Of a stretch of DNA of 64,000 nt, positions 1 to 64,000 are shown piece by piece; positions within the stretch are counted from its first letter, which is position 1, and each line of letters starts with the position of its first letter. The notes below the pieces were generated by a model. The model worked only from the letters and a program-made list of their open reading frames with translations. It did not search any database and was not told the DNA's origin. A program made the translations under genes and the position numbers. The DNA comes from Rickettsiales bacterium. Lineage in GTDB: Bacteria > Pseudomonadota > Alphaproteobacteria > Rickettsiales > UBA1997. Location of the stretch: positions 20,703 to 84,702 of the forward strand of contig JAGWYT010000002.1 of NCBI GenBank assembly GCA_018969185.1, read 5' to 3'.

Positions 1-19251: not shown

Positions 19252-20022
19252 TTAAAATTGTTTCTTTTTAAAATCATGAAAAGCCATGAAAATCATAAGC
19301 GGAATGTAAATCAAAGACTGTAAAAAAATAATATTTAAATTTGCATCATCAGAGATGCCGTAGCTCAACCATTCGCTTTGACAAAATAGATCAAGTCTTG
19401 GGAAAACAGCTGACAAAAGTTTTAGAATAACGTAGAAAGATTCAGTTGAAAAAGCGATTTCACTACTAAAATCTTTTGGTAAATTAATCGCCATAACAAA
19501 CATTCCCATTAGGCGTGAGATCAGGTAAAATCCAATTGAGGCTATTATTGAAGAAAAAGAATTTTTTAAAATTAGTGAGGCTAATAATGAAAAACAAATC
19601 ATAATCATTAATTCTGAAAGAAGGCTAGAAGACCATATTAGAAGGCCGAACATATCAGATTTGGTAACAAAAATAATTGCGATGATTAGAGGAATAAAGA
19701 TCATCAAAATTGCTACGAAAAAGCTGATTAAGTAGCTTAAGATAAATTGCTCGCGTGAGATTGATTTTGAAATTATGAATTCAACTTCTTTATTTTCAAA
19801 GGCGCGCGTCATGGTAAGACAAACAAAGAGAATGGTGCCTATTACAAGTACAGCTCGGCTTAAGCCTGAAATGTAAGCTGTTGTCATTTGTTTTTGTTCA
19901 ACAAGAGCTGTAGAACCCAAAAATATTGACAGTGAAAAAGAAATAATAAGAGCTATAAAAAGGCCAAGATACAACCTATCCCTGGTACCGCTAAGCAGGA
20001 TATATTTTAAAATCGATTTCAT
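19252..20022 (-). CDS. Polytopic inner-membrane protein (ABC-2-type permease-like)
   Basis: About 6 predicted TM helices. It starts 4 nt downstream of the secretin gene. Confidence 0.5.
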   Translation of the reverse strand: MKSILKYILLSGTRDRLYLGLFIALIISFSLSIFLGSTALVEQKQMTTAYISGLSRAVLVIGTILFVCLTMTRAFENKEVEFIISKSISREQFILSYLISFFVAILMIFIPLIIAIIFVTKSDMFGLLIWSSSLLSELMIMICFSLLASLILKNSFSSIIASIGFYLISRLMGMFVMAINLPKDFSSEIAFSTESFYVILKLLSAVFPRLDLFCQSEWLSYGISDDANLNIIFLQSLIYIPLMIFMAFHDFKKKQF

Positions 20023-20025
20023 TGC

Positions 20026-21558
20026 TTATAAAAATGGTTTTCTGTCAACTGTGAACTTATCGTAGAATTCGCTATCATATTTTGAAGGTCCTCCATTTTT
20101 CACAATAGTAGCTTTAACAAATATCACTGTTTCTACAATGCTATTAGTTTTAGATGTGAATTTAAACAGATTTCCCAAGACAGGAAGCCTTGATAAGAAA
20201 GGAACTCCTGTATCGCTATTATTAGCAGATTCGGTCATTAATCCACCCACTACTAAAACACTTCCACTTGGAACTTTTGCAATAGTATTAATTTCGCGGC
20301 TACTAATAATCGGAACTTTATTACCTAAGGAAACACCAGTATTTGGGTTTACAGAAGGATCATTAGCATCTCCAGTTTTTACAGATAATTTAGGATTTAT
20401 AGTTAAAGTTACTTCTTCAGTTTCTAAGTTAATCGATGGAGTAATTGCCAATTGAACACCAATAGGAACCTCATTTTTAGTTGCAGTAACTGTTGTTACC
20501 TGACTGGTTGAAGTTCCAGTTGAAGTTGAAGATGAAGAGCTTACTGTGAAGTAAACATAGTTTTGTGAAAAGTCCAGAGTGGCTTTTTGATTATTGATAG
20601 CGCTGACTCTAGGGCTTGAGATGGCTCTTGCTACACCAAATTTTTCAAGGGCTTTTATTGTGGCGCTAATGTTTCCACCAAGGCCAAGTAATTTTACTTT
20701 AGGAACTATTGCTGTAATTGTAGGAGAAGAAGGTGAGCCAAAAGCAGTCTCGATAGACTTCCCAGATTCAACCCAGTTCCAATCTATACCAGCACTATAT
20801 TCTTTGCTTAAAGTCACTTCCACAACCTTCGCTTCAATTAAAACTTGTGCAGAGGCAACTTTGTAAACATCAGCTAAATATTTTGCGATGCTATCATGTT
20901 GTGCTTTTGTAGCATAAATTGAAATTATGCCTGCTGATTTGTTACTAGAAATTTTTGATGATGTTCCATCAGTAGAACCATCCGAATTTACTGAAGTAGA
21001 ACTTCCAATTACTGAGCCTATGTTTGATTCAACATCGCTCCATAGCTGGCTTCCTGATAAGAAATCAACAAAATAATTTTTCATGTAAGGAGCATCTCTT
21101 TCAAAATGAAGCACGTCATTTTTATAAGAATAGCGAAGATTTCCAAGTGTTGTTATTCTATCTATCACTTCTTTCAAAGGGCGATTTTTAGCGTTAAGAA
21201 TTATACCGCCAGAAATACTTGGATCAACGTCAACATCAATTTTAGCAACTCTTCCAAGTTCAATTAAAACGTCTTTCAAAGTAACTTGTTCAGTAACCGA
21301 AAAAGAAATAATTTTATCTCCGCCAAGTTTTTTAGGAGGAGTTGTAAGAGATAATTTTGAGATATTAGGTATTTGTGTTGATGGTCTAATTTTTTCACCT
21401 TTTATTGAGGCTTCGCTTTTACGATCTTTTATTAAAGATTTTTCAGCATCGCTAATGCTTAAACCAACCTCCCTATCAATAGGATCTAGGCTGCCTTGCG
21501 CGCAAGAAATTAGGGTAATGGATAGCAAACAAAACAGAATTTTTCTAAAAGATCTCAT
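20026..21558 (-). CDS. Secretin-family outer membrane lipoprotein (MshL/GspD-like)
   Basis: Lipobox LISC after the signal peptide, starting from the ATG at 21558. The C-terminal secretin signature reads VLVVGGLM...DTGVPFLSRLPVLGNLFK...VIFVKATIV. Confidence 0.85.
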   Translation of the reverse strand: MRSFRKILFCLLSITLISCAQGSLDPIDREVGLSISDAEKSLIKDRKSEASIKGEKIRPSTQIPNISKLSLTTPPKKLGGDKIISFSVTEQVTLKDVLIELGRVAKIDVDVDPSISGGIILNAKNRPLKEVIDRITTLGNLRYSYKNDVLHFERDAPYMKNYFVDFLSGSQLWSDVESNIGSVIGSSTSVNSDGSTDGTSSKISSNKSAGIISIYATKAQHDSIAKYLADVYKVASAQVLIEAKVVEVTLSKEYSAGIDWNWVESGKSIETAFGSPSSPTITAIVPKVKLLGLGGNISATIKALEKFGVARAISSPRVSAINNQKATLDFSQNYVYFTVSSSSSTSTGTSTSQVTTVTATKNEVPIGVQLAITPSINLETEEVTLTINPKLSVKTGDANDPSVNPNTGVSLGNKVPIISSREINTIAKVPSGSVLVVGGLMTESANNSDTGVPFLSRLPVLGNLFKFTSKTNSIVETVIFVKATIVKNGGPSKYDSEFYDKFTVDRKPFL

Positions 21559-21766
21559 GGACTGTTTTAATACTTGTTTTGATGGTCTGTTCAATAAAAA
21601 ATACAAAACTAATACCTATAGTTAATTTGTGAAGTTTTTTTTAGCAACAGATTCTTGAAATTAGCAAAAGAAAATTTACAATACAGTTTCTTTTTAGAAA
21701 ATTATTTTTTGAATAAAATTTTCATTCTGGATTTTTTTCTCAACTCGAATTCAATTTTACAAATAA

Positions 21767-23047
21767 ATGCTTAAGCAACAGGATAAAATTTTTACTAATC
21801 TTTATGGTTATCAATCTCCAGATTTGGAGCATGCAAAAAAAAGAGGAGATTGGGCGGACACAAAAAAATTTCTCGATAATGGTGCTGATTGGTTAATCGA
21901 ACAAGTTAAGGCTTCTGGTCTTCGTGGCCGTGGTGGTGCGGGTTTTCCAACGGGAATGAAATGGTCTTTTGCGCCAAAAAAATCTAATCCTTCGATCGGA
22001 AAGCCACATTATTTAGTTATTAACGCTGATGAGTCTGAACCCGGAACTTGTAAGGATCGTGAGATTTTAAGAAATGATCCACATAAATTAATTGAAGGTT
22101 GTTTACTTGCATCTCGTGCGATCAATGCTGAAACATGTTATGTTTATATTCGTGGAGAATACTATAATGAAGCAGTGGCTTTACAAAAAGCAATTGATGA
22201 AGCTTATGATGCAAAATTAATTGGCAAAAATGCCTGCAATTCAGGATGGAATTTAGATATTTTTATTCATCGTGGAGCTGGTGCTTACATATGCGGAGAA
22301 GAAACTGCGCTTCTTGAAAGTCTAGAAGGTAACAAAGGTCAACCACGTTTGAAGCCGCCATTTCCAGCGCTTGTTGGTTTATATGGTTGTCCAACAATTA
22401 TTAATAATGTGGAATCAATTGCTGTGGTGCCAGAAATTTTGCGTCGTGGTGCCTCATGGTTTGCAGGATTAGGGCGTGAAAAAAATACGGGAACAAAAAT
22501 TTTCTGTATTTCAGGACATGTAAATAATCCATGTAATGTTGAAGAAGAAATGGGAATTCCTCTCAAAGAATTAATTGAAAAACATGCTGGTGGAGTGCGT
22601 GGTGGTTGGGATAACTTATTAGCGGTTATTCCGGGTGGCTCTTCAGTTCCTTTAATAAATAAAGAAGTTTGCGATACAGTTTTGATGGATTTTGATTCAT
22701 TAAAAAGTGCGGGTACAGGGCTTGGAACTGCTGGTGTTATTGTGATGGATAAATCAACAGATGTTGTTGCAGCAATTGCAAGACTTTCACATTTTTATAA
22801 GCATGAGTCTTGTGGTCAATGCACGCCTTGCCGTGAAGGAACTGGTTGGTTGATGCGTATCATGGATCGTATGATTGAAGGTAATGCTAAAGTTGAAGAG
22901 ATTGATCAACTTTATAATTTAACAAAACAAATTGAAGGTCACACAATCTGCGCTTTGGGCGACGCTGCTGCTTGGCCAGTTCAAGGCTTGATCAAAAATT
23001 TCCGTCCTGAAATGGAGAGAAGAATCACAAGTCATAAGTCTCAATAA
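21767..23047 (+). CDS. nuoF: NADH-quinone oxidoreductase subunit F
   Basis: [26 protein letters not shown] and the 4Fe-4S motif [12 protein letters not shown]. No other nuo genes flank it. Confidence 0.95.
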
Positions 23048-23063
23048 TGTTTAAAAAATACAT

Positions 23064-23103
23064 GAGTTTATTACCCTTCCCTCAAGGGGAGGGTAATAAA
23101 CTC
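23064..23103 (+). terminator. Hairpin downstream of nuoF
   Basis: The stem is GAGTTTATTACCCT ... AGGGTAATAAACTC around a short loop. No clear T run follows. Confidence 0.4.
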
Positions 23104-23128
23104 GTGTATAAAAATAAATAAAGAAATC

Positions 23129-23162
23129 ATGTCTAAAACAGTTGCATTAATTACAGCATGTG
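23129..23162 (+). other. Duplicated copy of the ispDF 5' end (start codon plus 10 codons)
   Basis: ATGTCTAAAACAGTTGCATTAATTACAGCATGTG matches 23270-23303 ATGTCTAAAACAGTTGCACTTATTACAGCTTGTG with 3 mismatches in 34. Confidence 0.8.
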
Positions 23163-23241
23163 CCAGTCGTTGCGTAGCACGACAAATAAACCAGTCGTTG
23201 CGTAGCACGACAAATAAAAGACCGTTGCGTAGCACGACAAA
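23163..23241. repeat. Array of about 3 copies of the 28-bp hairpin repeat
   Basis: The unit (C)CAGTCGTTGCGTAGCACGACAAATAAA has the hairpin GTCGT-TGCGTAGC-ACGAC. It is the same unit as the array at 36356-36494. Confidence 0.85.
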
Positions 23242-23269
23242 AAATTAATTAATAACGACTACATAATCT

Positions 23270-24466
23270 ATGTCTAAAACAGTTGCACTTATTACAGCTT
23301 GTGGTCGTGGAAACCGCTTCAATAAAGGCGAAGGAATACCAAAGCAATATTTGTCACTTGCTGGAATTCCGCTGTTACGTCATTCAATTCTTGCCTTTCT
23401 AAATCATCCAAAAATTGATGATGTGATTTGTGTTATTCATCCCGATGATATGCAATTTTATGAAGAGGCATCTGCTGGGCTTGATTTGTTAAATCCAGTT
23501 TTTGGTGGTGAAACAAGACAAGCGTCAATTCGTCTTGGTCTTAAGGCTTTAGAAGAATATAATCCAAGCAATGTTTTAATTCATGATGGCGTTCGTCCTT
23601 TTGTTTCAAAGAGAATTATTAGTGGTGTTTTAGAAAAATTAGAAACTCATCCAGCGGTAATTCCGGCAATTGCGGTTGAAGATACAATTAAAAAATATGC
23701 TGATGGAAAAATTGAATGGACTTTGGAGCGTGAAAATTTATGGCGCGCGCAAACTCCGCAAGGATTTACCTATCAAGATATTTTAAATTCTCATAATGCT
23801 TTTAAAGATTTGCATTTCACTGATGATTCGGCGTTAAATGAATATGCCGGCATTCCAGTTGCAATAATTCCTGGTTCACAAAATAATTTTAAAATTACTA
23901 CCGAAGAAGATTTTGAGCGTGCGAAGGCAATGATCACAACTCTTATAACCAATGTTAAAGAAGAAATAAGATGTGGTATTGGCTATGATGTTCATGCTTT
24001 TAGAGAAAGAGAAAAAGATGAAGATGATATAATTCGTTTATGTGGTGTTGAAATAAAACATGATAAAAAAATCAAAGCTCATTCTGATGGCGATGTTGCA
24101 ATTCATGCCGTGATTGACGCGCTTCTTGGCGCAATTGGTGAAGGAGATATTGGTGATCATTTTCCGCCAAATGATTCAAAATGGGAGAATTGCGATTCTC
24201 GCGAAATGTTAAAAATAATTAGTCATTTATTGATAAAAAAAGGTGCAACAATTTTAAATATTGATGTGACTATAATTTGTGAGAAACCAAAAATTTCTAA
24301 ATTTAAAGATCAGATGAAAGCATCTTTAGCGGAAGTGTTAAATATCTCTAGATCTCGTGTTAATATCAAAGCGACAACAACTGAGAAGTTAGGTTTCTTA
24401 GGCAGAAAAGAAGGTATTGCGGCGGAGAGTGTTGCAAGTGTTAAAGTTGGTTTTGTTGAGGAATAA
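23270..24466 (+). CDS. ispDF: Bifunctional MEP cytidylyltransferase / MEcPP synthase
   Basis: The N-terminal half is IspD-like (ACGRGNRF...PKQYL). The C-terminal half is IspF-like (GIGYDVHAF, HSDGDVAIHA, ATTTEKLGFLGRKEGIA). Confidence 0.93.
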   Translation: MSKTVALITACGRGNRFNKGEGIPKQYLSLAGIPLLRHSILAFLNHPKIDDVICVIHPDDMQFYEEASAGLDLLNPVFGGETRQASIRLGLKALEEYNPSNVLIHDGVRPFVSKRIISGVLEKLETHPAVIPAIAVEDTIKKYADGKIEWTLERENLWRAQTPQGFTYQDILNSHNAFKDLHFTDDSALNEYAGIPVAIIPGSQNNFKITTEEDFERAKAMITTLITNVKEEIRCGIGYDVHAFREREKDEDDIIRLCGVEIKHDKKIKAHSDGDVAIHAVIDALLGAIGEGDIGDHFPPNDSKWENCDSREMLKIISHLLIKKGATILNIDVTIICEKPKISKFKDQMKASLAEVLNISRSRVNIKATTTEKLGFLGRKEGIAAESVASVKVGFVEE

Positions 24467-24472
24467 AAACTG

Positions 24473-24606
24473 TTGTCATCCTGAAAGCTAGAAATTGTTT
24501 AATCGCGAGAGCGATTATTACAATTTCTTGCTGAAGGATCTACATCAAAAGCACGATATGTTTCGCTAAGAATTTGTAAAACAAATTCTATAGCTCAACA
24601 TGACAA
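24473..24606. repeat. Palindromic element (family A), overlapping the 3' end of the DUF374 gene
   Basis: Termini are TTGTCATCCTGA and ATGACAA. Internal modules (GAAGGATCT, AATTTGTAAAACAAATTC) are shared with the copies at 30060, 37292, 42829, 56021 and 63090. Confidence 0.7.
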
Positions 24607-25389
24607 ACTAGATGCCTGTTTCTGCGATTCTTCCTGCACAAAATTCATTCTATTTTCAATCAAATTTTTCAATTCTTCTTCACCTTTCTCATCAAGATTA
24701 TTTGGCACTTCAATGAAAGAATTATCAAGATAAAAACACAATTTAGAAAAAGGCAAAGGAATGTAAAACTTGTCCCAACTATTGAGTCTTTTGTTTTTAG
24801 AGCATGAATAAGAAATTGGCAAAATTTTTGCCTTAGAAATTTTTGCAATATTTATTATGTCGCCATTAATTTTTTGATTTGGTCCGCGAGGTCCGTCTGG
24901 CGTTATTCCAAGAGATAGGCCGTTTTTAAGACCTTTGATAATTTGTTTTAGATTTGAAATATCAATGCCACGGCTGGCTTTTCTGCCATCTTTTGAAGAT
25001 CCATAAATTGAAATTAAACCAATTTTTTCCATTACTTTTCCAACAAAACGTCCATCGCCGTGATTGGAAGATAAGGTCATAAAATTATAATTATGATAAA
25101 GTTTTTTTGTTTTTACAGTGACGAAAGGAATCATCATTAGGCGATTATGCCAGAAAGGAATGACCAGCGGAATCTTGTTTTTTACTGCTTCAATTAATAC
25201 TTCTTCATTAATGAAAATTTTTTTGCTGCTATGATAAACCAATTTCATGTAGCATAAAACAATCAAGCAAATCAACTGTTGGAAAAGCCAGCTATAAGTA
25301 ATTCTTCTTAGAAGTTGTTTGAATTTAGTTTTGATATCATACCATTCAACATCAGTTTGATAGCCAAAAAATTTCCATTTTTTTGTCAT
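24595..25389 (-). CDS. DUF374-type lysophospholipid-acyltransferase-like protein
   Basis: FWHNRLMMIPF, SNHGDGRFVGKVMEKIG and ITPDGPRGP blocks. The last 4 codons and the stop codon lie inside the repeat element. Confidence 0.7.
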   Translation of the reverse strand: MTKKWKFFGYQTDVEWYDIKTKFKQLLRRITYSWLFQQLICLIVLCYMKLVYHSSKKIFINEEVLIEAVKNKIPLVIPFWHNRLMMIPFVTVKTKKLYHNYNFMTLSSNHGDGRFVGKVMEKIGLISIYGSSKDGRKASRGIDISNLKQIIKGLKNGLSLGITPDGPRGPNQKINGDIINIAKISKAKILPISYSCSKNKRLNSWDKFYIPLPFSKLCFYLDNSFIEVPNNLDEKGEEELKNLIENRMNFVQEESQKQASSLSC

Positions 25390-25391
25390 CT

Positions 25392-25775
25392 CTAAGATGA
25401 TTTTTGTCTTTTATTTAAGCTATTTCTAATCTCTGTTAGCAGTGCTTCTCTATAGCAATTCATTTTTGTTTCTTGTGATAAATTTCTTGCTGCCAAAACA
25501 ATTTCTGCACCAATTTTATCACGATTTACTTCAAGATATTTCGCAACATTTTTATCATGAAGTGGATTGATAAGTCTTTTCATCGCAAAATAACCAACAA
25601 CTGGTAAGAAAAGCATCAAAATGCTTACCTTAACCGCACCGTAAATTCCGGCAATTAATAAAGATAAAAGGAAAATTAAAGAAGCAGTTCTAATTGGTTT
25701 TCTTTTTTGTATAATTTCAACAAAAATAGCTATCAGTTTTTCTTCGATTTGTTTGCTTAGATTTTGTTTTGTCAT
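25392..25775 (-). CDS. Small membrane protein, function unknown
   Basis: Two TM helices and no recognisable motif. Confidence 0.4.
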   Translation of the reverse strand: MTKQNLSKQIEEKLIAIFVEIIQKRKPIRTASLIFLLSLLIAGIYGAVKVSILMLFLPVVGYFAMKRLINPLHDKNVAKYLEVNRDKIGAEIVLAARNLSQETKMNCYREALLTEIRNSLNKRQKSS

Positions 25776-25792
25776 GGTTTATTTTATTTGGT

Positions 25793-26446
25793 TTATATTT
25801 TCTGACCTGTTGAAGCCCAATCCTTCACAAAAGTTTCTAAACCTTTATCAGTTAAAGGATGAGAAGCTAATTGTTTTAAAACTTTACCTGGAATTGTTGC
25901 AACGTCAGCACCCATTCTTGCCGCAGTTGTTATGTGAATTGGATTTCTAATTGAAGCAACCAAAACTTGTGTTTCAAAATTTGGATAATTTGAATAAATA
26001 TCGCAAATTTCTTCAATTAAATTCATGCCGTCTTGTCCAATGTCATCAAGTCTTCCAACAAATGGTGAAACAAAAGTTGCACCAGCTTTAGCTGCTAAAA
26101 TTGCCTGTGCTGCAGAAAAACAAAGTGTAACATTTGTTTGAACTTTTTTATTTGAGAAATATTTGCAAGCCTTAAGGCCATCCATTGTAAGAGGTAATTT
26201 AATGCAAACATTCTTAGCAATTTTTGCAAGAATTTCACCTTCGCGAACCATATTTTCATAGTCAGTTGCAGCCACTTCAGCGCTAACGGGGCCATCAACA
26301 ATAGAACAAATTTCGGCAATAACTTCTTTAAAATCTCTACCAGATTTAGCAATTAAACTTGGATTTGTAGTAACGCCATCAAGAAGTCCGTAAGCGGCAA
26401 GTTCTTTAATTTCAGAGATTTCGGCAGAGTCGATAAAAAATTTCAT
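25793..26446 (-). CDS. fsa: Transaldolase-family fructose-6-phosphate aldolase
   Basis: MKFFIDSA...GVTTNPSL, the Schiff-base region IKLP and VTLCFS, 217 aa. Confidence 0.9.
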
Positions 26447-26521
26447 AATTTTGTTTGAATTTCGTTAAGAAGTTATAGAATGATTACTTAATAAAATACT
26501 TCCTAAATCTACTTAATCAAT

Positions 26522-28555
26522 ATGAATAACTATTTTGTCAATGTGCTGCTGCCCTTGCCATTTGACAAGCCTTTTACATATAAAGCTGCGGATGAGAAAG
26601 TAGAAATTGGTAATTTGGTGAAAGTGCCTTTTCGTAAGAAAGATTTGTGGGGTTTGGTTGTTGAGAAAAACGTTAAACCTGAAGAGTCAGTTTCTTTAGA
26701 AAAAATCAAAGAAATTTCAGAAATAAATTCTCACGTAAAATTTGATAATAAATTAATTGAATTTATTGAAAAGATTGCGTCTTACAACCTTGGGCCTCGC
26801 GGACTTGTTTTAAAATCTTTCCTCGGAATTTTAAATTCAGATAAAATCAAAAAACCAAATTTTAAAGCGAAGAATCAAGAAATTAATTCATCTAAATTTT
26901 CTTTAAAAAAACTATCAGAAAAACAACAAAAAATCTCTAACAAAATTTGTGAAGAAATTTTTGAGAATAAACATGGAGTCCATCTTTTAGATGGTGTTAC
27001 GGGTTCTGGTAAAACTGAAGTTTATTTTAAAGTAATTGCGGAGATCCTGAAACAAGTTCAGGATGACACAATGCATTGTCATCTCGAGCGTAGAGAGAGA
27101 TCTCATGCAAACAATTCTCAAATCTTAATTCTTCTTCCAGAAATTGCACTAACCAGCCAATTACTATCACGTTTTGAAAAACAATTTGGTTTTAAACCTG
27201 CTTTGTGGCATTCAAAAATTACTACGAAAGAGAAGAGAGAAATTTTTTATGGTCTTGTTTTTGGGTCGCTAAAAGTCTTGATTGGTGCGCGTTCCGCACT
27301 ATTGCTCCCTTTTAAAAATTTACGATTAATTGTCATTGATGAAGAGCATGATAATTCTTTTAAACAAGAAGAAATTTTTAATTTTCAGGCAAGAAATATG
27401 GCGATTTTAAAAGCCAAAATTGAAAATTTTTCAGTAATTTTATCTTCAGCAACGCCATCGCTTGAGACCTACGTAAATGCTGCTTCGGGCAAATATAATC
27501 ATTTTATTTTAGATGAAAAATTTAATGAAAAAATAAGTGAAGTTCAAATTATTGATTTATGCCGTGAAAAATTACCAAGCGATGTTTTCATTTCTCATGA
27601 ATTAAAAAAAGCAATAATCAAAAATTTTGAAAATAAAGAGCAAAGCCTGCTGTTCCTTAATCGCCGAGGTTATGCACCAGTAACATTATGTAAAAATTGT
27701 GGACAGAAAGTTAATTGCAATAATTGCCATTCTTATTTGGTTGCTCATAAAAAAAATAACAAGTTGCTTTGTCACTATTGTGGTGAGAGTGAAAAATTTA
27801 ATGATAATTGTAAATTTTGTGGAACAGAAAATAGCCTTATAAATATTGGTGTTGGTGTTGAAAAAATAAAAGAAGAAGTAGAAAAACTTTTGCCAGAAGC
27901 AAGAGTGGCATTGGTTACAAGTGACTTAGTGACAAGCTTTACTGAAGCAGAAGAATTGGTTAATAAAATCACAAATCATGAAATTGATATAATTATTGGC
28001 ACGCAATTAATTGCTAAAGGCTATGATTTTCCTGAATTAACTTTGGTTGGAATTGTTGACGCGGATAGTGGTTTTTATTCTTCTGAATTGCGTTCTTTAG
28101 AAAGATCTTATCAGCTGCTAAGTCAAGTAATTGGCAGAGCGGGAAGAAGAGATAAGCAAGGTAAAATTTTTATTCAAACTTATAATCCGCAAAATTTTAT
28201 TTTTGAAAAAATTATTAAGCGGGATAAATCGGGTTTTTACGAATTTGAAGTTAATTCGCGTCAAAATGCTAATATGCCACCATTTAGTAAGATGGCCGCT
28301 TTCATAATCAGTTCTTTTGAAGAAAAAAATGCGGTTAATTTTGCAAAAAAACTGATCTCAAATTTTCCTTTTAATGATAGAATAGAAATTTTTGGCCCAG
28401 CACCAATGCCAATTTTACGCCTTAAAAATCGTTATTATTATCGTGTTTTTTTAAAAGTTGAAAAAAAGGTTAATTTGCAAAAATTAATTACTGATGTGAT
28501 GAAAACACTTGAAATTCCTAGTAATATAAGGATAAAAGTGGATGTGGATTTATGA
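26522..28555 (+). CDS. priA: Primosomal protein N' (replication restart helicase PriA), carrying an in-frame repeat-element insertion
   Basis: Walker A GVTGSGKTEVY, DEEH box, the Cys-rich zinc region (CKNCG...CNNC...CHYCG...CKFCG), and IGTQLIAKGYDFP. Confidence 0.92.
   Translation: MNNYFVNVLLPLPFDKPFTYKAADEKVEIGNLVKVPFRKKDLWGLVVEKNVKPEESVSLEKIKEISEINSHVKFDNKLIEFIEKIASYNLGPRGLVLKSFLGILNSDKIKKPNFKAKNQEINSSKFSLKKLSEKQQKISNKICEEIFENKHGVHLLDGVTGSGKTEVYFKVIAEILKQVQDDTMHCHLERRERSHANNSQILILLPEIALTSQLLSRFEKQFGFKPALWHSKITTKEKREIFYGLVFGSLKVLIGARSALLLPFKNLRLIVIDEEHDNSFKQEEIFNFQARNMAILKAKIENFSVILSSATPSLETYVNAASGKYNHFILDEKFNEKISEVQIIDLCREKLPSDVFISHELKKAIIKNFENKEQSLLFLNRRGYAPVTLCKNCGQKVNCNNCHSYLVAHKKNNKLLCHYCGESEKFNDNCKFCGTENSLINIGVGVEKIKEEVEKLLPEARVALVTSDLVTSFTEAEELVNKITNHEIDIIIGTQLIAKGYDFPELTLVGIVDADSGFYSSELRSLERSYQLLSQVIGRAGRRDKQGKIFIQTYNPQNFIFEKIIKRDKSGFYEFEVNSRQNANMPPFSKMAAFIISSFEEKNAVNFAKKLISNFPFNDRIEIFGPAPMPILRLKNRYYYRVFLKVEKKVNLQKLITDVMKTLEIPSNIRIKVDVDL
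27041..27104. repeat. Family A palindromic module inside the priA coding sequence
   Basis: The DNA is GAGATCCTGAAACAAGTTCAGGATGACACAATGCATTGTCATCTCGAGCGTAGAGAGAGATCTC. The module GTCATCTCGAGCGTAGAGAGAGATCTC matches intergenic copies such as 42831 and 30063. It encodes about KQVQDDTMHCHLERRERSH, between Walker A and the PEIALT block. Boundaries are approximate. Confidence 0.7.
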
Positions 28556-28569
28556 AACAATTAATTACT

Positions 28570-29468
28570 TATGAACAAAATTTCTAGAAACTCAAAAACC
28601 TCAACCGCTTTTTCCATTAATTGAATTATCGATAGTAATTTTAGTTGTAGGCATAATTATTGCTGGTGCTATTAGGGGATCTGATATTATTGTAAAATTT
28701 AGGATAAGAACAGCGCAAACTTTAACTCAGAGATCTCCTGTGGCTGGAATAAAAAATTTAGCGATGTGGCTCGAAACGTCGATGGATAATTCGGTGACAA
28801 TAGATTCATCCTCAACAGTGACACAGTGGAATGATATCAATCCACAATCAACTTATAAAGTGAATGCCTCTCAAACTTATAACACTCTTCCAACCTATGT
28901 TGAGAATGTGATTAATGGATTGCCAGTTGTTCAATTTGCGACGACTGCAAAAAGTATTAAGGTAGATCCTACGGGCAATAGCATGAATTTTCTGGCTAAT
29001 ACAAACTACACGATTTTTGTAGTTGAACAGCGCGTTGTCTCTGGTAATATTAATGGTAATAATGCTATGTTTTTGAGAGGATCTGGCTCTGGTGCTAGTA
29101 AAAATTTACAATATGGATATTGGCATGATGGTTTTATTGCAAATGATTGGTTATATGATTGGACAATTCCAGTTACGCTTTCTTCTGTGATAACTCCAAG
29201 AATTCATGTTTTAAAATTTGATACTGCAATTGGTAAATATTATTCAATGAGAAGTAATATTAGCGCTTTTTATTCTGTAACAAATAGTAGTTTTTTAGGA
29301 CATCCTCTTATTAGCTATAATGGTGCAGCTATTGGAGGAGATGTTGGTTCAATAGATATCTCAATTGCTGAAATGATAGTCTTTACTCGCGCCTTAAAAA
29401 GTGAGGAAATAAGCGCAATTGAATCTTATTTAGGCAAGAAATATGCTGTTAATGAGAGTCAGAACTAG
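28570..29468 (+). pseudogene. Frameshifted prepilin-like / LamG-like paralog
   Basis: The ATG near 28570 reads MNKISRNSKTSTAFSIN, then a TGA. The +1 frame continues LIELSIVILVVGIIIAG... straight into the tracked ORF 28740-29468. One extra nucleotide relative to the paralog N-termini (AFSLIELSIV) explains this. Hand-counted coordinates are good to about 1 nt. Confidence 0.65.
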
Positions 29469-29513
29469 ATAATGTCAATTCGGAATAAGAAATTAATATA
29501 AAGTTTCTATTTT

Positions 29514-30053
29514 ATGAAAAAATTTTTCTTTGCAGCGTTATGTTTTTTTATTTTGGCAGATAATGTTTTTGCGAATCAGCCAGATCAGGCATCTGTAAAT
29601 CAAGCTCTTGCTAATTTACTCTCTGCTGAAGGTAAAGTTACGAAAGCACAATATGATGAATTTTGGCAACAGGTTGGAGTCAAGAACAACAAGGATAAAG
29701 AGCAGGTTATTTTTTTTATGAAAGATAATTTCTTATTAATGCAGGATTATCAAAAAGAAACTTGGCAATGTGCAGAAGATTCTTGGAAAGCTGGCAAGGT
29801 TACGGAATGTTCTAATATGAAAAAGAAATTAGATTTGTTACAAGCTAGTTTCAAAAAAATTGGTCAAGAATCTGCCATAACACAAGTTAAAGAAGCTTCA
29901 GATTATATTGTAAAGGCAGCGGCTAAGCATGGTCAGCTTGAGCTCCCTGGAGCTCCGAAAACTCAGATGTCTTTGGAACTGATACAAAAAACCAAGGCTA
30001 ATTTAAATAAAATATTTGAAAAATTTAGTGCGATTTTGCGAGTTAATTATTAA
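29514..30053 (+). CDS. Secreted hypothetical protein
   Basis: Signal peptide MKKFFFAALCFFILADNVFA and no recognisable motif. Confidence 0.45.
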   Translation: MKKFFFAALCFFILADNVFANQPDQASVNQALANLLSAEGKVTKAQYDEFWQQVGVKNNKDKEQVIFFMKDNFLLMQDYQKETWQCAEDSWKAGKVTECSNMKKKLDLLQASFKKIGQESAITQVKEASDYIVKAAAKHGQLELPGAPKTQMSLELIQKTKANLNKIFEKFSAILRVNY

Positions 30054-30059
30054 ATAGTA

Positions 30060-30155
30060 GGTTATCTCGAGCGTAAGCGAGAGATCTCAGGAATTTGCAA
30101 GAGATCTTTTGCCAATAGTTTGTAAAACAAATTCGGAGGCGCGGGGGGATGACAC
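30060..30155. repeat. Palindromic element (family A)
   Basis: GGTTATCTCGAGCGTAAGCGAGAGATCTC ... GTTTGTAAAACAAATTC ... GGATGACAC. Confidence 0.65.
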
Positions 30156-30169
30156 GTAAGATAATTTAG

Positions 30170-30265
30170 GTTGGGAACCAGTCTTTTTCACATTACACAC
30201 ATTAAATTTTCTTAGTATGAATTTTAGGACGAGGTCATAGACCCCGCCCTTTAACGTCTGGCAAC
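30170..30265. repeat. Hairpin repeat element (family C)
   Basis: TAGTATGAATTTTAGGACGAGGTCATAGACCCCGCCCT parallels the block at 2975-3020. Confidence 0.55.
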
Positions 30266-30269
30266 GTAA

Positions 30270-30533
30270 CTATTGTAAGCGAATATCAGACATTTTATTG
30301 ATGTCAAAATATCGCCAATTTAAAGCTTTTCTTCTTTCATTGTTTGGGAAATCAACCATAACTATGCTTTGACCTAACTTATCTGTTGAGATAAGTATTA
30401 TATGGGCATTTCCGACTTGTTCTTTTTCGGCTTCTTTGCCATATAGGCTGAAATTATCATATTGGAAAGAAATTAAATTTCGGTTTGCCATTGCTTTGGT
30501 TAGGGTTTCTCCTGCTAAATTTTCTATGTTCAT
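30270..30533 (-). CDS. Hypothetical protein (87 aa), divergent from the lexA-like gene
   Basis: ORF evidence only. It shares the operator-containing intergenic region. Confidence 0.35.
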   Translation of the reverse strand: MNIENLAGETLTKAMANRNLISFQYDNFSLYGKEAEKEQVGNAHIILISTDKLGQSIVMVDFPNNERRKALNWRYFDINKMSDIRLQ

Positions 30534-30583
30534 AAATTAAATTTGACTTTAAGTTTTAACTAAATGTAATAGATCTATAGATA

Positions 30584-30606
30584 TTGTTCTAATTAAACTA
30601 GAACAA
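30584..30606. promoter_or_regulatory. Perfect palindromic operator candidate TTGTTCTA-N7-TAGAACAA
   Basis: 8-bp perfect inverted repeat with a 7-bp AT-rich spacer, 30 bp upstream of the lexA-like start codon. Confidence 0.55.
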
Positions 30607-30636
30607 AAAATTTATAATACAACAACTTTTTTTAAT

Positions 30637-31251
30637 ATGTCTCAAACCTCTCTACATAAGGCTCAAGAAAAATTATTAGAAATTTTATCAAAAAATTGTG
30701 ATGAACCTTTAACAGTTAGGGAATTACAAGAATTAATTGGAGCTTCTTCAACAAGTGTGGTGGCGCACCATATGGCACAGCTTGAGAAGAAAGGTTATTT
30801 GAAAAAAAATCCTTATAATTCTAAAGATTATCAAGTTTTAAAATGCCCTGATAAGGAAATTGCCTATTTAAATTTATATGGTCTTGCAACCTGTGGTCCA
30901 AATGCTTCACTGCTTGATGGAAACCCAATTGATCGTGTGCCAGTTTCAACAAAATTTTTAAGTTTTTCTTCCGAAAATGCTTTTATGGTTAAAGCGAAAG
31001 GTGATTCAATGTTGCCAAAAATTAGTAATGGTGATTTTGTAATTATTGAAAAAACCAATAAGGTAGATAACGGCGCCATGGTTTTATGCGTTAGTGATGA
31101 GAAGGTGATGATTAAGAAAATAAAACAAAATAGTAAAAAAGATCCGGTAATTTTAGTTTCACTAAATAATGAATTTGAGCCTTTCTTAGCAGCTAATGAT
31201 TTTAGAGTTGAGGGTGTGGTAAGGGGTGTTATAAGTAATAGGATGTTCTAG
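30637..31251 (+). CDS. LexA-like repressor (winged HTH plus S24 self-cleaving peptidase domain)
   Basis: The N-terminal wHTH reads LTVRELQELIGASSTSVVAHHMAQLEKKGYL. The linker has a Cys-Gly where LexA has Ala-Gly (LATCGPNA). Catalytic Ser is in KGDSMLP and Lys in VMIKKI, followed by a C-terminal VEGVVRGVI. Confidence 0.8.
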   Translation: MSQTSLHKAQEKLLEILSKNCDEPLTVRELQELIGASSTSVVAHHMAQLEKKGYLKKNPYNSKDYQVLKCPDKEIAYLNLYGLATCGPNASLLDGNPIDRVPVSTKFLSFSSENAFMVKAKGDSMLPKISNGDFVIIEKTNKVDNGAMVLCVSDEKVMIKKIKQNSKKDPVILVSLNNEFEPFLAANDFRVEGVVRGVISNRMF

Positions 31252-31319
31252 AAATCAACTCAGAATCAGATGCTAAATAGGTTCTAAATTTTGTTACATA
31301 ATTTCACCACAAAAAAACC

Positions 31320-31703
31320 ATGGAAAAAGATTTTTACGAATGGAGTAATTTAAAAACCAAACTAAATGTTAGAAAAAATATTCCAACTTTTAAACAGGGT
31401 GAGATCTGGTGGTGCAGCATTGGTGTCAACATAGGTTGTGAAGAAGATGGTAAAAATGAGATGTTTAACAGACCAGTTCTAATAATAAGAAAATTCAATA
31501 ATAATATGTTTCTAGGTGTTCCTTTGAGCACAAAAATAAAAGATAATAAATATTATTTTCAAATCTATTTCTCTAAGAGGGTTAGCAGTGTTTTATTATC
31601 ACAAATAAGAGTTTTTGAAAGCAAAAGATTAACGCACAAAGTTGCAACTTTAGCAGGAGAACAACTTGAAAATGTAAGAGAAAAAATAAGAGAGATGATT
31701 TAG
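31320..31703 (+). CDS. PemK/MazF-family toxin-like protein
   Basis: 127 aa with the GEIWWCSIGVNIGCEEDGKNEMFNRPVLII pattern (GxIWW...G.E..G..RPVLII) characteristic of the MazF/PemK SH3-like fold. Confidence 0.65.
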   Translation: MEKDFYEWSNLKTKLNVRKNIPTFKQGEIWWCSIGVNIGCEEDGKNEMFNRPVLIIRKFNNNMFLGVPLSTKIKDNKYYFQIYFSKRVSSVLLSQIRVFESKRLTHKVATLAGEQLENVREKIREMI

Positions 31704-31728
31704 TCGCTCCTCTTATGTAAGAGGAGCG
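31703..31728. terminator. Strong hairpin between the convergent mazF-like and guaB genes
   Basis: TCGCTCCTCTTA-TG-TAAGAGGAGCGA forms a 12-bp stem. There is no T run on either side. Confidence 0.4.
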
Positions 31729-31788
31729 AATGTGGCTATTGCCAATTTGTGATAAGGATTATTCAAATTTTTCTGGTAATGTCAAGAA

Positions 31789-33279
31789 CTAACTTTCCGT
31801 AGTATAATTAGGCGCCTCAGAAGTAATTGAAATTGAGTGTGGATGGCTTTCTTTCAAACCAGAATTAGTGATTTTTACGAAAGTGCAGTTCTTCCTCATT
31901 TTTTCAATTGTGCCGTTGCCAGTGTATCCCATAGATGATTTTAAACCACCAACTAATTGATGAACAACGTCAGAAACAGAGCCTTTGTAAGGCACTCTGC
32001 CTTCAACACCTTCTGGAACTAATTTTAATTTATCAGAAACATCTTGTTGGAAATAACGATCTGCCGAGCCTCGAGCCATTGCGCCAAGCGATCCCATGCC
32101 ACGATAAACTTTGTAAGAACGTCCTTTAAATAAAACAATTTCGCCTGGAGTTTCTTCAGTTCCAGCTAATAAGCCACCAAGCATAACGCATGATGCACCA
32201 GCAGCAATTGCTTTTGCTAAGTCGCCAGAGAATCTAATACCGCCATCAGAAATTACTGGAATTTTTACTTTATCACAAAATTCAACAACATCCATAACAG
32301 CTGATAATTGTGGCACGCCAACTCCTGCAACAACTCTTGTTGTGCAAATTGAACCCGGACCAATTCCAACTTTAACTGCATCAGCACCAGCGTCAATTAA
32401 GGCCTTAGCGGCTTCAGCGGTTGCAATATTTCCAGCGATAAAATCTTGTTTCGGATAATGTTTCTTCAAGTAAGCAACTGTTTCAAGAACGCCAGCTGAA
32501 TGACCATGCGCAGTGTCAATTGTAATAACGTCAGCACCAGCTTCAATTAAGCTTTCAGCTCTTTTAATACCATCTTTTCCAACTCCAGTTGCGGCAGCAA
32601 CTAAAAGGCGTCCATCCTTGTCTTTAACGGCATTTGGAAACTGTTTATTTTTTTCTAAATCCTTGCCAGTAATAAGACCAACGCAATTACCATCATTATC
32701 AGTAATGATGATTCTTTCGATTTTATTTTTATGCAATAATGAGCGTGCCTCAACCTTACTCACGCTTGCTTTCGCAGTAACCAAATTATTTTTGGTCATT
32801 AAGTCTTTAATTGGTTGTTTTTTGTCAGTTGCAAAACGCACATCGCGGTTTGTCAAAATACCAACTAATTTTTTGCTTCCATCTTTCACAACTGGAATGC
32901 CTGAAATTCCATATTCTTTCATAATGAATAAAGCGTCACCAAGAGTTTGATTAGGGTTGATTGTAAGAGGATTTATTACAATTCCTGATTCAAATTTTTT
33001 AACTTTCCTAATTTCGTCAGATTGATCTTTGACTGAAAGATTTTTGTGAATACAACCCATGCCACCACATTGTGCCAAAGCAATAGCTAAGCGGCTTTCT
33101 GTGACGGTGTCCATTGCTGAAGAAATAATCGGAATATTTAATTCGATATTTTTTGTTAATTTTGTTTTTGTTTCAGCGTCAGAAGGTAAAATTTCCGAAT
33201 AAGCGGGCTTTAATAAAACATCGTCAAAAGTCAATGAATAAGCAGTCTCTTCGATAATTTTTTTGCGAGATTTTGTCAT
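31789..33279 (-). CDS. guaB: IMP dehydrogenase
   Basis: Tandem CBS pair, active-site GIGPGSICTTR and GGIRFSGD, 496 aa. Confidence 0.96.
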   Translation of the reverse strand: MTKSRKKIIEETAYSLTFDDVLLKPAYSEILPSDAETKTKLTKNIELNIPIISSAMDTVTESRLAIALAQCGGMGCIHKNLSVKDQSDEIRKVKKFESGIVINPLTINPNQTLGDALFIMKEYGISGIPVVKDGSKKLVGILTNRDVRFATDKKQPIKDLMTKNNLVTAKASVSKVEARSLLHKNKIERIIITDNDGNCVGLITGKDLEKNKQFPNAVKDKDGRLLVAAATGVGKDGIKRAESLIEAGADVITIDTAHGHSAGVLETVAYLKKHYPKQDFIAGNIATAEAAKALIDAGADAVKVGIGPGSICTTRVVAGVGVPQLSAVMDVVEFCDKVKIPVISDGGIRFSGDLAKAIAAGASCVMLGGLLAGTEETPGEIVLFKGRSYKVYRGMGSLGAMARGSADRYFQQDVSDKLKLVPEGVEGRVPYKGSVSDVVHQLVGGLKSSMGYTGNGTIEKMRKNCTFVKITNSGLKESHPHSISITSEAPNYTTES

Positions 33280-33379
33280 TTTCTGTATTTAAGCAAAATA
33301 TGGTTGAGAAGAATAACTTGAGAGGATATCTTTAGCTTTTGAAAAATAAAGTCCAATTATTAACAACCTCATTAAATCT

Positions 33380-33808
33380 ATGCCTTCTATGCTTTCCCAA
33401 ATTGAGAAGCTTTGCGAAGAAAAGAAAATTAAACTTACCGAGAATCGTCGTGTTGTGGCACGGGTTATTTCATCAAGTCATGATCATCCTGACGTTGAAG
33501 AGGTTTACGCGCGCGCTTTGAAAATCAACCCTAAAATTGGTATTGCAACTGTATATCGCGCAGTAAAAATGTTTGATGAAATGGGAGTTATAGCTAAGCA
33601 TGACTTTGGTGGTAAGGGTAGAGCGCGTTACGAAAGAGTGGAAGAAGAAGACCATCATGATCATTTAGTTGATATTACCACTGATGAAGTTCATGAATTT
33701 TTTAGTGAAGAGCTTGAAAAATTAAAACAGAAAATTGCTAAGAGCAAAGGTTTTGAGCTGGTTGGGCATCGTTTAGAATTATATTGTCGTCCCATAAAGA
33801 AAAAATAA
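33380..33808 (+). CDS. Fur-family metalloregulator (lacks the CxxC structural zinc site)
   Basis: IATVYRAVKMFDEMGV recognition helix and HHDHL metal-binding block. Confidence 0.8.
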   Translation: MPSMLSQIEKLCEEKKIKLTENRRVVARVISSSHDHPDVEEVYARALKINPKIGIATVYRAVKMFDEMGVIAKHDFGGKGRARYERVEEEDHHDHLVDITTDEVHEFFSEELEKLKQKIAKSKGFELVGHRLELYCRPIKKK

Positions 33809-33809
33809 A

Positions 33810-34643
33810 ATGACTGCTTTGCTAAAGGGTATATTTCAATCACAAATTAAGTTTGAAGGAGTTGATAATTCAGAAAAATTTCTCAAATTATTTTGTGATC
33901 TCTACAGAATTGAGCTTTTCAAAGATGGTCTTGATTTGATTTTAACTAAAGTAAAAGAAAAAGATCTAAACTTTGAAGTTAAGATTATCAAGGGTTGGGA
34001 CACTAATGTTGGTTGTTATTTAACAGAACAAAGTAAAGTTTTTAATAAAGTTTTTGGCAATTTTTCAAATTCAATTAAGAAAAAAATTATTTTACGTCGT
34101 TTAAGTCATAATCTTATGGCGCATGAAATGGCGCATGCTTTGGAGTTTGAAAGTGGCGTTAATTTAGGAGAAGAATTTCGTAAATGCATTGGTCTGGATA
34201 TGAAAGACCGCGATCCGCAGAGCATTGTTTTAAAAGGTGAAATTAAAAGATTAATGGTTGAGGCTCTAAGAGCCTATCCACAGCATCAATTTATTTCTGA
34301 GCTTTTTGCACGTTATTTTGAACTCTTAAGTATTTCGCGGGATGTGCGTGCTAATGGCGATTTCACAACAGCAGAAGTTATGGATTTTTTTGCTAATACA
34401 ACAAATTTTATTAAGCAAAAATTTAATCCTTTAATAAAAGCAAAAATTGATTCTAAAATTGCGAATCATACAATTGAAATTGTGAATCAAGTTCGTATTA
34501 CTGAAAATAAACAGCAATTTCAGGAGAAGGTTGAATCATTTCATAAAAAAACCACAAGTCAGGGTGTAAAATCTTGGTCAAGTAATATCAAATCAAATGC
34601 CTCTTGGATAAAAGGCATAGAATTAGAAGATAAAAAAAATTAA
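33810..34643 (+). CDS. Hypothetical protein with an HExxH zinc-metallopeptidase motif
   Basis: The only recognisable feature is AHEMAHALE. Confidence 0.4.
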   Translation: MTALLKGIFQSQIKFEGVDNSEKFLKLFCDLYRIELFKDGLDLILTKVKEKDLNFEVKIIKGWDTNVGCYLTEQSKVFNKVFGNFSNSIKKKIILRRLSHNLMAHEMAHALEFESGVNLGEEFRKCIGLDMKDRDPQSIVLKGEIKRLMVEALRAYPQHQFISELFARYFELLSISRDVRANGDFTTAEVMDFFANTTNFIKQKFNPLIKAKIDSKIANHTIEIVNQVRITENKQQFQEKVESFHKKTTSQGVKSWSSNIKSNASWIKGIELEDKKN

Positions 34644-35614
34644 TGGCAGTTTATACAAGATTAACAGCGGCAGAAATAAATCAGCACTTAATTGATAATT
34701 ATCAAATTGGTGAGCTTGTTTCTTTTAAGGAAATAGTGGAAGGAATTGATAATTCAAATTTTATTATCGACACTAAAAAGGGCCGTTACATTTTAACGAT
34801 TTTTGAAAAAAGAATTAACAAAGAAGAATTGCCATTTTTTATAAATTTCAAATTGCATTTAGCAAATAATGGAATTTGTTGTCCTTGCCCAATCCTTGAT
34901 AATAAAGGCGGTACAATTGTTGATCTTAAGGGTAGAAAATCAGTAATAGTTAGTTTTTTAAATGGCGCGGTTCTAAAACCTGAAGAAAATGGCTATTATA
35001 AAAATATTACTTCTAAACATTCTTTTGAAGTGGGTAAAGTTTTAGCAAAGTTACATGAGGCTGCAAAGGGCTTTAACATGAAGCGTGAGAATGAACTTGG
35101 AGTTAATGGTTTTAGAAATTTATTTAAAAAATTTGAGCATTTAATTGATGATTATCAGAAAGATTTAGGTGATGAAATTTCGCAAATTATAGATTTTTTG
35201 GAAGTGAATTATAGGCAGGATCTACCAAGTGCCGCAATACATGCTGACCTTTTTCCCGATAATGTATTTTTTGATGAAAAACAAAATGTTAGTGGTGTGA
35301 TAGATTTTTATTTTGCGGCGAATGACTTACTGATTTATGACTTCGCAATTATCGTAAATGCTTGGTGTTTTGATGAAAATAATAATTTTATTGAAGAAAG
35401 ATTTTCACAAATGATGAAGGGTTATAATGAAGTAAGAAAATTTTCATCTTCTGAGTTAAATTTTCTACAAATATCCTTTATTGCTGCAGCGATGAGATTT
35501 CTTCTTACAAGGCTTCACGATATGTTTTTTACTCCGAAAGATTCTTTAGTTAAAGTAAAAAATCCGCAGGAATATTTAATAAAGTTACGTTATTTTAGAG
35601 CACAATGTCAGTAA
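34643..35614 (+). CDS. thrB: Homoserine kinase, alternative (protein-kinase-fold) type
   Basis: MAVYTRLTAAEINQHL...GIDNSNFIIDT..GRYILTIFE and IHADLFPDNVFF, typical of alphaproteobacterial ThrB. Confidence 0.8.
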   Translation: MAVYTRLTAAEINQHLIDNYQIGELVSFKEIVEGIDNSNFIIDTKKGRYILTIFEKRINKEELPFFINFKLHLANNGICCPCPILDNKGGTIVDLKGRKSVIVSFLNGAVLKPEENGYYKNITSKHSFEVGKVLAKLHEAAKGFNMKRENELGVNGFRNLFKKFEHLIDDYQKDLGDEISQIIDFLEVNYRQDLPSAAIHADLFPDNVFFDEKQNVSGVIDFYFAANDLLIYDFAIIVNAWCFDENNNFIEERFSQMMKGYNEVRKFSSSELNFLQISFIAAAMRFLLTRLHDMFFTPKDSLVKVKNPQEYLIKLRYFRAQCQ

Positions 35615-36297
35615 AATATCATTTCTTCGGCAAAGATTGTATAATTGATCGTAGTTTATTAAATAGAACAGATATATTGCAAAGCCTTACAAATAAAGGC
35701 TTTAAATATGATGAATTATTATTTGTAAATCAAATTCACAGTTCAGAAGTTATTGTAATTGATGATCGAAAAAAAATTTTTCCTGCAGAAAATTTACCAA
35801 AAGCTGATGCGCTTGTAACCAATTTGAAGAATATTGCTATTGCTGTTTTTACGGCAGATTGCTCACCAATTTGTTTATTTGATGAAAAAAATTCTGTGAT
35901 TGCAATTGCTCACGGAGGTTGGCGCGGAGCTAGATCAGGCGTGATTAAAAACACAATTTTAGAAATGAAAAAACTGGGCGCAAAAAATATTAAAGCGGTA
36001 ATTGGACCAATGATTCAGCAAGAGTCTTACCATATTACTGAAGAATTTTTTGATGAATTTTTACGTGAAAATAAAGATAATGCAAAGTTCTTTAAGGAAA
36101 CGCAGGAGAAGGGTTGTTACCTCTTTGATTTGCCAGCTTACGTTATAGAAAAATTAAAAGCAGAACAGATTTCTGATATTGAAAATACAGGGATTGATAC
36201 TTGTGAAAATGAAAATGATTTTTTTAGCTATCGTAGAAGTTCAAAGCGCGGCGAGAAAGATTGCGGTAGGAATATTTCGGTGATTTGTATTAATTAA
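35605..36297 (+). CDS. pgeF: YfiH/PgeF-family (DUF152, laccase-domain) protein
   Basis: QIHSSEV, ADALVT, TADCSPI and HGGWRGA motifs. Confidence 0.85.
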   Translation: MSVKYHFFGKDCIIDRSLLNRTDILQSLTNKGFKYDELLFVNQIHSSEVIVIDDRKKIFPAENLPKADALVTNLKNIAIAVFTADCSPICLFDEKNSVIAIAHGGWRGARSGVIKNTILEMKKLGAKNIKAVIGPMIQQESYHITEEFFDEFLRENKDNAKFFKETQEKGCYLFDLPAYVIEKLKAEQISDIENTGIDTCENENDFFSYRRSSKRGEKDCGRNISVICIN

Positions 36298-36336
36298 TCG
36301 AAGTTTGAGAAAGATTCAATTCTAGTAATTTTTGAG

Positions 36337-36355
36337 AGTGGTGCCTGAAGCTGGA
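36337..36355. other. Duplicate of the tRNA-Phe 3' end
   Basis: AGTGGTGCCTGAAGCTGGA matches 36526-36544 AGTGGTGCCTGAAGCCGGA in 18 of 19 positions. The two copies bracket the repeat array. Confidence 0.8.
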
Positions 36356-36494
36356 CCTGTCGTTGCGTAGCACGACAAATAAACCTGTCGTTGCGTAGCA
36401 CGACAAATAAACCTGTCGTTGCGTAGCACGACAAATAAACCTGTCGTTGCGTAGCACGACAAATAAAGACTTGTTGCGTAGCACGACAAATAAA
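36356..36494. repeat. Tandem array of the 28-bp hairpin repeat (4 perfect copies, 1 variant, then a degenerate tail to about 36525)
   Basis: CCTGTCGTTGCGTAGCACGACAAATAAA is repeated four times, at 36356, 36384, 36412 and 36440. It is followed by GACTTGTTGCGTAGCACGACAAATAAA. Confidence 0.95.
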
Positions 36495-36527
36495 GACTTG
36501 TTGTATTAGGATTGACTTGGAATAAAG

Positions 36528-36603
36528 TGGTGCCTGAAGCCGGAATTGAACCAGCGACACAAGGATTTTCAGTCCTTTGCTCTACCAACTGAGCTATTCA
36601 GGC
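36528..36603 (-). tRNA. tRNA-Phe (GAA)
   Basis: Reverse complement is GCCTGAATAGCTCAGTTGGTAGAGCAAAGGACTGAAAATCCTTGTGTCGCTGGTTCAATTCCGGCTTCAGGCACCA. It folds as a cloverleaf with anticodon loop CTGAAAA and an encoded CCA. Confidence 0.92.
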
Positions 36604-36698
36604 ATATGGGAAGAGGAAGCATCGTAAGAAAAAGCTTTTATTTTGCAAGGCTATTCTTGTACTAATTTTGGGGATTTAAATTAACAAATATTCAAAAA

Positions 36699-36842
36699 AT
36701 GGAAAATTTAGCTGATTATTCAAATTATGTTCTGGCTGCATACCTAGTTGTTTCAACACTTTTTGGAGCATTATTCCTTATTACTTTATTCAAATATTTT
36801 AATTCAAAATCGAGATTAAAAAAACAGTTAAATGAGAAATAA
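36699..36842 (+). CDS. ccmD: Heme exporter protein CcmD (47 aa, below the ORF-track length cutoff)
   Basis: MENLADYSNYVLAAYLVVSTLFGALFLITLFKYFNSKSRLKKQLNEK has a single TM helix. It overlaps the ccmE start by 11 nt, the usual ccmD-ccmE arrangement. Confidence 0.7.
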   Translation: MENLADYSNYVLAAYLVVSTLFGALFLITLFKYFNSKSRLKKQLNEK

Positions 36843-37275
36843 ACATAAGCAAAAAAGAATATACTTTGTGGGCACGATATTTGCTATTTCTGTGCTTGCA
36901 TTAGTTTTTATAATTCTAAATTTTCGTGATAATATAGTTTTCTTTTACTCGCCTTCTGAATTAAAAACTGTTGAAAATCTTGAAAAAACGAAAGGTAAGC
37001 AGATAAGAGTTGGTGGATTAGTTCTTGAAGGAAGCATTAAAAAAATTGATGCTTTAAATACGAGTTTTGTAGTAACAGATTTCGCGGAAGAGATTTTAAT
37101 AAATTATCATGGAGTCTTGCCAGATCTATTTCGCGAGAAACAAGGTGTGATTGCAAAAGGGAAATTTGATGTTGAAAAGAATGAATTTTTCTCAAGCGAG
37201 TTATTAGTGAAACACGATGAGAAATATATGCCGCCGGAAGTGGCTAAATCCTTAAAAGAGAAACATAATAAATAA
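36832..37275 (+). CDS. ccmE: Cytochrome c-type biogenesis heme chaperone CcmE
   Basis: N-terminal anchor, OB-fold and the heme-binding His in LLVKHDEKYMPPEV. Confidence 0.93.
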   Translation: MRNKHKQKRIYFVGTIFAISVLALVFIILNFRDNIVFFYSPSELKTVENLEKTKGKQIRVGGLVLEGSIKKIDALNTSFVVTDFAEEILINYHGVLPDLFREKQGVIAKGKFDVEKNEFFSSELLVKHDEKYMPPEVAKSLKEKHNK

Positions 37276-37291
37276 ATCTCATTTTATAAAC

Positions 37292-37403
37292 TGTCATCCT
37301 GAACCTTAGAATTTCTTCTAGAAATTCTTGGTGAAGGATCTCCCGCGTTTGATGAGATCCTTCGCAAACAGCCGCTAAAAGCGGCTGTAAACTCAGGATG
37401 ACA
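37292..37403. repeat. Palindromic element (family A)
   Basis: Termini TGTCATCCTGA and TCAGGATGACA. Internal modules are AGAATTTCTTCTAGAAATTCT, GAAGGATCTC...GAGATCCTTCGC and CAGCCGCTAAAAGCGGCTG. Confidence 0.8.
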
Positions 37404-37417
37404 TTTTTAACAAAATG

Positions 37418-38308
37418 TCATCTATTCAACTTAATTGAATATTTCTGGCTTAAATAATTTTCAACAGCTTGTCTTTCTTCATTTTTCAAAGATCTATCAT
37501 AAAATATCATTTCAGCAATATATCCACTAAAACCACTTCCTATTTCGAAATAATTCTCAACTGGAGCTCTACAAGGTAATTGTCCTGAAGGAAGTAAATT
37601 ATAGCCGTTAGCATATAATCTAAGTGGTGACCAATCTATGGTATTACTTGTATTGGTATAGGTGTAAGAGGCAATTTCTGGTTCTAATGTTAAGTTGGTG
37701 GCAGAGGATGTGGTGTTAACAGTATACATAACTGCGGTTCTGGTGCTACTGTTTATGTTATAGCCATATCCGCCGTTAGAAGATGCGCCATTGGTAAAAA
37801 GACTGCCATTGCTGCTTATACTATTTGGTTTTGAGACTATAAACCAAGTAGCATTACAATTCATTGTGTGGCGTATGAATGTGTAGTTAGCAGTTGATGT
37901 TGTAGTTGATAAGGTTAATTTGCCAGAGCCATTAAAATAAATTGCAGGAAGAGAATTGATTGGGCTTGATTCTTTGTAAGTTACTGCGCTTGATGCTGTT
38001 CTTATGGCATAATATCTTGGAGCAGGTCTTACATTATTGCTTATCCAACGATAAGCATTTGCTCCATCATTAATTTGATCAGAAGTAAAGCTTTGATCTA
38101 ATGAAGTTTCAAGCCATAGTACCAGATCTTTTATTCCCGTAACAGGAGAGCTGGTTGTAAGGTTTTGCGCAGTTTGCAACCTTGCTTTTCTTACCATCTC
38201 ATTTCCTTGAAAAACGCCAGCAATTAAAATTCCAACAACAAGTATTACAATTGACAATTCTATAAGAGAAAAAGCATTTATTTTGTTATTTGATTTTTTA
38301 TTCAGCAT
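37418..38308 (-). CDS. Prepilin-type N-terminal domain protein with a LamG-like C-terminal domain
   Basis: The N-terminus is KINAFSLIELSIVILVVGILIAG (class III signal plus Glu5). The C-terminus is GYIAEMIFYDRSLKNEERQAVENYLSQKY, the LamG-type tail motif. It is a paralog of 53373-54245 and 28570-29468. Confidence 0.8.
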   Translation of the reverse strand: MLNKKSNNKINAFSLIELSIVILVVGILIAGVFQGNEMVRKARLQTAQNLTTSSPVTGIKDLVLWLETSLDQSFTSDQINDGANAYRWISNNVRPAPRYYAIRTASSAVTYKESSPINSLPAIYFNGSGKLTLSTTTSTANYTFIRHTMNCNATWFIVSKPNSISSNGSLFTNGASSNGGYGYNINSSTRTAVMYTVNTTSSATNLTLEPEIASYTYTNTSNTIDWSPLRLYANGYNLLPSGQLPCRAPVENYFEIGSGFSGYIAEMIFYDRSLKNEERQAVENYLSQKYSIKLNR

Positions 38309-39017
38309 TTAATTTTGAGGTTGCTAATTCTATTTTATTTTCAAGTTGCAATAAAAATTCTTGTTTAGCAAGCCCCGGTGAAATTGGGTCTAAAAGTTCT
38401 AATACTATGGTTCCTTTTTTCTTACTTCCTTTTTTAGGCCAAAAAACTCCGGAATTTAATGCCGCGGGAACAACTTTCACGTTGCAAGCAAGATAAAGTG
38501 CGGCAATGCCGGACTGATAAGGATAGTCTTTAGTGCTTGCATTAATTGGAGTTCTGGTTCCTTGTGGAAAAATAACAATATTTTGTCCCTTCGCTAAATA
38601 TTCTTTAGTTTGTTTTATTAAGCTTTTTAAGGCGCTGGCTCCTCCTTTGCGATCAACTTTTATTCCACTCATAATTTTTATATACCAACCATAAAAGGGA
38701 ATTTTTAATAATTCTTTTTTATAGGCATAAACAGGGCGTTTCATCACCAGATGCATAACAATTGTTTCCCACATAGATTGGTGTTTGCAAGCTATGATAT
38801 ATGGTTCCTTAGGTAATTTGTCTAAACCTAAAACTTTATGATCAATGCCACATAATTTCTTTAACATCCATAAAGAAAATTCGGCCCAGACCTTAGCACC
38901 GTGATCAGCAGTTTTGGAGTTTCTAGTGATAAAAATGAAAGAATAAAGAATTGGGATTATTGCGCCCCAAAGGCAAATAAAAATCGTGAAAATGGCTGAC
39001 TTAAGGCTATTTAACAA
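38298..39017 (-). CDS. plsC: 1-acyl-sn-glycerol-3-phosphate acyltransferase
   Basis: The KHQSMWE block and FPQGTR block of the lysophospholipid acyltransferase family. Confidence 0.8.
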   Translation of the reverse strand: MLNSLKSAIFTIFICLWGAIIPILYSFIFITRNSKTADHGAKVWAEFSLWMLKKLCGIDHKVLGLDKLPKEPYIIACKHQSMWETIVMHLVMKRPVYAYKKELLKIPFYGWYIKIMSGIKVDRKGGASALKSLIKQTKEYLAKGQNIVIFPQGTRTPINASTKDYPYQSGIAALYLACNVKVVPAALNSGVFWPKKGSKKKGTIVLELLDPISPGLAKQEFLLQLENKIELATSKLNAE

Positions 39018-39032
39018 GAGTTTTATAGATTT

Positions 39033-39107
39033 ATGATATGAATGGTGCCGAATGTCGGATTCGAACTGACGACCTACTGTTTACAAGACAGTTGCTCTAC
39101 CCCTGAG
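39033..39107 (-). tRNA. tRNA-Thr (UGU)
   Basis: Reverse complement is GCCGAATTAGCTCAGGGGTAGAGCAACTGTCTTGTAAACAGTAGGTCGTCAGTTCGAATCCGACATTCGGCACCA. The anticodon loop is CTTGTAA. There is one A-C mismatch in the T stem. Confidence 0.85.
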
Positions 39108-39251
39108 CTAATTCGGCAAAAAATAAGAGGACGTGATTATTCTCAGCAAAAAAGAAAAATCAAGAGGAAAACTCATATAAAAATAAAAGCCAGATCAACA
39201 ATGTGATCTGGCTTCTAAAAAAAGTTAAATCTATTGATTTAACTTTTTAAA

Positions 39252-39590
39252 TTAGTTAGCAGCTTTAGGAGCAGCAGCTTTAACTTCAGCTTTAGCAGCT
39301 GGAGCAGCAGCTACAGGAGCAGCAGCTTTTTCTTCAGCTTTAACTTCAACAGCTTTTTTAGCTTTTCTAGCTTTTTTAACAACAGCTTTAGTTTCAGCTT
39401 TAGCTTCAGTTGTAGCAGCTACAGGAGCAGCAGCTTTAACTTCAGCTTTAGCAGGAGCAGCTACAGGAGCAACAGCTTTAACTTCAGCTTTAGCAGGAGC
39501 AGCAGCCACAGGAGCAGCAGCTTTAACTTCAGCAGCATTAGCATTAGCAGCGAATAAAATCGCAGCAAGAACTAGTGATAACTTTTTCAT
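39252..39590 (-). CDS. Secreted Ala/Lys/Val-rich tandem-repeat protein
   Basis: Signal peptide ending ANA, then repeated AEVKAAAPVAA(A)PAK units and a basic KKARKAKKA core. The underlying DNA is an imperfect tandem repeat that is visibly more GC-rich than its surroundings. Confidence 0.6.
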   Translation of the reverse strand: MKKLSLVLAAILFAANANAAEVKAAAPVAAAPAKAEVKAVAPVAAPAKAEVKAAAPVAATTEAKAETKAVVKKARKAKKAVEVKAEEKAAAPVAAAPAAKAEVKAAAPKAAN

Positions 39591-39758
39591 TTTTTCAACA
39601 AATTGAATTTAATAACAAGGTGACAATCATTTCTGATTGGTCTTTCTAACGATATCTGGTTTGTTAGTTTTTAATCCTACAACTACAGGCATCTTAAGAG
39701 AGGCGAGAGTAGAATAGAAGTCTCTTTTTGTTTGTCAAATGGAGATTTAAATAATTTC

Positions 39759-41183
39759 TTAGAAATGGATAACTTTTCCATAAGCATCTAAAACTGCCTC
39801 ATGCATCATTTCTGACATTGTTGGATGGGCAAAAATTGTATGCATTAAGTCTTCTTCAGTTAATTCAGCCTGTTTAGCAATAACATAGCCTTGAATCATT
39901 TCTGTAACTTCAGCACCAATTAAATGAGCTCCTAAAAGTTCTCCTGTTTTTTCATCAAAAATTACTTTGATTAAACCTTCAGTTTCGCCCATAGCAATTG
40001 CTTTGCCGTTCGCCATATAAGGGAAACGACCAACTTTAATTTTCTTGCCAGCTGCCAAAGCTTTCTTTTCAGTTAAGCCAATTGAAGCAATTTGCGGCAT
40101 TGAATATGTGCATCCTGGAATATTTTCAACTTTGATTGGATGAATTTTTTTAGCATCATATTTATTCATTTTGCTTGCGATTTTTTCTGCCGCAATCACA
40201 CCTTCGTGAGAAGCTTTGTGTGCAAGCCAAGGCGCGCCAACAACATCACCAATTGCAAAAATATTAGATTCAGCAGTTTCTAAATAACCATTTGCAACAA
40301 TTCTTCCTTTGTCTTGTTTAATTTTGGTTTTTTCAAGTCCAATATTTTCAATATTAGCAACAATTCCAACTGCCATAATAACTTTTTCAGATGTGATTTC
40401 TTCAACCTTACCATTAACTTCAATTGAGGCAGTAACTGAGCCTTTGCCTTTTTTAAGTGATTTTAAAGCAGCAGAAGTAATTACTTTAATGCCTTGTTTT
40501 TCAAAGGATTTGCGAGCCAATTTAGAAATTTCCTCATCTTCAACTGGTAAAATATTTTCTGCCATTTCAACTAAAGTAACTTCTGCGCCCATATTTCTGT
40601 AAAATGAAGCAAATTCTGAACCAATTGCACCAGAACCAACAACAAGTAAAGATTTTGGTAAAGCTTTTGGTGTCATAGCTTCACGATATGTCCAAATAGA
40701 CTCACCATCTGGTTCCATTCCTGGAATAACACGTGCTCTCGCACCAGTTGCAATAATGAAATAAGTTGCTTCGATTTGAGTGGTTTCTTTATTATCTTTG
40801 CTAACAGATATTTTCTTTGAATCTAAAAACTTTGCAAAACCATCAACAACTTCAATTTTATTTTTCTTCATAAGTCCTGCAATGCCAGAGCTTAAGCGTT
40901 TTGAAACAGCGCGTGATCTTTCAATAACTTTAGCGAAATCAAACTTAACTTCTTTAGCAGAAAATCCAAATTGATCAAGATTATGCAAAAGATGATTAAC
41001 TTCTGAAGATTTGAGTAATGCTTTTGTTGGAATACAACCCCAATTCAAGCAAATTCCACCTAAATGATTTGCTTCAACAATACCCACTTTAAGTCCAAGT
41101 TGCGCAGCTCTAATCGCTGCAACATATCCTCCAGGACCGGCACCAATTACACAAACATCAAATTTTTTTGTTTCAATAGTCAT
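39759..41183 (-). CDS. lpdA: Dihydrolipoyl dehydrogenase
   Basis: GAGPGGYVAAIRAAQLG, redox-active CLNWGCIPTK and C-terminal HAHPTMSE. Confidence 0.96.
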   Translation of the reverse strand: MTIETKKFDVCVIGAGPGGYVAAIRAAQLGLKVGIVEANHLGGICLNWGCIPTKALLKSSEVNHLLHNLDQFGFSAKEVKFDFAKVIERSRAVSKRLSSGIAGLMKKNKIEVVDGFAKFLDSKKISVSKDNKETTQIEATYFIIATGARARVIPGMEPDGESIWTYREAMTPKALPKSLLVVGSGAIGSEFASFYRNMGAEVTLVEMAENILPVEDEEISKLARKSFEKQGIKVITSAALKSLKKGKGSVTASIEVNGKVEEITSEKVIMAVGIVANIENIGLEKTKIKQDKGRIVANGYLETAESNIFAIGDVVGAPWLAHKASHEGVIAAEKIASKMNKYDAKKIHPIKVENIPGCTYSMPQIASIGLTEKKALAAGKKIKVGRFPYMANGKAIAMGETEGLIKVIFDEKTGELLGAHLIGAEVTEMIQGYVIAKQAELTEEDLMHTIFAHPTMSEMMHEAVLDAYGKVIHF

Positions 41184-41264
41184 AGTTTTCTCTAGAAATT
41201 TTTACAGAAGTGTTAAACAATAGGGAGTAAAACTATTTATCAGTTTAAAAACATCAACATTTTT

Positions 41265-42363
41265 ATGAGCGCAGAGATCGAAAATTTATTTAGTCAAATT
41301 GCAAATTCCCTAGATTTAATTGCGAGGTGTCTTTGAGCCAGAGCGCCTAAAAACAAGGCTTGATGAGCTTAATAAAAAATCAGAAGATCCAAATTTGTGG
41401 AATGATAAAACAGAAGCGCAAAAATTATTAAAAGAAAAATCTGTGGTTGAAGAAAAATTGCAGCAATTTTTAATTGTTGAAAATTCTTTAAAAGATAATC
41501 GTGAATATTTTGAATTAGCCAAGGAAGAGAGTGATGCGCAGTTAATTTCTGATATTGAAAAAAAACTTACAGATCTAAAAATTTTTAGCGACAATTTAGA
41601 AATTGAAAGTCTATTTTCTGGTGAAAATGACATTAATGATTGCTTCATTGACATAAATGCTGGAGCGGGTGGAACTGATTCATGTGATTTTGCGCAAATG
41701 TTACTTCGTATGTATGATCGTTTTGCGCAGAGACATAAATTTAAAAGTGAAATCATTGATATTTTAGATGGCGAAGAAGCGGGAATAAAATCGGCCACAC
41801 TCAGAATTAGCGGTAAATTTGCTTTTGGTTGGTTAAGATCAGAAATTGGTGTGCATCGTTTAGTGAGAATTTCGCCATTTAACGCTAATGACAAAAGACA
41901 AACCAGCTTTGCGTCAATTTGGGTCTATCCACAAATTGAAGATGAAATTGAAATTGCAGTTGAGGAAAAAGATTTGCGTGTTGACACTTTTCGTGCTTCT
42001 GGCGCTGGTGGACAGCATGTTAATAAAACTGATTCTGCAGTTAGAATTACGCATTTACCAACTAATATTGTGGTGCAATGTCAGTCTGATCGTTCACAAT
42101 TAAGAAATCGCGTAACAGCGATGAATATGCTAAAATCAAAGCTTTATGAGCTTGAACTTCGAAAAAGAAAAGAAGCACAAGCGTCAAAAGAATCAGTAAA
42201 AACGGATAATAGTTGGGGTCATCAAATTCGCTCTTATGTCTTGCATCCTTACCAAATGGTGAAAGACTTAAGAACAGGTTTTGAAACTGGCAATACAACT
42301 GCTGTTTTAGATGGCGAGTTAGATGGTTTTATTAAGTCGGTTTTAACCCAAATAAAAGATTAA
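41265..42363 (+). CDS. prfB: Peptide chain release factor 2, requiring a programmed +1 frameshift (join 41265..41333, 41335..42363)
   Basis: Frame 0 reads MSAEIENLFSQIANSLDLIARCL and then TGA, in the context GAGGTGTCTTTGAG (SD-like element plus CTT TGA). The +1 frame continues EPERLKTRL... and contains the SPF and GGQ motifs. Confidence 0.93.
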
Positions 42364-42365
42364 TC

Positions 42366-42815
42366 ATGCGTTGTCCATTTTGTGCGAATGTTGAAACTCA
42401 AGTAAAAGATAGCCGTATTTCTGATGATGGTGAATCAGTAAAAAGGCGAAGATATTGTTCTGCCTGTGATTCAAGATTTACAACCTTTGAGAGAGTTCAA
42501 CTGCGTGAAATTTTAGTGATTAAAAAAAATGGTGAGAAGAAAATTTTTGATCCAGAAAAGTTGAAAAAATCAATTGAGATGGCGGTTAGAAAAAGACCAG
42601 TTTCAGAATTACAAGTTGAAAAAATGGTGAATAATATTGTGCGTAAACTTGAGATGGAAAGTGAAACTGAAGTTGCATCTTCACAGATTGGTGAAATGGT
42701 GATGGAGGCGCTTGAAAAGCTTGATAAGGTTGCCTTTGTGCGCTTCGCATCGGTTTATAAAAACTTTGAAAAAGCTGATGATTTTCAGAAATTTATCAAG
42801 AAAATTGTAAAATAA
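42366..42815 (+). CDS. nrdR: Transcriptional repressor NrdR
   Basis: MRCPFC...zinc ribbon...CSACDSRFTTFE plus an ATP-cone domain. Confidence 0.95.
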   Translation: MRCPFCANVETQVKDSRISDDGESVKRRRYCSACDSRFTTFERVQLREILVIKKNGEKKIFDPEKLKKSIEMAVRKRPVSELQVEKMVNNIVRKLEMESETEVASSQIGEMVMEALEKLDKVAFVRFASVYKNFEKADDFQKFIKKIVK

Positions 42816-42828
42816 GAGTTGTCATCTT

Positions 42829-42910
42829 GAGCGAAGCGAAAGATCTCGTGCGTTTTATGAGATCCTTCGCCTAAATTTTCTAAAAGAAAATCTACGGCTC
42901 AGGATGACAA
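42829..42910. repeat. Palindromic element (family A)
   Basis: TTGTCATCTTGAGCGAAGCGAAAGATCTC ... GAGATCCTTCGCC ... CTCAGGATGACAA. Confidence 0.8.
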
Positions 42911-42937
42911 TTAGAAGAAATTTAAGATTAACAAAAC

Positions 42938-43825
42938 ATGATTAATAAAATTAGTATTTCTGAAGCTTTACAATTCTACGACGATAATGGTTTGAATGAA
43001 GTAATTTCTGATAAGTCGCAAAATTATTTTATACAAAAAGAAGTTGAGAAAGTGGTTGAAAAAAAAGAAATATCTTTTGTAAAGCCTGTATTTTCAACCT
43101 CTGATGCGCTTTCAGCTTTGGCAAAGAAAACACAAAATAATTCGGAAAATATAGATATGGCAAAAGTTGTAAATCAGCAAAATCAGGAAAATAAAGAAGC
43201 TTTTATTTCACTTAATGAAATTGTTGCTAAGGCAAAAAAAATGGCTGCTGCTGCTAAAAATTTGGCTGAATTACGAGTGGCAGTTGAAAGTTTTGATGGT
43301 TGTAATTTGAAGAAAATGGCAACTAATACTGTTTTTTGTGATGGAAATCCGAATTCAAAAGTAATGGTGATTGGCGAGGCTCCCGGAAATCATGAGGATT
43401 TGCAAGGAATTCCATTTTGTGGTGATTCAGGAAAAGTCTTAGATGCGATGTTTAAAGCAATTAACATGACGCGTGAAAAAAATTTCTACATTACTAATGT
43501 GATTTTTTGGAGACCACCTGGAAACCGTCGTCCAACAGAGGAAGAATTGGCAATTTGCAGACCTTTTGTTGAAAGGCATATTGAGCTGATAAATCCAGAA
43601 GTAATTGTTTTGGTTGGTGCAACCTCAATGTCGGCAATACTTGGTATGAATGATCCAATAAGTAGTATCAGAGGAAAATTTATGGATTTTTCACCAAAGT
43701 TTTTATCACGAACTATAAAAACTTTTGCGATATTTCATCCATCATATTTAATGCGTCAATCAGCGAAGAAGAAGCTGGCGTGGTTTGATATGCTTGCTTT
43801 AGAACAGTTTTTGAAAAATTTTTAA
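42938..43825 (+). CDS. Family 4 uracil-DNA glycosylase with an N-terminal extension
   Basis: GEAPGNHEDLQGIPFCGDSG and HPSYLMR motifs. Confidence 0.85.
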   Translation: MINKISISEALQFYDDNGLNEVISDKSQNYFIQKEVEKVVEKKEISFVKPVFSTSDALSALAKKTQNNSENIDMAKVVNQQNQENKEAFISLNEIVAKAKKMAAAAKNLAELRVAVESFDGCNLKKMATNTVFCDGNPNSKVMVIGEAPGNHEDLQGIPFCGDSGKVLDAMFKAINMTREKNFYITNVIFWRPPGNRRPTEEELAICRPFVERHIELINPEVIVLVGATSMSAILGMNDPISSIRGKFMDFSPKFLSRTIKTFAIFHPSYLMRQSAKKKLAWFDMLALEQFLKNF

Positions 43826-43837
43826 CTATAATAGTTT

Positions 43838-43915
43838 TTGCAGGAACAATCTTGCAGATCGTTCCTAATGTTTGATAAATAAACCTGAGGAACTGGCTAA
43901 AAGCAGTTCCTGCAA
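43838..43915. repeat. Palindromic element (family D)
   Basis: TTGCAGGAACAATCTTGCAGATCGTTCCTAATGTT ... GAGGAACTGGCTAAAAGCAGTTCCTGCAA. A related copy is at 54274-54371. Confidence 0.65.
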
Positions 43916-43941
43916 TTGATAAGAGAAAAGAAATTTTAAAC

Positions 43942-45063
43942 ATGAAAAAACAATCTTTATTGCCAATTGGATTTTATGATTTGCTTTTTGATGAAGCAGA
44001 AAAAAATCACAGAAATATTAATAGCGCTATAGATCTATTTTTGAAGAATGGATATAGATTATTCAAGGCTCCTTTGGTTGAATTTGAAGATAATTTCTTG
44101 CAACAGAAATCACAAAATTATTTTCGTACAGTTGATGTTTTTTCAGGAAAAAATTTGGTTTTTAGAAATGATATTACGCCGCAAATTTCAAGAATTTTAA
44201 ATAGTCGTTTGCAAGAAGAAAAATTGCCGTTAAAACTTTGTTATGTTGGTGATGTGCTTTGCGCAAAGAATGATGAGCTTTACAAAGATAGACAACAAAC
44301 CCAAGTGGGAGTTGAGATTATTGGCTGCGATGAAGAAAAATCAAATTTTGAAATTATCAAAATTTTGCTTGAGGCGATTACAATATTAAACAAAGAAAAT
44401 CAGCAACAAAAATTATTAATTGAATTTTCATTGCCAAATTTTTTAGAAATTTTCTTAGATGAAAATGAATTTGAAAATAAAGCTGAATTAAAAGAAGCGA
44501 TAATTGAAAAAAATATTTCTACTGTAAAAAAATTATCAAAAAAGAATAGTGATTTGATCAATAAAATCATGCTTTCAAACCATGATCTAAAAGATTTAGA
44601 AAAAGATATTTTTTCTTTAACAAAATCAGAAAAAATTGCGGCGGAAATTAATCGCGCCAAAAAGATTTTAGATTTTTTTGCAAAGAATTCTAGGGCCTGT
44701 CATCAAATTACGAATGATAGTAATCAGCTTTTTGCTTCATCTTGCGGCTCTTCTGGCGCATCTGACTTCGGTAAAATTTCTTCAGATGGTTGCACATCTG
44801 AAGAAATTTATACCTCGTCATCTGGCCAGAATAGCTTGCAACCTAAAGCAAAAAATTTGACGACAGGCCCTAGAGAAATTAAAATTTGTTTTGATCTTTT
44901 TGGAGAACATAAAGATTCATATCATAAGGACATTGCTTTTGACGTTTTTTCTGGTGATTTATCTTATCCAATTGCACGTGGTGGCAGATATAAAATCAAT
45001 GTTGATGGCAAAGAAGTGAATAGCGTTGGTGCTACGATTTATATGAATTTGTTGCGGAAGTGA
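43942..45063 (+). CDS. HisZ-like class II aaRS paralog (ATP phosphoribosyltransferase regulatory subunit-like), carrying an in-frame 62-codon insertion
   Basis: LLPIGFYDLLFDEAEK, LFKAPLVEFED, FRNDITPQISR and QTQVGVEIIG resemble the HisZ/HisS core motifs. Confidence 0.6.
   Translation: MKKQSLLPIGFYDLLFDEAEKNHRNINSAIDLFLKNGYRLFKAPLVEFEDNFLQQKSQNYFRTVDVFSGKNLVFRNDITPQISRILNSRLQEEKLPLKLCYVGDVLCAKNDELYKDRQQTQVGVEIIGCDEEKSNFEIIKILLEAITILNKENQQQKLLIEFSLPNFLEIFLDENEFENKAELKEAIIEKNISTVKKLSKKNSDLINKIMLSNHDLKDLEKDIFSLTKSEKIAAEINRAKKILDFFAKNSRACHQITNDSNQLFASSCGSSGASDFGKISSDGCTSEEIYTSSSGQNSLQPKAKNLTTGPREIKICFDLFGEHKDSYHKDIAFDVFSGDLSYPIARGGRYKINVDGKEVNSVGATIYMNLLRK
44689..44874. repeat. 186-nt palindromic element inserted in frame in the hisZ-like gene
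   Basis: 21-nt inverted termini TCTAGGGCCTGTCATCAAATT and AATTTGACGACAGGCCCTAGA, plus an internal palindrome AAATTTCTTCAGATG-GTTGCA-CATCTGAAGAAATTT. The length is 62 codons. It encodes a Ser/Gly/Cys-rich segment. Confidence 0.75.
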
Positions 45064-45122
45064 TGACTCTTTCGTTGTTTTCTTTTTGTGGTTTCGACTT
45101 CGCTCAACCGACAAAAAGAAAA

Positions 45123-47438
45123 TTAAAAACTTGTTCCAAAACTAAATCTAAATGTTTGTGTGCGGTCAAAAGTTTCTTTTTTTGCAATTCTGGAGAAATC
45201 TAGGCGAATTGGTCCCATTGGGGAAGACCATGCAATACTTAATCCGTAAGATGAACGAAGTGACCCGCTATCATTAACTGCAGAACCAACTTTGTTAATT
45301 GAATCAACACCTTTAACTGTTCCATTATCGCTAAATAAAATACCATTAATTCCAAGATCTTTTGGCAGTCCTAAAGGAAATCTAAATTCTGCGGTTCCTA
45401 CATAATACATCTTACCACCAATGATATCACCAGTTGTTGTAGTTCTTGGACCAAGACCAGCATATTGGAAACCTCTAAAATTATTGCCGCCTAAAAAGAA
45501 AGCGAAGTTACTGCGTACATCTTGTCCAAGCCCGTCAATATAACCACCGCGAGCAAGGAATTTTAAAATATAATCATCATTAATAACTGGTACATAATAT
45601 CCAGCGCTACCCTCATATTTCATATTTTTAACATTGCCTGCAATGGCTCCAGCGTAATCTTGAGTCATTGAGATGTAGTAACCATCTTTTGGATCAATAC
45701 GGCTATCTCTTTTATCATATAAAAATGTTTGCCCTATAGCGGAAGTGGTAAAAGAACCTTGTAAGTTTTTAATATTTTGCGAAGCGCTATCGCTGATATT
45801 GCTTACAGTCTGTGTGCTATAAGAATAACGCAATTGATGTTTTAAAAATTCAGTAATTGAGTAATCGCCACGAAAAGTTATGCCATCTGACTCTTGGTCA
45901 TAAACTAAAGTTGATAATTTGTTTAATTGATATTTTGAAACATCAAAACCAACATCAATGGCACGGCCCATAAAATATGGTTTGGTATAATTAACTTCTG
46001 ATGTGAAACGCAGCGCTGATTTTTGCACATTAATACCAAGTTCCTGACCAGTTCCAAAAAGATTTCTTTCTTTAATACCAATATTTGCAGTTGCTTTATC
46101 AAAGGTTGAATAGCCAATACCCAAGTTTAATTCACCAGTCTTTTTTTCTTTTATTTCAATAGTAAGATCAACCTTGTCAGAGTCTAAGCCGCTAGTGCCA
46201 AGCCTTTTAGTATTAAATTCAACCTTATCAAAAAATCCAAGATTTTGTAATCTTTGTTTTGAACGGTTGATTTTTGTGATGTTATAAGCATCTCCTTCAC
46301 GAAATCTTAATTCTCTTCTAATAACTTCATCCATTGTTCTGGTGTTACCAATAATAGTGATTTTATCAATGTAAATTGGTGGCGTTTCACTAATTACAAA
46401 ATCAATATCTATTGTTTGAGCTTCTTTATTGCGCTTTAAGACTGGTTCAATGTGAGCAAAAGCATAGGATTTTTCTGACATTATTTCAATAATTCTATCT
46501 ACAGTTTTATCAACCAAATCAGAGTTATAAACTTTACCTTCTTTGATCAAAATTTCTTTATTTAAAATTGAGGCGTCAAATTTTTTGATGTTGTTTACAA
46601 CGTTAACTGCACCAACTTGATATTTAAGGCCTTCTTCAAGTAAGAAGGAAATTAGAAAATGATCTTTATTTGGTGAAATTTGTGCAATTGCTGAAATTGC
46701 TGTAAAATCAGCATAACCGCGTGAGCCGTAGAATCTTCTTAATTTTTCTTTGTCGAACTCAATTCGATCAGAATCATAGGTGTCAGAAGAGGCAAGGAAC
46801 TTCCACCATTTTGTTTTTTTGGTTGAAATTTCATCAAGCAATTCTTTGTCTGAGAAATTATTATTTCCAACAAAATAAATATTAGAAATTTTAGTTTTAT
46901 TTCCTTCAAAAATTTCAAAAACAAGTTCAATTCTATTTTGTTCTTTAGGAATAATTTTTGGCTCAATTTTAGTTAAAAAACGTCCTGATTTTAAATAGAT
47001 TTCATTAATTCTTTTAATATCAGATTGTAACTTTGATTTGGTGAAAAGACCACGTTTCTTAAGGCTTACTTCATTTTGCAATGCATCATCGTCAATTTTT
47101 TTATTTCCAACAAATTTAACTTCGGCAATTAGTGGATTTTCAGTAACTTCAATGATGGTATTTTTTTCCTCATCATTGATTTTTATGTCAGAAAATAAAT
47201 CAGATTCATAAAGTTTTTTTAATGTTTCATCAATTTGTTGTTTGTTTAATTTGCTGAGGTTTCTTGGTAAATAAGACATTATTGTCTCGTTATCAATTCT
47301 TTCGTTTCCCTTAATTATTATTTCTGAGTTAGAAGTAGTATTTTCGTTACTATAGGCTGACATGCTAAAAAGCGTGCAAGACAAAAATAGTACCAAAAAA
47401 ACTTTTGAGAATGTGTGTTTTATTGTGTTTATTAGCAT
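45123..47438 (-). CDS. bamA: Outer membrane protein assembly factor BamA
   Basis: 771 aa with a signal peptide, POTRA repeats and a C-terminal barrel ending FRFSFGTSF. Confidence 0.93.
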   Translation of the reverse strand: MLINTIKHTFSKVFLVLFLSCTLFSMSAYSNENTTSNSEIIIKGNERIDNETIMSYLPRNLSKLNKQQIDETLKKLYESDLFSDIKINDEEKNTIIEVTENPLIAEVKFVGNKKIDDDALQNEVSLKKRGLFTKSKLQSDIKRINEIYLKSGRFLTKIEPKIIPKEQNRIELVFEIFEGNKTKISNIYFVGNNNFSDKELLDEISTKKTKWWKFLASSDTYDSDRIEFDKEKLRRFYGSRGYADFTAISAIAQISPNKDHFLISFLLEEGLKYQVGAVNVVNNIKKFDASILNKEILIKEGKVYNSDLVDKTVDRIIEIMSEKSYAFAHIEPVLKRNKEAQTIDIDFVISETPPIYIDKITIIGNTRTMDEVIRRELRFREGDAYNITKINRSKQRLQNLGFFDKVEFNTKRLGTSGLDSDKVDLTIEIKEKKTGELNLGIGYSTFDKATANIGIKERNLFGTGQELGINVQKSALRFTSEVNYTKPYFMGRAIDVGFDVSKYQLNKLSTLVYDQESDGITFRGDYSITEFLKHQLRYSYSTQTVSNISDSASQNIKNLQGSFTTSAIGQTFLYDKRDSRIDPKDGYYISMTQDYAGAIAGNVKNMKYEGSAGYYVPVINDDYILKFLARGGYIDGLGQDVRSNFAFFLGGNNFRGFQYAGLGPRTTTTGDIIGGKMYYVGTAEFRFPLGLPKDLGINGILFSDNGTVKGVDSINKVGSAVNDSGSLRSSYGLSIAWSSPMGPIRLDFSRIAKKETFDRTQTFRFSFGTSF

Positions 47439-47571
47439 TAAATGAGATTGTCCGTTAAGGGATTAGTTAGAATAAGAAAGCTATTTTGAATTTCAATCTC
47501 GAAAATTTTTTCTTGTAAAATCAAAGGAAAACAGATTTAGTTAAGGCAAATAGTATAAACTTATTCAAGTC

Positions 47572-48621
47572 ATGTCACGAATTACATTAGCTCTAATTAT
47601 TTTTATTTCTTTTATCAGCAAGTCTTACGCATTTGAAGTAGCGGCAAGTTCAAGAAATTATATCAGCATTGTTGGCTCTTCAACCGTTTATCCTTTTGCC
47701 TCTGTAATTGCTGAAGAATTTGGTCGTAATGCTAAAATAAAAAATCCGAAAGCAAAAACGCCAATTGTTGAATCAACTGGAACTGGTGGTGGTTTTAAAT
47801 TATTTTGTTCGGGAGTTGGTTATAATTATCCTGATTTTTCTAATGCTTCGCGCCCTATAGAAAAAAGTGAAATTAAAAAATGCGCTGAAAATGGTGTTAA
47901 TGATGTTGTTGAAATTAAAATTGGTTATGACGGAATTGTTTTAGCAAATTCGGTTAGTGGTATAAAATATAACCTGACGAAACAACAAGTTTTTCTTGCT
48001 TTAGCAGAAGAAATTCCTGATGTAAAAACAGGAAAATTAATGAAAAATAATTATCAAAAATGGAGTGATATTGATAAGAATTTACCAGAAATTAACATTG
48101 CGGTTTATGGCCCGCCTTCAACTTCTGGAACAAGAGATGCTTTCGTTGAATTAGTGATGGAAGAGCCTTGTATGGAGTTTGAGCAATATAAAGTGGCTTA
48201 TCAAGATAAAAAAATTCGTCAGAAAAAATGTCATACAATTAGAAGCGATGGTAAGTTTATTGAAGCTGGTGAAAATGATAATTTAATTGTGCAGAAATTG
48301 AAGAATGACAAAGATGCGCTTGGAATTTTTGGTTTTAGTTTTTTAGAAGAAAATCATGCGGTAATTCAAGCGGCTTTAATTAACAATGTGGTTCCAAGCT
48401 TTGAAAATATTGTTTCTGGCGCTTATCCAGTTTCACGTCCACTTTTTATTTATTTCAAAAAAGAGCATTTAAATTTAATTCCGCAAATGCGTGAATTTGT
48501 AAATGAAATTATTAGCAAAGATACCATCGGTAAGGATGGATATTTATTGCAAAAGGGATTGATTCCTTTAACTGAAGAGGAGTTTAAGAATGTGTCTTTG
48601 GGAGTAAAAAACAGTTTGTAA
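47572..48621 (+). CDS. PstS-family phosphate-binding periplasmic protein
   Basis: Signal peptide, GSSTVYPFA, and STSGTRDAF in the phosphate-binding loops. Confidence 0.75.
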   Translation: MSRITLALIIFISFISKSYAFEVAASSRNYISIVGSSTVYPFASVIAEEFGRNAKIKNPKAKTPIVESTGTGGGFKLFCSGVGYNYPDFSNASRPIEKSEIKKCAENGVNDVVEIKIGYDGIVLANSVSGIKYNLTKQQVFLALAEEIPDVKTGKLMKNNYQKWSDIDKNLPEINIAVYGPPSTSGTRDAFVELVMEEPCMEFEQYKVAYQDKKIRQKKCHTIRSDGKFIEAGENDNLIVQKLKNDKDALGIFGFSFLEENHAVIQAALINNVVPSFENIVSGAYPVSRPLFIYFKKEHLNLIPQMREFVNEIISKDTIGKDGYLLQKGLIPLTEEEFKNVSLGVKNSL

Positions 48622-48640
48622 AAAAGATACGGTATCCATG

Positions 48641-48707
48641 GATTGCGGATGAAGAATTTCTAGAAATTGCTTCGCAATCCTAAGAAATTCTAGCTCCGCA
48701 ATGACAA
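48641..48707. repeat. Palindromic element (family A-related)
   Basis: ATTGCGGATGAAGAATTTCTAGAAATTGCTTCGCAATCCTAAGAAATTCTAGCTCCGCAATGACAAG. It shares the AGAATTTCTAGAAATT and ATGACAA modules. Confidence 0.6.
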
Positions 48708-48785
48708 GTTTGTGGATATTCTCGTCTTGCAATTAAGCAAGAATCACCTAAAATGGCGGTTTTACTGAATTTAAATCAATTTTAC

Positions 48786-51653
48786 ATGGAAGAAAAGTTT
48801 ATAAAAGTTGTTGGTGCGAAAGAGCATAATTTAAAAAATGTCAGCATTGAAATTCCAAAAAATCAATTAGTTGTGGTAACTGGATTAAGCGGGTCTGGTA
48901 AGTCTTCGCTAGTCTTTGATACAATTTATGCCGAAGGTCAAAGACGCTTTATTGAAAGTCTTTCTTCTTATGCGCGTCAATTTCTTGATATGCAAGATAA
49001 GCCTGATGTGGAATCAATTACTGGGCTTTCTCCTTCAATTGCAATTGATCAAAAAACCACTTCGCGTAATCCACGTTCAACTGTGGGAACGGTTACTGAA
49101 ATTTATGATCACTTCCGTCTTTTATTTGCAAGAATTGGTGTGCCTTATTCTCCCGCAACTGGCAAGCCAATTGAAAGCCAGTCAGCTTCTTTGATGGTTG
49201 ATAAAATTCTTGAATTGCCAAAAAAATCAAAAATTTATTTACTGGCGCCAATTGTTAGAGGACAAAAAGGTGAATATCGTAAAGAGATGATGTCGGCAAG
49301 AAAACAGGGCTTTCAGAGAATTAAAATTGATGGTAATATTTATGATTTAAATGAAATGTTACCAATTTTAGATAAGAATAAAAAGCATGATATTGAAATT
49401 GTAGTTGATCGTATTGTGGTTTCTGATGACCTTGGAAATAGGCTTGCAGACTCAGTTGAAACCGCTTTGAAAATTTCTGGTGGTTTGCTTTTAGTTGAAA
49501 TTGTTGGTCTTCCTGAAAAAACAAAATCAAAATTTAAGGAAGGTGAAATTATTACTTTTAGTGAAAAATTTTCTTGTCCAATTTCTGGGTTTACAATTTC
49601 TGAAATTGAGCCGCGTATCTTCTCTTTCAACAGTCCATATGGTGCGTGTAAATCTTGTGATGGTCTTGGAACAGAATTTTATTTTAGCGAAGATTTAGTT
49701 ATTGAAGATGAAAATCTTTCACTAAGACAAGGCGCAATTACAATTTGGCAAGGTATTCAAGCGCGCTTTTATCAACAAGTGATGCAGGCTTTATCGGAGA
49801 AATATAAATTCTCGCTTGATGTGCCTTTTAAAACTCTTTCTGAAGAAATCAAAAATATAATTTTTTATGGAACTGGCACTGAAGAAATTGAAATAAAATA
49901 TGAAGATGGTTTAAAATCATTCAAAGTGAAAAAGCCATTTGAAGGCGTAATTAATGGTCTCAAGAAGAAATTTTCGGAAAGCGAAAGTGAATGGATGAGA
50001 GAAGAATTAGTAAAATTCCAAACTCTTAAAACTTGTGAATGTTGTCAGGGATATAGATTAAATGAACAAAGTCTTTCAATTAAAATTGCTGGTTTGCACA
50101 TTGGCGAAGTAAGCAAAATGTCGGTTGAGAAGGCAAGAGAATGGTTCTTAAATTTAAATGATAAATTAAATTCAACTCATCAAAAAATTGCTGAAAGAGT
50201 TTTAAAAGAAATTAATCGTAGGCTGGGATTCTTGCAAAATGTTGGCTTGGAATATTTAACAATAAATCGTGAAGCGGGAACTCTTTCTGGTGGTGAAGCG
50301 CAAAGAATTCGTCTTGCTTCGCAAATTGGTTCAGGGCTTTCAGGTGTGATTTATGTTTTAGATGAACCTTCAATTGGTCTGCATCAATCAGATAATGATA
50401 AATTAATTTCAACTTTAAAAAATCTGCGTGATCTTGGTAATTCAGTAATTGTTGTTGAGCATGATGAAGAGATGATGCGTGAAGCAGATTACTTAATTGA
50501 CATTGGTCTTGGGGCTGGTGTTCATGGTGGTGAAGTGATTGCAGAAGGCTTGCCAAATGAAGTGATAAATAATAAGAAAAGTATTACTGGTCAGTATTTG
50601 AGTGGCAGAAAGAAAATTGAAATTCCGAAGCAGCGTCGCAAAATTGATAAGAAAAAAATGATTACGCTTAAAGGTGCAACGGTAAATAATCTAAAAAATT
50701 TGACGCTGAATTTACCTTTGAAAATGTTTGTTGCGGTGTCAGGGATTTCTGGTGGTGGTAAATCAAGTTTAATTATTAAAACTCTTTATCCAGCTTTAGA
50801 TAAAATTGTTAATAAGGCGAAGGCAATACCAGGGCCTTATGAAGCGCTTTCTGGATCTCATTTAATTGATAAAATAATTGAAATTGATCAATCACCAATT
50901 GGCAGAACGCCAAGGTCAAATCCTTGTACTTACATTGGTGCATTTACTTTCATTCGTGAATTTTATACAAATTTACCAGAATCAAAAACACGTGGTTACA
51001 AGGTTGGTAGATTCTCTTTTAACGTAAAAGGTGGACGTTGCGAGACTTGTCAGGGTGATGGTTTAATTAAAATTGAAATGCATTTCTTGCCTGACGTTTA
51101 TGTTAAATGCGAAACTTGTCATGGTAAGCGTTATAATCGTGAAACTTTGGAAATTAAATATAAGGATAAATCAATTTCTGATGTTTTAGAAATGACGTCA
51201 GAAGATGCTGCAGAGTTCTTCTCAAACATGCCACATATTTATGATAAATTTAAAGCATTATGTGATGTTGGTCTTGGCTATATGAGAATTGGGCAAAGTG
51301 CTACAACGCTTTCTGGCGGTGAAGCACAGAGAATTAAATTAGCAAGAGAGCTGAGCAGAAAAGCAACCGGAGATACGCTTTATATTCTTGATGAACCAAC
51401 AACAGGCTTGCATTTTGAAGATATTAGCAAGCTTTTAAAAGTGTTGCATAAATTGGTTGATAGCGGAAATAGCATTTTGGTTATTGAGCATAATCTTGAT
51501 GTTTTAAAAACTGCCGATCATATTATTGACATTGGACCTTATGGCGGTGAGAAAGGCGGATATATTGTGGCTGAAGGCACACCAGAAGAAATTTGCAAAG
51601 ATAAGAAATCGGTTACTGGGAAGTATTTGACTAAGGTTTTAAAACCTCTTTAA
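48786..51653 (+). CDS. uvrA: Excinuclease ABC subunit A
   Basis: Two ABC modules ([18 protein letters not shown]) and zinc fingers (CPISG...[14 protein letters not shown]...CETCHG). The likely start is the ATG at 48786. Confidence 0.96.
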
Positions 51654-51782
51654 AAGCCCTAACTTTTGCTTCAAACTGCTTAGTTATTTTGATTTTTTGT
51701 GTCCTCACGTATGTCGCAATAAGCTGCGGTACAAAAAATCAAAATGCCTCGCATTTTTTTGCAAAAGCGGGTTTTTAAAGAG
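51646..51782. repeat. Palindromic element (family B), overlapping the uvrA stop codon
   Basis: Arms CTCTTTAAAAGCCCTAACTTTTGC and GCAAAAGCGGGTTTTTAAAGAG. The core GTGTCCTCACGTATGTCGCAATAAGCTGCGGTAC is the reverse complement of the core at about 130-165. Confidence 0.7.
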
Positions 51783-51818
51783 TTTTGTATATGATCAGAT
51801 AAATAAAAATATTTTAAT

Positions 51819-52715
51819 ATGCTTGATAAATCTTTACTTGAGGCGATGAATTTTTCGACAAAGCTTGTTGAAAAAAAGATGGAAATGCTGTTACCAAAGG
51901 ATTTTCATGAATCACGCTTAGCTGAAGCAATTGAATATTCCGTTATGTCTGGCGGAAAAAGAATTCGTCCTTTTTTAACTATTATTTCTGCGCAAATTTT
52001 TGGTGTTGACCCGCTAAATTCAGTAAATGCCGCAGCGGCAATAGAATTCATTCACACATATTCTTTAATTCATGATGATTTGCCAGCGATGGATAATGAT
52101 GATTTTCGTCGCGGTAAATTAACTTGTCATAAAAAATTTAATGATGCCACAGCAATACTTGCAGGCGATGCTTTACTAACTTATGCTTTTGAAATTTTAT
52201 CTGATCCTGCAACTCATAAAGATCCTTTTGTTAGATGTGAATTAGTTAAAATGATTGCTTCTGCTGCAGGTTTTAAAGGTATGGTTGGTGGGCAGATGAT
52301 TGATCTTGAAATGGCAGAGAAAAAAATTTCTAAAGAACAATTAGCAAAACTTCATCGTCTAAAAACTGGTGAGCTTTTTATGGCTTCATGCGCGGCTGGA
52401 GCAATTCTTGGTCATGCTAAAGAAAGTGAAAAAAATGCGCTACGTTATTATGCTCATGATTTAGGTTTAGCCTTCCAAATTAAAGATGACATATTAGATC
52501 ATTATGGCGTTGAATCAGGAAAAGTTAACCTTGATGAGACTGTTCACAAAAAACCAAAAGATAATGCTAGCATTGTTGATATAGTTGGAATAGATCATGC
52601 CTTAAAACAGCTTAACATGCTAAAAGAGCAGGCAATTTCGCATTTGAAAATTTTTGGGAATAAGTCTAGTCTTTTGATTGAACTTTCTGAATTCATCGTA
52701 TCACGCGAGAGATAA
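51819..52715 (+). CDS. ispA: Polyprenyl (farnesyl/geranylgeranyl) diphosphate synthase
   Basis: First DDxxD in LIHDDLPAMDNDDFRRG and second in FQIKDDILD. Confidence 0.92.
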   Translation: MLDKSLLEAMNFSTKLVEKKMEMLLPKDFHESRLAEAIEYSVMSGGKRIRPFLTIISAQIFGVDPLNSVNAAAAIEFIHTYSLIHDDLPAMDNDDFRRGKLTCHKKFNDATAILAGDALLTYAFEILSDPATHKDPFVRCELVKMIASAAGFKGMVGGQMIDLEMAEKKISKEQLAKLHRLKTGELFMASCAAGAILGHAKESEKNALRYYAHDLGLAFQIKDDILDHYGVESGKVNLDETVHKKPKDNASIVDIVGIDHALKQLNMLKEQAISHLKIFGNKSSLLIELSEFIVSRER

Positions 52716-52732
52716 TTAATTAAAATAATAAA

Positions 52733-53386
52733 ATGAGTTTTGCTAAAAATAAATATTTGGTAATAAGAGGTGCAATTTCAAAGGAATTGGCAAATTTTGT
52801 TTATCACTATTTTCTAAATAAAAGAATGGTGGCCAAAACAATGTTTGAGGAGGGTTTTATTGATAGATCAGTTTCTTATTTTGGAACTTGGGATGATTCA
52901 CAAATTCCAAATACCTACTCTCATTATTCCGATATTGTGATGGAAACATTATTGCAGCATGTAAAACCAGTGATGGAAGAATATACGGGATTAAAATTAG
53001 TGGAGACTTATTCCTACGCTAGAATTTATAAAGAAGGTGATATTTTACATCGTCATAAAGATCGTTTATCTTGCGAAATTTCAACAACTCTAAATTTAGG
53101 TGGTCCAATTTGGCCAATTTATCTTGAGCCTGATTCAACAAAAGGTTGAATAATAGATGGTAAATATGTTTCAGAAAATACTCCAGGAGTTGAAGTTACT
53201 CTTCTTCCGGGAGATATGTTAATTTATCGTGGTTGTGAATTAGAACATTGGAGAGAGCCTTGTGATTCTAATGGTTGCGGCCAGGTATTCTTACATTATA
53301 ACAATGCTGCGATGCCTCATGCTGAAGAAAATAAATATGATCGCCGTGCTCATATAGGCTTGCCACCAAATTTTAAGAAACAGTAA
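52733..53386 (+). pseudogene. 2OG-Fe(II) oxygenase-like gene interrupted by an in-frame TGA at 53147-53149
   Basis: The upstream part carries LHRHKDR (HxD). The same frame continues open after the TGA for 78 more codons, including GDMLIYRGCELEHWRE (distal His), to the TAA at 53384. Confidence 0.6.
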
Positions 53387-54245
53387 TTCCCCATTTCTTT
53401 CCTAAATAATTCTCAACGGCTTTTCTGTCGTCAGTTCCTAGATATTTTTTGAAGATTATTACTTCGCCGATATTTCCTTGGTAATAGCTGGAAGTAAGAG
53501 TGCTAAATCCTAAAGTTGCTGCCGTGAGTGATGTTGTTGCTTGTGCTATGTTATAAGCACTTCCACCAGTGGTAGGTGAGTTTTGAATAGTACCATTGAT
53601 GTAATATGATTTTGTAATAAAATTGAAGGTGAAAGAGTGAATTAGTGGAGTGGGAGTTGTGTATGAAGAGATGCTGTAATCAAGATAATTATTTACTAAA
53701 GAAGTTGTCATGCTGCTACTTGTTTTATAGCCAAGAGTTAAGTTGGTATTATTTGAAGAATCGCTTCCAGCAATAAAATAATTGTTAGATCTATTTGCAG
53801 TTCTTTGCTCAACAACAAAAATTGTGAAAGCACTATTAGCAATGTTAGTGCCATCAAAAGATAAATAATTGCTATTGGTACTTGTAAATTGCACTACAGG
53901 AAGCCCATTGATTTGATTTGTTTTATAAGTTGGACGGTTCCCCGAAGTTGTTTGTGTTGCATTATTTTTAACAGTTTCAATATTTGGATTTAAATCATAC
54001 CAAGTGCTTATAGTGTTGCCATCTTTAGCTTCGGAGGTTGAAAAACTTTCTTCCAAAGTTGTTTCATACCATAATACTAAACCTCCTAAGCTTGCAACAG
54101 GAGAGCTGGTAGTTCTGCTTCTGGCATCAGAAATTTTTGCTTTTTTAACTAAAATACGACCTTCCATAATGCCAGCAATAAAAACGCTGATTATGGTAAG
54201 AACTATGCTAAGTTCGATAAGGGAGAAGGCGCGATTTTTTTTCAT
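53373..54245 (-). CDS. Prepilin-type N-terminal domain protein with a LamG-like C-terminal domain
   Basis: MKKNRAFSLIELSIVLTIISVFIAG and C-terminal GNIGEVIIFKKYLGTDDRKAVENYLGKKWGI. Confidence 0.8.
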   Translation of the reverse strand: MKKNRAFSLIELSIVLTIISVFIAGIMEGRILVKKAKISDARSRTTSSPVASLGGLVLWYETTLEESFSTSEAKDGNTISTWYDLNPNIETVKNNATQTTSGNRPTYKTNQINGLPVVQFTSTNSNYLSFDGTNIANSAFTIFVVEQRTANRSNNYFIAGSDSSNNTNLTLGYKTSSSMTTSLVNNYLDYSISSYTTPTPLIHSFTFNFITKSYYINGTIQNSPTTGGSAYNIAQATTSLTAATLGFSTLTSSYYQGNIGEVIIFKKYLGTDDRKAVENYLGKKWGITVS

Positions 54246-54273
54246 TTCGAAGATGTTTTTTTAATAGACACAG

Positions 54274-54371
54274 TTGCGGAAACTGGCTTGCAGCCAGTTC
54301 CTAAAGTTCATTTAATTTCACTTTGATGAACGTTAAGAAATATGGGGAACTACCTATACGCCAGTTCCCGC
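54274..54371. repeat. Palindromic element (family D)
   Basis: TTGCGGAAACTGGCTTGCAGCCAGTTCCTAAAGTT ... GGGGAACT...CGCCAGTTCCCGC. Confidence 0.6.
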
Positions 54372-54397
54372 TTAAGGTTATTTAATTTGGTATAACA

Positions 54398-55999
54398 TTA
54401 ATTTTGTTTTTGCAAAGAAGATTCGCTTTCTTTAGGAGCTTCCTTTGGCATTATACCCAAAATTGGTGCAATATTTTTTATAATTCTTCCTGCAGTTGGA
54501 GCAGCAACCATACCACCAGTATTAAAAGTATAATTAGGTCTGTCAAATAACACATAAACTAAATATTTTGGTTTTGAAATTGGAAATACTGCAACAAAAG
54601 AAGCGATAGTTTGTCTTTCATTGTAGCCACCAAATTCAGCTCTTTCAGCGGTTCCAGTTTTTCCGCCAACTTCATAACCTTCAATATTAGCGCCGCGTCC
54701 TGTTCCTTCCATGGCCACTTTGCGTAGCATCACGCGCATTATATCAGAGGTTGATTCTTTGATTACTCTTTTGCCACTTGGTTGTTCTTTTAGTTTTAAG
54801 AAAGAAGGATCATAGAGAATTCCACCATTGGCAATTGCGGCAACTCCTGTTGCAATGTGAAGTGGCGTGATAGCAATACCATGTCCGTAAGAAATTGTGT
54901 AGAGATTAATGTCGCGCCAATTGCGTGGATACATTGGTCTGCCAAGCCCTGGAAAATCAACATTAACTTTTTTTAGCAAGCCCATTTTTTCTAAAAATTC
55001 TTTTTGATTTTCAATGCCAATTTTTTGCGCAATTTGCACAGTTCCAATATTTGAAGAATAAGCAAAAACCTCACCAACTGTCATATCATCTTTTACTCTA
55101 TGATCATCTTTTATAGTGAAGCGTCCATATTTTATGGGCTCTCTCACATTATACATATCATCCATTTTTACTAAATCTTTTTCAAAAGCGGTGGCGTTGG
55201 TAAAAACTTTAAATATTGAACCAAGCTCGTAAGAGCCATTAGTGACGCGGTTAAATCTTTGGTCAGGTTCGGCTTCATGTTGAATATTTGGATCAAAATC
55301 AGGAAGCGAAGATAGTGCAAGAATCTCGCCATTAGTTACGTCCATTATTATTCCGGCAGCGGCTTTAGCACGATATTCAATAATTCCTTTATTCAATTCA
55401 TCATTTAGAATATCTTGTATTCTAACATCCATCGCTAATTTTATATCATCTTTGCCTCTTGTTAATTGCTTATCATATTGCATTTCAATGCCAGCAAGAC
55501 CTTTGCGATCAAGATCCACATAGCCTACCAAATGGCTGGTAATTGATTTTTGTGGATAAACACGAATGCTATCATCTTCAAATAACAACCCTGCAATTTT
55601 AAGATTTTTGACTTGTTCTGATTGGTTTGGAGTAAGGTTTCTTTTGATTAAAATCCAACTTTTATTATTTTTCCCATCATTAATTTTTCTCAAAATTTCT
55701 TGATAAGATAAGTCAGGAAAAATCTCAGCAACTGCTTTGGCAATTGCGCTTGGATCTTTTACAAGAATGCTGCTGACGTAAAGTGATTTGGTTTTAAGAT
55801 CAGTTGCAACTATGGTGCCGTTACGATCAAAAATGTCGCCCCTTTTGATGATTTTTCCAGAATTGTAAATGCCGCTGATCTTTACTTGATCGCCGGCAAG
55901 CACAATGAAAAACATTCTAATTATGATTATGATGAATAAGGCTAGAATGCAGCAATAAACAAAAGCTAGACGATTTTTTTTAATTTCTGTTTCAACCAT
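54398..55999 (-). CDS. ftsI: Class B penicillin-binding protein (FtsI/PBP3-like transpeptidase)
   Basis: N-terminal anchor, SxxK (GSIFK), SxN (YSSNIG) and KTGT (GGKTGTA). Confidence 0.85.
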   Translation of the reverse strand: MVETEIKKNRLAFVYCCILALFIIIIIRMFFIVLAGDQVKISGIYNSGKIIKRGDIFDRNGTIVATDLKTKSLYVSSILVKDPSAIAKAVAEIFPDLSYQEILRKINDGKNNKSWILIKRNLTPNQSEQVKNLKIAGLLFEDDSIRVYPQKSITSHLVGYVDLDRKGLAGIEMQYDKQLTRGKDDIKLAMDVRIQDILNDELNKGIIEYRAKAAAGIIMDVTNGEILALSSLPDFDPNIQHEAEPDQRFNRVTNGSYELGSIFKVFTNATAFEKDLVKMDDMYNVREPIKYGRFTIKDDHRVKDDMTVGEVFAYSSNIGTVQIAQKIGIENQKEFLEKMGLLKKVNVDFPGLGRPMYPRNWRDINLYTISYGHGIAITPLHIATGVAAIANGGILYDPSFLKLKEQPSGKRVIKESTSDIMRVMLRKVAMEGTGRGANIEGYEVGGKTGTAERAEFGGYNERQTIASFVAVFPISKPKYLVYVLFDRPNYTFNTGGMVAAPTAGRIIKNIAPILGIMPKEAPKESESSLQKQN

Positions 56000-56020
56000 T
56001 TAAGAACAAAATGTGTAGAA

Positions 56021-56110
56021 TTGTTATCCTGAGACTACAGCCACTTTTAATGGCTGTTGGCGAAGGATCTCAGGCAACAAAAGAGATTCTTCGCTTCGCT
56101 CAGAACGACA
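56021..56110. repeat. Palindromic element (family A)
   Basis: TTGTTATCCTGAG ... CAGCCACTTTTAATGGCTG ... GAAGGATCTC ... GAGATTCTTCGCTTCGCTCAGAACGACA. Confidence 0.8.
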
Positions 56111-56119
56111 GTGTTAAGA

Positions 56120-57666
<1,547 letters not shown>

Positions 57667-57675
57667 TTAATAATT

Positions 57676-58455
57676 ATGAAAAGTCCAAAAAATATTTTAA
57701 TAACCGGTGCCAGCAGTGGAATTGGCAAAGCCTTAGCAATTAAATATGCTACACATTCTGACGTTAATTTATTTTTGTCTGGTCGCAATTTAGAAAGATT
57801 AGAAGAAGTAAAAAAAATTTGCCAAGAATTAAAACGAGGGGCGAATGTTTTTTGCAAAATTATTGATGTTCGTGATGAGTCTGATATGGCGAACTGGATT
57901 GATGAGATTGAGAAAAATTATGAACTTGATTTAGTAATAGCAAATGCCGGAATATCAGCAGGAACTGCGTCTGGCGTTGAATCGTCAAAGCAAATAAAAG
58001 AAATTTTTGCGATAAATCTTGATGGCGCTTTAAACACAATAAATCCTGCAATTGCTAAAATGAGGCAAAGAAAGAAGGGTCAGATAGCAATAATTTCATC
58101 TCTTGCGGGCTTTCGTGGTTTACCAAGTTCTCCAGCATATTCTGCAAGTAAAGCTGCTGTTAGAGTTTATGGTGAAGCGTTGCGTGGCAATTTGCGTGAA
58201 TTTGGAATTGCAGTTAATGTGGTTTGTCCCGGTTATATCAAGACGCCAATGACTGATGTGAATAATTTTCCGATGCCTTTTTTGATGCCTCCTGAGAAAT
58301 GTGCCGAAGTGATTGTGAAAAAGCTTAAGAAGAATGTGTCGCGAATTTCCTTTCCTTTTCCTTTATTCTTTGTGGTGTGGTTTACAACTTTATTATCAAA
58401 TAAAATAACTGATCCAATTTTTGCTAAGTTGCCAAAGAAAAAGGCGATGGAATAA
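57676..58455 (+). CDS. Short-chain dehydrogenase/reductase family oxidoreductase
   Basis: TGASSGIGKALA, NAG and YSASKAAV. The likely start is the ATG at 57676, which is divergent from and overlaps the tmk start. Confidence 0.85.
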   Translation: MKSPKNILITGASSGIGKALAIKYATHSDVNLFLSGRNLERLEEVKKICQELKRGANVFCKIIDVRDESDMANWIDEIEKNYELDLVIANAGISAGTASGVESSKQIKEIFAINLDGALNTINPAIAKMRQRKKGQIAIISSLAGFRGLPSSPAYSASKAAVRVYGEALRGNLREFGIAVNVVCPGYIKTPMTDVNNFPMPFLMPPEKCAEVIVKKLKKNVSRISFPFPLFFVVWFTTLLSNKITDPIFAKLPKKKAME

Positions 58456-58466
58456 GCAATAAAAAA

Positions 58467-58492
58467 GGGCCTGATTTTTTAAAATCAGACCC
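58467..58492 (+). terminator. Rho-independent terminator between the SDR gene and rplY
   Basis: GGGCCTGATTTT-TT-AAAATCAGACCC stem followed by TTTTTCTTTTC. Confidence 0.7.
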
Positions 58493-58520
58493 TTTTTCTT
58501 TTCTAATTTAGATAAAATTA

Positions 58521-59216
58521 CTATTTCTTATCAGCCTTAGCTGCTGCAGGAGTTGCTGCTTTTGCTCCTGCTGCTGCAGGCGCTCCAGCTGCCGGAGCTG
58601 CTGCTCCTGCTGCAGGAGTTGCTGATGCAGCTGCTGCGGTTTCTTCTTCAGATTTAGAAGCTCTACCAATAATACTTGCTACAAGGAATGAATCATTTTT
58701 AGCAAGAGAAACTCCTGCAGGAAGAACTAGATCTTTTCCTCTGATTTTTTGCCCCACTTGCATTGCCCCAACGTTAATTTCAATTACTGTAGGAATGTTA
58801 TTCACGCTATCACAGATAACTGCAACTTTTCTAAGCACGATGTGTAAGAAACCACCTTTCTTTAAACCTGGAGATTTATCTTGGTTAATAAATTTTAATT
58901 TTGGTTGTGCTTTAACAGTTTTAGATTCTTCGCAATTTAAGAAATCAACGTGAGTTGGACGGTCAGAAACTGGATCAAGGTCAATTTTATGAGCAATAAC
59001 TTTAGTTTTTTTACCGCTAATTTCTAACTCAATAACTGAAGTTTTTGCGTTACCTTTAAAATATTCCATTTCAAATTCTCTAGCATCAATAGCAACGTTA
59101 ACATTGCCGCCAGCTTGATAAATAACAGCAGGAATTTTGCCTGCTTGTTTAATTTTTTTACTAGCAATAGAGCCAAGTTTTTCTCTTTTTTCTGCTTTTA
59201 ATACAACACCAGTCAT
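58521..59216 (-). CDS. rplY: 50S ribosomal protein L25 / general stress protein Ctc
   Basis: KAEKREKLG...GKIPAVIY... and a low-complexity Ala/Pro/Lys tail. Confidence 0.9.
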   Translation of the reverse strand: MTGVVLKAEKREKLGSIASKKIKQAGKIPAVIYQAGGNVNVAIDAREFEMEYFKGNAKTSVIELEISGKKTKVIAHKIDLDPVSDRPTHVDFLNCEESKTVKAQPKLKFINQDKSPGLKKGGFLHIVLRKVAVICDSVNNIPTVIEINVGAMQVGQKIRGKDLVLPAGVSLAKNDSFLVASIIGRASKSEEETAAAASATPAAGAAAPAAGAPAAAGAKAATPAAAKADKK

Positions 59217-59336
59217 GATTGACCTCAATTATTATTATGAAATTTATTTATTATGCTTATTTGCTTAAAGTAAGCTGTGCTTCCAAACGAAGGGCAGGTA
59301 AGATACTGATCTTATAATAAAAATCAAGTATTATGT

Positions 59337-59801
59337 TTAAGCCTTTCCTTTTAACGATGCCAAGACTTCCTCAACATGCCCATTAACCTTGACTGATCGC
59401 CAAATATGAGAGATTTTGCCTAATTTATCAATTAGAAATGTAGATCTATCAATACCAAAATATTTTTTACCAAACATCGATTTTTCTTTGATAACACCAT
59501 ATTTCTCACAAACTTCACCGTCAGAATCAGCAAGTAAATTGAAGTTCAATTTATATTTATTGATGAATTTGCAATGGCTTTCAACATCATCTTTAGAAAT
59601 ACCTAAAATAACGCAGTTAAGCTTTTCAAATTCGGCATTTTTCTTTGTGAAGTCTTGCGCCTCAATGGTACAACCCGGAGTATCGTCCTTCGGATAAAAA
59701 TAAAGCACAACATTTTTACCTTTAAGATCTGATAAGGAAATTTCACCTTCATCGCTTAAAAGAGAGAATAATGGCGCCGCTTTACCAACTTCTAATTTCA
59801 T
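59337..59801 (-). CDS. bcp: Peroxiredoxin Bcp (thiol peroxidase)
   Basis: VVLYFYPKDDTPGCT motif. Confidence 0.92.
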   Translation of the reverse strand: MKLEVGKAAPLFSLLSDEGEISLSDLKGKNVVLYFYPKDDTPGCTIEAQDFTKKNAEFEKLNCVILGISKDDVESHCKFINKYKLNFNLLADSDGEVCEKYGVIKEKSMFGKKYFGIDRSTFLIDKLGKISHIWRSVKVNGHVEEVLASLKGKA

Positions 59802-59802
59802 G

Positions 59803-60375
59803 CTATTTCTTTTTAGTGCTTTTTTTCTTAGGTTTTTCTACTGCTTTTTCTTCACCATTAACATGTAAAATATCGTTAAATTGTGATTGGCTGCAAAGTC
59901 CAAGTAAAACCACATCTCTTGGCTTAATGTTTTTAATGTTCCAATGGCTACGATCTCTGATTGAATCAATCATTTTATCAGTTGTTCCAACCAGTTTTTT
60001 GATTTGGCTATTGGTAATTTCAGGATAATATTTTAAAAGGTAAGAAATGCCATCTGGTTTGTCTTGTCTTCTTGCAATTGGCGTATATTTGCCAGTTTTT
60101 TTACTGCTTGTTTTAACTTCATTTGCAACTGATCTATTTAAAACCAAAGTTGTTTTTTGATCTTTTTCGCATCTTTCAATTTCTTCATGAGTAAGCTGAC
60201 CAGAGAGAATTGGGTTTTGACCAATTATTCCTGAAGCAACGTCACCATCAGCAATTCCTTGCACTTCTAGTTCGTGTAAGCCGCAGAAAATTGCGATTTG
60301 ATGAAAGGTAAGCGAAGTATTTTCAATTAACCAAACGGCAGTTGCTTTGCGCATCAAAGGTAATTCTTGAGACAT
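59803..60375 (-). CDS. DUF1013-family protein (conserved in alphaproteobacteria)
   Basis: PLMRKATAVWLIENTSLTFHQIAIFCGLHELEVQGIADG, as recalled for DUF1013. Confidence 0.65.
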   Translation of the reverse strand: MSQELPLMRKATAVWLIENTSLTFHQIAIFCGLHELEVQGIADGDVASGIIGQNPILSGQLTHEEIERCEKDQKTTLVLNRSVANEVKTSSKKTGKYTPIARRQDKPDGISYLLKYYPEITNSQIKKLVGTTDKMIDSIRDRSHWNIKNIKPRDVVLLGLCSQSQFNDILHVNGEEKAVEKPKKKSTKKK

Positions 60376-60454
60376 ATGTTGATTTTTTAAAGGTTTAACT
60401 AATAAGATTGCCCAAATTTAATTGGTTTTTAATTTTAAAAGCAAGGAATTATCA

Positions 60455-61237
60455 ATGCTAATCCTTATTTCTCCCGCTAAATCTCTTGATTATGAAACAT
60501 TTGTAAAATGCGCAGAATCAACCTTGCCGCATTTTGCGAAAGAAACTCAGGAATTGGTTTTAGGGCTTAAAAAGCTTAAAAGTGCAGATTTAGAGAAAAT
60601 GATGGGAATTAGTAAAAAATTGGCGGAATTGAATTTTGAAAGATTTCAAAAATTCTCACCAAAATTTGATTTAAAAAATTCTAAGCAAGCATTGTTAGTT
60701 TTTAATGGCGATGTTTATGAGCCAATAAAAAAAGATAAGTTTAAAAAGGCAGATTTTGACTTTGCACAAAAACATTTACGAATTTTATCTGGTCTTTACG
60801 GAATTTTAAAACCACTTGATTTAATGCAAGCTTACAGGCTTGAAATGGCCACGGATTTTAGAAAAACTAGCTTAGAGAAGAATTTAAAAATAAAAAATCT
60901 CTATCAATTTTGGGGTGATAAAATTTCTGATTTTATAAATTCTGAAGTTAAAGAAAATCACGAAAAATATATTATAAATCTTGCTTCAGAAGAATATTTT
61001 TCTGCTATAAATCCTAAAAAAATCTCAGCAAAAATTATAAATATTATTTTTAAAGAGAAGAAAGCGGGAGTTTATAAAATCATTGGAATCAACGCCAAAA
61101 GGGCGCGCGGCCTAATGGTGAATTTTATAATAGAAAATAAAATTGATGATGTTGAAAAGTTAAAAAAATTTAATTTAGAAAATTATATTTTTGAAAAATC
61201 AATGTCTGACGAATTTAATTTTACATTTGTGAGGTAA
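60455..61237 (+). CDS. yaaA: Peroxide stress protein YaaA (UPF0246)
   Basis: MLILISPAKSLD and LRILSGLYGILKPLDLMQAYRLEM. Confidence 0.9.
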   Translation: MLILISPAKSLDYETFVKCAESTLPHFAKETQELVLGLKKLKSADLEKMMGISKKLAELNFERFQKFSPKFDLKNSKQALLVFNGDVYEPIKKDKFKKADFDFAQKHLRILSGLYGILKPLDLMQAYRLEMATDFRKTSLEKNLKIKNLYQFWGDKISDFINSEVKENHEKYIINLASEEYFSAINPKKISAKIINIIFKEKKAGVYKIIGINAKRARGLMVNFIIENKIDDVEKLKKFNLENYIFEKSMSDEFNFTFVR

Positions 61238-61238
61238 A

Positions 61239-61856
61239 ATGGAATCAACTTTATTATTTTTAAAATCGATGCTGATTGGCTTGTCAATTGCAATGCCAAT
61301 TGGTCCAATTTCAGTTTTAGCAATCAAAAATTGTTTGACGCGTGGTTTTAAAATTGGTTTTGCCACCAGTTTTGGCGCTTCAATTACTGAAGGATTTTAT
61401 GGCTTTGTTGCAACTGGTGGTTTAATTTTTATATCAAAATTTCTCACCACTTACGCTTCTGAAGTTAGATTTGTTAGTGGAATTGCCTTGATTTTAGTGG
61501 CTGCTTATGAAATTTCTACAGCGCATAAATTCTCTTTGAAGGAAATAAAAATGAATCAATTTGGATTTTTTAAAACGATGTTTTTTGTGTCATTTTTAAC
61601 TCTTGGAAGTCCAATGACTATTACCTTATTTATTGGAATTTTTGCAACTATGAGTGGCGTTGCTTTAACCGAAGCTGAAATGATTATAACTGTTGCCGGT
61701 ATTTTTTCTGGTTCTGTTTTATGGGCTTTTATTTTATGTGGCACCGTGACTACGATTCGTCACAAGCTTTCAGAAAAATGGATGGCGCGAGTGAAAATCT
61801 TTTCTGGCACCATCATTGGTGGATTTGGTGTATATGGGATTTGCAGTGTTTTATAG
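61239..61856 (+). CDS. LysE-family amino-acid exporter
   Basis: About 6 TM helices and an N-terminal GPI...motif region (MPIGPISVL). Confidence 0.7.
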   Translation: MESTLLFLKSMLIGLSIAMPIGPISVLAIKNCLTRGFKIGFATSFGASITEGFYGFVATGGLIFISKFLTTYASEVRFVSGIALILVAAYEISTAHKFSLKEIKMNQFGFFKTMFFVSFLTLGSPMTITLFIGIFATMSGVALTEAEMIITVAGIFSGSVLWAFILCGTVTTIRHKLSEKWMARVKIFSGTIIGGFGVYGICSVL

Positions 61857-61885
61857 ATTTGTTGTTATATTTTTGGAGTAAATAA

Positions 61886-61976
61886 TTTTCTTGATTTCGA
61901 CAAGCTCAATCAGCGAAAATTGTTTAATGAGTAAGTTAAGCTTTTTCGCTGATTGAGCTTGTCGAAATCAAGAAAA
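61886..61976. repeat. 34-bp perfect inverted repeat with a 23-nt loop between convergent genes
   Basis: TTTTCTTGATTTCGACAAGCTCAATCAGCGAAAA (61886-61919) pairs with TTTTCGCTGATTGAGCTTGTCGAAATCAAGAAAA (61943-61976). Confidence 0.85.
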
Positions 61977-61990
61977 AGCTTTTACAATTA

Positions 61991-63058
61991 TTACTCGCTA
62001 TCAGATAATTTCCTTGCCTGATCATCAGCAATTAATGCTTCAATAAATTCATCAAGTTCGCCAATCATTACACCATCAATACGATAACTGGTTAAGTTAA
62101 TGCGATGGTCTGTAACACGGCTTTGCGGGAAATTATAAGTTCTGATGCGTTCAGATCTGTCACCACTTCCAACTTGCTCTTTTCTGTTTGCGGCGCGCTC
62201 ACGATCAGCTCTTTCACGTTCTGCTTCATAAAGCCTTGAACGCAATACTTTCATGGCTTTTTCACGATTCTTAATTTGTGATTTTTCATCTTGCATTGAA
62301 ACCACAACACCAGTTGGAACGTGAGTAATTCTAACTGCTGAATCTGTTGTGTTAACTGATTGTCCACCTGGGCCAGATGAGCGGAAAACATCAATTCGCA
62401 AATCTTTTTCTTCAATTTTAATGTCAATATCTTCAGCTTCAGGAAGCACTGCAACTGTTGCCGCGGAAGTGTGGACACGTCCTTGATTTTCAGTTTCAGG
62501 AACACGTTGCACGCGGTGCACGCCTGATTCAAATTTTAATCTGGCGAAAACGCCTTTGCCAGAAATTGAAGCGGAAGCTTCTTTATAGCCACCAAGCCCA
62601 GTGTCAGAAAGTGAAAGAATTTCAAATTTCCATCTTCTTTTTTCAGCATATCTTTGATACATTGCAAAAAGTCTTGCCGCAAAAAGTGCAGCCTCTTCGC
62701 CGCCAGTTCCAGCGCGTACTTCAAGAATTGCATTTTTTTCATCCGCTGCATCTTTTGGTAAAAGTGCTAATTTTATTTGTTGTTCAAGATCAGGAATTTT
62801 TTTTGTTAAATCAAAACGTTCTGATTCCATCATCTCGCGCATATCTTTATCTTCTGTAATTGGCAGCATTTCATCAATATCAGCAATTTCTTTTTGTGCT
62901 TTGCGATATTCACCAATTAGAGCCACAATGGGTGCAGCATCAGAATGTTCCTTAGACACTTTAGCATAAGTGTTTCCAAGAGCTGATGGATCTAATAATT
63001 TTTTTTCTAACTCGTTAAATTTGGCAACAATACCATCGAGTTTTTCAGTAAAAGACAT
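61991..63058 (-). CDS. prfA: Peptide chain release factor 1
   Basis: PxT tripeptide region ([14 protein letters not shown]) and GGQ ([16 protein letters not shown]). Confidence 0.96.
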
Positions 63059-63089
63059 AGTTAATTTGAGTTATTCTTCATCTACAACA

Positions 63090-63183
63090 CGTCATCCCGA
63101 GCACGAAGTGCGAGGGATCTCCTGTGTTTCACGAGATCCTTCACCAAGAATTTCTAGAGGAAATTTAAGGTTTGGGGTGACAA
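63090..63183. repeat. Palindromic element (family A)
   Basis: CGTCATCCCGAGCACGAAGTGCGAGGGATCTC ... GAGATCCTTCACC ... AGAATTTCTAGAGGAAATT ... GGGGTGACAA. Confidence 0.8.
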
Positions 63184-63275
63184 TTTGTTTCTTACTCAGA
63201 AACTTCTATTGATTATTTTGTTAAATAAGTATCCTAGAGCGATCTATACTCATTATATCAAATTAAAAATCAATC

Positions 63276-64000
63276 ATGAGCGGTAATTTTCTTAAAAATT
63301 TTTACATCACTTCACCGATTTATTATGTAAATGATGTGCCACATATTGGTCATGCTTATACTTCAATTGCTTGTGACGCGATGGCGCGTTTTAAAAGGCT
63401 TGATGGCTTTAATGTGCATTTTTTAACTGGCACTGATGAACATGGTCAAAAGGTTGAAAAATCAGCGTTAGCGAGAGGCAAAACCCCACAAGAATTTTGT
63501 GATGAAATTTCACTAAAATTTCGTGAATTGGCCTTAGCGCTTAATTTATCCAATGATGATTTTATTCGCACAACGGAAAGAAGACACAAGGAATGTGCCA
63601 CCGCATTTTGGAATATTTTAGAAAAAAATGGTTGGATTTATAAAAGTACTTATGAAGGTTGGTACGCTGTTCGTGATGAAGCGTTTTATGGCGAAGATGA
63701 ATTAGTAAATGGTAAAGCGCCAACAGGTGCTGAAGTTACGTGGCACAAGGAAGAAAGCTACTTTTTTAAATTATCAGCTTTTCAAGATAAGTTACTTGCT
63801 CTTTATGAAGCTGTTCCTGATTTTATTCAGCCAGAATCTAAACGTAATGAAGTAGTTTCTTTTGTGCGTGGTGGTAAGGATTATGTGAAAGGTGCGCTTA
63901 AAGATTTATCAATTTCGCGCACCTCATTTTCTTGGGGTGTGAAAGTTCCAAATGATGAAAATCACATAATGTATGTGTGGCTTGATGCGCTTACTAATTA
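63276..64000 (+). CDS. metG: Methionyl-tRNA synthetase (5' part, runs off the window)
   Basis: Hand translation gives [62 protein letters not shown], which includes the HIGH motif. Confidence 0.9.

Follow-up and report, generated by a model that had tools for sequence, protein, structure and literature searches.

A probable IS5-family MITE that extends a hisZ-like gene in frame in an AT-rich alphaproteobacterium

The HisZ-like gene and its palindromic segment

The gene at positions 43942..45063 (+ strand) of the window, by which we mean the entire 64-kb stretch of DNA that was analysed, is an open reading frame for a protein of 373 residues with a class II aminoacyl-tRNA synthetase-like core and without an anticodon-binding domain. 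No stop and no frameshift interrupts the host frame across the 373 codons. The product matches the family tRNA-synt_His (Pfam: PF13393; 2.6e-48) and, over residues 13-252, the NCBIfam model TIGR00443 for hisZ (6e-39, 134 bits); the equivalog cut-off of this model, 271.65, is not reached, and the NF0089xx models all score below their own cut-offs as well. Because the equivalog cut-offs of NCBIfam are not reached, we use the name "HisZ-like" throughout. In the AlphaFold model, which is based on 62 homologs, the host part of the protein is predicted with confidence, and the best Foldseek matches to this model are the HisZ chains of HisZG ATP-PRTs (5m8h, 8oy0, 1z7m). The initial annotation had proposed a hisZ-like host from the sequence of the window, and the Pfam family, the sub-threshold matches to the NCBIfam HisZ models and the predicted HisZ fold all agree with this assignment. 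The neighbours of the gene are nrdR, a family-4 uracil-DNA glycosylase gene and bamA; no his genes were found among the 47 large open reading frames of the window.

Within this gene, a segment with a GC content of 42%, compared with 28% for the remainder of the gene, is bounded by two inverted arms of 21 nt each (44689-44709 and 44854-44874). According to a repeat search, the arms differ by one mismatch and are 95% complementary, just as had been noticed at first sight. The centre is occupied by a second, perfect palindrome with arms of 15 nt (44774-44788 and 44795-44809; 100% complementary) and a loop of 6 nt; an inner palindrome had also been pointed out at first. Further nested arms are present. 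In single-stranded form, the segment of 186 nt folds into an uninterrupted hairpin of -89.8 kcal/mol with the central palindrome (44774..44809, no strand assigned) at its tip; the mean of shuffled sequences is -40 kcal/mol (z = -12.3), and 0 of 200 shuffles are as good. Matches of the 21-mer in the window are confined to the two element ends, with none expected from shuffles; when up to three mismatches are allowed, no additional copy is found in the 64-kb window, and blastn-short and nhmmer return the element alone. The copy number of the element in the window is one. A search of Rfam with the element yields no family.

The limits of the segment can be placed more precisely by its junctions, which read ttC-TA-GGGCC...GGCCC-TA-Gag. 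We assign 178 nt to the MITE proper (44693..44870, no strand assigned; GGGCCTGTCATCAAATT...AATTTGACGACAGGCCC), a transposon remnant that is palindromic along its full length. On its left lies the presumed left half of a CTAG target, consisting of a C and the left TA copy (44690..44692, + strand; the window reads ttC TA GGGCC), and on its right the TA copy and the G that would complete this target (44871..44873, + strand). The terminal inverted repeats, as matched in other genomes, are TAGGGCCTGTCATCAAATT on the left (44691..44709, + strand) and TAGGGCCTGTCGTCAAATT on the right (44854..44872, - strand). The net gain of the gene is hence 180 nt, i.e. 178 nt plus 2 nt for one TA, or 60 codons, which equals the gap seen at the protein level. 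An insert of 186 nt and 62 codons had been proposed initially; the palindromic span and its open frame stand, while the size has to be corrected to these values.

Only the frame of the surrounding gene is open across the segment. The encoded peptide is rich in serine (23%) and glycine (10%), in comparison with 6% and 4% in the host protein, and the early impression of a Ser/Gly-rich stretch unlike its surroundings was accurate. In the AlphaFold model, residues 253-257 and 259-309 (253-309 minus one) have pLDDT values below 50 and no secondary structure; this part is located between a helix (230-248) and a strand (313-318). According to the model, the 60 extra residues probably form a Ser/Gly-rich, disordered surface loop on the HisZ fold.

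Orthologs, selection on the host gene and natural variation

The best 120 of 408 homologs are 294-340 residues long, most of them 301-320, in comparison with 373 residues for the window protein and 313 after subtraction of the insert. None of the 74 aligned homologs possesses the insert, and alignments of 14 and of 62 sequences both contain a block of 60 columns that is occupied by the window protein alone. The closest ortholog (P0002, 313 residues) is 91% identical over the aligned columns and likewise lacks the segment, in accordance with the initial proposal of an inserted element. The site of insertion lies between a conserved helix (...AKKI.DF.AKN(F)), which is the last one of the helical insertion domain, and a conserved strand (...EIKVCFDLFG), after which the conserved GGRY region follows. 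Among orthologs, this loop varies both in sequence and in length, as in P0003, which is longer by six residues at the site. The relatives of the HisZ-like protein carry labels of Pelagibacterales or Rickettsiales MAGs. In one HisZ-like ortholog from another lineage (P0012), a different in-frame insert is present at another loop.

Codon by codon, the ortholog at locus L001 reads AAA AAT TTT CCT GAA ATT at the junction, where the window reads AAG AAT TCT AGG GCC ... GGC CCT AGA GAA ATT. Deletion of the 178 nt together with one TA (180 nt) from the window gene results in a gene of 942 nt that is colinear with the ortholog. The hexamer implied for the state before insertion is TCTAGA, which differs at four of six positions from TTTCCT in L001 and TTTTCT in L125. 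This discrepancy speaks against a TA target duplication at CTAG, which is thus proposed by analogy with the other elements of this terminus rather than seen directly.

By all appearances the gene remains functional in spite of the extra 60 residues. The 57 columns that are invariant among 62 family members are all kept, including RQ.TQ.G.E..G and GG.Y. After removal of the element, comparison with the L001 ortholog gives a dN/dS of 0.09 overall (dS 0.56) and of 0.024 downstream of the site, values which cover the entire divergence of the two genes and not merely the time after the insertion. In a second strain (L002, obtained from a different public run), the gene has six substitutions, all of them synonymous and located at 44073-44139, and the element is identical. 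The host gene thus looks to be under purifying selection (dN/dS 0.09), and its product, judged by sequence, seems to be functional.

The element is not a peculiarity of a single assembly. In an index of 31-mers, the gene is detected in about 20 metagenome runs (freshwater, estuary, 'soil' and unlabelled), and the element is present in essentially the same runs. Contigs that contain a junction of element and gene were obtained from 12 runs (X1, X2, X3, X4, X7, X8, X9, X10, X12, X20, X25 and X28), which belong to nine studies from 2017 to 2025; the contigs from X13 and X26 cover parts of the locus that extend at most 3 nt beyond the element (in X13 into the left flank only). Locus L002 covers both junctions, and a candidate RNA run of uncertain type contains the left junction only. 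An empty allele was sought in 16 public runs and was not found: no contig skips the element, with contigs being short and coverage being 2-6x. Three variants among strains are located in the element (44694 G>A, 44699 G>A and 44785 G>A); two of them alter the encoded residue, and two degrade the left terminal repeat. These variants, small in number, fit an immobile relic under relaxed constraint. Furthermore, short contigs from X1 and X2 contain diverged copies of the centre (44757-44835), 82-91% identical, with other flanks, one of them ending in ...CTGGAGGCTGTTCC; in the diverged copy from X1, the paired changes 44788 G>A and 44795 C>T preserve the pairing. Because such diverged centre copies with other flanks occur there, relatives of the MITE exist in the communities of X1 and X2. 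The evidence for more than one copy, the usual hallmark of a MITE, comes from these short, diverged sequences.

A terminus shared with IS5-family insertion sequences

When 185,579 species genomes were scanned for exact matches to the 19-mer TAGGGCCTGTCRTCAAATT, at least 120 loci were returned, compared with about 35 that are expected by chance under uniform composition, according to our estimate. Among the matches listed, most belong to Streptomyces, and the others belong to Terracidiphilus, Granulicella, an Acidobacteriota MAG, Limnothrix, Chloroflexota/Dehalococcoidia, Nitrospiraceae, Draconibacterium, Cyclobacteriaceae and Lysobacteraceae. Many of the matches are located 70-130 nt from contig ends, which is typical of repeats. 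Many others form inverted pairs at distances of 55-312 bp, which peak at 61-65 and 176-179 bp, and these pairs are palindromic throughout. All in all, hundreds of MITEs of 55-312 bp in Streptomyces, Acidobacteriota, cyanobacteria, Chloroflexota and Bacteroidota share this terminus. The 19-nt end is found in other genomes across several phyla, so it is not unique to the element of the window.

The same 19-mer also delimits full-length insertion sequences (IS), namely L033:1247-2060 from a Nitrospiraceae MAG (814 bp) and L121:3049-3883 from a Terracidiphilus MAG (835 bp), and the terminus in the window is identical to the ends of both at 19 of 19 nt. Both copies contain two overlapping open reading frames, the second in the -1 frame, and match the IS5 family transposase model NF033580 above its cut-off as well as DUF4096 and DDE_Tnp_1. 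The IS427 group of the IS5 family has been described as having elements of 832-865 bp with direct repeats of 2 bp and frameshifted open reading frames, and its autonomous examples include IS1248, ISPaes1 and ISPpa6 of Paracoccus (PMC3281130). The putative parents fit the traits of this group, i.e. a size of 800-1000 bp, overlapping frameshifted open reading frames and TA repeats within the range of 2-4 bp. From size, layout of the reading frames and repeat length, we infer that the parent probably belongs to the IS427 group.

The flanks of these elements are informative about the target. Among 70 non-redundant elements with the terminus, 65 have a C before the left TA and 64 a G after the right TA. 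Because 62 of the 70 read C|TA...TA|G, the target appears to be CTAG, with duplication of the central TA, and the junctions in the window have the same form. The segment is very probably a MITE of IS5-family type, with traits of the IS427 group, that resides in a hisZ-like gene. The mobile palindromic element inserted in frame, which had been suggested from the letters of the window, is supported by orthologs without the segment and by an end that is common to IS5-family insertion sequences and MITEs.

The likeness to these elements is confined to the termini. No similarity was detected between the interior of the element and the at least 120 loci that were fetched for the terminus, and six-frame peptides of the element, compared with 5.8 billion proteins, match the host protein only. 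Neither the central palindrome nor the right end with its subterminal bases gave a match when each was scanned against metagenome contigs. A tblastn search with the IS transposase found no IS5-family transposase in the 64-kb window or in an overlapping contig of 10.7 kb, and a full-text literature search for the terminus string found no paper that quotes it.

Survival of the reading frame and comparison with other palindromic elements

We propose the following scenario for the origin of the extended gene. A transposase supplied in trans would have recognised the terminal repeats of about 19 nt and inserted the element at a CTAG in the hisZ-like gene, with duplication of the central TA. Since 178 + 2 is divisible by three, the frame downstream is retained wherever this element inserts, and the 180 nt would have left the gene readable beyond the site. 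The phase of the insertion matters for the residues in between. In one frame, the terminal repeats contain a TAG stop, and in a second frame TTT-GAC is read as ..T TGA C.. and gives a stop as well; the third frame, xCT AGG GCC TGT CAT CAA ATT ... AAT TTG ACG ACA GGC CCT AGx, is open and encodes SRACHQI...NLTTGPR. The host gene uses this third frame, the only one that is free of stops through both terminal repeats. Spurious open reading frames at the ends of the L033 and L121 insertion sequences contain the same terminal peptides. Read in the reverse direction, the interior as it stands contains three stops, and among shuffles matched in composition only 5% have an interior free of stops. Because of the permissive frame and the stop-free interior, the present copy can be regarded as the survivor of a frame-and-stop filter. 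A full-length HisZ-like protein, longer by 60 residues, would still be encoded, and the element would now be an immobile and fixed passenger. We infer that it is tolerated selfish DNA without a function of its own.

Other readings have to be weighed against that of a tolerated MITE. The insertion could have inactivated the protein and left a young pseudogene that still looks intact: 60 disordered residues in the core of an enzyme regulator could disrupt its folding or the interface with HisG, and the product scores below the NCBIfam equivalog cut-offs. The low score, however, is common to the family of the insert-free orthologs and is not due to the insert, as the match covers residues 13-252. 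An inactivated protein is improbable in view of the 373 codons without stop or frameshift, the 57 of 57 invariant residues that are kept, a dN/dS of 0.09 (0.024 downstream) at a dS of 0.56, and six strain differences in the host part that are synonymous without exception. Alternatively, the insert could have been co-opted, either as a disordered loop with a role in HisZ, such as a change in the allosteric control of HisG, or as a hairpin in the mRNA, very stable as it is, that regulates translation or stability. Fixation in all sampled populations, over eight years and at many sites, is compatible with such a role, but fixation of a neutral insert is also expected in a clonal lineage. Moreover, two of the three substitutions in the element are non-synonymous and two of the three erode a terminal repeat, whereas the host part has synonymous ones only; the peptide has no homolog and no predicted structure, and the element has no Rfam match. 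Given this pattern, we regard co-option as highly improbable.

A lineage-specific domain or a chimera of the assembly, rather than an element, might be suspected from the single copy in the window and from a GC content unlike that of the gene. The nearest ortholog without the segment, the near-perfect DNA palindrome with transposon termini, and the coverage of the junctions by independent contigs of many runs and by L002 speak against this view, the likelihood of which we consider negligible. The segment also resembles the Rickettsia palindromic elements (RPEs; Ogata et al. 2000, 2002). It might be a repeat of this type, i.e. a member of a family of protein-coding palindromes whose spread has nothing to do with insertion sequences. 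Its host is AT-rich and an alphaproteobacterium, with HisZ relatives labelled as Pelagibacterales or Rickettsiales MAGs, and the segment, like RPEs, is a palindrome of 100-200 bp located in frame in a housekeeping gene (PMC2229807; PMC10969869). Such an origin is difficult to reconcile with a 19-nt terminus identical to that of a transposase-encoding IS5-family element and with the CTAG/TA junctions. In addition, each RPE family encodes a recurring peptide, whereas the peptide found here has no relatives in other proteins. We therefore give the RPE-type origin only a very slim chance and retain the IS5-family MITE as the preferred reading.

Compared with known IS5-family MITEs of IS427 type, the element agrees in the 19-nt terminus, the TA repeat of 2 bp, the small size (MITEs being below about 300-500 bp) without coding capacity for a transposase and the palindromic build. 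It differs in its unrelated interior and in its AT-rich host (33% GC), most carriers being GC-rich, and no partner insertion sequence is present in the sequence examined. The Streptomyces MITEs with the same terminus share the CTAG/TA junction and the palindromic build, and their length is 176-179 bp, compared with 178 bp here. Their interiors, however, are GC-rich and unrelated, they are very abundant per genome, and their net insertions of 175-177 nt (in the main class a span of 177 bp and a net gain of 175) are mostly not a multiple of three.

By published description, RPEs share further features with the element, such as a palindrome of 100-200 bp, an in-frame position in conserved housekeeping genes, an AT-rich alphaproteobacterium as host, an added peptide outside the protein core, and a host protein that is apparently functional. 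They differ in having no identified parent transposon and in forming peptide families that recur in many genes. Furthermore, RPEs are 105-146 bp long, their terminal inverted repeats measure about 12 bp, and a target duplication is not established for them (PMC2229807), while the element described here has terminal repeats of 19-21 nt and a CTAG/TA junction, and no second in-frame copy of it is recorded. The Correia/NEMIS elements of Neisseria and QMITE1/2 of Coxiella burnetii are also MITEs, with terminal inverted repeats of 23-29 bp and long stem-loops (PMC2229807; PMC5896051). Correia termini carry TA, and both groups are at times fused in frame to open reading frames (PMC2229807; PMC5896051); they differ in their termini and parent families, in their high copy number and in their mostly intergenic location. 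In-frame fusion of an intragenic MITE and its host reading frame is not rare, with RPEs as the extreme case, and the RPE-bearing enzyme Gmk is translated and active (PMC10969869; PMC2229807; PMC5896051). The present element acts in a similar way.

In-frame insertion of a MITE is among the few routes by which a bacterial protein may acquire a long additional loop all at once. At this locus the parent family, the probable CTAG target, the putative TA duplication and the survival of the frame can all be read from the sequence, which makes it a clean worked example; beyond that, it would be an ordinary relic of selfish DNA. In-frame insertion of MITEs is already known, but here the family of the parent transposon can be named. 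For annotation, some caution is advisable: the extra 60 residues are to be understood as transposon DNA and not as a HisZ domain.

The window contains other palindromic elements. One of them, at 17620-17763, is 144 nt long, ends in GAACCTGTTCAAAATCTC, is flanked by TTA on both sides, and accounts for 147 nt together with the three duplicated ones; it is inserted in nadC without loss of the frame, at a point at which the alignment with solved structures of NadC skips from residue 242 to residue 289. In both hisZ and nadC, within 64 kb, element and duplication add up to an exact multiple of three. Because in-frame inserts recur (in hisZ with TA at CTAG, in nadC with TTA, and in P0012), one might see in them an RPE-like phenomenon outside Rickettsia, in a freshwater, AT-rich alphaproteobacterium and with parent transposons that can be named, the inserts in the housekeeping genes hisZ and nadC being different MITEs of IS5-family type; we put this forward as a tentative and rather unlikely generalisation. 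If it held genome-wide, IS5-type transposition followed by a frame-and-stop filter would provide a mechanism for protein-coding palindromes, and the identity of the terminus at 19 of 19 nt across seven or more phyla would indicate a recent spread of one IS lineage between phyla. Two more elements of the window, each of about 146 nt, are intergenic.

A second in-frame palindromic element, in nadC

The MITE in the hisZ-like gene is not the only palindromic element inserted in frame in the window: a second one is hosted by nadC (17465-18490, minus strand). This element spans 144 nt (17620-17763; 17617-17766 including the flanks), is bounded by the ends GAACCTGTTCAAAATCTC and GAGATTTTGAATAGGTTC, and has a folding energy of -76 kcal/mol. 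Its ends resemble the termini of IS5-family elements. TTA is found on either side of it; members of the IS1031 and ISL2 groups typically produce 3-bp duplications of the form TNA. Together with three further nucleotides, the insertion amounts to 147 nt, i.e. 49 codons, and keeps the reading frame. At the protein level, query residues 243-288 are skipped in the alignment of NadC to PDB 3l0g, and the match to QRPTase_C is broken into two stretches.

Palindromic elements at gene borders

Two further palindromic elements of about 146 nt each are situated at the borders of genes. The one at 78-224 adjoins the start of grpE and overlaps the gene's first codon; at 51642-51786, the second one takes in the final 12 nt of uvrA and extends into the spacer before ispA. 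They have related ends, TAGATCTCTTTTAAAACTC... and AAACCTCTTTAAAAGCCC..., and share a central CTCACGTAT-like motif.

Coding sequences with other inserts or local variation

An ortholog of the HisZ-like protein from another lineage (P0012, 337 aa; L125:2140-2270 / L126) also carries an in-frame insert (...MDSRLCGNDKGRSWNDKGGGRNDGG...), which lies in a different loop from that of the window. In contrast to the element in the window's hisZ-like gene, this insert is coded by three tandem GGAATGACAAGGG-like units and does not form a palindrome with the termini of the MITE. Between the window and the second strain (L002), all six differences in the hisZ-like gene are synonymous and fall within 67 nt (44073-44139), a cluster that looks like a short recombination tract. 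In PriA, we noticed a short foreign-looking stretch, QVQDDTMHCHLERRERSH (27041-27140), whose DNA is partly hairpin-forming and which may be another small repeat insert. The ORF of prfB (release factor 2; 41320-42363) starts at an internal TTG, and its frame is not continued upstream of that codon, as expected if a putative programmed +1 frameshift site, the usual arrangement, lies just upstream.

The terminus in Streptomyces and in viral contigs

The Streptomyces loci among those fetched from other genomes (L003-L122) contain a MITE family that is palindromic throughout and very abundant; its members have the terminus TAGGGCCTGTCGTCAAATTCCCGTC and are located at CTAG sites (e.g. L021:4319-4495 and L017:3900-3964). 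Among the matches listed, its sizes peak at 61-65 and 176-179 bp, and single assemblies contain dozens of copies, frequently at contig ends. A full-text literature search for TAGGGCCTGTCGTCAAATTCCCGTC found no paper quoting this string. The same terminus, which is the 19-nt terminal inverted repeat of the hisZ MITE, is furthermore present once in each of two IMG/VR viral contigs, L123 (5283-5301; 44% GC) and L124 (12892-12910; 60% GC), and no second terminus was found within 1.5 kb of either copy. These termini could belong to an IS or a MITE carried as cargo in the DNA of a phage or prophage.
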